Positions 1-64,000 of a stretch of DNA of 64,000 nt are shown piece after piece. The notes beneath the pieces are model-generated. The model saw only the letters and a list, made by a program, of their open reading frames with translations. It ran no database searches and had not been told where the DNA came from. This DNA is from an uncultured bacterium. Its GTDB lineage: Bacteria; Armatimonadota; UBA5829. Location of the stretch: positions 7,170 to 71,169 of the forward strand of contig CAZFYZ010000003.1 of the NCBI GenBank assembly GCA_964523735.1. Direction: 5' to 3'. A program made the position numbers and the translations under genes. Within the stretch, counting starts at the first letter, position 1; every line of letters starts with the position of its first letter.

Positions 1-694
1 CGCTCGTCCGCTCTTCGACGAGCCGGCCGAGGCTGGAGGCGTGATCAAAATGGGCGCGCCGCACGTGGTCGACTTCGGCAAGAACATGCAGTACTCGCCC
101 GACGGCAAGGTCTATCTGGTCGCCCACGGGGCGATGGAATCCGACCCCAACCCACGGGAGGCGAACCTCAGTTGGTGCACGGGAGACCAGGTCTACATGG
201 CTCGAGTCCTGCCCGGCCCGGAGAACATGAACGACGCATCCAAGTACGAGTTCTTCGCCGGCCACGACGACCAGGGGCAGCCCATCTGGACAAAGGACTT
301 CTCGAAGATCAAGCCGCTGGTGGACTGGAACAACAACTGCGGCGGAGCGGCGATAACCTATAACCCAGGGCTGAAGAAGTACCTGCTGTGCATCAACGAC
401 GGGGGCAACACGATTTCGAAGATGAACACGTACGTACTAGAGTCCGACCTCATCACGGGTCCGTGGAAGCTGGTCACGTACATGCGCGACTTCGGCGAGC
501 AGGCCTACTTCGTAAACATCCCGTCCAAGTTCATCAGCCCGGATGGTCGAACAGCCTGGCTCTGCTACTCCGTTAACTTCACGAACGTCGCACTGCCCCA
601 TCTGCCGAAGCTCGGTTACAATCCGCCGGCCGGCCATCCGGTTGGCGACGCTTCACCCTTGGTGTGGCAGGAGATCAAGCTGCTGCCTGAGTGA
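1..694 (+). CDS. hypothetical protein, 5'-truncated by window edge (possible glycosyl-hydrolase/beta-propeller-like secreted protein)
   Basis: Open frame runs from position 2 with no upstream stop, so the ATG at 41 is internal. Stop TGA at 692-694. Codon usage is like the host. The last ~20 nt (ggtgtggcaggagatcaag) are reused in the downstream 47-bp repeat units. Confidence 0.6.
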   Translation, partial: ARPLFDEPAEAGGVIKMGAPHVVDFGKNMQYSPDGKVYLVAHGAMESDPNPREANLSWCTGDQVYMARVLPGPENMNDASKYEFFAGHDDQGQPIWTKDFSKIKPLVDWNNNCGGAAITYNPGLKKYLLCINDGGNTISKMNTYVLESDLITGPWKLVTYMRDFGEQAYFVNIPSKFISPDGRTAWLCYSVNFTNVALPHLPKLGYNPPAGHPVGDASPLVWQEIKLLPE

Positions 695-761
695 GTCGTC
701 AGACCCCGCACCGGCCGGGCTAAGCCGCTATTCCCATCGGCTCATAATGACGCCTGCCAGG

Positions 762-1120
762 GGCGTCGGAGACGCCCGCTACAGCCTTATGGTGTGGCAG
801 GAGATCAAGGCGTCGGAGACGCCCGCTACAGCCCTATGGTGTGGCTGGAGATCAAGGCGTCAGAGACGCCCGCTACAGCCTTATGGTGTGGCAGGAGATC
901 AAGGCGTCAGAGACGCCCGCTACAGCCTTATGGTGTGGCTGGAGATCAAGGCGTCAGAGACGCCCGCTACAGCCTTATGGTGTGGCTGGAGATCAGGGCG
1001 TCGGAGACGCCCGCTACAGCCTTATGGTGTGTCAGGAGATCAAGGCGTCGGAGACGCCCGCTACAGCCTTATGGCGTGGCAGGAGATCAGGGCGTCGGAG
1101 ACGCCTGCTACAGCCCTGTC
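762..1120. repeat. Tandem array of about 7.5 copies of a 47-bp unit (GGCGTCGGAGACGCC hairpin + CGCTACAGCC + ttatggtgtggcaggagatcaa)
   Basis: Unit starts were read directly at 762, 809, 856, 903, 950, 997, 1044 and 1091, giving a 47-bp period (not a multiple of 3). Each unit begins with the perfect palindrome GGCGTC-nnn-GACGCC. Copies differ by point variants (cag/ctg, cgg/cag). There are no unique spacers, so this is not CRISPR. Confidence 0.9.
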
Positions 1121-1232
1121 GCAACAGCCTCTGCCTACGCAGTTTGGCGCATTTCCCGCGGTACCAGTTATACTAGTAGTGCCAGCCTCTGGAGCGCGGA
1201 GTGGGCACTAACGGGCTGACAGGAGAACCATC

Positions 1233-1358
1233 TTGAAACTCGCTATCATCATCAAGTGGCTTGTGATAGCCGTCATCGCGGCGGGCGCCCTGTGGGGGAT
1301 CAGCGTACTCGGCGGCGATGCGCAACACGTCGCCGGCTGCGGCTGCGGAGGGCACTAG
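1233..1358 (+). CDS. candidate 41-aa small hydrophobic peptide (LKLAIIIKWLVIAVIAAGALWGISVLGGDAQHVAGCGCGGH), TTG start
   Basis: AGGAGAA Shine-Dalgarno sits 6 nt upstream of TTG. A single predicted TM helix is followed by a Cys/Gly-rich tail. GC3-rich codons are host-like. It falls below the 60-aa cutoff of the ORF track. Confidence 0.3.
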   Translation: MKLAIIIKWLVIAVIAAGALWGISVLGGDAQHVAGCGCGGH

Positions 1359-1431
1359 CACGCCGGCCTGACACCTCGCACGGAACGAACGGACAGCCCT
1401 CTTCTATCCAAGCCCCACCTCCTGGAATCGC

Positions 1432-1461
1432 TTGACCGTGGAGCCCGCGACTGAGTATAAT
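1432..1461 (+). promoter_or_regulatory. near-consensus sigma70-type promoter (TTGACC-18 nt-TATAAT) upstream of the polysaccharide locus
   Basis: TTGACC at 1432-1437 and TATAAT at 1456-1461, read directly. Such AT-rich consensus hexamers are conspicuous in a GC-rich background. Confidence 0.5.
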
Positions 1462-1487
1462 CTGTCTACCTCTGCCCTACGAAACGG

Positions 1488-2873
1488 TTGCCGGTAATGG
1501 TGATAATGAAAGACCTGCGCACGCGCATCGATCCTACAGTTGCGGATAGCGAACCGATACCGGATAGCTCTGTGGCAGCAGGTTGCGGAACCGAGAAGAC
1601 CCCGAGCATGCGTCGGAACTGCTCTTGGACGCTCGCAGGCAACTCCATTTATACGGCAAGCCAGTGGGGCATTCTTGTGGCGATGGCGAAGCTGGGAACG
1701 CCGGAGATGGTCGGGATGTTCGGACTGGCGCTGGCGATCACGGCTCCCATCCTGATGTTCCTCAATCTTGAGCTGCGCTCTGTGCAGGCGACCGACGCAC
1801 GCAATGAGTACCGGCTCGGCCATTATCTGGGCCTGCGGATCGTGACCTCCTCGCTTGCCGTGGTTACGATAGCCATTACGGCAGCCATCAGTTGCAGGTC
1901 CGTCGCGGCAGCCGCCGTCGTCATGGCGGTTGGAGCGTCCAAGGTCGTGGAGTCCATCAGCGATGTCCTCTATGGTTTCCTGCAGAATCGGGAGCGGATG
2001 GATCGTATTGCAGTCTCGATGGTCATCAAGGGACTGCTCGGGCTGACCGCACTCAGCACAACGTTGTATCTGACGCGGGACATCCTGACAAGCATACTTG
2101 CACTCGCGGCAGCGTGGGCAGTCGTTTTGGCGCTGTACGACATCCCTTCGACGCGGCGATTGCTGCGATCAGATAACACACTGTCATCACCTGCCGGCGA
2201 CTCCATGCGCCCGAAGTGGGATCGGGCGATTCTCAAGAAGCTCGCCTGGCTTTCGCTGCCACTGGGTTGCACGATGATGCTGGTGTCCCTGAACGTCAAC
2301 ATTCCACGGTACTTCATCCAAGGCTACTTTGGCGAGCGTCAGCTTGGGCTTTTTGTGGCTGTTTCGTATCTTATGGTGGCAGTCAGCACAATAGTGAACG
2401 CACTCGGGCAGGCGGCCTGTCCAAGACTCGCGCGCTATTACAGCGAGGAACCGCACGGCCGAGCATTCCGTTCGCTTTTGGTTAAGCTAAGCGGCTTGAT
2501 CGCCGCTCTCAGCCTGTTTGGCGTTCTGGTTGCGCTGTTCGGTGGGCGACAGATCTTGACTGTCATCTACCGGCCGGAATACGCCGCCGGGGCTGACTTG
2601 TTTGTCTGGGTCATGGCGGCTTCAGGCATTGGAGGCGTTGCGGTGATTCTCAGATATGGGTGCATCTCTGCCCGGCGATTCGCACCGCAGCTCTCTCTGT
2701 GGGTGATTGTAGTAGGAGCAAATGCTCTTTCCTGTCTGCTGTTGATACCAAAGTACGGTATCAACGGCGCCGGCATGGCCATAGCGGCATCCGGTCTTGT
2801 GCAGCTCGTCGGCAACTGGCTCATACTCCTGCGTGCCGGACGTTCTAATGAAGGATTGGGGATCGAGACATGA
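1488..2873 (+). CDS. Wzx-type oligosaccharide/polysaccharide flippase (MOP superfamily); true start may be ATG 1608
   Basis: The protein has 12-14 predicted TM helices. Its N-terminus (SIYTASQWGILVAMAKLGTPEMVGMFGLALAI) matches the Wzx/RfbX polysaccharide biosynthesis protein family. It is followed by Wzy, GT4 and sugar-transferase genes. Confidence 0.8.
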   Translation: MPVMVIMKDLRTRIDPTVADSEPIPDSSVAAGCGTEKTPSMRRNCSWTLAGNSIYTASQWGILVAMAKLGTPEMVGMFGLALAITAPILMFLNLELRSVQATDARNEYRLGHYLGLRIVTSSLAVVTIAITAAISCRSVAAAAVVMAVGASKVVESISDVLYGFLQNRERMDRIAVSMVIKGLLGLTALSTTLYLTRDILTSILALAAAWAVVLALYDIPSTRRLLRSDNTLSSPAGDSMRPKWDRAILKKLAWLSLPLGCTMMLVSLNVNIPRYFIQGYFGERQLGLFVAVSYLMVAVSTIVNALGQAACPRLARYYSEEPHGRAFRSLLVKLSGLIAALSLFGVLVALFGGRQILTVIYRPEYAAGADLFVWVMAASGIGGVAVILRYGCISARRFAPQLSLWVIVVGANALSCLLLIPKYGINGAGMAIAASGLVQLVGNWLILLRAGRSNEGLGIET

Positions 2874-3937
2874 AGTACGTGGTCGCGGACAGGGTAGGAG
2901 TAGACCTTGACGACGCCTACCCGTGGGACAGGTCGCTGCTGGCGACCAGCGGCATAGCAGGGAACAGCACGGGGTCCTTCGAGGAGTGCCACAGCCGGGT
3001 TGTAGTACGTTACACAAAGAATATCGCGAAATCAGAGTGTCGCGAGGTGGCCGACAGGATCTACACAGGCAGCAGCGCGTTCATCAGTGACGAGTACGGC
3101 ATCAGGCTGACATTCCCGGACAGCAACACCGTTGTCATGGAAACCAGACAAGAGTGCGACGAGTGGTTCATGATACTCCTTCAGGCCATGCTCCTGCGAA
3201 GCGGCCTGTCGATGATACACGCCGCAGCGGTGTGTAAGGAGGATACGGCACTCTTGATGCCCTCTTGGGGAGGAGTCGGAAAGACAGCGTGTGTCACGAG
3301 ATTGATCAAGGAGCACGGCTGGAAACTGCTCGGTGACGATATCGTGCTCATCAGCGCTGACGCCGAAGTGATGGGCTTGCCGAAGCACTTCGTCATATAC
3401 CCGTATCATCGTCCGCTGTTTCCCGAACTGTTCAGCCAGGGCAAGGGGCCTATCTCTCCGAAGTCCACCAACGACTTGCTGACTAAGGTCGGCCGGGTAG
3501 TCAAGCCCGCACTCCGGATGGCGCCCGGTCTTCTGGCACTAGCCAGGCGGCACAACCCGCAGTCAAGAAGGGTATCGCCCTTCGACATCTTCGGCAAGTC
3601 GAACATCGGCACACATGCAACGGCCAAACGAGCTGTGTGGCTGGAACGAGCTATCGGAGAGGTGGCCGAGCCGATGAACAGGATGTCGCCCGAGAAGATG
3701 GCATCCATGAGCGCGAGCGTGACGCTAATGGAAGTGGCTGGGCCTCGACTGCCAGCCATGTGCGCGCTCTTGGGGTCTGGGCTGCTCGACTGCGATGACT
3801 TCTTCGGGAAGACCTACCAGATTCACAAGCAAGCCTATGATAAGATCGGCGACCTGCACCGCTTGACCGTTCCGGCGGATGTGCCGGTTGAGCAGGTACC
3901 TGACTGGGTCATCACACACGTCACGACTGAGGATTAG
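2870..3937 (+). CDS. HprK-related kinase domain protein (P-loop GGVGKT...LLGDD)
   Basis: The motif PSWGGVGKTACVTRLIKEHGWKLLGDDIVLI resembles the HPr kinase/phosphorylase C-terminal P-loop (GxSGxGKS...L..DD). Its start overlaps the wzx stop (ATGA). Confidence 0.55.
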   Translation: MKYVVADRVGVDLDDAYPWDRSLLATSGIAGNSTGSFEECHSRVVVRYTKNIAKSECREVADRIYTGSSAFISDEYGIRLTFPDSNTVVMETRQECDEWFMILLQAMLLRSGLSMIHAAAVCKEDTALLMPSWGGVGKTACVTRLIKEHGWKLLGDDIVLISADAEVMGLPKHFVIYPYHRPLFPELFSQGKGPISPKSTNDLLTKVGRVVKPALRMAPGLLALARRHNPQSRRVSPFDIFGKSNIGTHATAKRAVWLERAIGEVAEPMNRMSPEKMASMSASVTLMEVAGPRLPAMCALLGSGLLDCDDFFGKTYQIHKQAYDKIGDLHRLTVPADVPVEQVPDWVITHVTTED

Positions 3938-3942
3938 ATCGA

Positions 3943-5298
3943 GTGGGTTCATTCGACGTCACATACTGGATGGCGTTTGCCCACGTCGGGCTTACGGCCC
4001 TCGCCTTCGCCCTGACGGCGCGGCCACTGATCAGCACGTTTCACTGGTTCCTTCTGACGTCGTTTCTGGCGTTTGGCATAAGGCCGGCGCTGGCGGCATC
4101 AGTAGGGGGCTTTACGAACTATGACTCCGGCATAGGTTGGTACGCCTACAACTACGGACTGCTCTACCAGCTTCTCTTCGTCCTGTGTGTGTCCATCGCC
4201 TACATACTGCTGTCTTACCGCTACAGTAGTCGCCAGCCACGACCGCTTCTACGCGTGGTTCGACCCAGAGGTTTCTACGTGCTTCTGGCGACTGGACTAG
4301 TGGGCATTGCGGCTCTGCACGTGCTGTCTGGCGGTGGCTGGTTGCCAGGCGCACGAACCGGGACCATCAACTCCGTTGTCCCGGGGGGCAAGTACATATT
4401 CCCCATCGCGGTGATGTCGTTCTCGCTCCTGATACCGTTTGGGGTCATCGGATACATGAAGAAGGCGGGCTATCCGTGGTGGCTGGTGTTGCTGACCAGT
4501 CTACTGTCCCTGAGTGCGCTCAGCCTCCTTTTCATGAGAGGCATGGTGATAGCAGGAGTTCTCCTAATCTTCTGGGCAGCCGAAAAGGAGGGGAAGCTCA
4601 GGGTTAAGCACCTGTTGATTGGCCTGCTGGTGCTGTTCACCATTGGCCAGATGCTCCGACCGTTGGGCAAGTTCGTCGCCGCACGCTATCTTATGGGCGA
4701 GAGCGACGCCAGGTTCGCGATAGCATCCGCCCTTGCAGAGAGAATGAGTCCGTTGGACAAGGTGAGGGCACTCTTTCTGTACACCACAAATCTGGACCTT
4801 GCTGATTCCTGGCCGGTTGTCATCAACTATGTGGATGACAACGACAGGCTCGGGGGCCGCAGCTTCCTGGCAGTTCCAGCCAGGTTTGCCAGCACCAAGT
4901 TCCGCCTGGACTCAGGATTCCTAACCGGCAGTGATATTGTCAACGACTACTTCTATGGTGCCAACTACTACGATCTCAGTTTTGGCTTCAATGTGACCTT
5001 TGCCAATGAGCTGTTCCTGAATTTCGGTCCCCTGGGTCTAATCCTGGGCATCGTCCCCGGTTTCCTGCTCTTCCTTGCCGACAGGTGGATGCGCAGAATG
5101 AGAGCGATCTCACCGTCCGACGTCTTCATTGCGTACATCTGTTTTCGCGGCTTCACCAGCGAGCTTGCTCTCACATTACAGTGGGCTGTTGGCGCTATCA
5201 CGTTGGCTGTAGTTGTTGAGGTGCTGGCGAAGCTGCGACTAGGCAGCTTGCGCAGGCAGATACCGCGCCTTAAGGCCACTCTGGAGCAGGGGCCTTGA
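3943..5298 (+). CDS. polytopic membrane protein, putative Wzy/O-antigen polymerase-ligase-like
   Basis: About 10 or more TM helices with a large loop. It sits between the flippase and a GT4 glycosyltransferase. Confidence 0.5.
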   Translation: MGSFDVTYWMAFAHVGLTALAFALTARPLISTFHWFLLTSFLAFGIRPALAASVGGFTNYDSGIGWYAYNYGLLYQLLFVLCVSIAYILLSYRYSSRQPRPLLRVVRPRGFYVLLATGLVGIAALHVLSGGGWLPGARTGTINSVVPGGKYIFPIAVMSFSLLIPFGVIGYMKKAGYPWWLVLLTSLLSLSALSLLFMRGMVIAGVLLIFWAAEKEGKLRVKHLLIGLLVLFTIGQMLRPLGKFVAARYLMGESDARFAIASALAERMSPLDKVRALFLYTTNLDLADSWPVVINYVDDNDRLGGRSFLAVPARFASTKFRLDSGFLTGSDIVNDYFYGANYYDLSFGFNVTFANELFLNFGPLGLILGIVPGFLLFLADRWMRRMRAISPSDVFIAYICFRGFTSELALTLQWAVGAITLAVVVEVLAKLRLGSLRRQIPRLKATLEQGP

Positions 5299-6392
5299 AA
5301 GTCCTCTACGCGATAGCCAGGGCAGTTCCCGGTGGGGCGCAGACGCACGTGCTGGACCTCATCACTCATGCAAGAGACGAGGTCGAGGCGGGGCTTGTCA
5401 CGTTCGAGTCGGGGTTTCTTGCCGAGCGGGCACGTGAGATGGGCTTGCCGGTTTGGGTGGTTCCAGCTCCCGTAGACGCGATTAGCCCGCTCCGGGACTT
5501 GTCGGCAGTGCGAGGTATCGCGCGCGTGATCCGTGAGTTCGGACCCGATCTGGTCCACGCGCACTCTACCAAGAGCGGTGTTATCGCCCGGGTCGCCGCT
5601 CGCATGGCACAAACACCCGCGGTCTTCACCGCTCACGGCTGGGCATTCACGGAGGGAGCCAGCAGCAAGCGGCGGCGGCTGGCTATCATTATCGAGCGTA
5701 TGGTCGCCCCGCTTGCTCGACGGATCATCTGCGTCTCACAATACGACCGTGAGCTGGCATTGCGCTGTGGGGTTGGAGACCCGGACAGGATCGTGCTGGT
5801 CCACAACGGTATTCCCGCGTCGGAGCATCACGCGAGCTATCCCGAACGCCAGACTGTCAGATGCGTGATGGTCGCGCGGTTCTCGCCGCCCAAAGACCAG
5901 GCAGCTCTCATCGAAGCCCTGCGGGAGGTGGACGATCTCGAGCTGTGGCTGGTAGGGGATGGTGAACTACTCGAGGAGTCCAAGGCCACTGCATCAGCTC
6001 TCGGCGTGGACGACCGGGTGCGATTCCTCGGAAGCAGGAGCGATGTGCCGGAGTTACTGGCTGACTGCGATGTATATGCGCTTGCCTCTCGCTATGAGGG
6101 TCTTCCTTACACCATACTCGAGGGGATGCGCGCGGGCCTGCCGGTGGTGGCGTCAGACGTCGGAGGAGTGGGCGAAGCCGTAGTCGACGGAGAAACGGGC
6201 CTGCTTGTTCCAAGCGGGGATGGGCAAGCCCTGGCGGCCGCTCTGCGACGTCTGGTCGAAAGCCCGGAGGAGAGGCGAAGAATGGGTGAGGCGGGGAGGC
6301 GGCGCTGCGAAGAGGAGTTCACGCTGTCCGGAATGGTCGAAGCAACGTTGGCTGTCTACAGCTCAGCTATCGAGGAAGGCGGTCGGAGATGA
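5295..6392 (+). CDS. glycosyltransferase family 4 (RfaB-like)
   Basis: The C-terminal GT4 signature is present (EGLPYTILEGMRAGLPVVASDVGG...ETGLLV). Its start overlaps the previous stop. Confidence 0.9.
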   Translation: MKVLYAIARAVPGGAQTHVLDLITHARDEVEAGLVTFESGFLAERAREMGLPVWVVPAPVDAISPLRDLSAVRGIARVIREFGPDLVHAHSTKSGVIARVAARMAQTPAVFTAHGWAFTEGASSKRRRLAIIIERMVAPLARRIICVSQYDRELALRCGVGDPDRIVLVHNGIPASEHHASYPERQTVRCVMVARFSPPKDQAALIEALREVDDLELWLVGDGELLEESKATASALGVDDRVRFLGSRSDVPELLADCDVYALASRYEGLPYTILEGMRAGLPVVASDVGGVGEAVVDGETGLLVPSGDGQALAAALRRLVESPEERRRMGEAGRRRCEEEFTLSGMVEATLAVYSSAIEEGGRR

Positions 6393-7327
6393 GTGCGGCG
6401 CGAGTAGTGCTCTTTGGCGAGTGCGGGTTTGTCGGGTCGAACCTGCTTGAGCGTCTGCAGATCGACGGCATTGTGGCCCCCAAGCTGGACGAAGCCGACC
6501 TCACCAACATCTCGAGTCTTCGCAACGTGCTGCGGCCGGACGATATCGTGATCAATGCCGCAGGCTATGCTAACGCCACAGATCGGACTGAACAGGGCAA
6601 GAGACTCTTCCAGTCGATCAACGTGGACGGTCTTCGGAACCTCGCCGATGCCTGCGCCGAAGTGGGCGTCGGTCAGTTGATACACATCTCAAGCGTTGCG
6701 GCGATGGGCAGGCAGCACGGCGAAGGGATCACCGAGGACATGATGGTCCCGGTCGATTCGCCTTATGCCCAGAGCAAGCTCGATGGCGAGAGGCTGCTCG
6801 CGAATTACGCGGACAAGCTCCCGATCACGATCCTCAGGCCCACTTCAGTGTTCGGCGAGGGGCGAGGTCTCGCAGCTGCACTGTGCTCGCTCGTACGGCG
6901 TGGAACCGTGCCGCTTCCAGGCGGAGGCAGCGCCAGGATTCCCTTTGCTTACATCGGCAATATCTGTCACGCTGTCGGGCTCGCAGTGGGCAATGAAGCT
7001 TGCTTTGGGCGGACATTCATTGTGGGAGACGAGGCTTCCTATCCTCTGCGGGACATTGTGCTTGCTCTTGCCACGGGAATGGGCATGAACCCGCGGATCA
7101 TCAACGTGCCGAAACCTATCGCCTATGCCGCGGCACGAGGTTTGGAAATGCTGGCGGCCGTTCGACAGACAACGCCGCTCCTGGATCGGGGCAGGCTTGA
7201 CACGATGACCTCTTCTGTCTCATACTCTATCGCGGCATTCCGAGAGGCTGCGGGATACGACCCGCCTTACAGCCTCGATAGCGCGGCTAACAGGATAACA
7301 CAGTGGTTTCTCAGGAACACGAAGTAA
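6389..7327 (+). CDS. NAD-dependent epimerase/dehydratase (SDR family)
   Basis: N-terminal Rossmann motif GECGFVGSNL and YAQSK catalytic motif. Overlaps the GT4 stop. Confidence 0.85.
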   Translation: MSAARVVLFGECGFVGSNLLERLQIDGIVAPKLDEADLTNISSLRNVLRPDDIVINAAGYANATDRTEQGKRLFQSINVDGLRNLADACAEVGVGQLIHISSVAAMGRQHGEGITEDMMVPVDSPYAQSKLDGERLLANYADKLPITILRPTSVFGEGRGLAAALCSLVRRGTVPLPGGGSARIPFAYIGNICHAVGLAVGNEACFGRTFIVGDEASYPLRDIVLALATGMGMNPRIINVPKPIAYAAARGLEMLAAVRQTTPLLDRGRLDTMTSSVSYSIAAFREAAGYDPPYSLDSAANRITQWFLRNTK

Positions 7328-7935
7328 CAATCGAGCGATCGGAGGCCTCGCCGCCGGGGGGAATCTATCCTCCCATCAAGCGAGCAATCGACATCGTCGG
7401 CGGGTTGGTCCTGTTCATCCTGCTCAGCCCGCTGCTGCTGCTGGTGGCCATACTCGTCCGCCTCGACTCGCCCGGCCCGGCGATCTACCGGCAGAAGAGG
7501 ATGGGCAGAGGCGGGATTGCGTTCGTGATACTCAAGTTTCGCACCATGAAGATAGGAACACCCGTCCTATCGACCGAGGACATGCAGCGTCAGGCCGAGA
7601 AGCCTTTTACCCGCCTGGGTCCTTTCCTCAGGATGACCAATCTTGATGAACTGCCTCAACTCATTAACATCATCAAGGGTGAGATGAGCTTCATTGGCCC
7701 CCGCCCGGCGCTGCCGACCCAGGAGGACGTGGTGAGCCTGCGGGAGCGGTCCGGCGCCGATCTGGTTCGCCCCGGGATCTCGGGCCTTGCACAGGTCATG
7801 GGCCGCGACGATCTGGATAACGTCACCAAGGTCGGCTACGATGCCGAGTACTGCCGCAAGCTGAGCCTACTCAACGACCTTAGAATCCTCGCTCTGACAT
7901 TCGTCACGGTCTTCTCCGGCCGCGGCAACAAGTAG
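7303..7935 (+). CDS. undecaprenyl-phosphate sugar phosphotransferase (bacterial sugar transferase, WbaP/WcaJ C-terminal domain type), the priming enzyme
   Basis: The motifs LDELPQLINIIKGEMSFIGPRP and KPGISGLAQV are the PF02397 signature. Confidence 0.9.
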   Translation: MVSQEHEVTIERSEASPPGGIYPPIKRAIDIVGGLVLFILLSPLLLLVAILVRLDSPGPAIYRQKRMGRGGIAFVILKFRTMKIGTPVLSTEDMQRQAEKPFTRLGPFLRMTNLDELPQLINIIKGEMSFIGPRPALPTQEDVVSLRERSGADLVRPGISGLAQVMGRDDLDNVTKVGYDAEYCRKLSLLNDLRILALTFVTVFSGRGNK

Positions 7936-8111
7936 AGTCTGAAATTGAGCGCAGACGAGGTTTGGTAAGCCTGAGAAGATCGGCATTCCCGCAGCATATC
8001 ATATGCGGCGGCCCGTCCATCACCGTGCCTGAAGTCTTTGCTTCCGCCTGTTTCGCTGCGTCAGCAATGGGTATCATGACGCTACTTGGGTAGCGAAAGG
8101 GGTAGGAGAAG

Positions 8112-8375
8112 ATGTCAACACTCACGGTCAAGGTCTGCGAGGAATGCGGTATCCAGTCTGCCAATCCCGATGGTTGGCTGGTAATAGCGGGGCTCGATGT
8201 CAGGTCAGCAACAACGGGCGAACCAGTCACCGCAGTACCTACGGGCGCTGATCTTTGCTCACCCGGATGCCTGCTGCGCTACATCTCCCGACATCTGGAG
8301 CCTGCGATGAGCGGCCATTCCGTCGCTCGCCAGCACACGATCGCACTGCAGCAGCCGGTAGTCCACGTAGCGTAG
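8112..8375 (+). CDS. small hypothetical protein with CxxC...CxxxC zinc-ribbon-like motifs
   Basis: A GGAGA RBS lies 5 nt upstream of the ATG. The motifs VCEECG ... CSPGC are present. No family was recognised. Confidence 0.35.
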   Translation: MSTLTVKVCEECGIQSANPDGWLVIAGLDVRSATTGEPVTAVPTGADLCSPGCLLRYISRHLEPAMSGHSVARQHTIALQQPVVHVA

Positions 8376-8569
8376 ATGCCGGCAAGAGCTCACCGTCGGT
8401 AGGGACTACGTCACCCTGAGCTTAGTGCCGGGCCCCAGGAGATGCAGATGGACTCTTCGGGGGCCAAGGCCGCTGCTCAAGAACGCCCGCACACAGCTCA
8501 TATCGCTGAGGATCCGGCAGCACGCACTCCCGTGTACCAGGCGATAAGCCAGTCTTCCTGACGTACCCT

Positions 8570-8601
8570 ATCAGACGCGCGTTCAAATCCCGCTGGCGGA
8601 G
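8570..8601 (+). other. tRNA/tmRNA 3'-end-like fragment (GCGCG-TTCAAAT-CCCGC T-arm + 7-nt acceptor-like strand, no CCA)
   Basis: The sequence GACGCGCGTTCAAATCCCGCTGGCGGA resembles the E. coli tmRNA 3' end (GGACGCGGGUUCAACUCCCGCCAGCUCC). I could not fold any complete cloverleaf or tmRNA upstream. Confidence 0.3.
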
Positions 8602-8627
8602 AGACTGGAGGAGGCGTCGCACCAAGG

Positions 8628-10532
8628 CTACTGCACGTACTTCATCTTCTCCTTAGCTACCTCATTCTCCGGGTCGAGCTCGAGTGCACGGAGGAACTTC
8701 TGTTTTGCCCGCTCCCTATCTCCCTGATGCGACAAGCACCAGCCCCACTTGATCTGCGCGCGCACATCGAACGGCATCTCAGTCGCGTACTTGGCGAACT
8801 GCCTTTCGGCCTCCGTAAGATAGCGCCGGTCGTGTTTCGCTTGATACAGCATCACGCAGTTCTGGCCTATCTCCCATCTCCAAGCCAGTGTGCCACCACG
8901 CTTGAGCCCGTCTTCCGCTATCGCCAGCGACTCCTCATATCGCTCCAAGTCGCGAAGAATCCGTGCTTTCTTCAGCAGGCAATCGAGGTCTTTGCCTCCA
9001 CTCTTGGCGACAGCCTTTTCCGCCATCGCCAGTATCGCCTGTCGGTCCACAGTCTCAGGAGTAAACATCCCCAAGGTATCCGCTCGTAGAAGATAGACTT
9101 GGGGCGAGTCTTCCCCGAACACCTTCGCTGCCATCGCAAACACATTTTCGCGATCAGACTCGCTCCCTCCCCATTGCGGCGCGAAACACGCAGCATACTG
9201 CTCGTAGGGACCGATGCAGTTTGGCTCCATGCGCACCATAGCCTGGAAAGCCTTGTCTCTGTACTGGTCAATGCCGAGTGCCTGGCCAATGCAAAGCAGA
9301 TTGCTCCATCCGCCGTAGCAGTTGGGGTCAAGCTCAACCGAGATCAGCGATTCCCGCAGGCAATCGTCGCAGTTACTCCGCCAAGCCCTCTCCTCGGCGA
9401 AGCTCATCTTGGAGAAGTATCTACCCCTACGAACGTCGTTCGCGGCCGAATCGTAAGCTTGCGCCAACAGAGCATGGTAGTAGCCGTTGTGCGGCCATCG
9501 GTCGACCAGCAGCTTGCCCTCTCGGAGCGCGAGCTGGGTATCGCCCCGATCCAATGCTATACCGCACAAGCTGGCGTGTGCCCGCAGATTGTCACGATCG
9601 GCTCGGATCAGCGATTCCAAGCTCTCCTGGGCGCTTTGGTACTCACACTCCGAAGAGTAGAGAATCGCATCGAGCAAGGCCATGTTGGAGTTGCCCGGGA
9701 ACCGGCCGGCGAGGTTCGAGCGCAGGGTGGCCAGCTTCTGGTCGGTCTGTATATCGTGACACGACGAAGCTTGGACGTAATATTCGAGGAGCCTGATCAC
9801 GGCAAACGAGGAGGCAGGATCCGTCTGTGCGGCTTTCCACCGCAGCGAGAGGCATTGCTCGTTACTGCCGCAGAACACGCTTTGCCCGTAGAGCATGAGG
9901 GTGTCCGACCTGCTGAAGTTTGGCTTGGCGAGTTCCTTGCGCTGGTCGGAAGACAGGGACCAACCCAACTCGCTGGAGATCGTCGAGGCCAGCTCTGTCT
10001 GGAGACGTCCCAGGTCAGTTAGCTCGCCCGACGACTCAAGAGTCTTGACGATCTTGCTGTCCCAGGCATCGGTTACTCGAGCCGAGACCGTAACCTGGCC
10101 GCCGGATGCGCGAAAGCCGCCTGTGAGAACGTAGCGCACTCCGAGAGATCGACCCATCTTGGTGGCCAGTGCATCCGAGGGAGCCTGATACGGAGGGAGC
10201 TTCTGGGCGCGCAGTGCATCGCTGAACGATGTCGTTGAGGGCTGCTGGCTCACGGTTGTGGGCGCACAATAGAGGCGGTCGGCCAATGCTCTGGCAAACC
10301 CGACTGAGTAGAGTTTGGCGTCACTATCACCCGAGGGTGTGAAGGGAAATACGGCCAGTGTGTCTTCAGGTGCGGGACCCTTAGGGAGAACGACCCCAGT
10401 CGATCGCCTGCCGCCGGAGCCAGCGCCGCCGCGGCCGAACAGATCCGACGAAGTCTTGATCGCGAAGATCGCGCCCCCAATCCAGATGGCGCAGACGACC
10501 ACGACCGCCGTGATGACGATGGTTTTCCCCAT
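8628..10532 (-). CDS. TPR-repeat protein with N-terminal membrane anchor
   Basis: I place the start at MGKTIVIT (ATG 10532), which has a GGAGG RBS 9 nt upstream. It has an N-terminal TM helix and multiple TPR-like helical repeats. Confidence 0.75.
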   Translation of the reverse strand: MGKTIVITAVVVVCAIWIGGAIFAIKTSSDLFGRGGAGSGGRRSTGVVLPKGPAPEDTLAVFPFTPSGDSDAKLYSVGFARALADRLYCAPTTVSQQPSTTSFSDALRAQKLPPYQAPSDALATKMGRSLGVRYVLTGGFRASGGQVTVSARVTDAWDSKIVKTLESSGELTDLGRLQTELASTISSELGWSLSSDQRKELAKPNFSRSDTLMLYGQSVFCGSNEQCLSLRWKAAQTDPASSFAVIRLLEYYVQASSCHDIQTDQKLATLRSNLAGRFPGNSNMALLDAILYSSECEYQSAQESLESLIRADRDNLRAHASLCGIALDRGDTQLALREGKLLVDRWPHNGYYHALLAQAYDSAANDVRRGRYFSKMSFAEERAWRSNCDDCLRESLISVELDPNCYGGWSNLLCIGQALGIDQYRDKAFQAMVRMEPNCIGPYEQYAACFAPQWGGSESDRENVFAMAAKVFGEDSPQVYLLRADTLGMFTPETVDRQAILAMAEKAVAKSGGKDLDCLLKKARILRDLERYEESLAIAEDGLKRGGTLAWRWEIGQNCVMLYQAKHDRRYLTEAERQFAKYATEMPFDVRAQIKWGWCLSHQGDRERAKQKFLRALELDPENEVAKEKMKYVQ

Positions 10533-10562
10533 ACGGGCACACCTCCAGCATCTAGCGCGCAT

Positions 10563-10618
10563 TATTCGCGAGGAGCGTGAATAATATGCTCCCCGGCCCC
10601 GGATTATGCTTGCAGAGC
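10563..10618. terminator. two adjacent palindromes (GCATTATTCGCG/CGTGAATAAT and CCGGATTATGCT-tgcag-AGCATAATCCGG) between convergent/tandem minus-strand genes
   Basis: Perfect 12-bp arms at 10590-10618. The motif GGATTATGC...GCATAATCC recurs at 52029-52057. Confidence 0.5.
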
Positions 10619-10679
10619 ATAATCCGGGCTAACTAGCTGGAGATGTATTCAACAAGCCAGGCCAGATACCTCTTCTTGC

Positions 10680-11771
10680 CTACGCCAGCCCCAGCGCGTC
10701 GTCGACTTCCGACAGGCGGTCGATCACAGAGAGCTTGTTCGGGCATTTGGGCTCGCACTCACCGCACTTGATGCACGATGATGCTCGCTTGGCTTCCTCC
10801 AGCCCTTTGTACTGCTCGCGCGCCCAGTCGGTGAGCCCGTAGACCTTGGCCATGTTGTAGAGGTGAAAGTTGTGAGGGATGTCCACGCCCTGGGGGCAGT
10901 CCATGCAATACCGGCAGGCGGTGCAGAAGTCCTTGCCAAGGTCCGCGAACTCATCGAGAATCGCCTGCATTCGAGCGTGGTCTTCAGCAGTCGCGCCTGT
11001 GAAGGCATTCACGGTAGCGAGGTTCTCTTCGAGCTGTTCGAGTGAACTCATGCCCGAGCACGCGCAGCTGATGTTGGGGTTCGAGAGCACGAACTGCAGT
11101 GCGGCGGCGGCCGTCGTTTTGGCTCCTCCCGGTATCAGCGACTGGATCTGAGGCGCGGGACACGCCAACATGCCTCCGGCGACCGGGCACATGGCGATCA
11201 CGCCGACCCCCAACTCCCCCGCGCGCTTGATGGTGGGCTCGAAGTGCCGGTCCAGCAGGCTGTAGGGGATCGTCAGGCTGTCGAAGAGGCCTGTCTCGAT
11301 GCATTTGGTGAAGTTCTCGGGCGTGTCGTGCCCGGTGAAGCCGATGTGGCCGATGATGCCCTCGGATCGCGCCTTGTCCAGCGCCGTCAGCGGCCCGTCC
11401 GGCTTCGTGAGGAACTCCATCTGATCGAGCGCGAACCAGCCCACCTGGAAGAACTCGAGGTAATCGACCCCCAGGATCTCCATTTGCAGGTCGATCTCGG
11501 CGCGGTAGCTATCGGCCGTGGTCTCTGCTCGAATGCCCGCTTTGCCGGAGACGATGAGCCCTTTGCTCCGACCCTTGAGCCCCGGACCCGTCAGATGCTG
11601 ACACTTGCCGTCGATGTACCAGCGAGTTGTCTCGAAGTAGTTGACGCCGTCGGCTATGCACTGATCAATGATCTGCGCAGATAGCTCCGGGTCCTCCGCC
11701 GGGAGCCGCATACACCCCATAGCCAGCGCGGAGACCTGAAGTCCTGTTTTCCCAAGTGGTCGGTATTGCAT
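10680..11771 (-). CDS. aldo/keto reductase fused to a C-terminal 4Fe-4S ferredoxin-type domain
   Basis: The N-terminus MQYRPLGKTGLQVSALAMGCMRL is an AKR start. The C-terminus carries CTACRYCMDCP...CIKCGECEPKCP Cys clusters. Confidence 0.85.
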   Translation of the reverse strand: MQYRPLGKTGLQVSALAMGCMRLPAEDPELSAQIIDQCIADGVNYFETTRWYIDGKCQHLTGPGLKGRSKGLIVSGKAGIRAETTADSYRAEIDLQMEILGVDYLEFFQVGWFALDQMEFLTKPDGPLTALDKARSEGIIGHIGFTGHDTPENFTKCIETGLFDSLTIPYSLLDRHFEPTIKRAGELGVGVIAMCPVAGGMLACPAPQIQSLIPGGAKTTAAAALQFVLSNPNISCACSGMSSLEQLEENLATVNAFTGATAEDHARMQAILDEFADLGKDFCTACRYCMDCPQGVDIPHNFHLYNMAKVYGLTDWAREQYKGLEEAKRASSCIKCGECEPKCPNKLSVIDRLSEVDDALGLA

Positions 11772-11867
11772 GAGTAGGCCTTTCTTGCACAAGCGGGACG
11801 AGCCAATAGACCGGCTCGTCCCGCCCAACTTCACTAATAGCCTCTTACTCCCGCCAGGCGCTAACTC

Positions 11868-13310
11868 CTACCATTCGGTGCGGATAGTGTAAGTGACGAT
11901 CGTCTCCCCGTCCTTTGCGACCTTGACGGGGAACTCGATTGTGTGGGCATCCTTCTTCACGAAGTCGTGGCTGTGCTGGATGACTTTCCAGTCCGACCAG
12001 ACGTGATCGACAACTTTGACCTCTACCGGGGTCTCTTTGTGGTTCCTGATCTTGACCTCAAAGGTCTCCTCGATGATGCGATCAGAGATCTTCTCGTAGT
12101 TCGTGCGCTTGTAGTCGCCGACTACATCAAACGCATCGCCCACGTAGAGCCTGATCTTCTCATCCTTGGGCGTGTGGTCGATGGTGTCCTCGCCGATGAA
12201 CTGCTGGCTGCCGGTATCGTCGAGCTTGTAGACTCGAACAGTGCCCTTCGGCAGCGGCATGCCCATGTTGTTCTGCTTCGAGTTCTTGGCCTCGAGAACC
12301 ACGTTCACCTTGTGATAGTTGGACGTGTCATACCCGCCGCCCGGATCACCCGTCCGGCCCGGATACCACCACGACCGCCACCAGTCACGCCGCCCGTCGT
12401 AGATCATCTCCTTGGTCACCGGCGCGTTCGACGCATTCAGAAGCGAGAGCTGCTTGGTCTCATTGTCCCTGATCGTGGTCGGCCGAGCCATCGTGTACAT
12501 GTGATACTCGAAGAACGACTTCTCCTGGAACTGGGGCTCGGCCTTTGCAGCAAATCTTCCCATGGCGCCGTAGCTGTCATACACAGGCTGGTTCCGGACT
12601 TGCCGTCTTACATCCCCAGCCATCAGAGTGAGCTTAGCGTTCTCGTAGGTCACGCCTGCCTGGTTGTTGAGCGTAACCCAGCCGGACAGGTCGAGCGCGG
12701 TGTCATCTTTGTTGACCAACGCAACGTAGTCAGCTTTCCAGCCGATCCCTTCGGTGATGTAGCTGATCTCAGCCTGCTGCTCGCCCGCGCGATCAGAGTC
12801 CAGTAGCCAGTTGAGGGTCGGCTTGGGGTGCAGCCCCTCGGGCATCTTCTCGAGCGAGATCATACCGCTTGGATTGAGCACGATCACGCCCTGATCGCTC
12901 TTTACGACCGTACCCCCATTACTCGGGGGGTTCAGCAGCACGCCTTGTTGGACGATGGGCTGGCCCTGCTCCGTTTCCCTGATGAACGTCAGCCTCTGCC
13001 CCACAGACTTGTTCAGGATGTTCTGTGGCGAGATCAGGTCGTACTGGTAGTTCTGCTCCAGTATGGAGACCGAGTTCGGCGCGGTGAACGACTTGAACAA
13101 CACGCTCGTGGGGTCGATCTTCGCGGCAACGTCCTCGACGTCGATCGAGGTGATGCCTTTCGTCAGGTTCACCGTGCGCACGTCCTTAACGAGCGCGAAG
13201 TTCTGGTTGTAGACCGTGAGCTGGACCGACTTCGGCCCCGACACCGTCTGCGCGCCGCAAGCCAACGACAGTGCGAAAATGAAGAGCAAGGTACTGCAAG
13301 CGAGTCTCAT
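11868..13310 (-). CDS. secreted DUF4139/TIGR02231-like protein (paralog 1 of a tandem pair)
   Basis: The MRLACSTLLFIFALSLA signal peptide has a GGAGG RBS. It is about 80% identical to the adjacent upstream gene. The family name is a tentative recollection. Confidence 0.7.
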   Translation of the reverse strand: MRLACSTLLFIFALSLACGAQTVSGPKSVQLTVYNQNFALVKDVRTVNLTKGITSIDVEDVAAKIDPTSVLFKSFTAPNSVSILEQNYQYDLISPQNILNKSVGQRLTFIRETEQGQPIVQQGVLLNPPSNGGTVVKSDQGVIVLNPSGMISLEKMPEGLHPKPTLNWLLDSDRAGEQQAEISYITEGIGWKADYVALVNKDDTALDLSGWVTLNNQAGVTYENAKLTLMAGDVRRQVRNQPVYDSYGAMGRFAAKAEPQFQEKSFFEYHMYTMARPTTIRDNETKQLSLLNASNAPVTKEMIYDGRRDWWRSWWYPGRTGDPGGGYDTSNYHKVNVVLEAKNSKQNNMGMPLPKGTVRVYKLDDTGSQQFIGEDTIDHTPKDEKIRLYVGDAFDVVGDYKRTNYEKISDRIIEETFEVKIRNHKETPVEVKVVDHVWSDWKVIQHSHDFVKKDAHTIEFPVKVAKDGETIVTYTIRTEW

Positions 13311-13321
13311 TGCGGTTCCTC

Positions 13322-14764
13322 CTACCACGTTGTCCTAATCGTATACGTCACGACCGTCTCCCCGTCCTTGGGAACCTTCACGGGGAACTGAATCGTGTGA
13401 GCGTCTATCTTGTTCAGCGAGTGGCTGGCCTCCGTGACCTTCCAGTCCGACCAGACGTGATCGACAACTTTGACTTCTACCGGGGTCTCTTTGTGGTTCC
13501 TGATCTTGACCTCGAAGGTTTCCTCGATCGTGTCGCGGCCGATCTTCCGGTAGTCCGTCCGCTTGTAGTCGCCGACTACATCGAAAGCATCGCCCACATA
13601 GAGGCGGATCTTCTCGTCCTTGGGAGTATGATCGATCGTGTCTTCGCCAATGAACTGCTGGCTGCCGGTATCATCGAGCTTGTAGACCCTGATGGTGCCC
13701 TTCGGCAGAGGCATGCCCATGTGGTTCTCTTTGGAGTTCTTGACCTGCAGAACCACGTTCACCTTGTGATAGTTCGAGGTGTCGTACCCGCCGCCGGGTT
13801 CGCCCGTCCGACCGGGGAACCACCAGGACCGCCACCAGTCGCCGCGGCCATCGAAGATCATCTCCTTGGTGACAGGCACGCCGGACGCGTTCAGGAGCGA
13901 GAGCTGCTTTGTCTCTTTGTCACGGATAGTGGTCGGCCGCTCCATCGTGTACATGTGATACTCGAAGAACGACTTCTCCTCGAACTGAGGCGCAGGCGCT
14001 GCAGACGGCATGGCAATGGCATTATCGTAGTAGAGGTGCTCTTCCTGAGGCTGCTGCCGTCTCACATCCCCAGCCATCAGCGTTAGCTTCGCGTTCTCGT
14101 AAGTCGCCCCTGCCTGGTTGTTCAGCGTTACCCATCCGGACAGGTCGAGGGCAGTATCGTCCTTGTTGACCAACGCGACGTAGTCCGCCTTCCAGCCAAT
14201 CCCGTTGGTCATGTAGCTGATCTCGGCCTGCTGTGCGCCCGCACGGTCTGAATCCAGAAGCCAGTTCAGCGTCGGCCTCGGGCGCAAGCCCTGGGGCATC
14301 CTCTCAAGAGATATCTGGCCCGTCGGGTTCAGCGTGAGCCTGCCGTCGTCGCCCTTCACCACGGTCCCGCCATTGCTCGGCGGGTTGAGCAGCACGCCCG
14401 ACTGCGCAACCGGCTGCCCCTGCTCGTTGAACCGCGTGAACGTGAGCCGCTGCCCCACAGACTTGTTGAGGATGTTCTCTGGCGAGATCAGGTCATACTG
14501 GTAGTTCTGCTCCAGTATCGTGATCGAGTTCGGCGCAGTAAGCACTTTGAAGAGGACGCTGGTGGGATCTATCCTGGCCGCCACGTCCTCTACCTCAATG
14601 GACGTCAGCCCCTTCTCAAAAGTGAGCCATCGCACGTCTTTCACAAGCGCAAAGTTCTGGTTGTAGACCGTCAGCGCGACCGAATTGGGCTGATTGGCCG
14701 CCTGCGCCCCGCAGACAGACGCCGCAACGGCAAGCAAGATCATTGATATGACGAAATGCTTCAC
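13322..14764 (-). CDS. secreted DUF4139/TIGR02231-like protein (paralog 2), GTG start
   Basis: The start is GTG with a GGAGG RBS 10 nt upstream. It has a signal peptide, MKHFVISMILLAVAASVCGAQA. It is tandemly duplicated with 11868-13310. Confidence 0.7.
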   Translation of the reverse strand: MKHFVISMILLAVAASVCGAQAANQPNSVALTVYNQNFALVKDVRWLTFEKGLTSIEVEDVAARIDPTSVLFKVLTAPNSITILEQNYQYDLISPENILNKSVGQRLTFTRFNEQGQPVAQSGVLLNPPSNGGTVVKGDDGRLTLNPTGQISLERMPQGLRPRPTLNWLLDSDRAGAQQAEISYMTNGIGWKADYVALVNKDDTALDLSGWVTLNNQAGATYENAKLTLMAGDVRRQQPQEEHLYYDNAIAMPSAAPAPQFEEKSFFEYHMYTMERPTTIRDKETKQLSLLNASGVPVTKEMIFDGRGDWWRSWWFPGRTGEPGGGYDTSNYHKVNVVLQVKNSKENHMGMPLPKGTIRVYKLDDTGSQQFIGEDTIDHTPKDEKIRLYVGDAFDVVGDYKRTDYRKIGRDTIEETFEVKIRNHKETPVEVKVVDHVWSDWKVTEASHSLNKIDAHTIQFPVKVPKDGETVVTYTIRTTW

Positions 14765-14851
14765 TGTGGTGATACCTCCTGTATCATCTTAGACCCGCAA
14801 CAGGCGATGAGCTTCACTGTGGGAGCATTATACCACTCAATGAGACGTTGT

Positions 14852-14880
14852 TTGACAACCGGGCATTCTGAAGCTATACT
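14852..14880 (+). promoter_or_regulatory. near-consensus promoter TTGACA-17 nt-TATACT upstream of the PEP-CTERM gene
   Basis: TTGACA at 14852-14857 and TATACT at 14875-14880. The ATG at 14960 has a GGGAGAG RBS. Confidence 0.5.
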
Positions 14881-14959
14881 CCAAAATGGCTGCTCGCTTC
14901 AGTAAGAGTGGCGACCAATATTGACAATTTGCGGAATGTTCACATACTGGGGAGAGACT

Positions 14960-16027
14960 ATGATCCCGACAAGAACGCTGGTCCTATGCTTGCTCATCAT
15001 CGCCGTGATCGCAGCGGCAGGCGATTGCGAGGTCCGATATACGGTTCGGGACATCGGAAGCCCAACAAGCCAGCAGATAGCCGTACTTGCCAGCCTCAGT
15101 GAGGACGGCAGATACGCAGCCGTGGCGGCCTACGACTCCTCGAGCCCGGTGAGGCGTGCCTACCGCTGGAGCCAGGAAGGCGGCTGGCAGGGCATGGATG
15201 GCACATCTCCCCACGACTCGTACGTCCCGCTCGCCGTCAACAGCTTGGGGCAGGTTGTGGGCCAATCCACAAGCTCAGGGTCTACCGCCGGCTTCCTATG
15301 GGAAGGCAACACAGTGTCCCAGTTGTCAGCATCTGGCGATTCCAAAGGCGCTTACGATATCAACGATAACGGGCAGATCGTAGGTATAGGCGGCAACTGG
15401 CACGCTTGTCTGTGGCAGGGCGGCCAAGCTTCCGATCTAGAGGTCTTGCCAGGCGACGCCATCAGCTACGCGCAGGCCATCAGCCCCGGCGGTGTGGTGG
15501 CCGGTATTTCCTACTTGAGCATATCCTCGCAGCGCATCTTCCTCTCCATCGACGGCAGGATGAGAGAAGCGGGAAGCTTTGGCGAAGAGGATTGGATCGG
15601 TGACGTAAATGACAGCGGACAGATCGTGGGCCAGATTCGCGACGGATCGCAGTCGCTACATGCCTTTCTTCTCAGCAACGGCGTGATGAACTACCTGAGC
15701 ACACCTCAGCCCACCGCCAGCGGGGCGCAGAGCATCAACAATAAGGGCCAAGTCGTCGGGTACGCGGATATGTCAGCCTTTCTGTGGGAGAACGGTGTTG
15801 GGACGGACCTCAACACTCTCGTAGATCCCGATTTGGGTTTTCGCCTCTACTTCGCACCCGCCATCAACGAATCAGGACAGATACTCTGCACAGGCTTCGA
15901 CAGCACCACACGCGCCTACCGTATGTGCATCCTCACGCCGGTCCCAGAACCCTCAGCGTTCATTGCTCTGATCACTGGCATCGGCGCGCTCGCGTGGCGA
16001 AGACGTAAGCATCCTAGCTGCAGCTAG
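14960..16027 (+). CDS. PEP-CTERM sorting-domain protein with HAF-family extracellular repeats
   Basis: The C-terminus VPEPSAFIALITGIGALAWRRRK is the canonical PEP-CTERM (exosortase substrate) motif. The repeated (A/Y)xINDNGQIVG motif marks HAF repeats. A signal peptide is present. Confidence 0.85.
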   Translation: MIPTRTLVLCLLIIAVIAAAGDCEVRYTVRDIGSPTSQQIAVLASLSEDGRYAAVAAYDSSSPVRRAYRWSQEGGWQGMDGTSPHDSYVPLAVNSLGQVVGQSTSSGSTAGFLWEGNTVSQLSASGDSKGAYDINDNGQIVGIGGNWHACLWQGGQASDLEVLPGDAISYAQAISPGGVVAGISYLSISSQRIFLSIDGRMREAGSFGEEDWIGDVNDSGQIVGQIRDGSQSLHAFLLSNGVMNYLSTPQPTASGAQSINNKGQVVGYADMSAFLWENGVGTDLNTLVDPDLGFRLYFAPAINESGQILCTGFDSTTRAYRMCILTPVPEPSAFIALITGIGALAWRRRKHPSCS

Positions 16028-16146
16028 TTACCCTCTTCATCAACTGGGGGCTGGCACTAGAGACCAGCCCCCAAAACCGACTGATCCCCTTTGTGCTTTC
16101 CCCCTTTCGTGTTTTCGTGACTAGAAGAGCCAAGTGCGACCACGAC

Positions 16147-16566
16147 CTATCCCAGCCCTCTACCCGTAGTTGCGCAGACAAGCTGACCGTGCTTGACGCC
16201 GCGGGTGCTGATCAGCGTGTCAGCGATCTTCCTGACGCGCGCGCTCTCGCCTCGCGCGATGATCACCTCGAGGCAGTTGTGATGATCCAGATGGATATGA
16301 GTAGAGCAGAGGATGTGGTCGTGGAAGTCGTGCTGGACATCCGTCAGCACGCTGGATAGCTCGTGCTGATGGTGGTCATAGACTATCGTGATCGTACCGA
16401 CTACCTCCGCATCTGGCTCCGCCCACTCCTCCTTCACAAGCTCCTGCCGCACCAGGTCTCTGATGGCCTCCGAGCGCGACTTGTAGCCGCGTGACCCGAT
16501 CAGCTCATCGAAGCCGGAGAGCAGGTCGCCCTCCATAGAGACCCCGAACCGCTCCAATCCCGCCAT
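16147..16566 (-). CDS. nikR: nickel-responsive transcriptional regulator NikR
   Basis: The N-terminal RHH (MAGLERFGVSMEGDLLSGFDELIGSRGYKSRSEAIRDLVR) matches E. coli NikR. The C-terminal His/Cys nickel site is HHQHE...HDH...H.H.DHHNCLE. A GGAGG RBS is present. Confidence 0.85.
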   Translation of the reverse strand: MAGLERFGVSMEGDLLSGFDELIGSRGYKSRSEAIRDLVRQELVKEEWAEPDAEVVGTITIVYDHHQHELSSVLTDVQHDFHDHILCSTHIHLDHHNCLEVIIARGESARVRKIADTLISTRGVKHGQLVCATTGRGLG

Positions 16567-16664
16567 TGCGCTACACCTCCGTACCACGATCACATGCCAT
16601 CGTGTTACTACTACCGGGAGACACGTCTCTCCTCCGTGTAGAAAGCGGCGATGAATATCCGCAG

Positions 16665-16716
16665 TTGTAGCAGGCGTCTCCGACGCCTCCCAGGGCGTCA
16701 GAGACGCCCGCTACAG
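16665..16716. repeat. 52-bp MITE/REP-like element: TTGTAG-ca-GGCGTCtccGACGCC-tcccag-GGCGTCagaGACGCC-cg-CTACAG
   Basis: This is a single copy of the same hairpin family as the tandem arrays. Two 15-bp perfect hairpins are flanked by inverted hexamers. Confidence 0.8.
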
Positions 16717-16816
16717 CTCTATCGCGACAGCCGCACTCCAGAGCGCACTTGACAAGGCCGACAGACGGTGTTACGATCTTCCAATTAGTGCTACTTTGAT
16801 CGGAGGGCGAAGGAGA

Positions 16817-18124
16817 ATGAAGCAGATCGTATTACTGGTTGCCCTGCTGTGCTGCTTTCTGGCCGCGGGCTCCTGCAACGCATACACTGTCTGGGACTAT
16901 CAGGCACTGAATGCGGACGGAACAGGCAGCAACCCGCTGGTTGGCGCTGACCCGATCGAGGCGAACAGGATCACCATCGAGGGAATCGCGCTTGCCGGCG
17001 TGGACGAGCTGTGGAGCCCCGCGCAGATGTATACGGCGTTCGTGCAAGACGACACGGCCTCGAGGAGCGGAATGCAGGCATGGGCAGGAAGCTGGTGGTA
17101 TGGATCAAGCTGGCGGCCGACGGCCGACTACCCCGACTTCCAGGCAGGAGACCGAGTGAGGATCACCGGCTTGCTAGACGACCACAACGGCAAGGTCTTC
17201 ATCAATGACCGTCACTCGAGCGCGCCGGATACCAGATGGACCCTGACCGTGCTTGGGCACCCGGGTCTGCCTGATCCCGAGCTTCTGCCCGGCATATCGA
17301 ACTGCAACTACTTCGACCAGACGCGCACGGACGGCGGCGAACGATACCAGACCCGGTTCGTAATGCTGCACGGCGTCGAAGTCACGGATGGGACATGGGC
17401 CGGGGGAGGCCAGGTCACTATCTCGGACGGATCTGGTTCGGTCGACATGCGCCTTTCGGGGATGGGCAACTTCACCGGGACAGCGCAGCCGGTCGGTAAG
17501 ATCAACGTAGCCGGCATTATGGATCAAGAAGACACCGCCGCCCCATTCGTCGACAGCTATCGCGTCATCCTGAAGAAGTATGAGGACATCGCGCTGGCGC
17601 TCAATGCTTGCCGCGAAGCACGCGACCACGATAGCGAGCGCGTGGCATTGGTCAACAAGGTCGTCTCGAGAGTCTACGACGGCTCCTTCTACATACAGGA
17701 CCAGGATCGAACCGGCGGCATCAGGGTGATGAGCCCGCGTGAGTTCGAGCCGGGCGACGTTGTCAGCGTCCACGGCACGGTCTCCATGATCGACGGGGAG
17801 GCCGCGATCACTCCGCGATACCTGACGCTCTCCAAGGCAGCTCCCAAGCCTCTCCTCGTAAACAGCAAGACGCTGTGGGGAGAGGGCGGGCTGGATGCGA
17901 CCGGCTTGCTGATCAGGTGCTCGGCGACCGTGGGCGCGGATCAGGGTGATGGAAGCTGGACAGTGAAGGATGATAGCGGCAGGACGATCCTCGCCAGGAC
18001 TAACGGCCTCGCGATGCCCCCGCCCGGCACGCGGGTCGCGATCACCGCCGTCGCCACCAGGAACACCAGTGGCGTGCCGGTCCTGCTTGTCGCCAGTTCG
18101 CATGACGCTCAGGTAGTTGAGTAG
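16817..18124 (+). CDS. secreted hypothetical protein
   Basis: Signal peptide MKQIVLLVALLCCFLAAGSC. No family was recognised. It overlaps the next gene by 8 nt. Confidence 0.65.
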   Translation: MKQIVLLVALLCCFLAAGSCNAYTVWDYQALNADGTGSNPLVGADPIEANRITIEGIALAGVDELWSPAQMYTAFVQDDTASRSGMQAWAGSWWYGSSWRPTADYPDFQAGDRVRITGLLDDHNGKVFINDRHSSAPDTRWTLTVLGHPGLPDPELLPGISNCNYFDQTRTDGGERYQTRFVMLHGVEVTDGTWAGGGQVTISDGSGSVDMRLSGMGNFTGTAQPVGKINVAGIMDQEDTAAPFVDSYRVILKKYEDIALALNACREARDHDSERVALVNKVVSRVYDGSFYIQDQDRTGGIRVMSPREFEPGDVVSVHGTVSMIDGEAAITPRYLTLSKAAPKPLLVNSKTLWGEGGLDATGLLIRCSATVGADQGDGSWTVKDDSGRTILARTNGLAMPPPGTRVAITAVATRNTSGVPVLLVASSHDAQVVE

Positions 18125-18728
18125 ATTGGGCACAAAGCAGGCATTCACGCTGATCGAGCTACTGGTGGTCGTCGCGATCATCGCGATCCTGGCGGCGATT
18201 CTCTTTCCTGTCGTCACCCGCGCAACCTTGAGCGCAAAGGTCGCGCGGGTGCATGTCGAGCTGGAGCAGGTCGGCAACGCAATACGCATGTACTGCGACG
18301 ACTGGCACGGCAAGCCTCCACTCGCCCGCACATACTGCACCGGCACGTCGATGAAGGTCGATGACTACAACGAGCTGCCGCCTGAGCTATACGGGAAGTA
18401 TCTGAGCACGAAGCGCATCTACGACCCGTTCAACCCCGAGCACACCTACAAGTACATCGCGCCGGGGCCAGGGTTTGCCAACGGCAAGAAGACTGTTCTT
18501 GCTATCTGGGTCCCAGAGGACTACCCGACAAGCGAGAAGAACTGTGTCCCCTACTACAAGGCCGACAAGTCCCCGATCAAATGGGCGGTCTGGAGCGTGG
18601 GACCAAGCAAGGGCGCGGATGTGTTCACGTCGGAACAGCGGATGCTGCCGGTGCCCCGAAAGTGGTGGTACCCGTTCAACGAGCAGGGAGTGATTGTGAG
18701 GCTGAGCGATGGCAGGAAATCGCCATAG
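18117..18728 (+). CDS. prepilin-type N-terminal cleavage/methylation domain protein (type IV pilin-like / pseudopilin-like)
   Basis: The AFTLIELLVVVAIIAILAAILFP N-terminal pilin helix is present. The start is TTG and uncertain. Confidence 0.65.
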   Translation: MSRLGTKQAFTLIELLVVVAIIAILAAILFPVVTRATLSAKVARVHVELEQVGNAIRMYCDDWHGKPPLARTYCTGTSMKVDDYNELPPELYGKYLSTKRIYDPFNPEHTYKYIAPGPGFANGKKTVLAIWVPEDYPTSEKNCVPYYKADKSPIKWAVWSVGPSKGADVFTSEQRMLPVPRKWWYPFNEQGVIVRLSDGRKSP

Positions 18729-18762
18729 GATTGCCGCTCCTGTCGAACAACGAAGGTGAAGT

Positions 18763-19356
18763 ATGATAGGTCGAGCTGAGTTCTTCGATTCCTACGCCGA
18801 CAGTTGGGATAGCATGGAGCTTGAGGACATACGCGTGCGGCTGGACCGGGTCGTGCGCGAGTCCGGCATTGCGCCGGAAATGGAGATACTGGACGTCGGC
18901 ACGGGCACGGGCGCCATCATCCCCTCCCTGCTGCAGGCGATGGGCGACACCGGCGGGATACGGGCTATCGATATATCGCCTGGCATGCTGCGAGTGGCGC
19001 GTTCCAAGGGGTTCCCCGATTGCGTCAAGTTCGAGCTTGCTGACATCGAGTGTTTCGAATGCCCGGATGCCTCCTACGACAGCGTAGTCTGCAACGCCGT
19101 CTTCCCGCACTTCACAGACAAGCCACTCGCGCTGGCCAGGATTCGCCGGATGCTGCGCCCTGCCGGGCTGATCGTGATATCTCACCCAACCGGCCGAGCG
19201 GCGGTCAACAAGGTCCACAGCGAGTGCGACTCGGTGGTCACAGAGGATCGCGTGCCGGCGCCCGAGGCAATGGCCCAGATGCTCAGTAAGGCCGGCTTCG
19301 ACGACATTTCCGTTACCGACGAGCCGGAGTTCTACCTGGCGCTGGCCCGCAGATGA
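18763..19356 (+). CDS. class I SAM-dependent methyltransferase
   Basis: The ILDVGTGTGAI motif I is present, with a Methyltransf_11/25-like layout. Confidence 0.85.
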   Translation: MIGRAEFFDSYADSWDSMELEDIRVRLDRVVRESGIAPEMEILDVGTGTGAIIPSLLQAMGDTGGIRAIDISPGMLRVARSKGFPDCVKFELADIECFECPDASYDSVVCNAVFPHFTDKPLALARIRRMLRPAGLIVISHPTGRAAVNKVHSECDSVVTEDRVPAPEAMAQMLSKAGFDDISVTDEPEFYLALARR

Positions 19357-19416
19357 CACGACGGAGTTCGCCCGGAAGTAAGCTGCTGGCGGACCCCCTT
19401 CATCATGCTCTGGTAA

Positions 19417-22400
19417 TCACCACGCGAAGCGGACGGATACTCTCTCTCCGGAGACGATGGTCACCGGCTCATCAAGATGCAGAGTCACTCGGCCGCCATC
19501 AAACGTCTGGGTGGCTGAACCGAGCTTCTGATCGAGCTTGATCTCGAACGATCCGCCCTTGCCAGGGCTTGCGGCCTCCGGCAGAGTCAGCGTCAGGGTC
19601 TTGAGCGCCAGCTTGCCGTATTCGATTGCCAGGGTATTCTCCTGTGATCGCCTGCCGCGCTTCTGCGTGAACAGCCCCCACCCCTCGGCTCCGGTGAAGA
19701 AGCTGGTGTGGTTCTCGGGCGATATAGTGGGGTTGAACTCGATAGCCTGATCGGGACCGCAGTAGCAATAGCCCTGGGCAGCGAGCAGCATCCCCCAGCT
19801 CGCCATTGCTCGTGCGTAGTGATTGGAGCACTCCACCTCGGCCCAAGGGTTGCGCTGGATCGGCCAGCGCGGGACGCCGTTGTAGCGGTCGCTGCAGGCC
19901 TTGACGATCTGGTAGGCCTGGTTGATCTTGCCCTCCTGGATCAGCAGTCCAGCGACTTCGTAGTTGATACCGGTCCAATCCTCAAAGCTGTACATGATCT
20001 CGTTGTCCGGCTTCCCGCCGTATGGCCAGGTGGAGATATATAGGCCAGGCTCTCCCGCTCCGACAAACGCCCTGGGCCACTGGCGGGCCTCGCCGAAGTC
20101 CTTGACCCAGTTGAACTTCATTATCGAGTCCAGCGCAGTGTTGACTCGATCCTTGGGGAGCACGTAGCCGAGGTCCAGCATGGTCGCCCACCACTGGCCA
20201 AGGAGTTGGTCTGCGTGGCAGCCGTTGGCGTAGGGGCGGCTTTCTGCTGAGCTGACATCCGGCCAGTCTTCCAAGAGCCACTCCTTGCCCTTGACATCCT
20301 CCGGCTTGGGCTTGGCCTCGATGTGCTTCCAGTACTCGCCAGTCCACAGCGCTTCGTCCAGGCGCTTGGTCCCGGAGTCATAGACCGCTCTGACATCCTT
20401 GGCGAAGTCCTGATCTCCTACGACCTTGGCCATCTCCTCGGATGCGCGCAGGGCGGCCAGATACATCGCGCCAACGAACGTGTTAGGGCCGGGCATCTGG
20501 CAGTCGTAGGTGTTCCACTGCCAGTTGACTATGACCCCGTCCTTGTTGGGATCGTAGTCCTTGAAGCAGTACTGCATCGCCAGTTTGATGTTCGGCCACA
20601 TTTTCTGAAGCCAAGCCTTGTCGGTGCTCTGCCTGTATTCGCGATAGGCCTTCAGGATCGTGCCCATCTGACCATCGGCAACCGGGCCCTGCTCGCGAGG
20701 TTCGGTGAGTGGGAAGCGGGTTCGATGCCGGATGGCGCCGTCGCTTGTCTCCTGGACGGTGAGGTCGATATTGCGCATGTTGCGCTCGAGGTCCGGGAAG
20801 AGGTGCGCCATCTGCTGCTCGTAGTTCCAGACGTGGTTGCAGTTCATCGGGCAGCAGCCCGCGCCCTCGAACGCGGCGAAGCTGCCGTCCTTGTTCCACA
20901 TGCAGACTGTGCTCACGAGTGTGCTCGACTGGGCGGAGATGCGGTCGAGCATGTAGTAAGGCAGCGTGGTCTTGTAGAACGTGTCGCGGAACTTGCGGGT
21001 GTCTGCCGAGAGAAGCTCATAGTTCTCTGAGAGGTAGCCCGCCGCCTTGGATGCGTCGCTGAACCAGTTGGAGTACATCCGGCCGACGTAGCCCTCGTTG
21101 CCCCCCTGCCAGACGTTGTGCATATTGGGGAAGTGCCACGACCAGATGACGGGGATCGTCACCTTCTGCTTGGGATAGAGCACCACGGGGACCACGACCC
21201 CTGAGTTCCAGGTGCGGCCATCGGCGCTCGGCCCGCCGCCCTGAGACCCGACCATACCAATCTGAGTGAAGTACTTCCAGAGGCTCGTGCAGTCGTCCCA
21301 CTGCTCGATGACGCGACAGTTCTCGTGGCGCGCGCCTATGGCCATAGTCCCGAACTGCCTGGCATCGGGCTGCAGCGATGGATTGGCGAGAAGCACTCCG
21401 CGCAGGCCTGCCTGCGAGAAGACGGTGTTGACATTCCCGCCGTAGTCCTTGTTGCAGTGGCCGGTTATTGCCGAGAGCCCATCGTAACCTACCGCGTTCT
21501 GGAGGGCCGAGAGAAGGCATATCTCGACGGGGACCCCGACCTTGTTCTCGATCGTGAACTCGAAGACAGCGGCGGGAATGGCGGAGTCCTTGGAGTTCAT
21601 CGGGATGTGCGGCGAGAAAGCCCGCATGCTGACCTTGACCGGCAGCGCCTTGTCATAGTACCTGAGTTCGGCAATGGGGTACTCACCCACGAACTCTACG
21701 GCTTTGACAGGCGGAGGCGCGGCAGGACAGACGGCTGTCTTGATTTCGCCACCCTTGCTGTCCGTCTTCCCAGGTTCGCACGAGACGCCCGGAGGGCAGC
21801 AAGGCCCGCCTGATTCGCCGACCGCACCGATGAGCGGCGACTGCTGCAGCAGCCTGACGACAGGCTTCTTGCCCGGCGTGCGAGTCCGGATCGCGAAGAA
21901 GCTGTCCGGGACGACGCACGCCTCATTCACCTGATTGAAGATGCACCACTGCCGGACGGCGCCATCGCCGCAGATCGAGACGTGCCCTGCGCCTATGCCA
22001 CCGAGAGGGAAGGCCACGTCTTTGAGCGACTCGCCCTTGTAGACTATGCGCTTGGAGGGCGCCGTGACTGACGCCATCCACCGCTCATACTTCTTAGCTT
22101 CATCGGCAGCCTCTCTGGCTCGCACGCGCTCCTCCGCAGGGGTCATCTCGCGGACGTCATCGACGTTGATGTGACCCCATCCGCCAGTGTTGCTGTCCAC
22201 GACCTTGATGTAAACTCTCTGGCCCTTGAGCTTGCTGACGTCCCAGTAGCGGCGGGCCATCTCTTCGCGGTCCCTGCCGGTCTCGCGGGCGATCTCGGAG
22301 TTGTCCGTGGCTTTGTAGAGCGCGACGTAGCAGGTGTCCGGGTGGTTGCCGCCGCCGACCAGCAGCGAGATCGTGTCCGCCTGAATCGTGAAGACCGGAG

Positions 22401-22668
22401 ACTTGAGCACGATGGTGGGCTCGTCGCCCTTCGGGTTCTCGTAGAGGCCGATGAAGTACTTGCCCTGCTGGCTGAAGCTCACGTTAGCCCGGGCCGTCGT
22501 GGGACCAGTCGGCAGCGTACCGGCCTGGCCGGACTCAATGGTCCAGCCCTGCAGCGTGCCATCCTCGAAGTCGAATCGGGTCAAGCTGTCTGCGGCAAGC
22601 ATCGGGCAGGATAATGCGGCAATCACAGTCATGCAGCAGAGTGTGGCGATCAAGCGGGTGTTCGGCAT
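19417..22668 (-). CDS. secreted glycoside hydrolase, GH116-like (GBA2/beta-glucosidase type) with extra N-terminal beta-sandwich domain
   Basis: Signal peptide present. A central FSPHIPMNSKDSAIPAAVFEFTIEN-type N-domain is followed by a C-terminal (alpha/alpha)6-like region (NCNHVWNYEQQ...YANGCHADQLLGQWW). The family assignment is from memory of GH116 motifs. Confidence 0.6.
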   Translation of the reverse strand: MPNTRLIATLCCMTVIAALSCPMLAADSLTRFDFEDGTLQGWTIESGQAGTLPTGPTTARANVSFSQQGKYFIGLYENPKGDEPTIVLKSPVFTIQADTISLLVGGGNHPDTCYVALYKATDNSEIARETGRDREEMARRYWDVSKLKGQRVYIKVVDSNTGGWGHINVDDVREMTPAEERVRAREAADEAKKYERWMASVTAPSKRIVYKGESLKDVAFPLGGIGAGHVSICGDGAVRQWCIFNQVNEACVVPDSFFAIRTRTPGKKPVVRLLQQSPLIGAVGESGGPCCPPGVSCEPGKTDSKGGEIKTAVCPAAPPPVKAVEFVGEYPIAELRYYDKALPVKVSMRAFSPHIPMNSKDSAIPAAVFEFTIENKVGVPVEICLLSALQNAVGYDGLSAITGHCNKDYGGNVNTVFSQAGLRGVLLANPSLQPDARQFGTMAIGARHENCRVIEQWDDCTSLWKYFTQIGMVGSQGGGPSADGRTWNSGVVVPVVLYPKQKVTIPVIWSWHFPNMHNVWQGGNEGYVGRMYSNWFSDASKAAGYLSENYELLSADTRKFRDTFYKTTLPYYMLDRISAQSSTLVSTVCMWNKDGSFAAFEGAGCCPMNCNHVWNYEQQMAHLFPDLERNMRNIDLTVQETSDGAIRHRTRFPLTEPREQGPVADGQMGTILKAYREYRQSTDKAWLQKMWPNIKLAMQYCFKDYDPNKDGVIVNWQWNTYDCQMPGPNTFVGAMYLAALRASEEMAKVVGDQDFAKDVRAVYDSGTKRLDEALWTGEYWKHIEAKPKPEDVKGKEWLLEDWPDVSSAESRPYANGCHADQLLGQWWATMLDLGYVLPKDRVNTALDSIMKFNWVKDFGEARQWPRAFVGAGEPGLYISTWPYGGKPDNEIMYSFEDWTGINYEVAGLLIQEGKINQAYQIVKACSDRYNGVPRWPIQRNPWAEVECSNHYARAMASWGMLLAAQGYCYCGPDQAIEFNPTISPENHTSFFTGAEGWGLFTQKRGRRSQENTLAIEYGKLALKTLTLTLPEAASPGKGGSFEIKLDQKLGSATQTFDGGRVTLHLDEPVTIVSGERVSVRFAW

Positions 22669-22698
22669 CTAGTATCCTCTCCTGGATGGGTTGAGCGG

Positions 22699-23997
22699 TC
22701 ACTTATCGAGCGGGAAGTCCCACGCGACGGACTTAGGGGACTTCCGCGCGTTGAGCACGGTCTTCTTGAGTGCAGCCTGGCGTCTGGCCGGCGCCGGGGC
22801 CGGCTTGGAGACAGCCACGGTCGATGGGCGCTTGCCGGTTGTCGCGATCTTCGGTGACGCGGGGCGCCGAGGCTGGGTGATCTTCTTCGGCCTGACGTCC
22901 ATGCTGACTCCGCCGCAGCTCTGCATCACTATCACGAGCGAGGCCTTGCCATCGGGGGTCTCTCGCTCCTCGGTGACACGGTTGACATTAGTGAGGCCGA
23001 GCACCTGGCGGCTGACGGGCGAGACGGCCACTCTGTGCGACTTGAGCAGGTACGTGAGGCCCTTGCACTGAGCGCCGTTGTCTTTCATCATCCTGGCAAG
23101 GGCGACGAACCTGAATAGCCCCTGCAGCTCTCTGTAGATCGGGCGCTTGTGGGCGATCTTGTCGTAGTAGGCTCCGAAGCTCTGCGCGAACCGGCCCGCC
23201 AGCTCATCCGGTCTGCCCATACCCGCGATCTGGCCCTGCGTGGTGAGGAACTCGGCCTCGGTTAGGAGCTTCACGCGGCAGGAGCGCAGAGACATCACGC
23301 CGCCGTCCTCGTCGTAGGTAGTCTCGCCCGGGCTGAACCAGAAGCGGTTGAGCGACTGGCCGGGGTCGGTAAACTTGCCCCCGCTCTTGAGCTCTTCGCG
23401 CGTCTCATCGGCTTTGAGGTCGGAGAGGCTGACGAAGCCCGGTATATCGAGCTGGACGGTGCCATTCACGAGCCGCTTCATGTAGTAGTCCGCGTCGAGC
23501 ATAACCTTGGCGAAGCGGCTGTCGAAGGGGACACCCATCACTCGCACGTTCTGTGGACTGCGGCCAGCCCGACTCCAATCGGCCTCGATATCCTCCATAC
23601 GGTTGCCGGGGCCGCCGGTGCGCATACGGTCGCCAATGTTCCGAAGCTCCTGGATGACGGCGGGGTCGGGATCGATCGAGCAGCCGGGGGCTGAGTAGTA
23701 TCGAACCTGGCCGCGGGTTTTGGCATACACTGCCCATACATTCCTGAGGGCTACTGCGAAGTCATCGAGTTGAAGTGCGGGAAGCGAGGGATCCACCTTG
23801 CCGATCACGATCACGTCTCGGCTCGCGTTGTCCTCGAGGAACCCGCGCACCTCGGTTATGCCACAGAGCTTGGAGACGCTCGTCCCCTGGCCACTCTGGC
23901 AGGCAGTGGCGAGGGCGTTGAGGGAGATCGCTCGACCGGTGGCCGCGTGGGCTGCGCCCAATGGGACGAGCGCGAAAGTCGCCAGCAGCGCAATGAC
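22699..23997 (-). CDS. secreted hypothetical protein (paralog 1 of tandem pair; possibly DUF1598-like)
   Basis: I propose a GTG start near 23997 so the signal peptide aligns with the paralog (…ALLATFALVPLGAAHAATGRAISLNALA). The ORF-track ATG at 24186 would overlap the upstream paralog by 130 nt. Confidence 0.6.
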   Translation of the reverse strand, partial: VIALLATFALVPLGAAHAATGRAISLNALATACQSGQGTSVSKLCGITEVRGFLEDNASRDVIVIGKVDPSLPALQLDDFAVALRNVWAVYAKTRGQVRYYSAPGCSIDPDPAVIQELRNIGDRMRTGGPGNRMEDIEADWSRAGRSPQNVRVMGVPFDSRFAKVMLDADYYMKRLVNGTVQLDIPGFVSLSDLKADETREELKSGGKFTDPGQSLNRFWFSPGETTYDEDGGVMSLRSCRVKLLTEAEFLTTQGQIAGMGRPDELAGRFAQSFGAYYDKIAHKRPIYRELQGLFRFVALARMMKDNGAQCKGLTYLLKSHRVAVSPVSRQVLGLTNVNRVTEERETPDGKASLVIVMQSCGGVSMDVRPKKITQPRRPASPKIATTGKRPSTVAVSKPAPAPARRQAALKKTVLNARKSPKSVAWDFPLDK

Positions 23998-24055
23998 GCG
24001 CCACCCACAGCAGATCGGAGCCTTTGTTGGGTAGTGGGGTGCTCTCAAGCTCTCA

Positions 24056-25303
24056 CTATTCCAGTTCGAAGTCCCACCAGATCGCTCCGGCGGGCTTTCG
24101 GGCCTTGAGTACGATCCTCTTGAGCGACGCAAACTCGGCTGGGGCGCTGACCTTCCTGGGATTGACGTCCACAAGGACTCCGCCACAGCACTGCACGGTC
24201 AGGGTAGTCGTGACCAGCCCTTCGTCCGTTGTGCGCTGCTCACTTACACGCTTCACGTTCGTGAGGCCGTTCACCTGCCTGTCCACGGTCGTAGTTGCGA
24301 TCTTGTGAGAGTTGAGCAGATAGTCGAGACCTTTGCATTGGGCGCCACGCTCTTTGAGGAGTTGAGCGATAGCAGCGTGGCGGAAGAGGCTCCGCAGTTC
24401 CAGGTAGATGGGATAGCGCGCGGCAATCTGCTCGTAGTTGACCTCGAAGCTGCGGGCAAACCTCTCGGCAAACGGATCGGGCTGACCGGAGTGGCCGACC
24501 CCCTGCTCGGTAAGGTGTTCGTACTCGGTAAGCAGCCTGATCTGGCACGACAACAGGGAGATCGCGCCATCCGATGCGCAGTATGTGGTTTCGCCGGAAT
24601 CGAACCAGAACCGGGTAAGCGACTGCCCCAGACTCTCGAAAGAGCCGCCCTCTCTGATCTCCTGGCGCACCTTGTCGGCCTTCATATCCGCCACACTCCG
24701 GAAGCCCGGGATATCCAAGGCAGCGGAGCCATTCACGAGCCTCTTCAGGTGATAGTCCGCTTCAACCATAGTCTTCGCGAACCGGGTATCGCGAGGGATG
24801 CCCATCACACGCACGCTCTGGCGCGATTCACCTGTACGGTTCCATTCCGCCAAGCACTCTTCGATTTCCCCCTGCGAACCGCCCTCGCTGACCTGTTGAC
24901 TGATCCTCTGGAGCTTCTTGAGGATCTCAGGGTTGGGGTCGATAGAGCAGCCTGGGCAGGAGTAGTAGCGCGTGTCATCGAGCACCTCGGCGTAGACAAC
25001 CCAGGCGTTGCGGAGGGCGACTGAAAGGTCATCCAGATAGACCGGCGGCAGAGAGGCGTTAACGCGGCCGATCACGATGATGTCGCGGTTGAAGTCGTCG
25101 TAGACATAGCCCTGCAGCTCGGTGATACCGCAGAGCTGACTGACGCTGGCGCCCTGGCCGTTCTCGCACGCCGCGGCAAGCGCGTTGAGGGACACCGCCC
25201 GGCCTGTCGCTGCACTCACGGCAGAAGCCAATCCGATCAGCGCAACCGAGACGGCAAGAGCCCGCACCGGCGAAGCCAGCCGGCGCAAAAGCCTTGTTGT
25301 CAT
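24056..25303 (-). CDS. secreted hypothetical protein (paralog 2; possibly DUF1598-like)
   Basis: Signal peptide present. It is co-linear with 22699-23997 at about 55-60% identity. Confidence 0.7.
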   Translation of the reverse strand: MTTRLLRRLASPVRALAVSVALIGLASAVSAATGRAVSLNALAAACENGQGASVSQLCGITELQGYVYDDFNRDIIVIGRVNASLPPVYLDDLSVALRNAWVVYAEVLDDTRYYSCPGCSIDPNPEILKKLQRISQQVSEGGSQGEIEECLAEWNRTGESRQSVRVMGIPRDTRFAKTMVEADYHLKRLVNGSAALDIPGFRSVADMKADKVRQEIREGGSFESLGQSLTRFWFDSGETTYCASDGAISLLSCQIRLLTEYEHLTEQGVGHSGQPDPFAERFARSFEVNYEQIAARYPIYLELRSLFRHAAIAQLLKERGAQCKGLDYLLNSHKIATTTVDRQVNGLTNVKRVSEQRTTDEGLVTTTLTVQCCGGVLVDVNPRKVSAPAEFASLKRIVLKARKPAGAIWWDFELE

Positions 25304-25467
25304 GACCCTTTCCTCTCAACAAGCGTGGGCGGTCCTGCCTGAATCGCGCACCTTAAAGAGCCTGCTCGCTATTCGCATTATAGCAGCAGTTTCGGCGTAT
25401 GGGCAAAGGTTGGGCTAGTTTCTTGGCGCAGAACCGCTGGGTTCGTTGAGAGTTTGGGAGCTGAGTT

Positions 25468-26589
25468 CTAAGCACTGGCGCCGTATTTGCTCACCCACTC
25501 CCTCGCCTCATCTTCGGTCGAGGCAGAGCCGATGAGGATGATTCCCTCGGGACTGCCCACTTGCTCAACTACAGTGTCGAGGAGATGGATGTCACCGAAG
25601 AGCTGGATGAGCTTGCCGGCACTGCGGATCTTGCGGTAGACCTCCGGCCACTCGCTGCAGTCCGCCGCGCCCGCGCCTGGCACCCACTGGATGCCTTTCA
25701 TATCTGGGATAGAGAGCAGCGAGTCCAGATGCGGTAACTGCCCCGCTCCGTCCAGGTGATAGAACCCATTGCCCAATCGTTGAGCGGTGGCCGCGAGTTC
25801 GGGCATAACAAACTCATCGAACATCTGCGGCCCGATCATGTAGGCGAAGTCGCACTGGAGCATGTAGTAGGGCGTCTCTGAGAAGATGGGCGTCCAAGCC
25901 GTATAGGCCGGGTTTGTGGGCCGCAGGACAGCGTCTATTTCCTCAAAGTAGCGCCACCACAGCTCGTGCAGATCCCACGTGCGCTGCTTGACTTCCTGTG
26001 GGTGGTCGTAGAGGTCCGTCAAGAGCCCCTCGCACGGGCGGAAAGTGGAGAGTATGTCCAACGCCCCGCCCAAATCGGTCATGCCCACCTGCACGAGTCC
26101 CTGCCATCGCTCCGTCGCCGCCCGGCAAAGGTCCTTGATGCGCAGGAACCATCGGTTGTCGGGGTCGTACTGCAGACGCAGCTCCCCGACCTCCACGACC
26201 TGCTGTGGCTGAAACCAGACCGTATGCTCGGAGGTCTCCAGGTTAGCTCCCATGAACGCCGCCGCAACTCCGGGGCCGAAGTTCGGCCAGATGGCAGGGA
26301 AAGCATCGCCGAAGTATCTGACGCTTGAGAGCTGCCAGTCCCAGTGATCGACCACGTCCTCGGCAGAGATCGAGAAGTCATACTCGGCGTCGAACCCCAC
26401 CTCGTGAACAGTCGGTTCGGTCCTGCCCGGGTCACAGCCGTAGACCCTTACCTGCACAAGAGGCCGATCTAGTTCGCCCGCCCACCAGTCGGCCGCGTCC
26501 GCCCTGATCTTCTCCCAACGGTCTCTACAGAACTGTATGCTCATACCGTCATTCTGGCATACACAAGCCGGACCGTCAAGGGCAAACAA
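25468..26589 (-). CDS. uroporphyrinogen-decarboxylase-like (URO-D/MtaA-family fold) protein
   Basis: It has the overall URO-D_like pattern, with a C-terminal (F)YHLDGAG...GIQWV region. The assignment is tentative. The start is TTG 26589 or ATG 26544. Confidence 0.45.
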   Translation of the reverse strand: MFALDGPACVCQNDGMSIQFCRDRWEKIRADAADWWAGELDRPLVQVRVYGCDPGRTEPTVHEVGFDAEYDFSISAEDVVDHWDWQLSSVRYFGDAFPAIWPNFGPGVAAAFMGANLETSEHTVWFQPQQVVEVGELRLQYDPDNRWFLRIKDLCRAATERWQGLVQVGMTDLGGALDILSTFRPCEGLLTDLYDHPQEVKQRTWDLHELWWRYFEEIDAVLRPTNPAYTAWTPIFSETPYYMLQCDFAYMIGPQMFDEFVMPELAATAQRLGNGFYHLDGAGQLPHLDSLLSIPDMKGIQWVPGAGAADCSEWPEVYRKIRSAGKLIQLFGDIHLLDTVVEQVGSPEGIILIGSASTEDEAREWVSKYGASA

Positions 26590-26592
26590 CAG

Positions 26593-26631
26593 GCATCTCC
26601 AGACGGGGCTTGCCGTGCGGGAGATGCCTGA
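26593..26631 (-). terminator. intrinsic terminator hairpin (10-bp perfect stem AGGCATCTCC/GGAGATGCCT) followed by a U-rich tract on the minus strand
   Basis: It lies directly downstream of the minus-strand gene 26646-27038. Confidence 0.5.
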
Positions 26632-26645
26632 TTGGTTGTTGTTCG

Positions 26646-27038
26646 CTAGCCGTTTGGTCCAAAGGCACGTTCGAGTGCTTTGCCATTTGCGAACACTCGT
26701 CCATCCTGGGTGAGCGTGCCATCTACCAGAACGACCTGGTCACCGTCCCAGGCGTAGGTTCTGACCAGCATTCCTACCGCGATGCCAGGCACAGGCCCGG
26801 GCGGCACGTTGGTAAGGTAGACCGGTCGCCCCGTCGAGGCTGGTGCGCGTACTATGAGATCTGTCTGGGTGGTTGTGCGCTGTACGGGTCCTTCCCAGGA
26901 CGTCTTCCAGTAGCAGTCCGCGACCAGGGTGATAACCTGACCCGGACCGTTAGCCGCTACCAGTGTTAAGGCGATGGCGCCCACAACATACCAGCGGCTC
27001 TTAGCGATATATGTGATGCTCTTCTTGAGAGCTAGCAT
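26646..27038 (-). CDS. small membrane-anchored hypothetical protein
   Basis: N-terminal TM helix SRWYVVGAIALTLVAA. No family was recognised. Confidence 0.5.
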   Translation of the reverse strand: MLALKKSITYIAKSRWYVVGAIALTLVAANGPGQVITLVADCYWKTSWEGPVQRTTTQTDLIVRAPASTGRPVYLTNVPPGPVPGIAVGMLVRTYAWDGDQVVLVDGTLTQDGRVFANGKALERAFGPNG

Positions 27039-27185
27039 ATTGCCGTCCTCCCGATAGGTTCGCTTTCTGCCTCACAGAGTACTTGCCCATCGCCATGAAC
27101 CCGTCACACATTACGAACACGAATTGTGACGAATCGCGGGGTCTATCAGGACGGTGAAGAGACTGCTATCTCGGCGCTCGAGAAG

Positions 27186-27214
27186 TTGACACCCGCCTGC
27201 GCTACTGATAGAAT
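27186..27214 (+). promoter_or_regulatory. consensus sigma70 promoter TTGACA-17 nt-TAGAAT
   Basis: TTGACA at 27186-27191 and TAGAAT at 27209-27214. It drives the ~195-nt transcript listed as the next feature. Confidence 0.6.
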
Positions 27215-27220
27215 GATGAT

Positions 27221-27416
27221 GGAGCTGACGCTCCACAAGAAACAAACGATGACGATAACGAACTGCACAACCAGGTTGAACGCAGCGTTCGATTACCTTG
27301 AATCGAGGGCGCATAGTCTGCGCATGCTTGAAGACGGCATGTGCATAGCGCAACACTTCTTCATCGGGAGAGACGTCTAGAGCCCACTGCGACCGCGTGT
27401 CGTAGTGGGCTTTTTT
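27221..27416 (+). ncRNA. candidate ~195-nt small RNA or cis-regulatory leader ending in a strong intrinsic terminator
   Basis: The region lies between the consensus promoter and the terminator (12-bp stem GCCCACTGCGAC/GTCGTAGTGGGC, loop CGCGT, then TTTTTTGTT at 27381-27416). The only internal ORFs use rare codons (ata, aca, agg, ttg, caa) and lack an SD. It sits immediately upstream of the HNH gene. Confidence 0.5.
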
Positions 27417-27450
27417 GTTAGCGGATAGCCTTACGGAGCATCCAAAGAGC

Positions 27451-28017
27451 GTGAATCACGAAGTCCTGGTACTGAATAGCGATTATGAGCCGCTGAATAT
27501 CTGCAACATCCGGCGCGCGATGAACCTCGTCTTTATGGGGAAGGTGGACATTCTCCACGAGGACTCGATCGTGCTGCACTCGGTGTCGCGTGAGTTCCGT
27601 TCGCCCTCGGTGGTCAGGCTGAAGAGCTATATCAGACGGCCGAGGCCGGAGTTGAGGCTCTCCAGGCGAAGCATTCTCGCCAGGGACAACTATACCTGCC
27701 AGTACTGCGGCCACTCGGGACACGACCTGACAGTGGACCATGTCATCCCACGCCGCTTCGGCGGGCCTACGAGCTGGGACAACCTGGTGTGCTGCTGCAA
27801 GCGCTGCAACACGAAGAAGGGCGACAAGACGCTGTCTCAGATCGGATTTGCGCTGCGTGTGCCGCCTCGCAAGCCGCGTTACGTGCCGTTTATCAGCCTG
27901 ACCAAGTTCATCTCCGGCGCACGCAATGAGGTGTGGCGGGATTACCTGCCAATATTCATCAGCGCCAGCGATTCCTACTCAGCCAAGCGTGATATGGTTG
28001 GGCACGGCGCCGGCTGA
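27451..28017 (+). CDS. HNH endonuclease
   Basis: HNH motif CQYCGHSGHDLTVDHVIPRRFGG...WDNLVCCCKRCNTKKGDK. The ORF-track start at 27415 is a TTG inside the terminator U-run. I propose GTG 27451 (VNHEVLVLN…), which matches the usual N-terminus of this family. Confidence 0.75.
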   Translation: MNHEVLVLNSDYEPLNICNIRRAMNLVFMGKVDILHEDSIVLHSVSREFRSPSVVRLKSYIRRPRPELRLSRRSILARDNYTCQYCGHSGHDLTVDHVIPRRFGGPTSWDNLVCCCKRCNTKKGDKTLSQIGFALRVPPRKPRYVPFISLTKFISGARNEVWRDYLPIFISASDSYSAKRDMVGHGAG

Positions 28018-28041
28018 AGCTCAAGCTCCGCCAAGTTGGGC

Positions 28042-28070
28042 TTGACTTCTGGAACGTGAGACAGTATAAT
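28042..28070 (+). promoter_or_regulatory. consensus sigma70 promoter TTGACT-17 nt-TATAAT with ~215-nt 5'UTR before carD
   Basis: TTGACT at 28042-28047 and TATAAT at 28065-28070. Confidence 0.55.
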
Positions 28071-28287
28071 ACACAGGAAAGTTGCCGGGTCATCTGGCCC
28101 GGCTGTATTCATCCTCCGGCTGTCGTAGTGGCGTGCTATGCGCTCCCCGCGCTGTAAGGTGCGCCCCAAAGACGGTGGCTGGCAAGGTCGGATACTTGCC
28201 TATGACCAGCAGAACATTCGCCCGGTCATAGACGCAAAGGTCGGCTTGATCCGGCGCAGGGATCTCGGAAGGAGGACCATCTTCCAA

Positions 28288-28776
28288 ATGGAGATCGGCG
28301 ATAGAGTCTTGCACCCAAGGTATGGAGTCGGTGTAATCGACGGAATCGAAACGCGTGTCCAGGATGGGCTACAGCGCGAATACTACGTAATACCAAAACC
28401 CTCGCTATCCTCAACGATTTTCGTGCCGGTGGACTCGGCAGACGAGGTCGGGCTGCGGCCGGTTGCGTCGCAGGATACACTCGAGGAAGCACTCAAGATC
28501 ATTGCAGGCGAATCGGACGACACTGGGGTGGCGCTCGGTTTGCGCAACCTCAGTTGGAACGATCCGCTCGATCTGGCACGTGCAATACGGCACCAGCTCG
28601 AGGAACCCAAAGCCCGTTACCCCAAAGTGAGCGAGCAGCACCAGCTCAAGCGCGCGAAGAAGCTGCTGGCTGAGGAATTGTCAATAGTCCTCGGAGTGAC
28701 CGAGGACAGCCTTGTGCCAATCCTCAACGGTGAGCCTGCCAGGGCAGGCGGCACAGCCGTGGCTAAGAGCGCGTAG
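28288..28776 (+). CDS. carD: CarD/CdnL-family RNA-polymerase-binding transcription factor
   Basis: MEIGDRVLHPRYGVGVIDGIETRVQDGLQREYYVI matches the CarD_CdnL_TRCF N-domain. A GGAGG RBS lies 12 nt upstream of ATG 28288. The length is 162 aa. The in-frame upstream extension to 28138 is probably UTR. Confidence 0.85.
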   Translation: MEIGDRVLHPRYGVGVIDGIETRVQDGLQREYYVIPKPSLSSTIFVPVDSADEVGLRPVASQDTLEEALKIIAGESDDTGVALGLRNLSWNDPLDLARAIRHQLEEPKARYPKVSEQHQLKRAKKLLAEELSIVLGVTEDSLVPILNGEPARAGGTAVAKSA

Positions 28777-28818
28777 GTATTACGCGCGTTGTAGGAGGGT
28801 TCTCTGAACCCCGTGGTT

Positions 28819-29150
28819 GGGCGTCGGAGACGCCTCCTACAACGGAGCGTTCACCAGACCCCAACATTGGGCGTCGGAGACGCCTTCTACAACGTAGCGT
28901 TCACCGGACCCCGGCATCGGGCGTCAGAGACGCCTTCTACAACGTAGCGTTCACCAGACCCCAACATTGGGCGTCGGAGACGCCTCCTACAACGGAGCGT
29001 TCACCAGACCCCGGCATCGGGCGTCGGAGACGCCTCCTACAACGGAGCGTTCACCGGACCCCGGCATCGGGCGTCGGAGACGCCTCCTACAACGGAGCGT
29101 TCACCAGACCCCGGCATTGGGCGTCGGAGACGCCTCCTACAACGTCAGCT
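28819..29150. repeat. tandem array of about 6.5 copies of a 50-bp unit (GGGCGTCGGAGACGCC hairpin + TCCTACAACGGAGCGTTCACCAGACCCCGGCATC)
   Basis: Unit starts at 28819, 28869, 28919 and so on, giving a 50-bp period. It has the same GGCGTCnnnGACGCC-yC-CTACA core as the 47-bp array. It abuts the stop codon of the minus-strand gene at 29145. Confidence 0.9.
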
Positions 29151-30131
29151 TAGCATCTCCACGAAGCTTTCAATGCGCACCTTCGTCCGCGCGTCGAGCT
29201 TCGAGGGCGCGTCACCCTCTAGCGTGAGTATCGGCACGTTGATGTGCTTGCGGATGATCAGATCCTGGATCTGCCGGAAACAGAAGCTCTGCGTGTAGTG
29301 TATCAGGCCCCTGATTCCCCGCCGCTCTACCTCCACCCCGATGTCCTCAACCCGCGCGAACACGTCGTAGGGATACGTGTAGCGGGAGTACTGGTCCACC
29401 AGGCTATCAGTCTCGAACGGCATCGTGAACTGCCGCTGGACTTCGTTGAAGACAATCCGTGCGCCAAGCGTCTCGATCCACTCGTAGAAGTCGGTGAAGA
29501 TGGGCGGGACGCCGATGTAGCCAAGGCGAAGTGGAGAGTGATGAGTGGCGAGCGGAGAGCCCGCTTCGTTGCGAACTGAAAGCCTCCGGTCAAGCTCCCC
29601 CTCGAATGCAACCGGGCTGCCGTTGAAGTCGCTGCAGCAGATCTGGTAGTAGTGGTTCTCGAACGACGTGACTGAGTCTGTGGTCCAGGTCAGTTCGTCG
29701 AGCTTCCAGGCTTTGTGGCGGACAAGGTCAAGTTTTCTCTTCCACTCAGTCGAGTCCTCCCAGCTAGTGCCCAGGCGTGCGATGAGCTTGTCGATCTGCA
29801 TGCGCAGGAGGTCGCGATCCCGGCCATAAGGGAAGGCGAAAGGGATGATCTCGAGGCCTTTCTCCTGCAGCGTCTCGACCATCGCCTGGGTTTGGGAGCA
29901 GTCACCCTCGACAACGGCAATCAGGGCATCGATACCGGCGGCCTGAGCAATCGAGTAGATCCCCTTGATCCATCCACAGGCGTTACGAGGGTAGCCCTCG
30001 AGCTCGGCCTGCGCGACCAGCGCGGCAGGGTCATCTGAGGTGATGAAGATGTTGTTGAGGTCAACGGGTGTGCAGCCGGCCGCGTAGACTACCTCAACGG
30101 GAATGGTGGTCGTGAGCCCAATCCGTCGCAT
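29145..30131 (-). CDS. 2-hydroxyacyl-CoA dehydratase / BcrC-BadD-HgdB family (HGD-D-like) protein
   Basis: The C-terminal YTQSFCFRQIQDLIIRKHINVPILTLEGD is typical of the HgdB/BcrC family. The start ATG 30131 (MRRIGLTT) is immediately adjacent to the queE stop, which suggests translational coupling. Confidence 0.55.
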   Translation of the reverse strand: MRRIGLTTTIPVEVVYAAGCTPVDLNNIFITSDDPAALVAQAELEGYPRNACGWIKGIYSIAQAAGIDALIAVVEGDCSQTQAMVETLQEKGLEIIPFAFPYGRDRDLLRMQIDKLIARLGTSWEDSTEWKRKLDLVRHKAWKLDELTWTTDSVTSFENHYYQICCSDFNGSPVAFEGELDRRLSVRNEAGSPLATHHSPLRLGYIGVPPIFTDFYEWIETLGARIVFNEVQRQFTMPFETDSLVDQYSRYTYPYDVFARVEDIGVEVERRGIRGLIHYTQSFCFRQIQDLIIRKHINVPILTLEGDAPSKLDARTKVRIESFVEMLS

Positions 30132-30133
30132 GC

Positions 30134-30889
30134 CTACAGCACCTCGAGGATCTTGTGGCACTGAGGGATCACGCGGACATCGTCGAGTTCGGCCAACGCA
30201 GCGTCCTGCAGGCTCATAAGTTGGCTTGCGGTGATCTTTTCGACACCGGTCATCGGCTGGATGACCATCGGTACGCGCCTGTCTACTGTGCTGACAATCT
30301 TAGCAGCGCGGGAGATCTCACCCTCGCCGGTTGTGCTCGATACGACCGCCTTCACAAACGTCTCTACCCCGCTCGATTGCGCGGCTGCCAGGAAATGAGC
30401 GTGATCCTCCCAACACTGGCACCCGGCGGCGCTGGGGAGCTTGATGTCCATCGCCAGGACATCCACAGAGCGAAGCACCGATTCGAGCCCCTCGCGAAGA
30501 GTGCCGTTGGTCTCCAGATAGACCCGGAAGCCGCCGGTCTTGAGCTCGGAGGCGAGCGCGGCGGCGAACTCAGGCTGGTAAAGCGGTTCGCCTCCCGTCA
30601 CAGACACGACCTTGGAAGCCAGAAGCTTGCAGGCGGCCACAAGCGATTCGGGGGTTGTTGGGTTTGGCGCCTCATAGAACACCCCGGAGCCCGGGGCCCT
30701 CTCTATGCGGCAGACTGCGGGACGCCGTTCTCTTGACGAGGGAGTGTCGCAGTAGTCGCAGGTGAGGTTGCAGCCGGCGAACCTGACGAAAGTCTGTCTC
30801 TGGCCGCAGTAAAGGCCTTCGCCCTGGATCGAGGCGAAGACCTCATAGACATATCCAACCTGCTGTAGAGCTGGGCGGAGGTCAGTCAT
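30134..30889 (-). CDS. queE: 7-carboxy-7-deazaguanine synthase QueE (radical SAM)
   Basis: CNLTCDYCDT radical-SAM cluster motif, with a QueE-like N-terminus (VFASIQGEG). Confidence 0.9.
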   Translation of the reverse strand: MTDLRPALQQVGYVYEVFASIQGEGLYCGQRQTFVRFAGCNLTCDYCDTPSSRERRPAVCRIERAPGSGVFYEAPNPTTPESLVAACKLLASKVVSVTGGEPLYQPEFAAALASELKTGGFRVYLETNGTLREGLESVLRSVDVLAMDIKLPSAAGCQCWEDHAHFLAAAQSSGVETFVKAVVSSTTGEGEISRAAKIVSTVDRRVPMVIQPMTGVEKITASQLMSLQDAALAELDDVRVIPQCHKILEVL

Positions 30890-31244
30890 CTTCGTAGTAG
30901 GTAGCGCACGAGGTAGCCGTCTCCCAGACGCTCACGCTCACGAGCTCGGGGTGATCGGTCTTCATTCGCTGGTATATAAGCCGCGCGATGTTCTCGGCCG
31001 TGGGGTTGATCTCTTTGAACTCAGGCAGGTCGTTCATATAGGCGTGGTCTAGATACTGCGTAACCTCGCGCAGGCTCTCTTTAGCCTTGCGAAAGTCGAG
31101 CGACATCCCCAGGCTGTCCAGTTCCCTGAACCTGAACTTCGCGCTGGCTCTATATGTATGCCCGTGCAGGTTCTGGCAAGCGCCATCATATCCTCGCAGG
31201 CAATGGGCCGAGTCGAACGTGTCTTCTATGGTGATCTCATACAT
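30882..31244 (-). CDS. queD: 6-carboxy-5,6,7,8-tetrahydropterin synthase QueD
   Basis: Motifs CxxxHGH (AHCLRGYDGACQNLHGHTY) and PTPS-fold. Length 120 aa. It overlaps the queE start. Confidence 0.9.
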   Translation of the reverse strand: MYEITIEDTFDSAHCLRGYDGACQNLHGHTYRASAKFRFRELDSLGMSLDFRKAKESLREVTQYLDHAYMNDLPEFKEINPTAENIARLIYQRMKTDHPELVSVSVWETATSCATYYEDD

Positions 31245-31346
31245 GGGTGCGTGTTCCTTAGGGAGATATTATACCACGGCCAGACGGCCGAGCTTGCCAA
31301 CGTGCGGGCAAGGACAAGACCCGTTCGCGTCGAATGATATCCTGGA

Positions 31347-32867
31347 ATGGCAAACACAGTAGATCGCGAGACACTGAGCATGCTCCCAGACCTGCCCGAG
31401 CTGGAGTCGGTGGAGGCCAACATTCGCGGCCACCTGATCGCAGTGGTTGTTGCGTTGGTCTTCGCGGGAGGCTTCCTGTCTGTCATACTCTGGGTCTATC
31501 TGACAGCTCTGCAATCCACGGCCGATCTGCGCAACATCATTGTGATCAGTGCGGCGATATCAGCGGGCCTATGCCTGTGGCTGCTCTATCGGCTCGTCTT
31601 CGACGACTTCGCCTGGCATAGCGACAGCACGGGTCTGTTTCAACGCAACCTTGTTCGCCGCAAGTTCACTCCGTGGGACCGGATGAGCGGAGCTCCGGCG
31701 AGGCTCATCAAGCTGGCAACTCAGATGTACAGTCTTACTGCGCTTGCGGCCTCGGTTTGGCAGCATTGCAGGAGGCATAGAGTACCAGGTGCGGAGTTAT
31801 CTATGCTAGCGCAGAGCTTCTGGGGTGTGGTACCAGACGAAGTGCCGACGGTGATCGAGTGGGAGGACCCCAAGAACGTGCGTCGCGCCTACCGCGCGTG
31901 GGTGGCGACCGGCTTAGTGCTTGCGGCAATCGGCTTGGGGCTGTTTGCCGCATCGTTCGTCTGCCGATGCGCCGACGACCTCCGCTTCTTTGCATTCATC
32001 CTGGGACTGTATGTGCCACTGTTCGTGCTTGTTCACGCGTTCGGGTTGCGGTCTCGAGCCTCTTTCGTCCAGCTCGATTCGCTGTCGCTTCAGGTGCATA
32101 CGCTGAGAGGGCTAATAGGACTAGAAGCCGCTCAGGTGGTTCGCGCCAGGTGGCTAGCTGATGGGCTGAGTCTGCACACAGCAGAACAGCGAGTGGTGAT
32201 TCCTTCCGGCGTGGAGCACGAGGAAACTGGCAAACTCATACTCGCCATCGTCAGATGGTTGAGGTCGGCGGCTCACCCAATTCCGGTCACCATACCACCA
32301 TCGTTGCGCTCATACCCGTGTGCCAGCCCGGAGGAAGCCAGCGAGATAGCTGCTGACACGGCCAAACTGAGAACGAGCCTTGGCGAGAGGATCGTATCGG
32401 CCGCCCTCCCAATCATGCTGCTGGTGGTCCCGGCTCTCGGGGCATCGTTCGACGGGTCGATGAACCGCGTCATCGGTATGGCTATTGCGGGGGGAGGTGT
32501 GGTGCTGGCGGCTGCCATCTGGTGGCTGGCGAACAGTTACTCCATGATTGCCGACTCCGACGGGCTGACGAAGACATTCCTGTGGTGGAAACGTCGCTTG
32601 CTATGGATTGATGTCAGCGACTATACGCAGAGCAGACCGATGGGCAGCCGGAGCAGAGACGTCAGAGCATACGGGACAGTGCAAACGTTTCGAACTGCGG
32701 ACGGCCGCATCGCGATGCGGTTCTCTCTGGATGTTGGATCGGGTAAGGACCGGGAACGCCTCATGAGATTCATCCACGGCCGCCTCGCCGAGCATCTGCC
32801 GCCTGAGAAGCTCAACAAGCCCTGGAAGTCAAGACCGTGGGAGCCGCCCACGGCCTTGACTGAGTGA
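31347..32867 (+). CDS. hypothetical polytopic membrane protein
   Basis: Multiple TM segments. No family was recognised. Confidence 0.6.
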   Translation: MANTVDRETLSMLPDLPELESVEANIRGHLIAVVVALVFAGGFLSVILWVYLTALQSTADLRNIIVISAAISAGLCLWLLYRLVFDDFAWHSDSTGLFQRNLVRRKFTPWDRMSGAPARLIKLATQMYSLTALAASVWQHCRRHRVPGAELSMLAQSFWGVVPDEVPTVIEWEDPKNVRRAYRAWVATGLVLAAIGLGLFAASFVCRCADDLRFFAFILGLYVPLFVLVHAFGLRSRASFVQLDSLSLQVHTLRGLIGLEAAQVVRARWLADGLSLHTAEQRVVIPSGVEHEETGKLILAIVRWLRSAAHPIPVTIPPSLRSYPCASPEEASEIAADTAKLRTSLGERIVSAALPIMLLVVPALGASFDGSMNRVIGMAIAGGGVVLAAAIWWLANSYSMIADSDGLTKTFLWWKRRLLWIDVSDYTQSRPMGSRSRDVRAYGTVQTFRTADGRIAMRFSLDVGSGKDRERLMRFIHGRLAEHLPPEKLNKPWKSRPWEPPTALTE

Positions 32868-32869
32868 TC

Positions 32870-35725
32870 CTACCACCAATCCCCCGCCTGCCGCAGCAGC
32901 AGGACTGGATAGCCGCTCTCGTATGAGCAGATGCCCATTGCCTTGACAAAGGCGCCTTGGGCAGGAGGAGTGATGTTGCCGCATCTGACGAGCACACCCT
33001 TGATTCCCGATGGATCGACCACACCACTTCCATCGTCAAGAGTGAAGCTGTAAGGCGGACCGATAGGTCCGTTCGAGTATGTCACGTTGCCCCAAATCTG
33101 AACCAGCAGCCCGATTGTGTTAAGCCCCGAGCCGCCGATCACGCCCGGCTGGAGGCCCATCGCGCCGCCCCCGAGCGCCCGACCGGTCAGGCCCCTGGGT
33201 CTCAACGGGGCGAGCGATGTCCCAAGAGGCGCAACTTCCGAGTTCGATAGATGGAGTTCCCCGGTCGGGCTGTAGTTCAGGATACCGGCGATGTCGATCT
33301 GGGCGCCCTGTACCATCTGGTCGGTGCAGTCGGTGCGAACGCCGCATATCCTGCTGTAGTCCTCCGCGTAGACAACACCCGACTGATAGGAACCGGAGGA
33401 GGTCGCGTATATGCCCTTGACCCCGACTGGCAACCCGAGCGCGGCTGTCGTCTTGATGGCCCCGATCGACGGGTAGAACGTCACCGCCATGATACCGTCG
33501 GAGGCCGCCAGAGGCCCCACAAGCCCAGCGGCGTTCCTTGCTCGGACCGTCCCCGTGTAGGTCGTGCCCATCAGCAGACTGAGGCCGGCGGCCGTGTAGT
33601 TGGTGTTCGCATTGCCCATCCACCCGTTCCAGATCGAGTTCCCCGCCTGGTCGGTGATGTCGAGGGAGTAGTCGGCGATCGGGGAGACATCCTCCGGAGC
33701 AGCCGACCAACTGAAGGCCAACTGGTTGTACTGATCTGTCCCCGCGCCGCCATCCAGAACCGGGGCGGGAGGGCCGGGAGGCGTCAAGTCGATCGTGAGA
33801 GGAGCACTCGCCGCGACCGCGCCGTTGAGACCGGCGCCGTTCACGCCTTGGACGTCCGCATAGCAGGAGTTGCCGTGCTGCAAGGTCAGGCCGCCGAACG
33901 TGCACATCGTCTGCGGCAGCGGGACGTATAGGCTCGCGATCGGAGCGAAGACGCCATTCCTGCGCAGCGTCACCTGGTGGCCGACTGTGCCGCTCTCCGG
34001 GTCGGGCGGCGCGGGAGCCCATGTGACAGTCGCCGTCGTAGGATTGGATGAGTACGGAGCCTCAATTATCGTCGCGAACGGCGGCGGGGCTGGCGGAGAC
34101 GTCGTGTCGATGATGATGTAGATGGGTGAAGCGACAGAACCGGTGTTGCCGAAGTTGTCTGAACCAAACATCAGCACGAAGTGGGTACCGTTCGTCTGAG
34201 CAGCGCTGGTGAAGTCGAAGCTCTCCACGTCGCTATCGAACGTGCCATCGCTGGGAGTCGTCGGAAGAGCGGGAGTGCTGTCCACGCTGTAGCTGGCCGT
34301 GACTCTGTTGATGCTCACCGGAGTGCGAATCGTTGACGGCCAAGCGCCAGCCTGAACCGTGCCATGGCCCGTGATCTGTGGATTGCTCGAGTAGGGTGGG
34401 CTGTAGAAGTCGAGATAGGCGGATGGGAACGTGATCGGCGCATCCACCGGATCGAGTATGCCGTCGCTGTCCGAGTCTCGCCAGCCCACATGCCCCTTCG
34501 TAAACGTGCACAACTGAAGAGTGTTGCTCGCCATCAGGCAGGTGACAGGACTGGCGGTGCAGTTGACACAGTTGCCGTTGGTAACACCCAGGTAGCCGTA
34601 GTTCGAGCAAGTGCAGGTGCCCGCGCCGGCGTATTCGTCGGGCGCGCCGAAGATGTGGCCTGTCTCATGAGCAAGGACCTGATTCATCCGGGAGAGCGCC
34701 CACTGGCCCGTTGGAGTTCCGTTATCGTACGTCATGACCACGTAGGGGCCATAGAGGTAGGCGAACGCCGAGGCGGAGTTGGGGAACATGCCATCCGAGT
34801 CATTCAGGCTGTCTGCGACGAAGACTGAGTAGGCCCAGTCGGTCGAGTAGGTTTGTCGCATCCAGTTGTCATAAGCGTAAGCCTGCGCGAATGCGGTCAG
34901 GCCGGAGAAGCCCATGGTCGTCAGGGCACTTCCCACCCAAGCAGTCTCGCCGTTGTTTGCCGAGGAGATGCTGATGGGCTCGAGTGGAATCGAGACGCCC
35001 AGACGCTGGTCATAGAAGAACGTCAGGCGAGCGGCCGTGCCACCCTGAGTGCCCCACCAGGTTGCACCAGCCACTATCTTGTTGTAGACAAGCTGCCGCC
35101 TGTTCTGGCCGGGGTAGGCGGCATCGAAGTTCGCCCAGTTCTCCCCGTTGCCGGTCGATTCCGGCAAGACCACGCCAATGGCCACGCTGCTGATCATGAA
35201 CTCGCTTGTCTGGAACTGGCCAGGGGCGCCGACCTGTGGTCGCGCGGTTGTTCCGCCTGGTTTGGCTGGAAGAGGCTCGCCTTCCACTAGTGGGCCAAGC
35301 GCGTCGTCTGGACACGGCTGGAGTTCAGGCGGGGGCGGGGGCTCATCAATGTGCTCGAGCAGATAGTCGTAAGCCCCAGCCGCGTAGATGGCCTCCTCAC
35401 CCATCGGATCCACTACTCCAATGGGCAGAGGGCCACGAAGAACCTGTGTTACGAAAGGCCGGCTCATGATCAGGGGTTCCGCGCCAGGTGGAAGGGTGGC
35501 TATCAAGCAACATCCAGTCAACTCAAGAGCTGGGCCGTGGACAGGCATCACGTGGTAGACCTGGCCACCGACCTCGGCTGCGGCAGACACAACGTCATGC
35601 GCAGCTTGGATAGGCATTCCGGCGCCTTCCATCACGACAAACGCCGGGTCAGGCAACAGACCCGCCGAGGCGGGCATAGTGGTGAGGCAGAACAGGACCG
35701 ACAGGATGCGAACAAGGACTTTCAT
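32870..35725 (-). CDS. secreted zinc metalloprotease-like protein with snapalysin/M7-type HExxHxxGxxD motif and Fn3/Ig-like repeats
   Basis: The start is MKVLVRILSVLFC, with a GAGGGGAGAG RBS. HETGHIFGAPDEY = HExxHxxGxxD(E). Ser/Thr/Pro-rich beta-domains are present. Confidence 0.7.
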   Translation of the reverse strand: MKVLVRILSVLFCLTTMPASAGLLPDPAFVVMEGAGMPIQAAHDVVSAAAEVGGQVYHVMPVHGPALELTGCCLIATLPPGAEPLIMSRPFVTQVLRGPLPIGVVDPMGEEAIYAAGAYDYLLEHIDEPPPPPELQPCPDDALGPLVEGEPLPAKPGGTTARPQVGAPGQFQTSEFMISSVAIGVVLPESTGNGENWANFDAAYPGQNRRQLVYNKIVAGATWWGTQGGTAARLTFFYDQRLGVSIPLEPISISSANNGETAWVGSALTTMGFSGLTAFAQAYAYDNWMRQTYSTDWAYSVFVADSLNDSDGMFPNSASAFAYLYGPYVVMTYDNGTPTGQWALSRMNQVLAHETGHIFGAPDEYAGAGTCTCSNYGYLGVTNGNCVNCTASPVTCLMASNTLQLCTFTKGHVGWRDSDSDGILDPVDAPITFPSAYLDFYSPPYSSNPQITGHGTVQAGAWPSTIRTPVSINRVTASYSVDSTPALPTTPSDGTFDSDVESFDFTSAAQTNGTHFVLMFGSDNFGNTGSVASPIYIIIDTTSPPAPPPFATIIEAPYSSNPTTATVTWAPAPPDPESGTVGHQVTLRRNGVFAPIASLYVPLPQTMCTFGGLTLQHGNSCYADVQGVNGAGLNGAVAASAPLTIDLTPPGPPAPVLDGGAGTDQYNQLAFSWSAAPEDVSPIADYSLDITDQAGNSIWNGWMGNANTNYTAAGLSLLMGTTYTGTVRARNAAGLVGPLAASDGIMAVTFYPSIGAIKTTAALGLPVGVKGIYATSSGSYQSGVVYAEDYSRICGVRTDCTDQMVQGAQIDIAGILNYSPTGELHLSNSEVAPLGTSLAPLRPRGLTGRALGGGAMGLQPGVIGGSGLNTIGLLVQIWGNVTYSNGPIGPPYSFTLDDGSGVVDPSGIKGVLVRCGNITPPAQGAFVKAMGICSYESGYPVLLLRQAGDWW

Positions 35726-35922
35726 CTCTCCCCTCGCGTGCCGGACGTTGTGCAGCGTAAGCGATACTGAGACGACTACTACTGCCAGCGTCACGAGTTC
35801 GTCCCAGGTGTGCCCGATCTGTAGGCAAAGCCTGGCGTTCGAATCACTGCATGGATAGCATGCAATCGGGAGTTTGTCAAGATCAGGACGGACAGAAGCC
35901 TGATCTATGACGCACAGAAGTC

Positions 35923-36681
35923 CTACTTCTTATCGCGCGTTTCGGTTCTATGCTGTAGGAACCACCCCGGCAGGTCCGCCTCGGCGTAGGCGGAGTCCCA
36001 GGAGCCGTGGCCGACTCCGGGGTAGATCGTGAGCTTGCACGACCCGCCGGCCTCCTGCAGATACCTCTCCATCTCCCTGGACCTCTCAACGGATACGACC
36101 TCGTCTTGCTCTCCGTGGAACACCCAGATCGGCATCTTCGTGAGCTTGCGAGCAATGCTCTGGTCACCCCAGCCGCAAATCGGGGCGATGGCCGCGAAGA
36201 GATCGGGATGCCTGGCCGCGACTGCCCACGTGCCGTGCCCGCCCTGCGAGAGGCCGGTGAGGTAGATGCGCGAGGGATCGACGTTGTACTCCCGCCGGGT
36301 CTGCTCCAGGGCCGCCATTACCATCGCATCCTCGTCCTCCCAGTTGTCTGTGGCAATCTGCTTCTGGGGGAAGATGACGATGAAGGGCCATCGGTTCACA
36401 TCCAGTAGAATCGATCTGCCCAAACCGACCGCGACTTGTTTCCAGCCGTCGGTGCCGCACTCGCCCCTCCCGTTGAGGAAGATGATCGTGGGCATGGGGG
36501 ATCTCGGGTCGTAGTTGGCGGGGATGTAGACGACGTACTTGGTGTCCTTGCCGTCTACAGCGACGGTCTTGGCGAGGAAGCCTTTAGCGGCAGCGGGATC
36601 AGTGCTGCTCGCATCTGCTGCCCCCACTGACGCGGCAGTGAGAAGTGATGATACCGTAAGGATCGGAATCAGGCTGCTCAT
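35923..36681 (-). CDS. secreted alpha/beta-hydrolase (esterase / PHB-depolymerase-type carbohydrate esterase)
   Basis: Signal peptide present. GLSQGG nucleophile elbow. An HG...W..D motif lies near the C-terminus. Confidence 0.8.
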   Translation of the reverse strand: MSSLIPILTVSSLLTAASVGAADASSTDPAAAKGFLAKTVAVDGKDTKYVVYIPANYDPRSPMPTIIFLNGRGECGTDGWKQVAVGLGRSILLDVNRWPFIVIFPQKQIATDNWEDEDAMVMAALEQTRREYNVDPSRIYLTGLSQGGHGTWAVAARHPDLFAAIAPICGWGDQSIARKLTKMPIWVFHGEQDEVVSVERSREMERYLQEAGGSCKLTIYPGVGHGSWDSAYAEADLPGWFLQHRTETRDKK

Positions 36682-36852
36682 ACCGACAGCTTCTTAGATG
36701 GTGGCAGAATTCCTCTTGCGGTGTGCGTTCAGTTTTGCTGAGTGCCTGCCAGGGTATCAACTACCTGACTCTCTGATCGACGCTGAACGTGGCAACCGGG
36801 CCTGTCCACGATGGGCGTCGCGCATTGATCCGGAGACTCAAGGGGAAAAGAG

Positions 36853-39800
36853 ATGATAACAGACTCGTCCACCTGCCCATCGGTGGCGCGTCAGGCCCGG
36901 ACGTCCGGCCGTGAAAGGCTGGGCTTGGTACTGCTTGCCGCGCTAGCGCTCGTGCTGCCGATGTCAATATCCGCCTATGGCGGTTCGATCACCGTGCCTC
37001 TTGGTGAACTCCCAGCCTCCGCACAGGCACTGTCCGCTTCGATCAACTCGATCCACACGGGCGCAATCGAGATTCCCGGCTTCGCCATGGCCGGAGCCAG
37101 CGGTTCGCCCGCTCTGCCAAGCCGCATCATCTACATAGCCCTGCCGCCGGAGGCTGATCTCGGCTCAGTAACGATCGAGACAACGGGGCTGTTGACCCGC
37201 ATGATGCCAGGTACATATGACATCTCGCCTGTTTCGGAAGCGGCTCCGCTTGACTCTGCGACGGAGCCTGCGCCTGGGATCAGAAACGCCGCGATCTATG
37301 GGCAGGACGAGTTCTGGCCTGCCCAGCATCTCAGGGTATTGGGGACCGGACACCTTCGCACCTGGAAGGTGGCGGCTGTGGAATATACCCCCTACAGCTA
37401 CAACCCAGTGAGCGGCAGACTGCGGACCATCACCTCCAGGGCCGCAAGGCTCTCGTTCACTTCTGCGGGCACACGAGAGGCAGTCGCCGACCCGGTCGCG
37501 CGGGAGGTGTCACGTATCTGTGCCAACGCGAGCGAGGCAGCCACCTGGTATCATTCGGAAGAAAGCCAGCAGTCGAGCCAGGGCTACGCAATCATCACCA
37601 CTCAGCAGATCGTTGACTCGAGCACGAAGCTTCGCGGTTTTGCCAACCTGCAGTTCCTGAGGGGGTTCGATGTACACGTGGCGACCGAGAACGACTGGGG
37701 CGGTGGCGCGGGAGATGCGGCGGCAGAGAACATCAGGCAGTGGCTCGCCGCCAACTACCTGAACCTGGGATTGCGCTACGTCCTGCTGATCGGGAACCCC
37801 GATCCGGCCAATGGCGACGTGCCGATGAAGATGCTTTGGCCGCGCTACCGCTACACGTCTTACCGAGAGGCACCGTCCGACTACTATTACGCTGACCTGA
37901 CGGGTGACTGGGATATCGACAAGGACGGGTTCTATGGCGAACTGCCTGACGACTTCTCGGGCGGGGGGATCGACAGGCTGCCCGAGGTCTACGTCGGCCG
38001 CATTCCGTTCTACGGCAGCATCGCCGACCTCGACCGAATCCTCCAGAAGACCATGGACTACGAATCCCAGGCCCTTGGTGACTGGGCCAGCAGAGCGATC
38101 CTCGCTATGAGGCCTCTGGATTCTACGACACCTGCCTACCGACTGGGAGAGAACATCCGGCAGAGCTTCGTGGACCCGCTGGGTTTCACGGCTACCAGGC
38201 TCTACCAATCGGACTACGGCCTGGTTCCCCCACCCGATAGAATGCCGTGTACTTACGACGCGATGGCCAGTGAGTGGTCCACCGGAGCCGGGTTTGTGTG
38301 CTGGATGGCACATGGCGGGGCAACGTCGGCAGATGCAGTGATGAACTCGAGCCTGTGCAGCAGCCTGGACGACTCGAAACCATCGATCGTCTTCCAAGCC
38401 TCCTGCTACAACGGCTCCCCCGAATCGCCAGACAACCTTGCCTATTCGCTCCTACGTAACGGGGCGGTAGCGACGGTTGCGGCATCGAGGGCGTGCTGGT
38501 ACTACATAGGCGAGAGTGACTTCACGAACTCGGACAGTGCCGGGGGCATCGCCTATCAGTATGCCGGGCTGGTGATGTCGAACAAGAGCTGCGGGCAGGC
38601 GATCTCCGATGCCCGACTGAGGGTACCGGCGTGCCTTTGGCAGAACCATCTCGTGTTCAACCTCTATGGTGATCCGTCGGCGGGGTTCGGCGGACCCGTG
38701 CCTGGGGCCGTGGCGGGAATGGTTTCGACCGTCACTGGAGAGCCCGTTTCAGGAGCCGTTGTTGAGACAGCGGACCGCGATGCGTCGGCTCTGACGGCAG
38801 ATGATGGAAGCTATCTACTGCGAGGGCTCGCAGTCGGGGCGCAACAAGTAGTTGTCTCGGCTGAAGGCTTCTGCTCTCAGACTTTCACTGAGGTCCCCGT
38901 CAGCCATGCAAGCACTACTAGACTAGATGCCTATCTGTCGCGGGCGTCCTATGGCGCGATAGCCGGACGAGTCTGCGACGCATACGGCGCGCCCCTGCCT
39001 GATGCAGTTGTGCGGGTGGAGAACACCGGACTCAGCGCGACCTCGGGCGCTGACGGAAGCTACTTGATAGCTGACGTGCCGGTGGGCCACTACAGGCTCG
39101 TGGCATCCAAGCACCCGTTAACTCAGGAGACGATCCCGGAGTGCGCGGTGGCGGAAGGCAGTGTAACGGTGGTGGACGTAATGCTGGCCTGTGAGAGCGG
39201 CAGTGCCATCGTCAACGGCGGATTTGAAGAGGAGTTCGTGGACGGCGTGGCCATAGGCTGGACGGCTTATTCGACCGCTGGCTACTCCGGCTTTCCGATG
39301 CAAGGCCCTAACTACCGGAAGTACGGCAAGTCTTCGCAGGCCCTGTTGGCGCCTCCGGGCGTGGAGGGCGCGTCAGTCGGCATCTGCCAGGCCGCCAATG
39401 TGCTGCCGGGGAAACGGTACTCGCTGGTGGTGTGGGCTCGAGACGGCGTGGAGGGAGAGGACATAGATCCGGCCGGGACGATCGTCTGCCGGCTCGGATA
39501 TGACCCAACCGGAGGCTCCAACCCAACTGCCCCAAGCGTTGTATGGCGCGCCTGCGATCCAATCCACGATGTCTGGCGAGCAGTATTCACCGACCTGACG
39601 CCTCACACCACAACCATGACCGTGTTTCTGGAGGCCAGACGGGCCTCCACAGGCGGCAGTCAAGACTGCTGCGCGTGGTTCGATGGAGCGGCGCTGATCG
39701 GCCCGGTGGCCTCGCCCTCTGTGCCCTTGGTGAGCGTTCCCAGCCTCTACATGACCGAGGACGAGGCCCTGTTCGCAACCTGGTCCTGTCCCGATCTTGA

Positions 39801-40548
39801 TATAGCGTCCTATGAGTGGGCTGTGGGTTCGACCGCTGATGAGAGCGGCGTGCTGCCAGGCGGGGAATGGGCCAGTGCAGGACTACAGACTGCTGGCGAG
39901 AGGCGGGGAGTGCCTCTGGCAAACGGTGACGCGGTGAAAGTGATCGTTCGGGCCAGAAACCAGGCGGGCGGCCTGAGTGGAATCGGAGCGTCCCAAGCGA
40001 TCAGAGTAGTCGCGGAAGTCGCGAGCATAGCCGATGCAAAGAGTCTGCCGGATGGCGTGTGGGTGCGCCTGAAGAACGTGCGGGTGAGCAGGATGGGACT
40101 TGGGCCTGTCTGCTATGTGCAGGAGGCTGATCGGAGCGCGGGGATCGAGGCTGTCGGCGATCGGTCCCGAATGCCTTACGTCGCGCCGGGGACCAAGGCC
40201 ACACTGATCGGGCGTCTGGCGAGCCGGGGACCGATGCGGATAATGGCTGATGCCGAACTGATGCCCTCTGTCGTCATCGCCGCTCCACGACCTATTGGGG
40301 TTCGCGCGAGCTGGCTCAACGACAGTTCGAGCGACTACACTGGCATGCTCATCATGGTCATTGGCCGCGTCACGAACGCGGCATCTGATGGGTTTGCGGT
40401 TGATGATGGCTCAGTCCCCGGAGGCATCCCCGTGATCCGTGAGACACCCGTGCCCGTTGATGTGGGTGGGTTCGTCAGGGTCATCGGGATCTGGACTCCG
40501 GACGGGCTCGTGCTATGCGGCGAGGGGGATCTTGCCAAACTGAACTGA
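36853..40548 (+). CDS. peptidase C25 (gingipain-like) family protein with carboxypeptidase-regulatory-like domains
   Basis: Four motifs align with gingipain catalytic regions: LLIGNPD, the D..YGE...EVYVGRIP region, the His region CWMAHGG and the Cys region QASCYNGSP. The NLYGDPSAG motif also aligns. Two CarbopepD_reg-like segments are present. Confidence 0.8.
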   Translation: MITDSSTCPSVARQARTSGRERLGLVLLAALALVLPMSISAYGGSITVPLGELPASAQALSASINSIHTGAIEIPGFAMAGASGSPALPSRIIYIALPPEADLGSVTIETTGLLTRMMPGTYDISPVSEAAPLDSATEPAPGIRNAAIYGQDEFWPAQHLRVLGTGHLRTWKVAAVEYTPYSYNPVSGRLRTITSRAARLSFTSAGTREAVADPVAREVSRICANASEAATWYHSEESQQSSQGYAIITTQQIVDSSTKLRGFANLQFLRGFDVHVATENDWGGGAGDAAAENIRQWLAANYLNLGLRYVLLIGNPDPANGDVPMKMLWPRYRYTSYREAPSDYYYADLTGDWDIDKDGFYGELPDDFSGGGIDRLPEVYVGRIPFYGSIADLDRILQKTMDYESQALGDWASRAILAMRPLDSTTPAYRLGENIRQSFVDPLGFTATRLYQSDYGLVPPPDRMPCTYDAMASEWSTGAGFVCWMAHGGATSADAVMNSSLCSSLDDSKPSIVFQASCYNGSPESPDNLAYSLLRNGAVATVAASRACWYYIGESDFTNSDSAGGIAYQYAGLVMSNKSCGQAISDARLRVPACLWQNHLVFNLYGDPSAGFGGPVPGAVAGMVSTVTGEPVSGAVVETADRDASALTADDGSYLLRGLAVGAQQVVVSAEGFCSQTFTEVPVSHASTTRLDAYLSRASYGAIAGRVCDAYGAPLPDAVVRVENTGLSATSGADGSYLIADVPVGHYRLVASKHPLTQETIPECAVAEGSVTVVDVMLACESGSAIVNGGFEEEFVDGVAIGWTAYSTAGYSGFPMQGPNYRKYGKSSQALLAPPGVEGASVGICQAANVLPGKRYSLVVWARDGVEGEDIDPAGTIVCRLGYDPTGGSNPTAPSVVWRACDPIHDVWRAVFTDLTPHTTTMTVFLEARRASTGGSQDCCAWFDGAALIGPVASPSVPLVSVPSLYMTEDEALFATWSCPDLDIASYEWAVGSTADESGVLPGGEWASAGLQTAGERRGVPLANGDAVKVIVRARNQAGGLSGIGASQAIRVVAEVASIADAKSLPDGVWVRLKNVRVSRMGLGPVCYVQEADRSAGIEAVGDRSRMPYVAPGTKATLIGRLASRGPMRIMADAELMPSVVIAAPRPIGVRASWLNDSSSDYTGMLIMVIGRVTNAASDGFAVDDGSVPGGIPVIRETPVPVDVGGFVRVIGIWTPDGLVLCGEGDLAKLN

Positions 40549-41775
40549 GCGCGCCGGCCTGGTAAGGACAAGCTCATCGACTACTGTGCCGTCAGCCTTG
40601 ACCGTCCTGGTGGTGAGCGTGGTCGCGGTAACTTCTATGACCATATAGTTGGGCTGAGTCAGCGGATTATAGAAGAAGGCGTTGTGCTTGTGCCTTGATA
40701 CTCTGCGGTAGGTCTTGGTGCCGCTGCGGCCGATGACGTAGTAGACTACGCCGCCGATCGGACGCGTGCGCGCGACCGCGTGGTCGTGACCGCTCAGCAC
40801 AAGATCGACGCCGTGCTTCTCAAACACAGGGGAAAACGCCTTCCTGATTGCAGTATTGTCTCTGCCGCGCATCAGCGAGTAGGTAGGCTTGTGGAAGAGG
40901 ACGATCCTCCAAGTGGCGTCTGAGGCAGCCAGGTCAGCATCCAGCCAGTCGCGCTGTAATGCCAGCCCGTTACGCAGCCTCTGCTCACTTGTCTGGCTAT
41001 CAAGCACCACGAAGTGGACAGAGCCGTAGTCCCAGGAGTAGACCTGGTTCTTGAGCTTCTTCGGGCCGTTCTGGGGGAGACGGAACTGCGCGTTCCAGAA
41101 GGCTGGTCTGCGTGTATCCCATGAGCCAATAGTCTCGTGGTTTCCGAACGCGGGCATGACCGGGATTGTGTCGACCACCCCCGCCGCTGCGGCAAACCAG
41201 TCATTCCAGTGCCCGCCACTCTGCCCGACATCGACCATGTCGCCGGTCATTACCATGAACCGTGTGTCCGGGTTCGCCCGGAAGGCGTTGTGCACGGTCT
41301 TGCCCCACGTTGAGTAAGGCGAGCGCCCGCCTGCCACGCTCTGGCTGTCACCGAATGCCAGGAACTTGAACTTTTCGGCGGTAGGATCGGCGGTTACGAA
41401 TGTGTGGGTTGGACTCCAGACAACGCCGTCCCCAACCCTGTAGGCGTAACGTGTGCCAGGGGTAAGGTCTGTCAGCTTCGACGTGAAAAGACGGGACCTG
41501 CCGAGGTCGGTGATGAAGTCCGATGGGCTGGCCACGATCCTGCGCGCATCGCTGGCTACCGAGTCCCCTTCCTGGAACTGCACGAAGCCCATGGTCACAG
41601 ACGGATCCGTGCGCCAGGTAATGGTCATGCTGGTGGCGGGATTGCCAGTCCAAGTGAGGGTAATATGATCCGGTCGAGCCGTAGGGCTGAAGCGCGCGGC
41701 CTGGACGCTGACGTTCGAAGGGCAGGCAAGCGTGAGCACAAGCAGCCAGGGCAGTATCAGAACAAGACGTCTCAC
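40513..41775 (-). CDS. purple acid phosphatase-like metallophosphoesterase (secreted)
   Basis: Signal peptide present. The motifs are GDSQ, GDMVD, GNHE and GHDH. An N-terminal Fn3-like PAP domain is present. Confidence 0.85.
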   Translation of the reverse strand: MRRLVLILPWLLVLTLACPSNVSVQAARFSPTARPDHITLTWTGNPATSMTITWRTDPSVTMGFVQFQEGDSVASDARRIVASPSDFITDLGRSRLFTSKLTDLTPGTRYAYRVGDGVVWSPTHTFVTADPTAEKFKFLAFGDSQSVAGGRSPYSTWGKTVHNAFRANPDTRFMVMTGDMVDVGQSGGHWNDWFAAAAGVVDTIPVMPAFGNHETIGSWDTRRPAFWNAQFRLPQNGPKKLKNQVYSWDYGSVHFVVLDSQTSEQRLRNGLALQRDWLDADLAASDATWRIVLFHKPTYSLMRGRDNTAIRKAFSPVFEKHGVDLVLSGHDHAVARTRPIGGVVYYVIGRSGTKTYRRVSRHKHNAFFYNPLTQPNYMVIEVTATTLTTRTVKADGTVVDELVLTRPARSVQFGKIPLAA

Positions 41776-42329
41776 TTGTGTTCCGCCTTCGGCTGCTCTA
41801 TGATCCAGCGAACGGCATCGGTCAGGTCTTCCGCCACAAAGTCCGGGGCGCGAGGGCTTGCGTGGATGCTCTCACGCGTGAGCGTGCCCGTGAGCACCGC
41901 AACGGTTCTGCATCCGGCAGTGCTGCCAGCGACAATGTCCTTGCCGTTATCGCCGACCATGAATGAGTTCTCAAGTTCAATGCCGTGCTCTCTCGCCGCC
42001 TGCAGGATCAGCCCCGGTTCGGGTTTTCGGCAAGTACAACCGTCAGAAGCCATGTGCGTGCAGTAGTAGAACCCGGCGATGCGGCCGCCAACCTCGTTGA
42101 CCTGCCGTGTAATCTCGTCCTGAATGGCCAACAGGTCTTCAGGCGAGACGAGGCCCTTCGCCACGCACTGCTGATTCGAGATCACAATCACCTCGAAACC
42201 AGCGTCGTTGAGCTTGCGGACAGCTTCAGGAACGTAGGGGAAGACTCGAAGTTCTCGTAGGGACTTGACGTAGTCGTCACGGTCCTCGTTGATGACTCCG
42301 TCGCGGTCCAGGAAGACTGCTTTTGGCAT
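41772..42329 (-). CDS. gmhB: D-glycero-D-manno-heptose 1,7-bisphosphate phosphatase GmhB (HAD-IIIA)
   Basis: FLDRDGVIN motif plus the CTHMASDGCTCRKP zinc motif. Confidence 0.85.
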   Translation of the reverse strand: MPKAVFLDRDGVINEDRDDYVKSLRELRVFPYVPEAVRKLNDAGFEVIVISNQQCVAKGLVSPEDLLAIQDEITRQVNEVGGRIAGFYYCTHMASDGCTCRKPEPGLILQAAREHGIELENSFMVGDNGKDIVAGSTAGCRTVAVLTGTLTRESIHASPRAPDFVAEDLTDAVRWIIEQPKAEHK

Positions 42330-42336
42330 GCCGAGG

Positions 42337-42894
42337 TTAGTTCTCCGGATTGATCATACGAGTATAGAGCAAGTGGCCTATCACGAGGTGGACGTCCTCG
42401 ATCCGCTGCATACTGTCGCTCTTGACGACGATCGACTTCTGCGCGAGCTTGGCAAGCTGCCCGCCCGAGAAGCCGGTGAGACCGATAGTCACGCCGCCCA
42501 TTTCATTTGCTTTCTTTACTGCGTTCAAAACGTTGGGCGAGTTCCCGCTGCCACTGATTGCGACGACGACGTCGCCCGGGTTCAGGAGGCTTTCGATCTG
42601 CTCCGCATATATGCAATCATAGCACGTATCGTTCGCCCAGGCGGTGATTAACGGGATGTTCTCCGTGAGCGAGATGACCTTGAAGCGCTTGCCGGTGTAC
42701 TCCTTGACGGACTTCTGCATATCCTCCGCGATGTGGGTGGCGTTGGCCGCGCTGCCGCCGTTGCCAAGGAAGAAGACTTGCCTGTCTTCGGCATGAGCTT
42801 TGCGCAGGATGCCGGTGATCTCGTCGATCTCTGCCTCATCGAGCGCAGAGATGGCTTCCTTGACCGCGATCAGGTAGTCCTTAGTCAGCGACAT
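42337..42894 (-). CDS. gmhA: phosphoheptose isomerase GmhA (SIS domain)
   Basis: FFLGNGGSAANATH and VAISGSGNS SIS motifs. Confidence 0.9.
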   Translation of the reverse strand: MSLTKDYLIAVKEAISALDEAEIDEITGILRKAHAEDRQVFFLGNGGSAANATHIAEDMQKSVKEYTGKRFKVISLTENIPLITAWANDTCYDCIYAEQIESLLNPGDVVVAISGSGNSPNVLNAVKKANEMGGVTIGLTGFSGGQLAKLAQKSIVVKSDSMQRIEDVHLVIGHLLYTRMINPEN

Positions 42895-42897
42895 CTC

Positions 42898-43899
42898 CTA
42901 CCTCCTCACGTTGAATATGACTTTTGATCCGTCCCTGGCGAGCGTAATGGGCAGTTCGCGCAGATCGCCGAGCTTCTTTCTGACGGCCGAACGGTTCTCA
43001 GGCGGCGTGCAGACGAGGAAGAATCCGCCCCCGCCCGCGCCCGTGATCTTGCAGCCGAGCGCGCCAGCTGAGATAGCCTTGTCGAGCAGTTCATCAATCT
43101 GTGGGTTAGTGATGTTGCTTGCGAGCTGCTTCTTCTTCTGCCAGCCATCACGAAGCGTCTGGCCGAGAGAAGCTATTGCGCCCGTCTTCAGATGCCTGGC
43201 AAGCTCATCGCTCTGATCACGCATCTCGGTCAGGACCTTCATCCTGCTGGCGATGTTGCTCCTCTGCTCTGAGAGCACATCCGACGACTTGCGCGTAACG
43301 CCCGTGTAGAACAGAAGCAGGCTCTCGTTAAGACGCTGCCTGGCGCTCTCTTCCAGCGCTATCGAGCTGACCTCGACTTCCTCATTCGGGTAGAACCTGA
43401 AATGCCTCAACCCTCCGTACGCTGCTATGTACTGATCCTGTTTGCCGATAGGCTTGCCGAGAACGTCGATCTCTATTCGGCAGGCTTCGCGCGCCAATCG
43501 TTCGGCATTCACGAACTCGCCTTTGTAGGCGTAAAGTGCGTTCAGCAGGCCGACGGTCACAGTGCTGGATGAGCCCAGTCCGGAACCTTCCGAGGGCACG
43601 TCGGCCATCGTCGAGATTTCAATGCCTCTGTCGACCCCCACCAGGCGCATGGCCTCGCGAGCCAACTCGTGCTGAATCTCGTGGACCGACGGGACCATCT
43701 CGGTCTTGGTGTAGCCGACGCGGATCAGGTCGTCGAAACGCTCCTTAACGACGACATAGATATACTTGTCGATCGCGCTGGAGACGACGCTGCCGTAGTC
43801 CTTGTCGTAGAACCCTCTCAAATCTGTCCCACCGCCCGCGAAGCTGATGCGCAGTGGAGTCTGGGTTATGATCACGCCTGAGGGCCTCCTATCTACCAA
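42898..43899 (-). CDS. GHMP-family sugar kinase, D-glycero-alpha-D-manno-heptose 7-phosphate kinase (HddA-like)
   Basis: TPLRISFAGGGTDL and PSEGSGLGSSS GHMP motifs. It is the first gene of the hddA-gmhA-gmhB operon. Confidence 0.8.
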   Translation of the reverse strand: MVDRRPSGVIITQTPLRISFAGGGTDLRGFYDKDYGSVVSSAIDKYIYVVVKERFDDLIRVGYTKTEMVPSVHEIQHELAREAMRLVGVDRGIEISTMADVPSEGSGLGSSSTVTVGLLNALYAYKGEFVNAERLAREACRIEIDVLGKPIGKQDQYIAAYGGLRHFRFYPNEEVEVSSIALEESARQRLNESLLLFYTGVTRKSSDVLSEQRSNIASRMKVLTEMRDQSDELARHLKTGAIASLGQTLRDGWQKKKQLASNITNPQIDELLDKAISAGALGCKITGAGGGGFFLVCTPPENRSAVRKKLGDLRELPITLARDGSKVIFNVRR

Positions 43900-44042
43900 C
43901 TGATTCTACCACATGCCCGTATGCCATCCAAACAGGATTGACCCACAAAAGGGTTCCAGGCATGTTTCATCGAACACAGCATAGAGAGTGCTGGCCACTG
44001 TCCCAGGTTCCGGCTGCAGACATAGAAAAGAGGAAAGCCATT

Positions 44043-45122
44043 ATGTCACGAGTTTTCAACTTCAACGCTGGCCCCGCCGCATTGCCCCTGCCTGTCCTTG
44101 AGAAGGCACAGGCAGAGTTACTGGACCTCGCCGGCAGTGGTATGTCGGTCATGGAGATGTCGCACCGCTCAAAAGAGTATGCGGCGGTCAACGATCAGGC
44201 TGAGGCAAACGTCCGCAGGCTCTTGGGAGTCTCTGATGACTACGCCGTTCTGTTCCTCCAGGGGGGAGCCAGTCTGCAGTTCGCGATGATCCCCATGAAC
44301 CTCCGCCGGCCTGGCAAGAGCGCCGATTTCGTTGATACGGGCAGTTGGGCCTCGAAAGCGATCAAAGAGGCCAAACTCACCGGGGCGGCCAACGTGGTCT
44401 GGTCAGGCAAGGAAGAGAGCTACATGCGCGCGCCGAAGCAGGCGGAGCTGAAGCTGAGCCCCGATGCAGAGTATGTGCATATTTGCTCGAACGAGACCAT
44501 TGGCGGAATCCGATTCCCCGAGTTCCCGACGACACAAGCGCCGCTGGTTGCTGATATGTCCAGCGAGATCATGTCCCGCGTGATCGACGTGAGCAAGTTC
44601 GGGATGATCTACGCCGGAGCACAGAAGAACATCGGCCCATCCGGGCTGGCACTGGTGATCATCCGGAAAGATCTCATCGAGCGCACGCCGGATACTGTTC
44701 CGATCTTCCTACGCTACGCGACGCACGCGGAAGAGAAGAGCCTCTACAACACCCCGAACACATGGGGAGTTTATGTGCTCAAGCTCGTCACGGACTGGAT
44801 GGAGAGCCTCGGGGGAGTCGCAGGCATGCAGAAGATTAACGAGAAGAAGGCGGCGACCTTGTACGGCCTGATCGACTCCAGCGACTTCTGGCGATCCCCA
44901 ACGGACAAAGACAGCCGCTCGATTATGAACGTAGTCTGGCGGCTGCCGAGCGAGGAACTCGAGGAGCAATTCGTGAGCGAGGCCAAGAAAGCCGGCATGA
45001 TCGGACTGAAGGGCCATCGCAGCGTGGGAGGCATCCGCGCATCGATCTACAACGCCGTCCCGCAGGAGGCAGTAGACGCGCTGGTGGCGTTTATGAAGGA
45101 GTTTGAGAAGAAGAACGGGTAG
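44043..45122 (+). CDS. serC: phosphoserine aminotransferase SerC
   Basis: The N-terminus MSRVFNFNAGPAALP is a canonical SerC N-terminus. AAGAGGAAAG RBS. The ORF-track start at 43938 is an upstream extension. Confidence 0.9.
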   Translation: MSRVFNFNAGPAALPLPVLEKAQAELLDLAGSGMSVMEMSHRSKEYAAVNDQAEANVRRLLGVSDDYAVLFLQGGASLQFAMIPMNLRRPGKSADFVDTGSWASKAIKEAKLTGAANVVWSGKEESYMRAPKQAELKLSPDAEYVHICSNETIGGIRFPEFPTTQAPLVADMSSEIMSRVIDVSKFGMIYAGAQKNIGPSGLALVIIRKDLIERTPDTVPIFLRYATHAEEKSLYNTPNTWGVYVLKLVTDWMESLGGVAGMQKINEKKAATLYGLIDSSDFWRSPTDKDSRSIMNVVWRLPSEELEEQFVSEAKKAGMIGLKGHRSVGGIRASIYNAVPQEAVDALVAFMKEFEKKNG

Positions 45123-45156
45123 GTCCGGCGCGGATAGCGGATAGCTGATAGCTGAT

Positions 45157-45185
45157 GGCCCGGGGGAAATCCCGGGCCATCTTTG
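45157..45185. terminator. bidirectional terminator hairpin (GATGGCCCGGG-ggaaat-CCCGGGCCATC) between convergent serC and the Cys-rich gene
   Basis: 11-bp perfect stem. Followed by TTTGCAG. Confidence 0.5.
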
Positions 45186-45284
45186 CAGCGAGAACAGGCG
45201 AGCAGTGTAAGCACAGCTGCTCCCGTCACACGTGCTGTGGGACGAGCTTAGGCTTGGAGATGGTCTCCCGGTCCTGCCCTATGC

Positions 45285-45863
45285 TTACAGCGGATCAAAC
45301 AGGAACGTGCACGGCCTCGTCCCGGCACTCTCCAGGGCGGACGATCTGACGGTCATGTTCAGCTTCCTCCCGAGGGCGTTCTGCAGGTGGTGCTTGATGT
45401 GCCCGCCGCAACAGTAGCAGTAGGTGACGGAGACGGGGTCACCGGCTTTTGGCAGGCACACGCATCTGTAGCTTTCGAGGCCCTCCGGAGCGAAGCTGAC
45501 CAGGACGCGGCCGTCGTTCTGCATCGTCACACTGTGGCCGAAGACGAACCTGGCCTCGTTGGCAGCTTCAATGCGGTCTTCCAGGCTCTCGTGCTTCTTG
45601 GCGATGCCCTTGCTGACCTCGAGTCGCTTGCCACCAAGGCAGCACGCGCAGGCTTCGCGCACGGCATGGCGGGTATTGGCATCCAGCAGCTCGTCCATCT
45701 TAGCCATCGCCTGTCGCATCCACGCGGCCTTCTTCTGGGGGGTCCAGCTTTTGCGGACGTCCTCGCCACCCTCGATGATCTGGCCGATGATCGCCTGATC
45801 TATCCCTGCGCTCGCAAGCTTGTCGGCGAGGACCTTAATCCTGCCGTATTCGTAGTCCGCCAT
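45285..45863 (-). CDS. Cys-rich hypothetical protein (CACC...CVC...CYCCGGH)
   Basis: The ORF is intact with host codon usage. No family was recognised with confidence. Confidence 0.6.
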   Translation of the reverse strand: MADYEYGRIKVLADKLASAGIDQAIIGQIIEGGEDVRKSWTPQKKAAWMRQAMAKMDELLDANTRHAVREACACCLGGKRLEVSKGIAKKHESLEDRIEAANEARFVFGHSVTMQNDGRVLVSFAPEGLESYRCVCLPKAGDPVSVTYCYCCGGHIKHHLQNALGRKLNMTVRSSALESAGTRPCTFLFDPL

Positions 45864-46039
45864 TGGTTTCCTCCTTAGTCAAGGTCACTTGCCCTCTTCT
45901 CACTGATCGTGGGGCTGCGCTTCATGATTATACGTCAACTCAACTCGGGCGGCCGCAGGAACTGTGGGTAAATCATGAATAGACCGTCTCGCCGGTTCAC
46001 GGCTGGGCGAGCCGGTACTACAGACATGGTGCAACTGCA

Positions 46040-46633
46040 ATGGAAGAACGAGTGGAGACAATGGACGAACTCGAGGGGCTGCGCAAGGACTGGTGGCTCT
46101 ACATGCTCCTCGGGGTCGGTTTGGTAATACTGGGGCTGTTGGTGATAAGCACCCCAGCCATTACGGCAGTGGCAGTCACGACTGTTGTCGGCATTCTGCT
46201 CATTGCCAGTGCCATAGTGCAGGGCGTGTATGCGTTCAAGTTCTACGCGAAACCCGGGCGGACACTTCTGCAGGTGTTCGTGGCGATACTATACGCTCTT
46301 GCCGGGGTAGCCTTGCTATCGCGCCCGATCATCGGAGCCGTCACACTGACGATACTGCTCGCGATCTACTTCTTTGCAAAGGGCATAGTCAAGATCGTGG
46401 CGGCGTTCGAGATGAGACGCCATCTACCGCACTGGGGCTGGATGCTCTTTGGAGGCATCCTGTCGCTGATCCTGGGGCTGCTGATAGCGGCGAGTTGGCC
46501 GAGTTCGGCGCTCTGGGCAATAGCGCTGCTGCTGGGCATCGACCTGATGGTCGCCGGGTGGACGATCATCGTTCTGAGCGTGTCCGCACACGCAGCATTC
46601 GGACGCACGCAGAGGTTAGCGGGGCAGCACTAG
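46040..46633 (+). CDS. HdeD-family (DUF308) membrane protein
   Basis: Six TM helices in the paired-repeat arrangement typical of HdeD. The start may be ATG 46061. Confidence 0.7.
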   Translation: MEERVETMDELEGLRKDWWLYMLLGVGLVILGLLVISTPAITAVAVTTVVGILLIASAIVQGVYAFKFYAKPGRTLLQVFVAILYALAGVALLSRPIIGAVTLTILLAIYFFAKGIVKIVAAFEMRRHLPHWGWMLFGGILSLILGLLIAASWPSSALWAIALLLGIDLMVAGWTIIVLSVSAHAAFGRTQRLAGQH

Positions 46634-46648
46634 CGCGATCGGCAACTG

Positions 46649-46700
46649 TTGTAGTCGGCGTCTCTGACGCCGTCCGAGGGGTCAGAGACCCCTGCTACAG
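46649..46700. repeat. 52-bp MITE/REP-like element: TTGTAG-tc-GGCGTCtctGACGCC-gtccgag-GGGTCagaGACCCC-tg-CTACAG
   Basis: It has the same architecture and length as the element at 16665-16716. Confidence 0.8.
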
Positions 46701-46708
46701 CGCCTCTG

Positions 46709-47701
46709 CTAGACGATCATGTCCTCGCTGGAGGCGCGGAGGCTGATCTCGCCGGCCTCGTCGAGCTGGCGGGCGATGTTGACGATTCGGCTCTGAGCCG
46801 CTTCTACATCTCGCAGCTTGACAGGTCCGCTCGCCTCGAGATCCTCCTGCAGGGTCTCGGCGGCGCGCTGGGACATGTTGCGGAAGAAGACGTCTCTCAC
46901 CGTCTCCGGCGAGCCTTTCAGGGCCAATCGCATATCGTCCTGAGGAACGTCTCGCAGGATCACCTGAATGGACCGATCGTCGAGGTTGAGGATGTCCTCG
47001 AATACGAACATCTTCTCCTTGATGCGCTCGGCGACGCCCTCGTCGATGCGCTGAAGATATTCGAGTATCTTCTTCTCGGTGGATCGACCGGCGTTGTTGA
47101 GAATGCGTACTACCGAGTCGTTGCCGCCGACTTCGGTGAATGCGGCGCTGTCGGACTCCTTCATCTGCTGGAGCAGGACCTCGGAGACTTTGTTGACGAC
47201 GTCGGGATCAGTCGGCTGCATCATCGTGAGTCGCAGCGCCGATTCCCCCTGGAGGTGCTCGGGAAGCGAGGAGATCACCTGGGCGGCGTGGTCCGGCGCC
47301 AAGTGACCCAGAACCAGCGCCACTATCTGCGGCCGCTCGTATCGCAGCCCCTGGGCAAGTTGGCGAGCGTTGATCGTTTGCAGTGTGCGGACCGCTCCGG
47401 CATTACTGGTACCGGATGATAGCCGTGAGAGCACTTCCCGGGCCTTGCTCTCGCCGAAGACCTGTTCGAGGACCTCGCGGGCGTATTCGTGCCCACCCAT
47501 CGCCGTGTCTTCATAGAGCGCTTTCCGGCAATCTTCGAGGACCCGCTTCTTGAGCTCCGGCCTGATACGCTTGCGGCGGACGATCTCGGCCGTCAGCCGC
47601 TCAACCTCGTCCGGGCTCATCTGCTGAAGGACGGCGGATGACAGGTCTGCTCCAAGTGATATGAGTAGAACAGAAGCCTTCCCGATCCCAGACAGGGGCA
47701 T
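46709..47701 (-). CDS. fliG: flagellar motor switch protein FliG
   Basis: The C-terminal domain (ILNLDDRSIQVILRDVPQDDMRLALKGSPETVRDVFFRNMSQRAAETLQEDLEASGPVKLRDVEAAQSRIVNIARQLDEAGEI) aligns closely with E. coli FliG. The FliG N-terminal domain is also present. No other flagellar genes are adjacent. Confidence 0.85.
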   Translation of the reverse strand: MPLSGIGKASVLLISLGADLSSAVLQQMSPDEVERLTAEIVRRKRIRPELKKRVLEDCRKALYEDTAMGGHEYAREVLEQVFGESKAREVLSRLSSGTSNAGAVRTLQTINARQLAQGLRYERPQIVALVLGHLAPDHAAQVISSLPEHLQGESALRLTMMQPTDPDVVNKVSEVLLQQMKESDSAAFTEVGGNDSVVRILNNAGRSTEKKILEYLQRIDEGVAERIKEKMFVFEDILNLDDRSIQVILRDVPQDDMRLALKGSPETVRDVFFRNMSQRAAETLQEDLEASGPVKLRDVEAAQSRIVNIARQLDEAGEISLRASSEDMIV

Positions 47702-47829
47702 CCCCGCAGAATCCGGGACATCGGCTCTCTTGGCTTCCGGTGCTTCAACGCGCATAGGTTTCCTCTACATCAATCATCGGAATCTAACCCGCTCAAGTTT
47801 AGGTAACCCTCGCGCTGCAGGTTTCGTAT

Positions 47830-49821
47830 ATGGATGTGGCGAACACAGCCGCAGTAAGCATGACCGAAAGCAACACACAACCAACTATACCCGCTCCAGC
47901 ACCGGAGAACCTCGAAAAGAGGTTGTTCGGCGTCAGCCTCCGAGCGATTCTCATCGGGCTCGCCTCGACGGCGCTGGTCGATCTGTGGGTCCACTCGGCC
48001 GAACTCGTTCCGCGCAACAACACCGCGATCGTCAACACCTCGATCCCGGTCGGGCCGTTCAATGTGCTGTTCGCACTTGTGATCGTGAACGTGCTCATCA
48101 CACGGCTCGCGCCAAGATGGCGTCTCACTTCGCAGGAACTGCTGACTATCTACGTGATGTGCGCGGTCTCGACTGTGCTCTCATCATCGGGCGGCATCCA
48201 TTTTCTGATCCCGACCATCACCGCGGTCCACTACTTCGGCAACGCGAACAATCAATGGGCGGAGACCTTCGGCAAGGCAGTGCCGGACTGGCTGACTCAA
48301 AATGACCCTGATGCGCTCAAGGCATTCTACCTTGGCAGCAGCCAGGTGGATCTGTCGCGATGGGCGACTGAGATCGCCATTTGGTCCGCATTTCTCCTGG
48401 TCTTTGCCTGCGCCACGCTGTGTCTCTCGCTGATACTGCGAAAGCAGTGGATCGAGTCCGAGCATCTGCCCTTCCCGACGGTGACACTGCCTCTGGAGAT
48501 CGCAAGCGAGAAGACGCCGCTTTTCCGCAACTCGCTCTTCTGGATGGGCTTCGGGCTGCCTTTTCTGATCGTGTGCTGGAACACATTCCAGGCGAATTAC
48601 CCGGCCCTGCCTGGGTTCAGCCTGCGGGGAATCGACGTCACCAACAGCATAACCTCGCCCCCGTGGAACGCGATGGGGAGGCTGAAGTTCACGTTCTTCC
48701 CATTCGCCGTTGGCATCGGCTATCTGCTCTCCACGGAGGTAGTATTCAGCGTCTGGTTCTTCTACGTTGTGAGCAAGCTCCAGGCAGTCTTCGGCTCAGC
48801 GATGGGCTGGACGATTGGAACGGACCCGCAGAGCACTTTCCCGTATCTAACGTTCCAGGGTTCAGGCGCATTCCTGGGCCTGGCCGTGGCAAGCATCTGG
48901 ATATCGCGCCACCACCTCAAGAAGGTTTTCGCGTCCAGTTTCGGTCTGGGCCCTGATTTTGACCCGTTGGCGCGAAAGGCCGTCTATGGGCTGGCCGCCA
49001 GCGCCGTGGCAATGGTGACATTCACAGTCGTCGCGGGAGCATCCAGGCCCGTCGCGGCGCTCTTCGTGCTGCTGGTTCTGCTCTATCTGGTTGCAGCGAC
49101 TCGCATTCGGGCCGAGACGGGCAATGCGTGGCCGGCCGGCCCGGAGGTGGATGCGTTCAGGTTGATGGTCACAGTCGGCGGGAGCGCCGCGTTCAGCACA
49201 TCGGAGTTGACTGCCCTTTCCTACGTGCGGGCGGCTACGGCAGGACAGGACTTCAGGGGGGTCTGCATGCCCCACGAACTCGACGGGCTGAAGATAGCCG
49301 ATTCAGCCGGAATAAAGCCTGGCAAGCTCGCGGGCGCGATGGTCCTGGCGATCGCCTTCGGCGTGGTCGTTTCCTTCATCATCGCCCTGATCGTCTGGAC
49401 GCACCTGGGAGGACTGGCGAAGGCTGATCCCTGGCGAACAACCGCCGGTCAGCGGACGTTTGTACAACTCTCAAGCTGGCTCACGAGCCCAGTGAGGCCC
49501 AATGGCGGCGGCATGTTCGGAATAGGATTCGGGGCGGTATTCACTATGTTTCTGGCATGGATGCGCACGCGCTACGTCTGGTGGCCGTTCCACCCCGTAG
49601 GCTACTGCATGTCCAACACGTTCACTGCCTACAACCTCTGGTTCCCATCGCTGATCGCGTGGCTGGCAAAGGTCATGCTCACGCGATCGGGAGGGATGAA
49701 GCTCTACAGGCAGGCGCTGCCGTTCTTCCTAGGCCTGATCGCCGGCGACTTCATCGGGGGAGGACTCACGACGCTCATCGGGTGCCTGACCTCGATCAAC
49801 GTCTATCCGATGAACTGGTAG
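47830..49821 (+). CDS. large polytopic membrane protein of unknown function (663 aa, at least 14 TM)
   Basis: The ORF is intact with host codon usage. No family was recognised. Confidence 0.65.
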   Translation: MDVANTAAVSMTESNTQPTIPAPAPENLEKRLFGVSLRAILIGLASTALVDLWVHSAELVPRNNTAIVNTSIPVGPFNVLFALVIVNVLITRLAPRWRLTSQELLTIYVMCAVSTVLSSSGGIHFLIPTITAVHYFGNANNQWAETFGKAVPDWLTQNDPDALKAFYLGSSQVDLSRWATEIAIWSAFLLVFACATLCLSLILRKQWIESEHLPFPTVTLPLEIASEKTPLFRNSLFWMGFGLPFLIVCWNTFQANYPALPGFSLRGIDVTNSITSPPWNAMGRLKFTFFPFAVGIGYLLSTEVVFSVWFFYVVSKLQAVFGSAMGWTIGTDPQSTFPYLTFQGSGAFLGLAVASIWISRHHLKKVFASSFGLGPDFDPLARKAVYGLAASAVAMVTFTVVAGASRPVAALFVLLVLLYLVAATRIRAETGNAWPAGPEVDAFRLMVTVGGSAAFSTSELTALSYVRAATAGQDFRGVCMPHELDGLKIADSAGIKPGKLAGAMVLAIAFGVVVSFIIALIVWTHLGGLAKADPWRTTAGQRTFVQLSSWLTSPVRPNGGGMFGIGFGAVFTMFLAWMRTRYVWWPFHPVGYCMSNTFTAYNLWFPSLIAWLAKVMLTRSGGMKLYRQALPFFLGLIAGDFIGGGLTTLIGCLTSINVYPMNW

Positions 49822-49864
49822 CTATTGACAGTCACCGGTTGCCGGTATAGAATATAGGAGCCTC

Positions 49865-49950
49865 GGGGACGTGGCGGAATGGCAGACGCGCTTGGTTGAG
49901 GGCCAAGTGAGCTTAAGCTCATGTGAGTTCGACTCTCACCGTCCCCACCA
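49865..49950 (+). tRNA. tRNA-Leu (anticodon GAG), class II with long variable arm, CCA encoded
   Basis: The acceptor stem is GGGGACG/CGTCCCC. The anticodon stem CTTGG/CCAAG has the loop TTGAGGG, giving anticodon GAG. The T-arm is GTGAG-TTCGACT-CTCAC, with discriminator A plus CCA. The ORF-track ORF at 49871 starts inside it. Confidence 0.9.
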
Positions 49951-49957
49951 ATTGAGA

Positions 49958-49990
49958 GTCGCCGATCCGACCGGCGGCTTTTTCGTTTTG
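49958..49990 (+). terminator. hairpin + T-tract after the tRNA (GCCG-atccgac-CGGC TTTTTCGTTTT)
   Basis: Read directly from the sequence. Confidence 0.4.
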
Positions 49991-50062
49991 TGTCCTCTGG
50001 AACTGCCCCATCCTGAGCGCGTCTCGGTCTTCGACATTTGCATCACAGAAAGACACTATCCA

Positions 50063-52015
50063 ATGAGAAGACTGGTTCCCTTTCTGATTCTTTCCATCTG
50101 GCTCCTGGCTGCCGCGTGTGCATCGTTCGCGCAGGCTGGCGACAAGACGCCTGCTGCCGACGAAGTGCAGGCCGAGTTCGCGATGCCCATCTACCGCAAC
50201 CCTTCGAAGGCCGAGCTTACGGTGGTCGTCCCCAAGGCGATGGCCGAACTGCGCGCCGCTTCGGTCTCCGTTGTCTCTCCCGAGGGTAAGGAGGTCTGGA
50301 ACGGGAGCTTCAGGCTCTCACCCGGCCGCAACGCCTGTGTCCTGAAGAACATCGGCTCCATTTCTCCGGGACGCTATATGGCCACGGTCACGGTAGGGAA
50401 GACCTCGATGAAGCGCATGCTGCGCATCGAGCGCATCCCCGCAATGTCGCGGCCCACCGGTCCCATCGGCTTTCGCAAGATCTTCTTCACGCCCGATGAC
50501 TGGCTCTTCAAATCGATCCGCAACCTCGAGATTCGCTATTCCAAGCCCAAGCTTACGGAGGCCTACCACTCCTCCAGTCCCGACGTGGTGAACCTCTACG
50601 GCTCCTCCTTCGGCCGCACCGTCGACGGCACCTACGTGATCCGGGGTGTTGAGCACCCCTACCGCCGCGGCTATCTCTATTCCAGCGAACCCCGTAACTT
50701 CACGGTTCAGAGCCCGTCTCCCGATGGCCCATATGTGCCTGTCGAGACCGTGCCTAAGATAGAACCGTCGAAGGACATCTTCAAGAGTTACCATATCCTC
50801 GGATGGGCGGACGGAGGCCGTCAGTATGAGATGTATGACCCCGCCACTCACGGCACCTACGCCTTGAGCGACATCGGTATCATCCAGAACATAGAGGCCT
50901 ACGACTTCGGCTGCGTAAAAGCCGGTTATCGCACCTACTGGGTCGTTGCGAATACTTCGTCCGGCAAAACTGTTTTCCTCCGAAACACGCCGCTCTTCCG
51001 CGACGTTCCCCTCTACGGTGGCGACGATTTCGACAATGGCTTCACCACCAACGACAACTTCGGTAACTCGTGGCTCTCGGAAGATGGCAAAACGCTCTAC
51101 CTGGCCCGGGGCCAGACCGTACGCCGTTTCGCTCCCTACGACGTGCCTTACGATCTGCTGCCCAACAGTAGCCGCATACTCACCATCTACAGTACCGCCG
51201 ACGGCGTCGACTGGCATTACTGCCACTCCATCTCTTCGTGCGGTCCTATCGACGACCCGTTCTCGCAGCAGTACGGCGCCGACATTCAGTTCCTGCCTGA
51301 CGCCGGGCTCCATCTCGCTTTCGTCAACGCCTACGACAGCAAGAGCCAGCAGATCTATCTCGACCTGAAATACAGCCGCGACGGCATCAATTTCTACGAC
51401 TTCACCGACCCCGAACCGTTTGCCAAGACCGCCAATCCCTTCGACTGGTACTTTGGCGAGTTGTTCACCTCACATATTGTCCAGGTCGGCAACCGGTACT
51501 ATCAGCTTGCCTCCGGCTCCTCGCTACCGCACTATTTCGCCGAGCCCCTGTTCCGCCACAACTCGCAGAGCGAGATTACGGCCGAGGATTTCAAGTCCCT
51601 CTTCGCCAACCGCCGCTTCGCCGAGAGCCTTCCTTACTTCGAGTCGCTGGGCGGCTGGGAAGGTTTGGCCAAGCACGCGCGCAACGGCCATTACTCCGTG
51701 GGGGTGATGTCCTACCGTGCCGACGGCTGGTTCGGCGTCCGTGCCGGCAGCCGCGAGGGCGTCTTCGTCACCCGTCCCATCAAGGGAGGCGGCGCGCTCT
51801 CCGTCAACGCCTGTGTCGCCAAAGGTGGCCTGCTCTGCATAGAACTGCTGGATGCGAAGGGCCGTGTGCTCCGCGCCGCCACCATCCGGGGAGACAGCAT
51901 CAAATCCCCTGTCTTTGCGATGCCGGAAGGCGATTTCTGCCTCCGCGTCACTATGCGCCGCACCGACCTCTACACGATGTATATCGAACCGCGACCCCCT
52001 GTCGGTCGCAAGTGA
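50063..52015 (+). CDS. secreted hypothetical protein with atypical (C3-biased) codon usage
   Basis: The start is MRRLVPFLILSIWLLAAACASFAQA. Its codons are dominated by tcc, ttc, tac, acc, aac and gac, unlike the G3-biased neighbours. It lies immediately after tRNA-Leu. Confidence 0.7.
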   Translation: MRRLVPFLILSIWLLAAACASFAQAGDKTPAADEVQAEFAMPIYRNPSKAELTVVVPKAMAELRAASVSVVSPEGKEVWNGSFRLSPGRNACVLKNIGSISPGRYMATVTVGKTSMKRMLRIERIPAMSRPTGPIGFRKIFFTPDDWLFKSIRNLEIRYSKPKLTEAYHSSSPDVVNLYGSSFGRTVDGTYVIRGVEHPYRRGYLYSSEPRNFTVQSPSPDGPYVPVETVPKIEPSKDIFKSYHILGWADGGRQYEMYDPATHGTYALSDIGIIQNIEAYDFGCVKAGYRTYWVVANTSSGKTVFLRNTPLFRDVPLYGGDDFDNGFTTNDNFGNSWLSEDGKTLYLARGQTVRRFAPYDVPYDLLPNSSRILTIYSTADGVDWHYCHSISSCGPIDDPFSQQYGADIQFLPDAGLHLAFVNAYDSKSQQIYLDLKYSRDGINFYDFTDPEPFAKTANPFDWYFGELFTSHIVQVGNRYYQLASGSSLPHYFAEPLFRHNSQSEITAEDFKSLFANRRFAESLPYFESLGGWEGLAKHARNGHYSVGVMSYRADGWFGVRAGSREGVFVTRPIKGGGALSVNACVAKGGLLCIELLDAKGRVLRAATIRGDSIKSPVFAMPEGDFCLRVTMRRTDLYTMYIEPRPPVGRK

Positions 52016-52028
52016 TCGATCCTCACTA

Positions 52029-52057
52029 ACCTGGATTATGCATGAAGTGCATAATCC
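52029..52057. terminator. perfect palindrome CTGGATTATGCA-tgaag-TGCATAATCCAG between convergent genes
   Basis: 12-bp arms. It shares the GGATTATGC motif with 10590-10618 and lies in an AT-rich patch. Confidence 0.5.
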
Positions 52058-52233
52058 AGGGCTCGGAGAGCGAGATTGACTGCCCATCATATACCCATAT
52101 AGTGTTCTACTGATCTCAAAGCCTTTGTTATTGGAGCATTTGATGAAACACGTGCAGTACACAACCTGGTGATTGCGGAGCCCGTGGGCATGGGGAAGAC
52201 ATACATCCCCTCGCGATCTACGCCGGTGTCGTT

Positions 52234-52668
52234 GTGGAAGATCTGGTCCACTTTGGTCGTGCAGAGCTGGTCCTTGATGGTGACGTCCACGTAGTGATAT
52301 CTCACCGTGAAGAGCTGGTCCGGGACCAGGATGCCCGAGTGCTCCGCAGCGCACTCAAGCCGCTCTGGGGCAGTGAGGACCGTTTCCGCCTCCCGGATCA
52401 TCGGTCTCGGGACTCTCGGTGGGAGAGTGGAGTTTCTGAAGCTGGAGAACCTGGACCCAGGGCCCCGATCCTCACTGCAACCCGTCTCTGGCTCCTCGAT
52501 GAGCACCATTGGGACTCCCACCTCACCGCCCTCTGCCCTGGCTGCGGACACCGATTCGTCGTCAGAAACGAATGGATCGGGCAGGAGATCACCTGTCCAC
52601 TCGACGGCTGCGAAGAGCCCCTCAAGCTGAACCCCTTCGTCTGCGACCTGAGCGACTGGCTACACTGA
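52234..52668 (+). CDS. hypothetical protein with C-terminal zinc-ribbon (CPGCGH...17...CPLDGC)
   Basis: It competes with an antisense ORF at 52087-52551 on the minus strand. I could not decide which is real. The zinc-ribbon motif favours the plus frame. Confidence 0.3.
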   Translation: MEDLVHFGRAELVLDGDVHVVISHREELVRDQDARVLRSALKPLWGSEDRFRLPDHRSRDSRWESGVSEAGEPGPRAPILTATRLWLLDEHHWDSHLTALCPGCGHRFVVRNEWIGQEITCPLDGCEEPLKLNPFVCDLSDWLH

Positions 52669-52746
52669 GCAAAAGCGGAGGAATCAGCCCGCTCGCGTGC
52701 AAGTAGTCAGTAGGCAGGCAGCGCTGGACCTGCGCTGGAGGGAGAG

Positions 52747-54588
52747 ATGGGTAAGCCGCGAGCAGAGCGCCGGAGAGTCGTATGCCGCCCCGCAAGGTCT
52801 GCGTGGCTCAGGGCGATATCGCGGCTGTGGCAGAGATGGCAGTGGCCGGTGGTGCTGGCGCTGGGGGCACTGGCGTTGGGACTCGGCTGTGTCGGCTTCG
52901 GGAAGCTGTTCGCCCGGATCCACGAGCACCGCACGCCACTGGACATCCTCTACCTCTCGATTCAGCTCTTCGTGCTGGAGTCCGGGTCGGTTGTGGGACC
53001 CAAGACGTGGGAACTGGAGGTTGCCCGTATCCTCGCCCCAGCGCTCAGCTTCTGTGCCGCTATGGGAGCCCTGGCCGCTATCCTCCACGAGCATTTCCGT
53101 GCAATCCGGCTGTGGCGTCTGAGGAACCACGTGATCATCGGAGGTCTGGGCCGGAGGGGCCTGCTGCTTGCACGCGCATTCGCAGAGTGCGGCGAGCGGG
53201 CGGTGGTGATAGAGCAGGACGCCAACGCCCCGTTACTTGACCAGTGCCGCCAGGCGGGTGCGGAGGTGCTTATCGGCAGCGCGTGCGACGCCGGGACGCT
53301 GCGCACCGCGGGAGTGGACCGCGCGCGAAGCCTCATATGCGTCTGCGGCGAGGACGGCGCAAACGCCGAGATCGCGGCCAATGCTCGGTCGCTGTGCGTA
53401 GAAGCCGGGTCCGTCCTCAGCTGCTTCGTCCACATTACGGAACCCGAGCTGTGCCGTCTTCTTGGCGAGAGGCAGGTAGAGGCCGCCGGCGAGGCGCGGT
53501 TCAGGATGGAGTTCTTCAGCATCTACCAGTCTGGCGCGATGGCGATGCTCAAGCGGCATCCGATCCCCGCCGCTTCGCGCCTCTCCTCCGAGGAGCCACC
53601 TCATATCTTGCTGGTGGGCCTTGGGCGCATGGGCTGGAGCTTCCTGGCTCACGCGGCAAGGCAGTGGTGGTCGGCTCACAAAGGAGACGGCGGACGCCTC
53701 CGGGTGACCGTCGTGGATCGCCTGGTGGAGGAGAAAACGGAGTCTGTGCAGCTACGGTATCCTCGCTTAGCGCAGGCTTGCGAGCTCAGGGGGGTACGGG
53801 CCGATGTAGGCTCCCCCGGGTTCGACCGGGGCGAGTTTGCGTTCGACGACGAGGGCAAGTGCGTGATCGACGCTGCCTATGTCTGCCTCGACGACAACGC
53901 GCTTGGGCTGACCACCGCTCTGAAGCTGCTCAACCTGACCAGAGCGCACAGGGTTCCCATTGTCGTTAGGCTGAGCGAGGATGCCGGCCTTGCCGAACTG
54001 CTCAAGAGCAACGTCGACGGAGAAGACGGACTCGAGAACCTGCACACGTTCGGGCTGCTGGATGTCACATGCCAGCCGGACCTGGTGCTCGGCGGGGTCC
54101 ACGAGGTCATGGCGCGCGCGGTGCACGAGGGCTACCTCGAGGATCGCCGGAATGCCCACGACACGCCCGAGGGTAACCCCTCGATGGTCTCATGGGAGGA
54201 TCTACCCGAACGGCTGAGGGAATCGTGTCGCCGCCAAGCCGACCATATCTGGGAGAAGCTCAGCGCCGTTCGCTGCGGTGTGGCGCCGCTCTCGGACTGG
54301 GAGGCGGAGAGCTTCAGGTTTACCAATGACGAGGTGGAGCAGCTGGCACAGATGGAGCACGACAGATGGATGGACGATCTGCGTTCCCAGGGCTGGCGCT
54401 TTGCCCCGGGAAAGAAGAGCGAGAGGAACAAGACCCACCCCTGCATTCTCCCCTGGGAGCAGCTTCCCGATGACATCCGAGACATTGACCGCAACGCCGT
54501 CCGCTGCATTCCGCACGAACTCACAAGGGCGGGGCTGGAGATCCGGCGCGTGGCGACGGCTGAGTCAGAGATGAAGGAGACGGTGTGA
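52747..54588 (+). CDS. membrane-anchored protein with two TrkA-N/Rossmann NAD-binding-like domains and two C-terminal RyR (ryanodine-receptor-type, PF02026-like) domains
   Basis: N-terminal TM helix. The Rossmann motif is VIIGGLGRRGLLLARAF. The C-terminal repeats (AHDTPEGNPSMVSWEDLPERLRESCRRQADHIWEKL and EHDRWMDDLRSQGWRFAPGKKSERNKTHPCILPWEQLPDDIRDIDRNAV) match the RyR domain pattern (W...GW..G......K.HP.L.P...LPE..K..D). Confidence 0.7.
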   Translation: MGKPRAERRRVVCRPARSAWLRAISRLWQRWQWPVVLALGALALGLGCVGFGKLFARIHEHRTPLDILYLSIQLFVLESGSVVGPKTWELEVARILAPALSFCAAMGALAAILHEHFRAIRLWRLRNHVIIGGLGRRGLLLARAFAECGERAVVIEQDANAPLLDQCRQAGAEVLIGSACDAGTLRTAGVDRARSLICVCGEDGANAEIAANARSLCVEAGSVLSCFVHITEPELCRLLGERQVEAAGEARFRMEFFSIYQSGAMAMLKRHPIPAASRLSSEEPPHILLVGLGRMGWSFLAHAARQWWSAHKGDGGRLRVTVVDRLVEEKTESVQLRYPRLAQACELRGVRADVGSPGFDRGEFAFDDEGKCVIDAAYVCLDDNALGLTTALKLLNLTRAHRVPIVVRLSEDAGLAELLKSNVDGEDGLENLHTFGLLDVTCQPDLVLGGVHEVMARAVHEGYLEDRRNAHDTPEGNPSMVSWEDLPERLRESCRRQADHIWEKLSAVRCGVAPLSDWEAESFRFTNDEVEQLAQMEHDRWMDDLRSQGWRFAPGKKSERNKTHPCILPWEQLPDDIRDIDRNAVRCIPHELTRAGLEIRRVATAESEMKETV

Positions 54589-54989
54589 TTGACCATCAGA
54601 CAAGCCAGGCTCAAGCGACGGCGCCCTTGGCCGGACATCGCTAGTGCTCTACTGCCTGATCCGCAGGAAGAACGACAGAGGTGTCGATATCAGCAAGAAG
54701 AAACAGGGCTTCTGGGTCTTGGTTTGCGTACGGGAGAGCCTCAAGGATCAGCACGTCGACCCCGAGGACGTAGAGATCGTTGATGCGGGTGAGTAGCGAC
54801 AGCCTGGCGATCGGCGTGTGGCACGAGGCGTAACGGGTCAGCCATGACATAGACATATCACCGTGCGCCATACGTCCGACGGTGGCTCGGATGTTCGAGG
54901 AACACGGAAAGCCGTTGAAGAAGAACTACTCAGTGATCAATGAGCTTGCAGACAAGGGCGCAGCATTCCAACGGCTCGCGTCAGCCGCG

Positions 54990-57900
54990 CTACCCGGAAG
55001 CGGTAGTGCGCAGGATGAGGTCCTGGATCATCCACGAGTTAGCAATCTGGAGTTCTGTGAACCTGGACGGGGCCAAGCGCTCGAGATACCATTCAATGTC
55101 TCTCACGTTGTAGCCAAGGTTCAAGCCACCGACGCGCGCGAACTCCCCGAGAGCTGCTCTGTAAGCGGAGAAGTCCACTCCGATCAGGTTCAGCACGTGA
55201 CACATTAGCCAGGTCCACACTACCTGTTCGTTGTCACAGGTGAGGGCCGGACGCAAAGCCTCCAAGGATGCCTTGGCTGCATCGTACCGGCCAAGCCAGA
55301 TCTGGACTTCGGCTCGGGACAGACCCGCTCCCGTGTGCGCGGGGTCGCGGCTGATGGCCTCGCCGTAGTCGGTGACAGCTGCCTCCAGTTCTCCAAGGAG
55401 GGCGTGCGCATCCCCTAGTCCGGAGTAGAAGTTGCCGAGAGCCTCCTCGGTACCGCAACTGATCGCTCTCGTATAGGCGTCCGCGCCCAACTGGAGAGCT
55501 TCCCTCGACGCAGCCGACCTGCCCCAGCGCATAGCGGTCACAGCCAGACGAATGTAAGCGTCGGCGGCTCCCGAACAGCCCTCGAGGAAATCGCGGCCCC
55601 TGGCAACCGCCTCATCTGCCCGCTCCTGTTGGAACATCTGATCAATCTCTGCGAGCCTCAACCCGTCCAGGCAGCCGCGAGCCTCTGTCTGCAGATCCCC
55701 AACGTCCATATCACAAGCCATCTCCAAGAAGCATTCAGCGACAGCTATGGCCCCAGGCAGGTCATCCGCCTGGGCACAGTTGGCCACACGGGTGTGGAAG
55801 ACGGCAACCAGCCATTCCACCTGAGCTTCCATACCGCGGGCGTAGCCGATGCGAGATGAGATACGCAGTGCATCTCGCAGGTGAGACTCCGCCAGACTAA
55901 GCTCGCCCAGCCTGTGATAGAGGTTGCCGAGAACGCCGTTCCAATGGCTCTCGTGACGAGCGTCTCTGGTCTCTCTGGCGATAGCCACAGCTTCGTGGTA
56001 GTGCAGGATCGCGCGTTCACGGTGCTCGTGATGCCTTACGTCGGAGATGAGTGCGCTGTAAATATTGCCGAGACCGCCATTCCAGATGCCCTCATGGGTT
56101 CTCATTCCTGACTCCCGGCTGAAGGCGATTGCTTCCCTGTAGTACTCCTGCGCCTCCTCATACCTGCCCTGACCACACAGAGCGTTGGCCAGATCTCCCG
56201 CGTTCTCAGACTGAAGTGCCGGGTTCGGGTTAGCCGCCAGGAGTTCCTCGGCCCGACGGTGATACGCAAGAGCGCCGTCCAAGTCGCTCATGTAGAACGA
56301 TATGTCGCCCAGCGCGACCGTGAGCATTATCTCGCACTCGGGGTCCGCCGCCTTGGAAAGCAGAGGCAGCGCGTCCAAGTAGGCCTGCTTCGCTTCCGAC
56401 AACTCCGCCAGGTTGCGGCGGACCTTGCCCAAGAGGACGTGGAGGACTATCCTTTGCTTGGGTGACACGTTCCCGGCCAGGAACCGGCTACACATATCGG
56501 CTAGCAGCAGGAAATGCCCCCACCAGTAGAGGCTATCGTATATGCCGGAATCAATGAAAAGAGCTGTTGCCGACTCTGCCTCGTCGGCAGACAGAAGATG
56601 ATCCAGTGCCATCAGCTGCGGCTGAATGTCCTCGATCGAAGTTCTGTCGTGCGGTGCGGGAACCGGCAGGCTCAGGTAGAACTCCGCCGCTTGTTGGTGA
56701 AGCGAGTGCTTGCAGTGCGCGCTTCCATCCTGGGGGATCCGGCTGTAGGCATACTCGCAATCCAAGGGGTGCATAGCGAACAGACCGCGGTCGCAACTAG
56801 CGACGTGGTTCACCCGCAAACGGTTCAGTATCGCCTCCACCGGCAGCGACGGCAGAAGGAAACGCACGCCGCCCACAGACACCGGATGCCTGTAGACCGC
56901 CAAGACCTCCATTACGCGCCGATCCTCATCAGATGGCAGACTTGTGTAGAGACTGCGTCTAGGGTCCTCGAGGAACGCCGCGAACCGAGCGTCATCCGCC
57001 ACGTATGTGCTCAGTGTCCAGGCACGGCCCGACAGAAGAACGCCTATCAGTGTCTCTAGGGTGCGCGGCACGCACCCACAGCGGCGGACGACCTCCCCCA
57101 GAAGCTCATCCGGAGCAGCTTTGGCCCCTAGCGAGCCGTCCGGGTCCAGCTCTCGAAGAAGAGCCTTTGCCGCTTCGGCAGGCAACCCGGCATCCAATGA
57201 GACCTCCTCTCTCAGGCCGACCACACTCCCCTCGACCTCCGGTGAGAGCACCAAGTTGCGCCGGCTCGTTGCCAGAAGAAGAGCATCGTGCCTGAACTGC
57301 AGACACGCCTCGACGAACTGCCGCAGGGGAGCGAATTCCTCCACGACCCGGCCGTCCTCGTCCAGAATGCTCTCGAAGTTGTCCAGCACGATCAGCCGCC
57401 GCCCTCGCTTGAGTGCCTGATTGTACAGCATGTCCAGCCCGTCATCAACCGACCTCTTATTCGCCCACCTAGCCAGCAGTTTGTCAGATTCGTCCTCGGC
57501 GAGGGTGCGAGCGATAAGCTGGACAATTACATCGAGAGAGCGCGACTTTGTCTCGTTGAGCTGCACGAAGACGATGCTGTCAACACCCTCCCCCGGGTCC
57601 TGAACCGGTTGGCTTCCCCAGTCCTGCTCAATGTGCCGGATCAGCTTCGCTACCAGGGCGGTCTTCCCGGAGCCACCTCGCCCACAGACCAAGACCACGC
57701 GGAGCCCTCTGTCATCGAGATGCCCTTGAATCCTGTGTAGTTCCGCGACCCGGTCCTGGAAATGCCGTGTCTTGGCCTCCGGCACTGGCCCCACAACTCG
57801 CTCCCGGACATCCCGACTCCGGGCTCCTGCTCTGTTCTCGGCCACCACGCTCAGTGAGGCAAGAACCTCGGCAGCGAGGTTGTCCGGACTGCTGAAGAAT

Positions 57901-58292
57901 CCGACCCACTTGGTCTGCTGGAGTTCCTCTCTCAAGGCCCTGATCCGTTCGCCATCAGCTTCACTGTCACGAAACTTCTCGGGCCACTCGAGGCTCTCGT
58001 CGAGAAGAAACACCAGTGTCGGGATGCCGCACTCAACGGCCCTCCGGTACTCCAGTTCAGTAATGGAGCGGTCGCGGTCCGGAGGGGGTCTGAAGCCGTA
58101 CCGCCAGGCGAATAGCCCAACGTAGACATCGCACGATGCTACATCACGCAGGCACTCGTTGAGTGGCTGCTCATCAGTCGCGGCCTTGTGCTCCATGCAC
58201 ACGATTGTGTGCGGAGTCTTGGAGAGTGCGGATATGACGGCCGCCCGGTGGCGCTCAAGGTCAGACGATGTGGACGAGATGTATATGCGCAC
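54990..58292 (-). CDS. STAND-class NTPase: N-terminal DUF4062 + NB-ARC/AAA P-loop + C-terminal TPR array
   Basis: The start is GTG 58292 with a GGAGGG RBS. The N-terminus MRIYISSTSSDLERHR...CDVYVGLFAWRYGF is the DUF4062 signature. The Walker A is GRGGSGKTALV. TPR repeats fill the C-terminal half. Confidence 0.85.
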   Translation of the reverse strand: MRIYISSTSSDLERHRAAVISALSKTPHTIVCMEHKAATDEQPLNECLRDVASCDVYVGLFAWRYGFRPPPDRDRSITELEYRRAVECGIPTLVFLLDESLEWPEKFRDSEADGERIRALREELQQTKWVGFFSSPDNLAAEVLASLSVVAENRAGARSRDVRERVVGPVPEAKTRHFQDRVAELHRIQGHLDDRGLRVVLVCGRGGSGKTALVAKLIRHIEQDWGSQPVQDPGEGVDSIVFVQLNETKSRSLDVIVQLIARTLAEDESDKLLARWANKRSVDDGLDMLYNQALKRGRRLIVLDNFESILDEDGRVVEEFAPLRQFVEACLQFRHDALLLATSRRNLVLSPEVEGSVVGLREEVSLDAGLPAEAAKALLRELDPDGSLGAKAAPDELLGEVVRRCGCVPRTLETLIGVLLSGRAWTLSTYVADDARFAAFLEDPRRSLYTSLPSDEDRRVMEVLAVYRHPVSVGGVRFLLPSLPVEAILNRLRVNHVASCDRGLFAMHPLDCEYAYSRIPQDGSAHCKHSLHQQAAEFYLSLPVPAPHDRTSIEDIQPQLMALDHLLSADEAESATALFIDSGIYDSLYWWGHFLLLADMCSRFLAGNVSPKQRIVLHVLLGKVRRNLAELSEAKQAYLDALPLLSKAADPECEIMLTVALGDISFYMSDLDGALAYHRRAEELLAANPNPALQSENAGDLANALCGQGRYEEAQEYYREAIAFSRESGMRTHEGIWNGGLGNIYSALISDVRHHEHRERAILHYHEAVAIARETRDARHESHWNGVLGNLYHRLGELSLAESHLRDALRISSRIGYARGMEAQVEWLVAVFHTRVANCAQADDLPGAIAVAECFLEMACDMDVGDLQTEARGCLDGLRLAEIDQMFQQERADEAVARGRDFLEGCSGAADAYIRLAVTAMRWGRSAASREALQLGADAYTRAISCGTEEALGNFYSGLGDAHALLGELEAAVTDYGEAISRDPAHTGAGLSRAEVQIWLGRYDAAKASLEALRPALTCDNEQVVWTWLMCHVLNLIGVDFSAYRAALGEFARVGGLNLGYNVRDIEWYLERLAPSRFTELQIANSWMIQDLILRTTASG

Positions 58293-58331
58293 AGTGAATC
58301 CCTCCGAAGAAACGCGCCTTGGTATCTCGGT

Positions 58332-59384
58332 CTATAGCCCCTTGACGATCCCCTCTATCTCATCGACGGCCCTTGCCCTCGACGACTCAGGAGTCCAACC
58401 GAGATCGGCCAGCTTCTCCGCAAACTCGTCGTCGAACTCCTTAATCTGCCGGGTCACCGTCGGCGCATGACGGGTGAATATCGTCTGCAGATACCCAGTG
58501 CCCAGCCGCGCGACCGCCGACTGTGCCGCAAACCAGTCCCCCACTATGGTCAGGCTCTCCGACTGATCCACTTCATTGATCACGACCTGCACGTCCTCGA
58601 ACGATTGGTCGGTCAGGAATCGCAGCAGCGATTGCAGGCGACACTTGCGCGCGTACTGGCCGTATCGCTCGAATGGGATGTAAGGATTGATCATGAGACG
58701 GCAGCCCGCGGCTGCGGCGTGCTCCCCCAAAGCCAGGCGCTCTTCCCGTTGCAGCTTGTGAAGGCGTTCGCCGCGGTCTGCGCCGCCATCGCGGTCCCGC
58801 CACACTCGGTGCCTTGGCGTCTCCGTCGGCAGGTGAAACGAGCTAAGCGCCCCTCTCTGACGGACGCAGGCATACTTGCCCATTCCTGTGAGTTTGCGCG
58901 CGTAATCCGCCATTAGCTCGGTGCGGTCCTCGTGCAGAAGCGCGCACCGATAGGGGGTATGCGCTGGGTTGGCGTACTCCGTCACGCGGTGGCGAAACTG
59001 GTCATGCTTCAGCTTGTCCGAGAGATCCGCGCCGTCGTCCTGGACCGTCACCGCCTGCAGTTGCTGTACCATTCCCTCGGGCAGACATGGGTCGCTGTCG
59101 CCCCAGACTAGAGGAAGCACCGGCACGCCCATGGCCAGTGCATAGCCTATCTCCTGGTGAACCCAGCGGCGCTCGTTTGAGAGGACCGTTATAACCGGCA
59201 GAAAGACGTGAGCGTGCTCGATGAGGATCTTGATCTCATCGGTGAAGCCCTTGCCCCATGGCAAGTGCTTGTCGGACATAGGCTCGAGCCCGTTTGCCTC
59301 GAGGGCCGACTCGATCTGGGCGATCTTGCTGTCTTGCGCCTCGTCGTCGTGCGAGTAGCTGATGAAGACTCGGTACCGGGTCAT
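58332..59384 (-). CDS. TIR-domain protein with uncharacterised C-terminal domain
   Basis: I propose the start at MTRYRVFISYSHDDE (ATG 59384), which has a GGAGG RBS. FISYSHDD is the canonical TIR beta-A motif. The TIR domain spans about 150 aa and is followed by an unknown domain of about 190 aa. The gene sits 14 nt after the RyR gene stop and 40 nt before the STAND gene start. Confidence 0.8.
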   Translation of the reverse strand: MTRYRVFISYSHDDEAQDSKIAQIESALEANGLEPMSDKHLPWGKGFTDEIKILIEHAHVFLPVITVLSNERRWVHQEIGYALAMGVPVLPLVWGDSDPCLPEGMVQQLQAVTVQDDGADLSDKLKHDQFRHRVTEYANPAHTPYRCALLHEDRTELMADYARKLTGMGKYACVRQRGALSSFHLPTETPRHRVWRDRDGGADRGERLHKLQREERLALGEHAAAAGCRLMINPYIPFERYGQYARKCRLQSLLRFLTDQSFEDVQVVINEVDQSESLTIVGDWFAAQSAVARLGTGYLQTIFTRHAPTVTRQIKEFDDEFAEKLADLGWTPESSRARAVDEIEGIVKGL

Positions 59385-59398
59385 AACAACCTCCTGAC

Positions 59399-59683
59399 TC
59401 AGGTCTTCTCGATCCTGTATCCGAGCGCCACGATCGCCTTCAGCGTCTCCATCGCCGTCTTTCGGTCGTACTCCTTCTCTGACTCGGGCAGGCCGGCGTA
59501 TGGTATCAGGTCGGGGTGCTTCTTTGCGGCGTCGTCTCGCGATGGGCCGTAGGTCCATCCCTCAGCAATACGCTGGGCGGCCCAGACATCGTGGGTGTTC
59601 TCGGCAAGACGCTCGGTCAGCGCAACCAGGTGCTCGGGCAGATCGACGCCGGATGTGTCTATAGGTCTCGGTTCGTACGTCAA
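59399..59683 (-). CDS. small standalone RyR-domain protein (94 aa), TTG start
   Basis: LAENTHDVWAAQRIAEGWTYGPSRDDAAKKHPDLIPYAGLPESEKEYDRKTAMETL fits the RyR domain. A GAGGGGG RBS precedes the start. It is the first gene of the RyR-TIR-STAND operon. Confidence 0.7.
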   Translation of the reverse strand: MTYEPRPIDTSGVDLPEHLVALTERLAENTHDVWAAQRIAEGWTYGPSRDDAAKKHPDLIPYAGLPESEKEYDRKTAMETLKAIVALGYRIEKT

Positions 59684-60182
59684 AGCTGGTCCCCCTCGGG
59701 GCAGGTCTCGGCGGAAGTCCCTGGAGGGACCACCGAATCAGGCGTTCAACACGCGGCAGACGATCACCTCTGTGGCGCGAGCGGCTGCAGCGAGGAACGG
59801 CCACGCCTGTCTTCTATTCCAGGCTCATCCCAAACCGGTTCAACATCTCCTCCAGAATGCCCGTCACTTCCTCAGGCGTTCCGCCCATTCCCTGCAGACA
59901 CCCGCCGTAGTTGCCTCTCACGTCTCGAGTGCTCTCAACCAGTGCCTCGGTGAGACTCCTAAGCTCTACTGGCAGGATCGACCTGCGAAGCATCTATCAT
60001 GCCACGCTCACGGATCATTCAGACCCTGCCAATAATCTCAGCCTTATATGCCGAGGGAGCGCTTTCCTCCGCTATTGACGGCCGTGGTATCGTCATCCGG
60101 ACACCTGCAGGATATTGCCTGCCCACCGTTCAACTGATAATCAGGCAGGCTTCACGCTGCTCCATAGCGCTCAGGGGGAGAC

Positions 60183-60589
60183 ATGAACCCGATTCCGACG
60201 GTCAGGGTGGTCGTTCTGGATTCAGCTGGTCGGGTACTGCTTCTACGACGTGCGGGCACGTCGCACGCCCTTGGACGCTGGTGCCTGCCTGGCGGGAAGG
60301 TCGACTATGGCGACACTGCAGCGCAGACCGTTGCCAAAGAGCTTGCCGAAGAAGCTTCGCTCGTCTGCACTTCCACCGACTTCCTCTTCTACCAAGACGC
60401 CTGCCCACCGAGCCGGGGGGAATGCACTGCATCAATCTCTACTTCAGATGCGTGTGCAGCGGAGAGGTCGTGCTGAATCAGGAATCGAGCGAATACGCCT
60501 GGGTGCCATCTAACGAGATGGGTACCTACGACTTGGCTTTCCGGAATGACGAAGGCCTACGCAGGTTCTGGAGCATGGCAGATGACTGA
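60183..60589 (+). pseudogene. NUDIX hydrolase interrupted by a -1 frameshift in a G6 homopolymer (60415-60420)
   Basis: The N-terminal half is in frame 0 (NUDIX box GGKVDYGDTAAQTVAKELAEEASL). The C-terminal half (GGMHCINLYFRCVCSGEVVLNQESSEYAWV…) is in the -1 frame and continues to TGA 60587-60589. A 7th G would restore one ORF. The stop overlaps the next NUDIX start (ATGACTGA). Confidence 0.6.
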
Positions 60590-61001
60590 CAAGCCGTTCA
60601 CGCTCTCTGTCAAGGTCGTGATCCTCGACCGAAAGGGGAGATGCTTGCTCATCAGGCGCTCTATGGCGTCTGAGGGCAATCCGGGCAAGTGGGACTTCCC
60701 GGGAGGAAAGCTCGATCCAGGGGAGACGTTTGACGGGGGTCTTCTGAGGGAGGTCGCAGAAGAGACTGGACTTACGATCAGACTCGAGCGGGTGTTGGGC
60801 GCAGCTGAGTCGGAGGCACGCACAAAACGTGTAGTGTATCTCCTAATGGAGGCGAGTCACGTCTCCGGGCGGGTCAGACTAAGTGAAGAGCACGATGACT
60901 TCTGCTGGACGAAAGCCGGCGAACTGCCGTCGGCGGATATGGCAGAGCAGTTCAGGGACTTTGCCCAGAGCTACGCTCAATCAGGCCAGCAATCAACATA
61001 G
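60582..61001 (+). CDS. NUDIX hydrolase
   Basis: The start is MTDKPFTLSVKVVIL. The NUDIX box is intact (GGKLDPGETFDGGLLREVAEETGL). Confidence 0.8.
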   Translation: MTDKPFTLSVKVVILDRKGRCLLIRRSMASEGNPGKWDFPGGKLDPGETFDGGLLREVAEETGLTIRLERVLGAAESEARTKRVVYLLMEASHVSGRVRLSEEHDDFCWTKAGELPSADMAEQFRDFAQSYAQSGQQST

Positions 61002-61137
61002 TACAAGCAGCGACGGAGGCGATCGAAATGCCATCGATGTTGACTCCTACCGACATAGAGTGGACCGAGCAGAGCTGCTGTTAACTGTGTGCCAGCTCCT
61101 CCGCTACGAGCGGACGAATACTGGATGAGGAGGATTC

Positions 61138-64000
61138 CATGCCAGTACACTCTCAGCCTCGGCCCCGTTCGGTCAGGGTGTTTGTCTCTTCGACTTTCCG
61201 AGACATGGTTGAGGAACGCAACGAACTGATGACCCAGGTTTGGCCGCAGTTGCGACGGTTCTGCAGGGAGCGACAGGTGGAATTGGTCGAGGTGGATCTT
61301 CGCTGGGGCATATCAGAGGAGCAGAGCACGCGGCGCGAGACCCTCAAGCTGTGTCTTGACGAAATCCGCGCCTGCCGTCCGTTCTTCATTGGCCTGTTGG
61401 GCGAGCGTTACGGTTGGACACCGGAGGACGAGGCGTTCACTGCTGATCTTGAGGAAGAACAACCTTGGCTCACGGATCTTCATGGAAAGAGCGTCACCGA
61501 ACTGGAGATAATTCACGGCGTCCTGAACGACCCCGAAATGGCAGGGCGTTCATTCCTCTACTTCCGTGATCCGGTCTATGCTCAGGAGCGCGGCGCTGGC
61601 TTTCTCTCCGAAAGTCCGTCGGCTATGAAACAACAGGCTTCGCTTAAGGCGGCTATTCGAGCAGTCTGCGCGGACAAGGCAATTCCACTTCGTGAGAACT
61701 ATCCCGATCCGCGAAAGCTGGCGAAGATGGTTCTGCAGGATCTCGGAGCTGCTATCGACGCTCAGTATCCCATCGATGACATTCCCGACCCGCTGACCAA
61801 GGAGGCGAACGACCACGAAGCCTTCGCGGAGACGCGCCGCCGTACCTATATCGGACGTCCGGATTACTTTGAGGCACTGGACTGCCACGCGTCAGGCGAT
61901 GGGCCGCCGTTAGTCCTGTTGGGCGAATCCGGTTGCGGCAAGTCGGCTCTGCTCGCCAACTGGGTGGAGCACTGGCGCAAAGACAATCCGAAAGACTTTA
62001 TCGTTCAGCATTACATAGGTGGCACGCCGGACAGTGCGGACCACTGGCGGCTCATGACACGTCTGATCGCCGAGATCAAACGCTGGACCGACGACCCGGA
62101 AGACACGCCAACCTCCCACGATGGCATACTGAGAGACTTCCCAGTCTGGCTGGCCAAGGCGAGGATCAGGGCCGAACGCAACGGCGTCCGCTGCATAGTT
62201 GTGTTGGACGCGCTGAACCAATTGGAGGATGCAGATCATGCCCGTCTTCTTGGCTGGCTGCCCGAGCATCCTTTTGGAGGCAACTTGCGATTGGTCGTCT
62301 CGACTTCGCTTGGCGATGCGCTGGACGCGGTGGGGAAATGCGAATGGCCCTCCCTGCGGGTACAGCCTCTTTCACCTGATGAACGCAGGGAGATGATCGC
62401 CACCTACCTCGCCCGCTTCAGTAAGAAGCTCGACGCGGCGAGGCTGAACCACTTGGCATCGAGTCCTGCTGCCGCCAATCCGCTCTACCTGAAGATTCTG
62501 CTTGATGAACTGCGAGTCACAGGCACATACGACCGGCTGGACGAGCGCCTGAACGAGTATCTCACCGCGCCCGACATCCCGGCGCTCCTGCGCCTCGTGC
62601 TGGCCCGTTACCAGCGCGACTATGAACGCGACCGGCCAGGACTGGTGTCCGAGGCTTTAGGACTGACCTGGGGAGCCCGCCGCGGCTTGAGCGAAAGTGA
62701 ACTCATGGAGTTACTGCGCCCCGCGGGCCTGCCCCGACTGCCGCAGGCATTATGGTCGCCGCTCCGCGCGGCATTGGAGGAAGGTTTGGTTGACCGTGGC
62801 GGCATCCTCAACTTTGCCCACGACTTCTTGCGCTCTGCGGTCGAGACAGCGTTCGTGCAGCGTGAAGCAGAGCCAGACGACCTGCGCCTGCGCTTGGCAG
62901 GTTATTTCGAGGCGGTGCCGGTCTCGGCGAGGAGCTGCGACGAACTGCCGTGGCTGTTGTGGGAGGCGAAATCTCTTGTTCGACTGCGAGCCTGCCTGCT
63001 GGATATCGACAGGTTCATTGAGATTCATGGGCGTGACTCGGATGAGTTGAGGCGCTATTGGGTGGGGTTGAGTGAGGAAAGGGCCATGGGGGATGCTTAT
63101 CTCTCCTCATTTGAGCTATGGTCTGCTCAACACGACACTGAACACGCACTCGTCAGCCGCACCGCCAATTCGCTCGGTTTCTTCTTGCAGAAAGCGTCAC
63201 TTCTGAAGCAGGCGGAGGTTCTGATGCGCAAAGCGCTGGCGATTGATGATCAGCGTCTTGATTCAGACAGCTATGAGGTTGCCGCACGTCTAAACAATCT
63301 TGGAGCGTTAGCGCGTGACACCGGCAGACCAGCGGAAGCCGAGCCGCTCATGCGTCGGGCGCTTGCCATTGCAGAAAGCACGCTGGGATATGACCACCCC
63401 GATGTGGCTATCTGCCTTGACAGCCTCGGCCTATTACTCAGAGATACTAATCGGTGTGCTGAGGCTGAACCCCTTATGCGTCGGGCATTGACGCTTGCGC
63501 AGCAGTCCTTCGGACCCGATCATCCCAAGACCGCTGTCTTCTTTAATGATCTTGCGCTCATACTCAAGACCATGAATCGCCTGACCGAAGCGGAACCTCT
63601 CTATCGCCGGGCTCTGGCCATTGCTGAACGGGCATTCGGCCCGGACCATCCCGCTGTTGCGAACAAATTGGACAACTTGGCGTTGCTGATGATGGACATC
63701 AACCGCGTGAGTGAGGCCGAGTCATTGATGCGCCGAGCCTTAGACATATACGAGCGCAGTTGCGGTTCCAGTCACCCCGACGTAGCAGTCTGCCTCAACA
63801 ATCTCGCCGCACTATTCTTCTGTACCAATCGGCTGCAGGAAGCCGAGCCGCCTCTGCGTCGAGCAGTGCAGATTGCCGAGGAGAACTATGGGGAAGATCA
63901 TCCAAATGTCGCTGTCTCCCTAGACAATCTCGCTTCACTATTACAGATCAGCAACCGTTTGGAAGACGCTGAGCCACTCAGAACGCGCGCTGTGAGTATT
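61138..64000 (+). CDS. STAND-class NTPase: N-terminal DUF4062 + NACHT-like P-loop + TPR_10/12 (NPHP3-like) repeats, 3'-truncated by window end
   Basis: This ORF is not in the ORF track because no stop occurs before the window end. I translated it manually from ATG 61138, which has a GAGGAGG RBS. The DUF4062 N-terminus reads VRVFVSSTFRDMVEERNELMTQVWPQLRRFC...VDLRWGI. The Walker A motif is GESGCGKSALLANW. The C-terminus is a long run of 42-aa TPR repeats (…AEPLMRRALAI…GPDHP…). Confidence 0.85.

Follow-up and report, generated by a model that had tools for sequence, protein, structure and literature searches.

The stretch of DNA analysed here (the window, 64,000 nucleotides, from an Armatimonadota lineage) carries one family of small palindromic elements at four loci, 762-1120, 16665-16716, 28819-29150 and 46649-46700, all of them (4/4) intergenic. 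Two of the loci are tandem arrays, neighboured by genes for a DUF4185 protein, a polysaccharide flippase, CarD and HGD-D. The other two are single inverted doublets, one located midway between the 5' ends of the divergent gene nikR (minus strand, start at 16566) and an ORF starting at 16817, and the other between the convergent DUF308 and fliG genes. Inverted doublets of REP arms are termed REPINs (Bertels and Rainey 2011, PMC3116915). The features referred to below are as follows.

660..679, plus strand: source of the array 1 spacer, inside the 3' end of the DUF4185 gene, codons for VWQEIK.
3' end of the DUF4185 gene: pseudo-site resembling the REP head, GGTGTGGCAGGAGATCAAG.
749..761, plus strand: remnant of a left REP arm, GACGCC and the spacer TGCCAGG, directly upstream of the first REP of array 1.
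762..1113, plus strand: array 1, eight REP arms GGCGTC-RGA-GACGCC-YG-CTACAG in a single orientation with a 47-bp period.
1114..1129, plus strand: right-hand extension of array 1, CCCTGTCGCAACAGCC, homologous to CTCTATCGCGACAGC.
16660..16731, plus strand: mobile unit of ~72 bp, composed of CGCAG, a 52-bp REPIN (16665-16716) and CTCTATCGCGACAGC.
28789..28842, plus strand: founder REPIN of array 2, 54 bp, left arm TTGTAGGA-GGGTTC-TCT-GAACCC, right arm GGCGTC-GGA-GACGCC-TCCTACAA, orthologous to the single REPIN of a close relative (L148 5990-6043).
28795..29144, plus strand: array 2, seven tandem in-register copies of a 50-bp segment.
46649..46700, plus strand: 52-bp REPIN, arms GGCGTC-TCT-GACGCC and GGGGTC-AGA-GACCCC.

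Both arrays and both 52-bp inverted doublets have in common the hairpin GGCGTC-NNN-GACGCC with NN-CTACA after it. The motif GGCGTCNNNGACGCC occurs 18 times in the window, every time at one of the four named loci, with 0.00 occurrences expected from 100 dinucleotide shuffles, and the wider pattern of hairpin, NN and CTACA gives 20 matches against 0.12 expected. Read from the tag, a REP arm consists of TGTAG, 2 nt, a 6-bp stem, a 3-nt loop and the second stem half; the single-strand form bearing the GTAG tag and the stem is TGTAGGAGGCGTCTCCGACGCCGAT. In all 20 of the 20 arms of the window CTACA or TGTAG lies 2 nt from a perfect 6-bp stem, and the same holds for at least 65 loci elsewhere. The array stems are invariant in 15 of 15 units and one loop position is either G or A (GGA/AGA). 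GTAG-tagged hairpin families other than the GGCGTC type were not found in the 64-kb window. The single elements at 16665-16716 and 46649-46700 are exactly 52 bp long each and have TTGTAG and CTACAG at their borders, as the preliminary description of this DNA held, but the hexamers are not a perfect inverted repeat, which is limited to the pentamer TGTAG/CTACA. In the doublets at 16665, 46649 and 28789 the tags point outward and each single strand forms one long hairpin, with folding energies of -17 to -23 kcal/mol and z-scores of -3.8 to -7.1.

For the analysis of stem covariation, arms were picked by tag, loop and tail only and the stem was ignored, which avoids circularity. The stems among the arms so picked were GGCCTC/GAGGCC, GCGGTC/GACCGC, GGGGTC/GACCCC, GGTGTC/GACACC, GGCGTT/AACGCC and GGCGAC/GTCGCC. 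In the alignment of these arms 97.7% of pair cells were paired and changes on both sides were observed at five of the six pairs, a level of covariation reached in none of 500 shuffles, and slid controls were only 20-53% paired. Hence the hairpin is under constraint. The REP hairpin is kept as a structure, and the sub-families differ by complementary changes.

According to the text of Di Nocera, De Gregorio and Rocco (2013, PMC3733652), REPs with an unpaired GTAG tag are present in more than 80 species, Planctomycetes included; in some of the families a dinucleotide separates the tag from the stem and there is a 3-nt tail, many GTAG-tagged REPs are head-to-head dimers, and REP clusters reiterated in tandem along with flanking DNA have already been described there. 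Compared with that text, the elements of the window and their relatives resemble GTAG-1 and GTAG-2 in the unpaired GT[AG]G, the dinucleotide, the 6-bp GC stem, the 3-nt loop and the tail GAT. With the superfamily as described in the same source they share complementary stem sub-families, head-to-head dimers, tandem clusters with flank, an apparently mostly extragenic location with some copies that look intragenic, and presence in the Planctomycetes-Verrucomicrobia group. In contrast to the superfamily, the host here is probably an Armatimonadota lineage and no flanking RAYT (REP-associated tyrosine transposase) was seen; the R. baltica families GTAG-20/21 differ in that, as the source has it, they encode different peptides when intragenic. 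The stem GGCGTC/GACGCC was not found in the text or supplements of PMC3733652, figures apart, and a full-text literature search for the arm sequence returned no relevant paper. The elements are members of the GTAG-tagged REP/REPIN family, and both the elements and their tandem derivatives are of an already known kind.

TRF finds both arrays, in agreement with the two periods of 47 and 50 bp first described. Array 1 is reported at 762-1115 with a period of 47, 7.5 copies and 95% matches. Its 47-bp unit consists of a 23-nt REP arm, CCTTAT, which is the start of the right extension, and a 19-nt copy of a gene end, matching 661-679 exactly. Homologues of the right extension, CTCTATCGCGACAGC, follow the REPIN at 16717-16731 and are present in the relative's copy at L148 470-484. 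The left arm remnant at 749..761 suggests from its sequence that the ancestor of array 1 was a REPIN doublet. The non-hairpin part of the unit had been taken for flank; it is, however, not adjacent DNA but an exact 19-20-nt copy of window positions 660-679 within the DUF4185 gene, 82 bp upstream of the first repeat of the array. The C-terminal motif LQEIKLL or close variants of it are present in most of the 60 DUF4185 homologues among the matches listed, and a 79%-identical DUF4185 orthologue has identical codons at the gene end and no REP downstream. Because the gene end is conserved and the orthologue is without the repeat, the array copied the gene and not the reverse, and the array is recent. 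Since the unit does not include the 82 bp that separate the source segment from the first REP, two illegitimate junctions are needed, and ~1 nt of microhomology can be read off the sequence at each. There is a likeness between the captured segment GTGTGGCAGG and the REP head TTGTAGCAGG; going by the letters of this single case, it may be more than accident.

All three forward frames are open across array 1 (ORFs 543-1211, 794-1219 and 841-1176, 111-222 aa), which together with the regular spacing of palindromic repeats could speak for a CRISPR-like or guide-RNA array or for a protein-coding repeat. The "spacers", however, are of identical sequence in every unit and no cas-like gene lies beside either array, so the initial view that these are not CRISPR holds. 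Furthermore, neither of the two periods, 47 and 50 bp, is divisible by 3, and the spurious ORFs of array 1, including 543-1211, have no Pfam match. A guide-RNA or coding nature of the arrays is thus next to impossible. Gene callers may nevertheless annotate such ORFs, and the arrays are a warning for gene calling.

Array 2 was originally placed at 28819-29150 with 6.5 copies of 50 bp. The period was confirmed, whereas extent and count are replaced by seven in-register copies at 28795-29144; TRF reports 28817-29144 with a period of 50, 6.6 copies and 92% matches. The 50-bp segment is the REPIN lacking the left TTGTAG but with the 2-nt flank CG added, and an intact left tag TTGTAG at 28789-28794 precedes the array. 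Both hairpins are found in copy 1 only. Copies 2-7 share a non-palindromic left part that agrees in register with the left arm of the founder at 16 of 31 positions, not a significant similarity, and no match for this part was found elsewhere in the window or in the relative.

The copy numbers of 7.5 and 7 rest on one short-read MAG assembly (reads SRR8925774), and the arrays could in principle be assembly artefacts of such a metagenome bin: in an independent assembly of this run by Logan the contig stops within array 2, 1.15 units in, and no independent contig spans array 1, the Logan contig starting ~1 kb downstream. Against this, the array units are not identical but differ at scattered positions, the Logan contig agrees exactly with the window over one full unit of array 2 and the beginning of another, and smaller arrays of the same REP are present in unrelated assemblies. 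The terminal 57 nt of the Logan contig match five positions of array 2. Because this contig independently ends inside array 2, the repeat exists in the reads, and an artefact is very unlikely.

The close relative is represented by Logan contigs of run ERR13624443 (L148), with 80-92% nucleotide identity to the window. All four comparable sites (4/4) differ between the two. In the gap between the HGD-D and CarD genes the relative has one 54-bp REPIN, 2 nt past the HGD-D stop; array 2 takes its place in the window. The site upstream of nikR is empty in the relative, where it reads GGAGTGTGGCT followed directly by ATTCATCG, and the window carries an insert of 65 bp (16664-16728). This insert is flanked by a 7-bp direct repeat, ATCCGCA (16657-16663) and AGCCGCA (16729-16735), identical at 6 of 7 positions, and in BLAST the same 7 nt of the relative align to both sides of it. 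Conversely, at the 3' end of an esterase gene the relative carries a 73-bp copy, 91.8% identical and composed of a REPIN preceded by CGCAG and followed by CTCTATCRCRACAGC, and the site is empty in the window. The REPIN downstream of fliG is present in the window and not in the relative. Thus a discrete unit of ~72 bp comes and goes, and one of the arrays grew from a single element. The element at 16665, first described as a 52-bp unit, does contain a 52-bp REPIN, but the mobile unit is larger (~72 bp, 16660-16731). With the GTAG tag, the GC stem, the folding of the doublets, the covariation and the single REPIN of the relative, the initial proposal of a REP-like palindromic family with tandem derivatives is borne out.

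Several further observations were made in these sequences. To the left of the relative's element at the esterase gene, L148 394-411 is an inverted copy of the right extension (GCTGTTGCGATAGAT) and supplies the last codons and the stop codon of the esterase gene; it may be the remnant of a second element in opposite orientation. A segment of ~1.5 kb in the window (31280-32822, with a 506-aa ORF at 31347-32867) is missing from L148, in which the PTPS gene directly follows a 950-aa gene and the BLAST alignment breaks at both edges of the segment. At 11868-14764 of the window two adjacent minus-strand ORFs of 486 and 480 aa match one DUF4139 gene of the relative (83% and 80%), which looks like a tandem gene duplication. 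An HNH endonuclease gene (27415-28017) adjoins CarD and has the same neighbour in the relative (L148 6815-7381); no link of this gene to the repeats was found. The tRNA-Leu(GAG) at 49865-49950 overlaps the listed start of a 714-aa ORF (49871-52015), and the true start of this ORF is therefore further downstream.

Three of the four loci of the window lie at the 3' ends of genes; the genes on either side are co-directional for one of the three and convergent for the other two. The claim that all copies lie at 3' ends or between convergent genes is correct for these three and fails for the element at 16665, which is in the divergent promoter region of nikR. Array 2 occupies the whole convergent CarD/HGD-D gap and its end abuts the HGD-D stop codon. 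This arrangement raises the question of whether the arrays are kept by selection as RNA elements that stabilise or terminate transcripts, rather than being neutral by-products of repeat instability. That the stems are invariant in all 15 units of the arrays, with either G or A at the loop position, is in line with such a role, as is a statement in PMC6006769 that REPs elsewhere raise mRNA stability. However, one copy is in a promoter region, and there is no U-tract: a run of T is absent after the hairpins, whose stems are followed by CG/TC-CTACA, and 0 terminator-like sites were detected in the one region scanned, window positions 500-1600 around array 1. An intrinsic terminator was rejected on these two grounds. 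Rfam was searched with the whole window at gathering thresholds and with both arrays at E <= 1; there was no match for the repeats and only a tRNA was returned. Moreover, neither the close relative nor the 79%-identical orthologue has the arrays, thus these are recent and dispensable. Retention of the arrays as selected RNA elements is, on balance, rather doubtful. A putative effect on the host, in which the hairpins stabilise or attenuate transcripts at 3' ends, is plausible.

The distribution of the element was scanned in one genome per species with the pattern GGCGTCNGAGACGCCNNCTACA. The family had been called genome-specific; instead, the arm TGTAGGAGGCGTCTCCGACGCC(GAT) is found at at least 65 loci, nearly all of them in Pirellulales among the matches listed, where the carriers include Botrimarina colliarenosi and Lacipirellula MAGs. 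The element of Pirellulales reads TGTAGGA-GGCGTC-TCC-GACGCC-GAT, followed by 30-45 variable nt and an inverted arm, whereas the spacer of the doublets in the window has only 6-10 nt. Smaller arrays of the same REP are present in other genomes, with periods of 40 bp (L032), 31 bp (L038) and 32 bp (L062). By a crude measure, the open frames around elements elsewhere are shorter (median 646 nt) than those around random positions (1293 nt), and some of the elements look intragenic. One GGCGTC-type REPIN (L057 3227-3300), located inside a 472-aa ORF (2957-4375, minus strand) with in-frame read-through ...GGVTSASETPPTT..., appears to be an intragenic copy.

As for the host, the best named relatives of the HGD-D protein encoded beside array 2 are only Armatimonadota MAGs, with 65-74% identity, and NCBI Armatimonadota assemblies preserve the gene order PTPS, radical-SAM and HGD-D, convergent with CarD. 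A Pirellulales origin of the window, considered at first, was rejected on account of these protein matches and the synteny. No copies of the repeat were found in ~75 kb sampled from more distant Armatimonadota genomes. By sequence, the repeat is common to the Armatimonadota lineage of the window and to Pirellulales. This sharing fits the patchy, transfer-prone distribution of tnpA-REP genes that is described in the text of PMC6006769.

A RAYT gene was found neither in the 64-kb window nor around 65 listed copies elsewhere, using as queries motif regexes, seven published RAYT/TIRYT sequences in tblastn and two HMMs, with one exception. The sole RAYT near a copy (L057 1680-2318, 212 aa) is in the Pirellulales MAG contig JBBDWY010000064.1 and is flanked on both sides (1596-2360) by a second REP family, GTAGGTCCCGCCTGCCGGGCGGGACC (GTAGGTCCCGCC...). 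The 79 metagenomic relatives of this RayT have the same second-REP flanks, often with tandem REP arrays of 31-196-bp period, and a scan of these loci with the RAYT alignment detected a GGCGTC-type REP beside the RAYT in none of the 79. RAYT-REP systems thus occur in the REP-bearing Pirellulales, and tandem arrays are typical beside them.

Small, non-coding, dispersed elements bounded by inverted repeats are also known as Correia, ERIC and RUP MITEs, in which terminal inverted repeats are recognised by DDE transposases and target duplications are consistent. The elements studied here share this general appearance, and if they were classical MITEs they would be deletion derivatives of a DDE-type insertion sequence, moved by cut-and-paste through terminal inverted repeats with a target duplication of fixed length. 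The doublets do have inverted ends of ~25 bp. Furthermore, the one filled/empty pair, the 65-bp insert upstream of nikR, is flanked by the direct repeat ATCCGCA/AGCCGCA, and IS200-like transposition yields none; this is the one observation at odds with HUH/IS200-like movement. On the other hand, in 29 Pirellulales doublets among the matches listed, flanking direct repeats were not above the control level, as expected for HUH-type movement and in contrast to Correia, ERIC and RUP. In addition, CGCAG... and ...CTCTATCGCGACAGC, with which the 72-bp unit begins and ends, are not mutual inverted repeats, the conserved GTAG tag beside a covarying hairpin is a REP signature, and no longer, transposase-carrying version of the element was found in ~0.5 Mb of flanks. 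An origin of the family as classical MITEs is therefore improbable.

The elements bear a closer comparison with REPIN-RAYT systems (PMC3116915; TnpA-REP, Ton-Hoang et al. 2012). As in these, an inverted doublet forms a long hairpin with outward tags, presence and absence vary between related genomes, and no target duplication was seen in the 29 Pirellulales doublets. They differ from REPIN-RAYT systems in that no cognate RAYT was found here, in the one insertion with a 7-bp direct repeat, and in the extra extensions of 5 nt on the left and 15 nt on the right of the element in the lineage of the window.

In E. coli, a BIME-2 unit contains two REPs that alternate in orientation and are connected by fixed linker motifs. 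In both cases a REP module has multiplied head-to-tail within a single intergenic region, and the copy number is variable. In contrast to BIME-2, however, the unit of array 1 is one REP with a captured piece of coding sequence, and copies 2-7 of array 2 have lost the second hairpin. Neither array is built of two opposed REPs with fixed linkers, and they are not BIME-2 units.

We consider it highly probable that the elements are GTAG-tagged REPINs, most likely moved by a RAYT, and that both arrays arose by local, lineage-specific tandem amplification of one resident element. According to this model, each arm would form a hairpin as single-stranded DNA or RNA, and a doublet a longer one. By analogy with characterised REPs, the copies were most likely moved by a RAYT (HUH/Y1) encoded elsewhere in the genome, which would recognise the foot of the hairpin together with the GTAG tag. 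Array 2 would have started from a single REPIN, of which a 50-bp segment was duplicated and brought to seven copies, and in array 1 a REP arm would have been joined to the 19-nt copy of the gene end via the two illegitimate junctions with their ~1 nt of microhomology. From two copies onward, the copy number would change through slipped-strand mispairing or unequal exchange of the 47-50-bp units.

A more far-reaching version would see a REP system, nearly identical base for base in Pirellulales and one Armatimonadota lineage, that was horizontally acquired, is still active and moves by a 7-bp-duplicating route unlike IS200-like peel-and-paste, with the HUH enzyme also driving the arrays, for instance by rolling-circle-like copying of an excised unit. 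We regard this combination as quite improbable. If it were true, rolling-circle-like copying would explain the pseudo-tag GTGTGGCAGG (compared with TTGTAGCAGG) captured in every unit of array 1.

REP and REPIN elements are among the commonest bacterial repeats, and what we describe is no new kind of system. The preferred reading of GTAG-tagged REPINs with two local amplifications adds to what is known a cross-phylum distribution, a four-site comparison with a relative and a captured gene end. Natural before/after cases of REP/REPIN movement are scarce, especially outside Proteobacteria. The four comparisons made here provide a clean insertion, reciprocal presence/absence, a loss or gain at a third site and the change from one element to a seven-copy array. 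Array 1 is moreover a dated case of an array capturing coding sequence, and the comparisons are useful for modelling REPIN dynamics.
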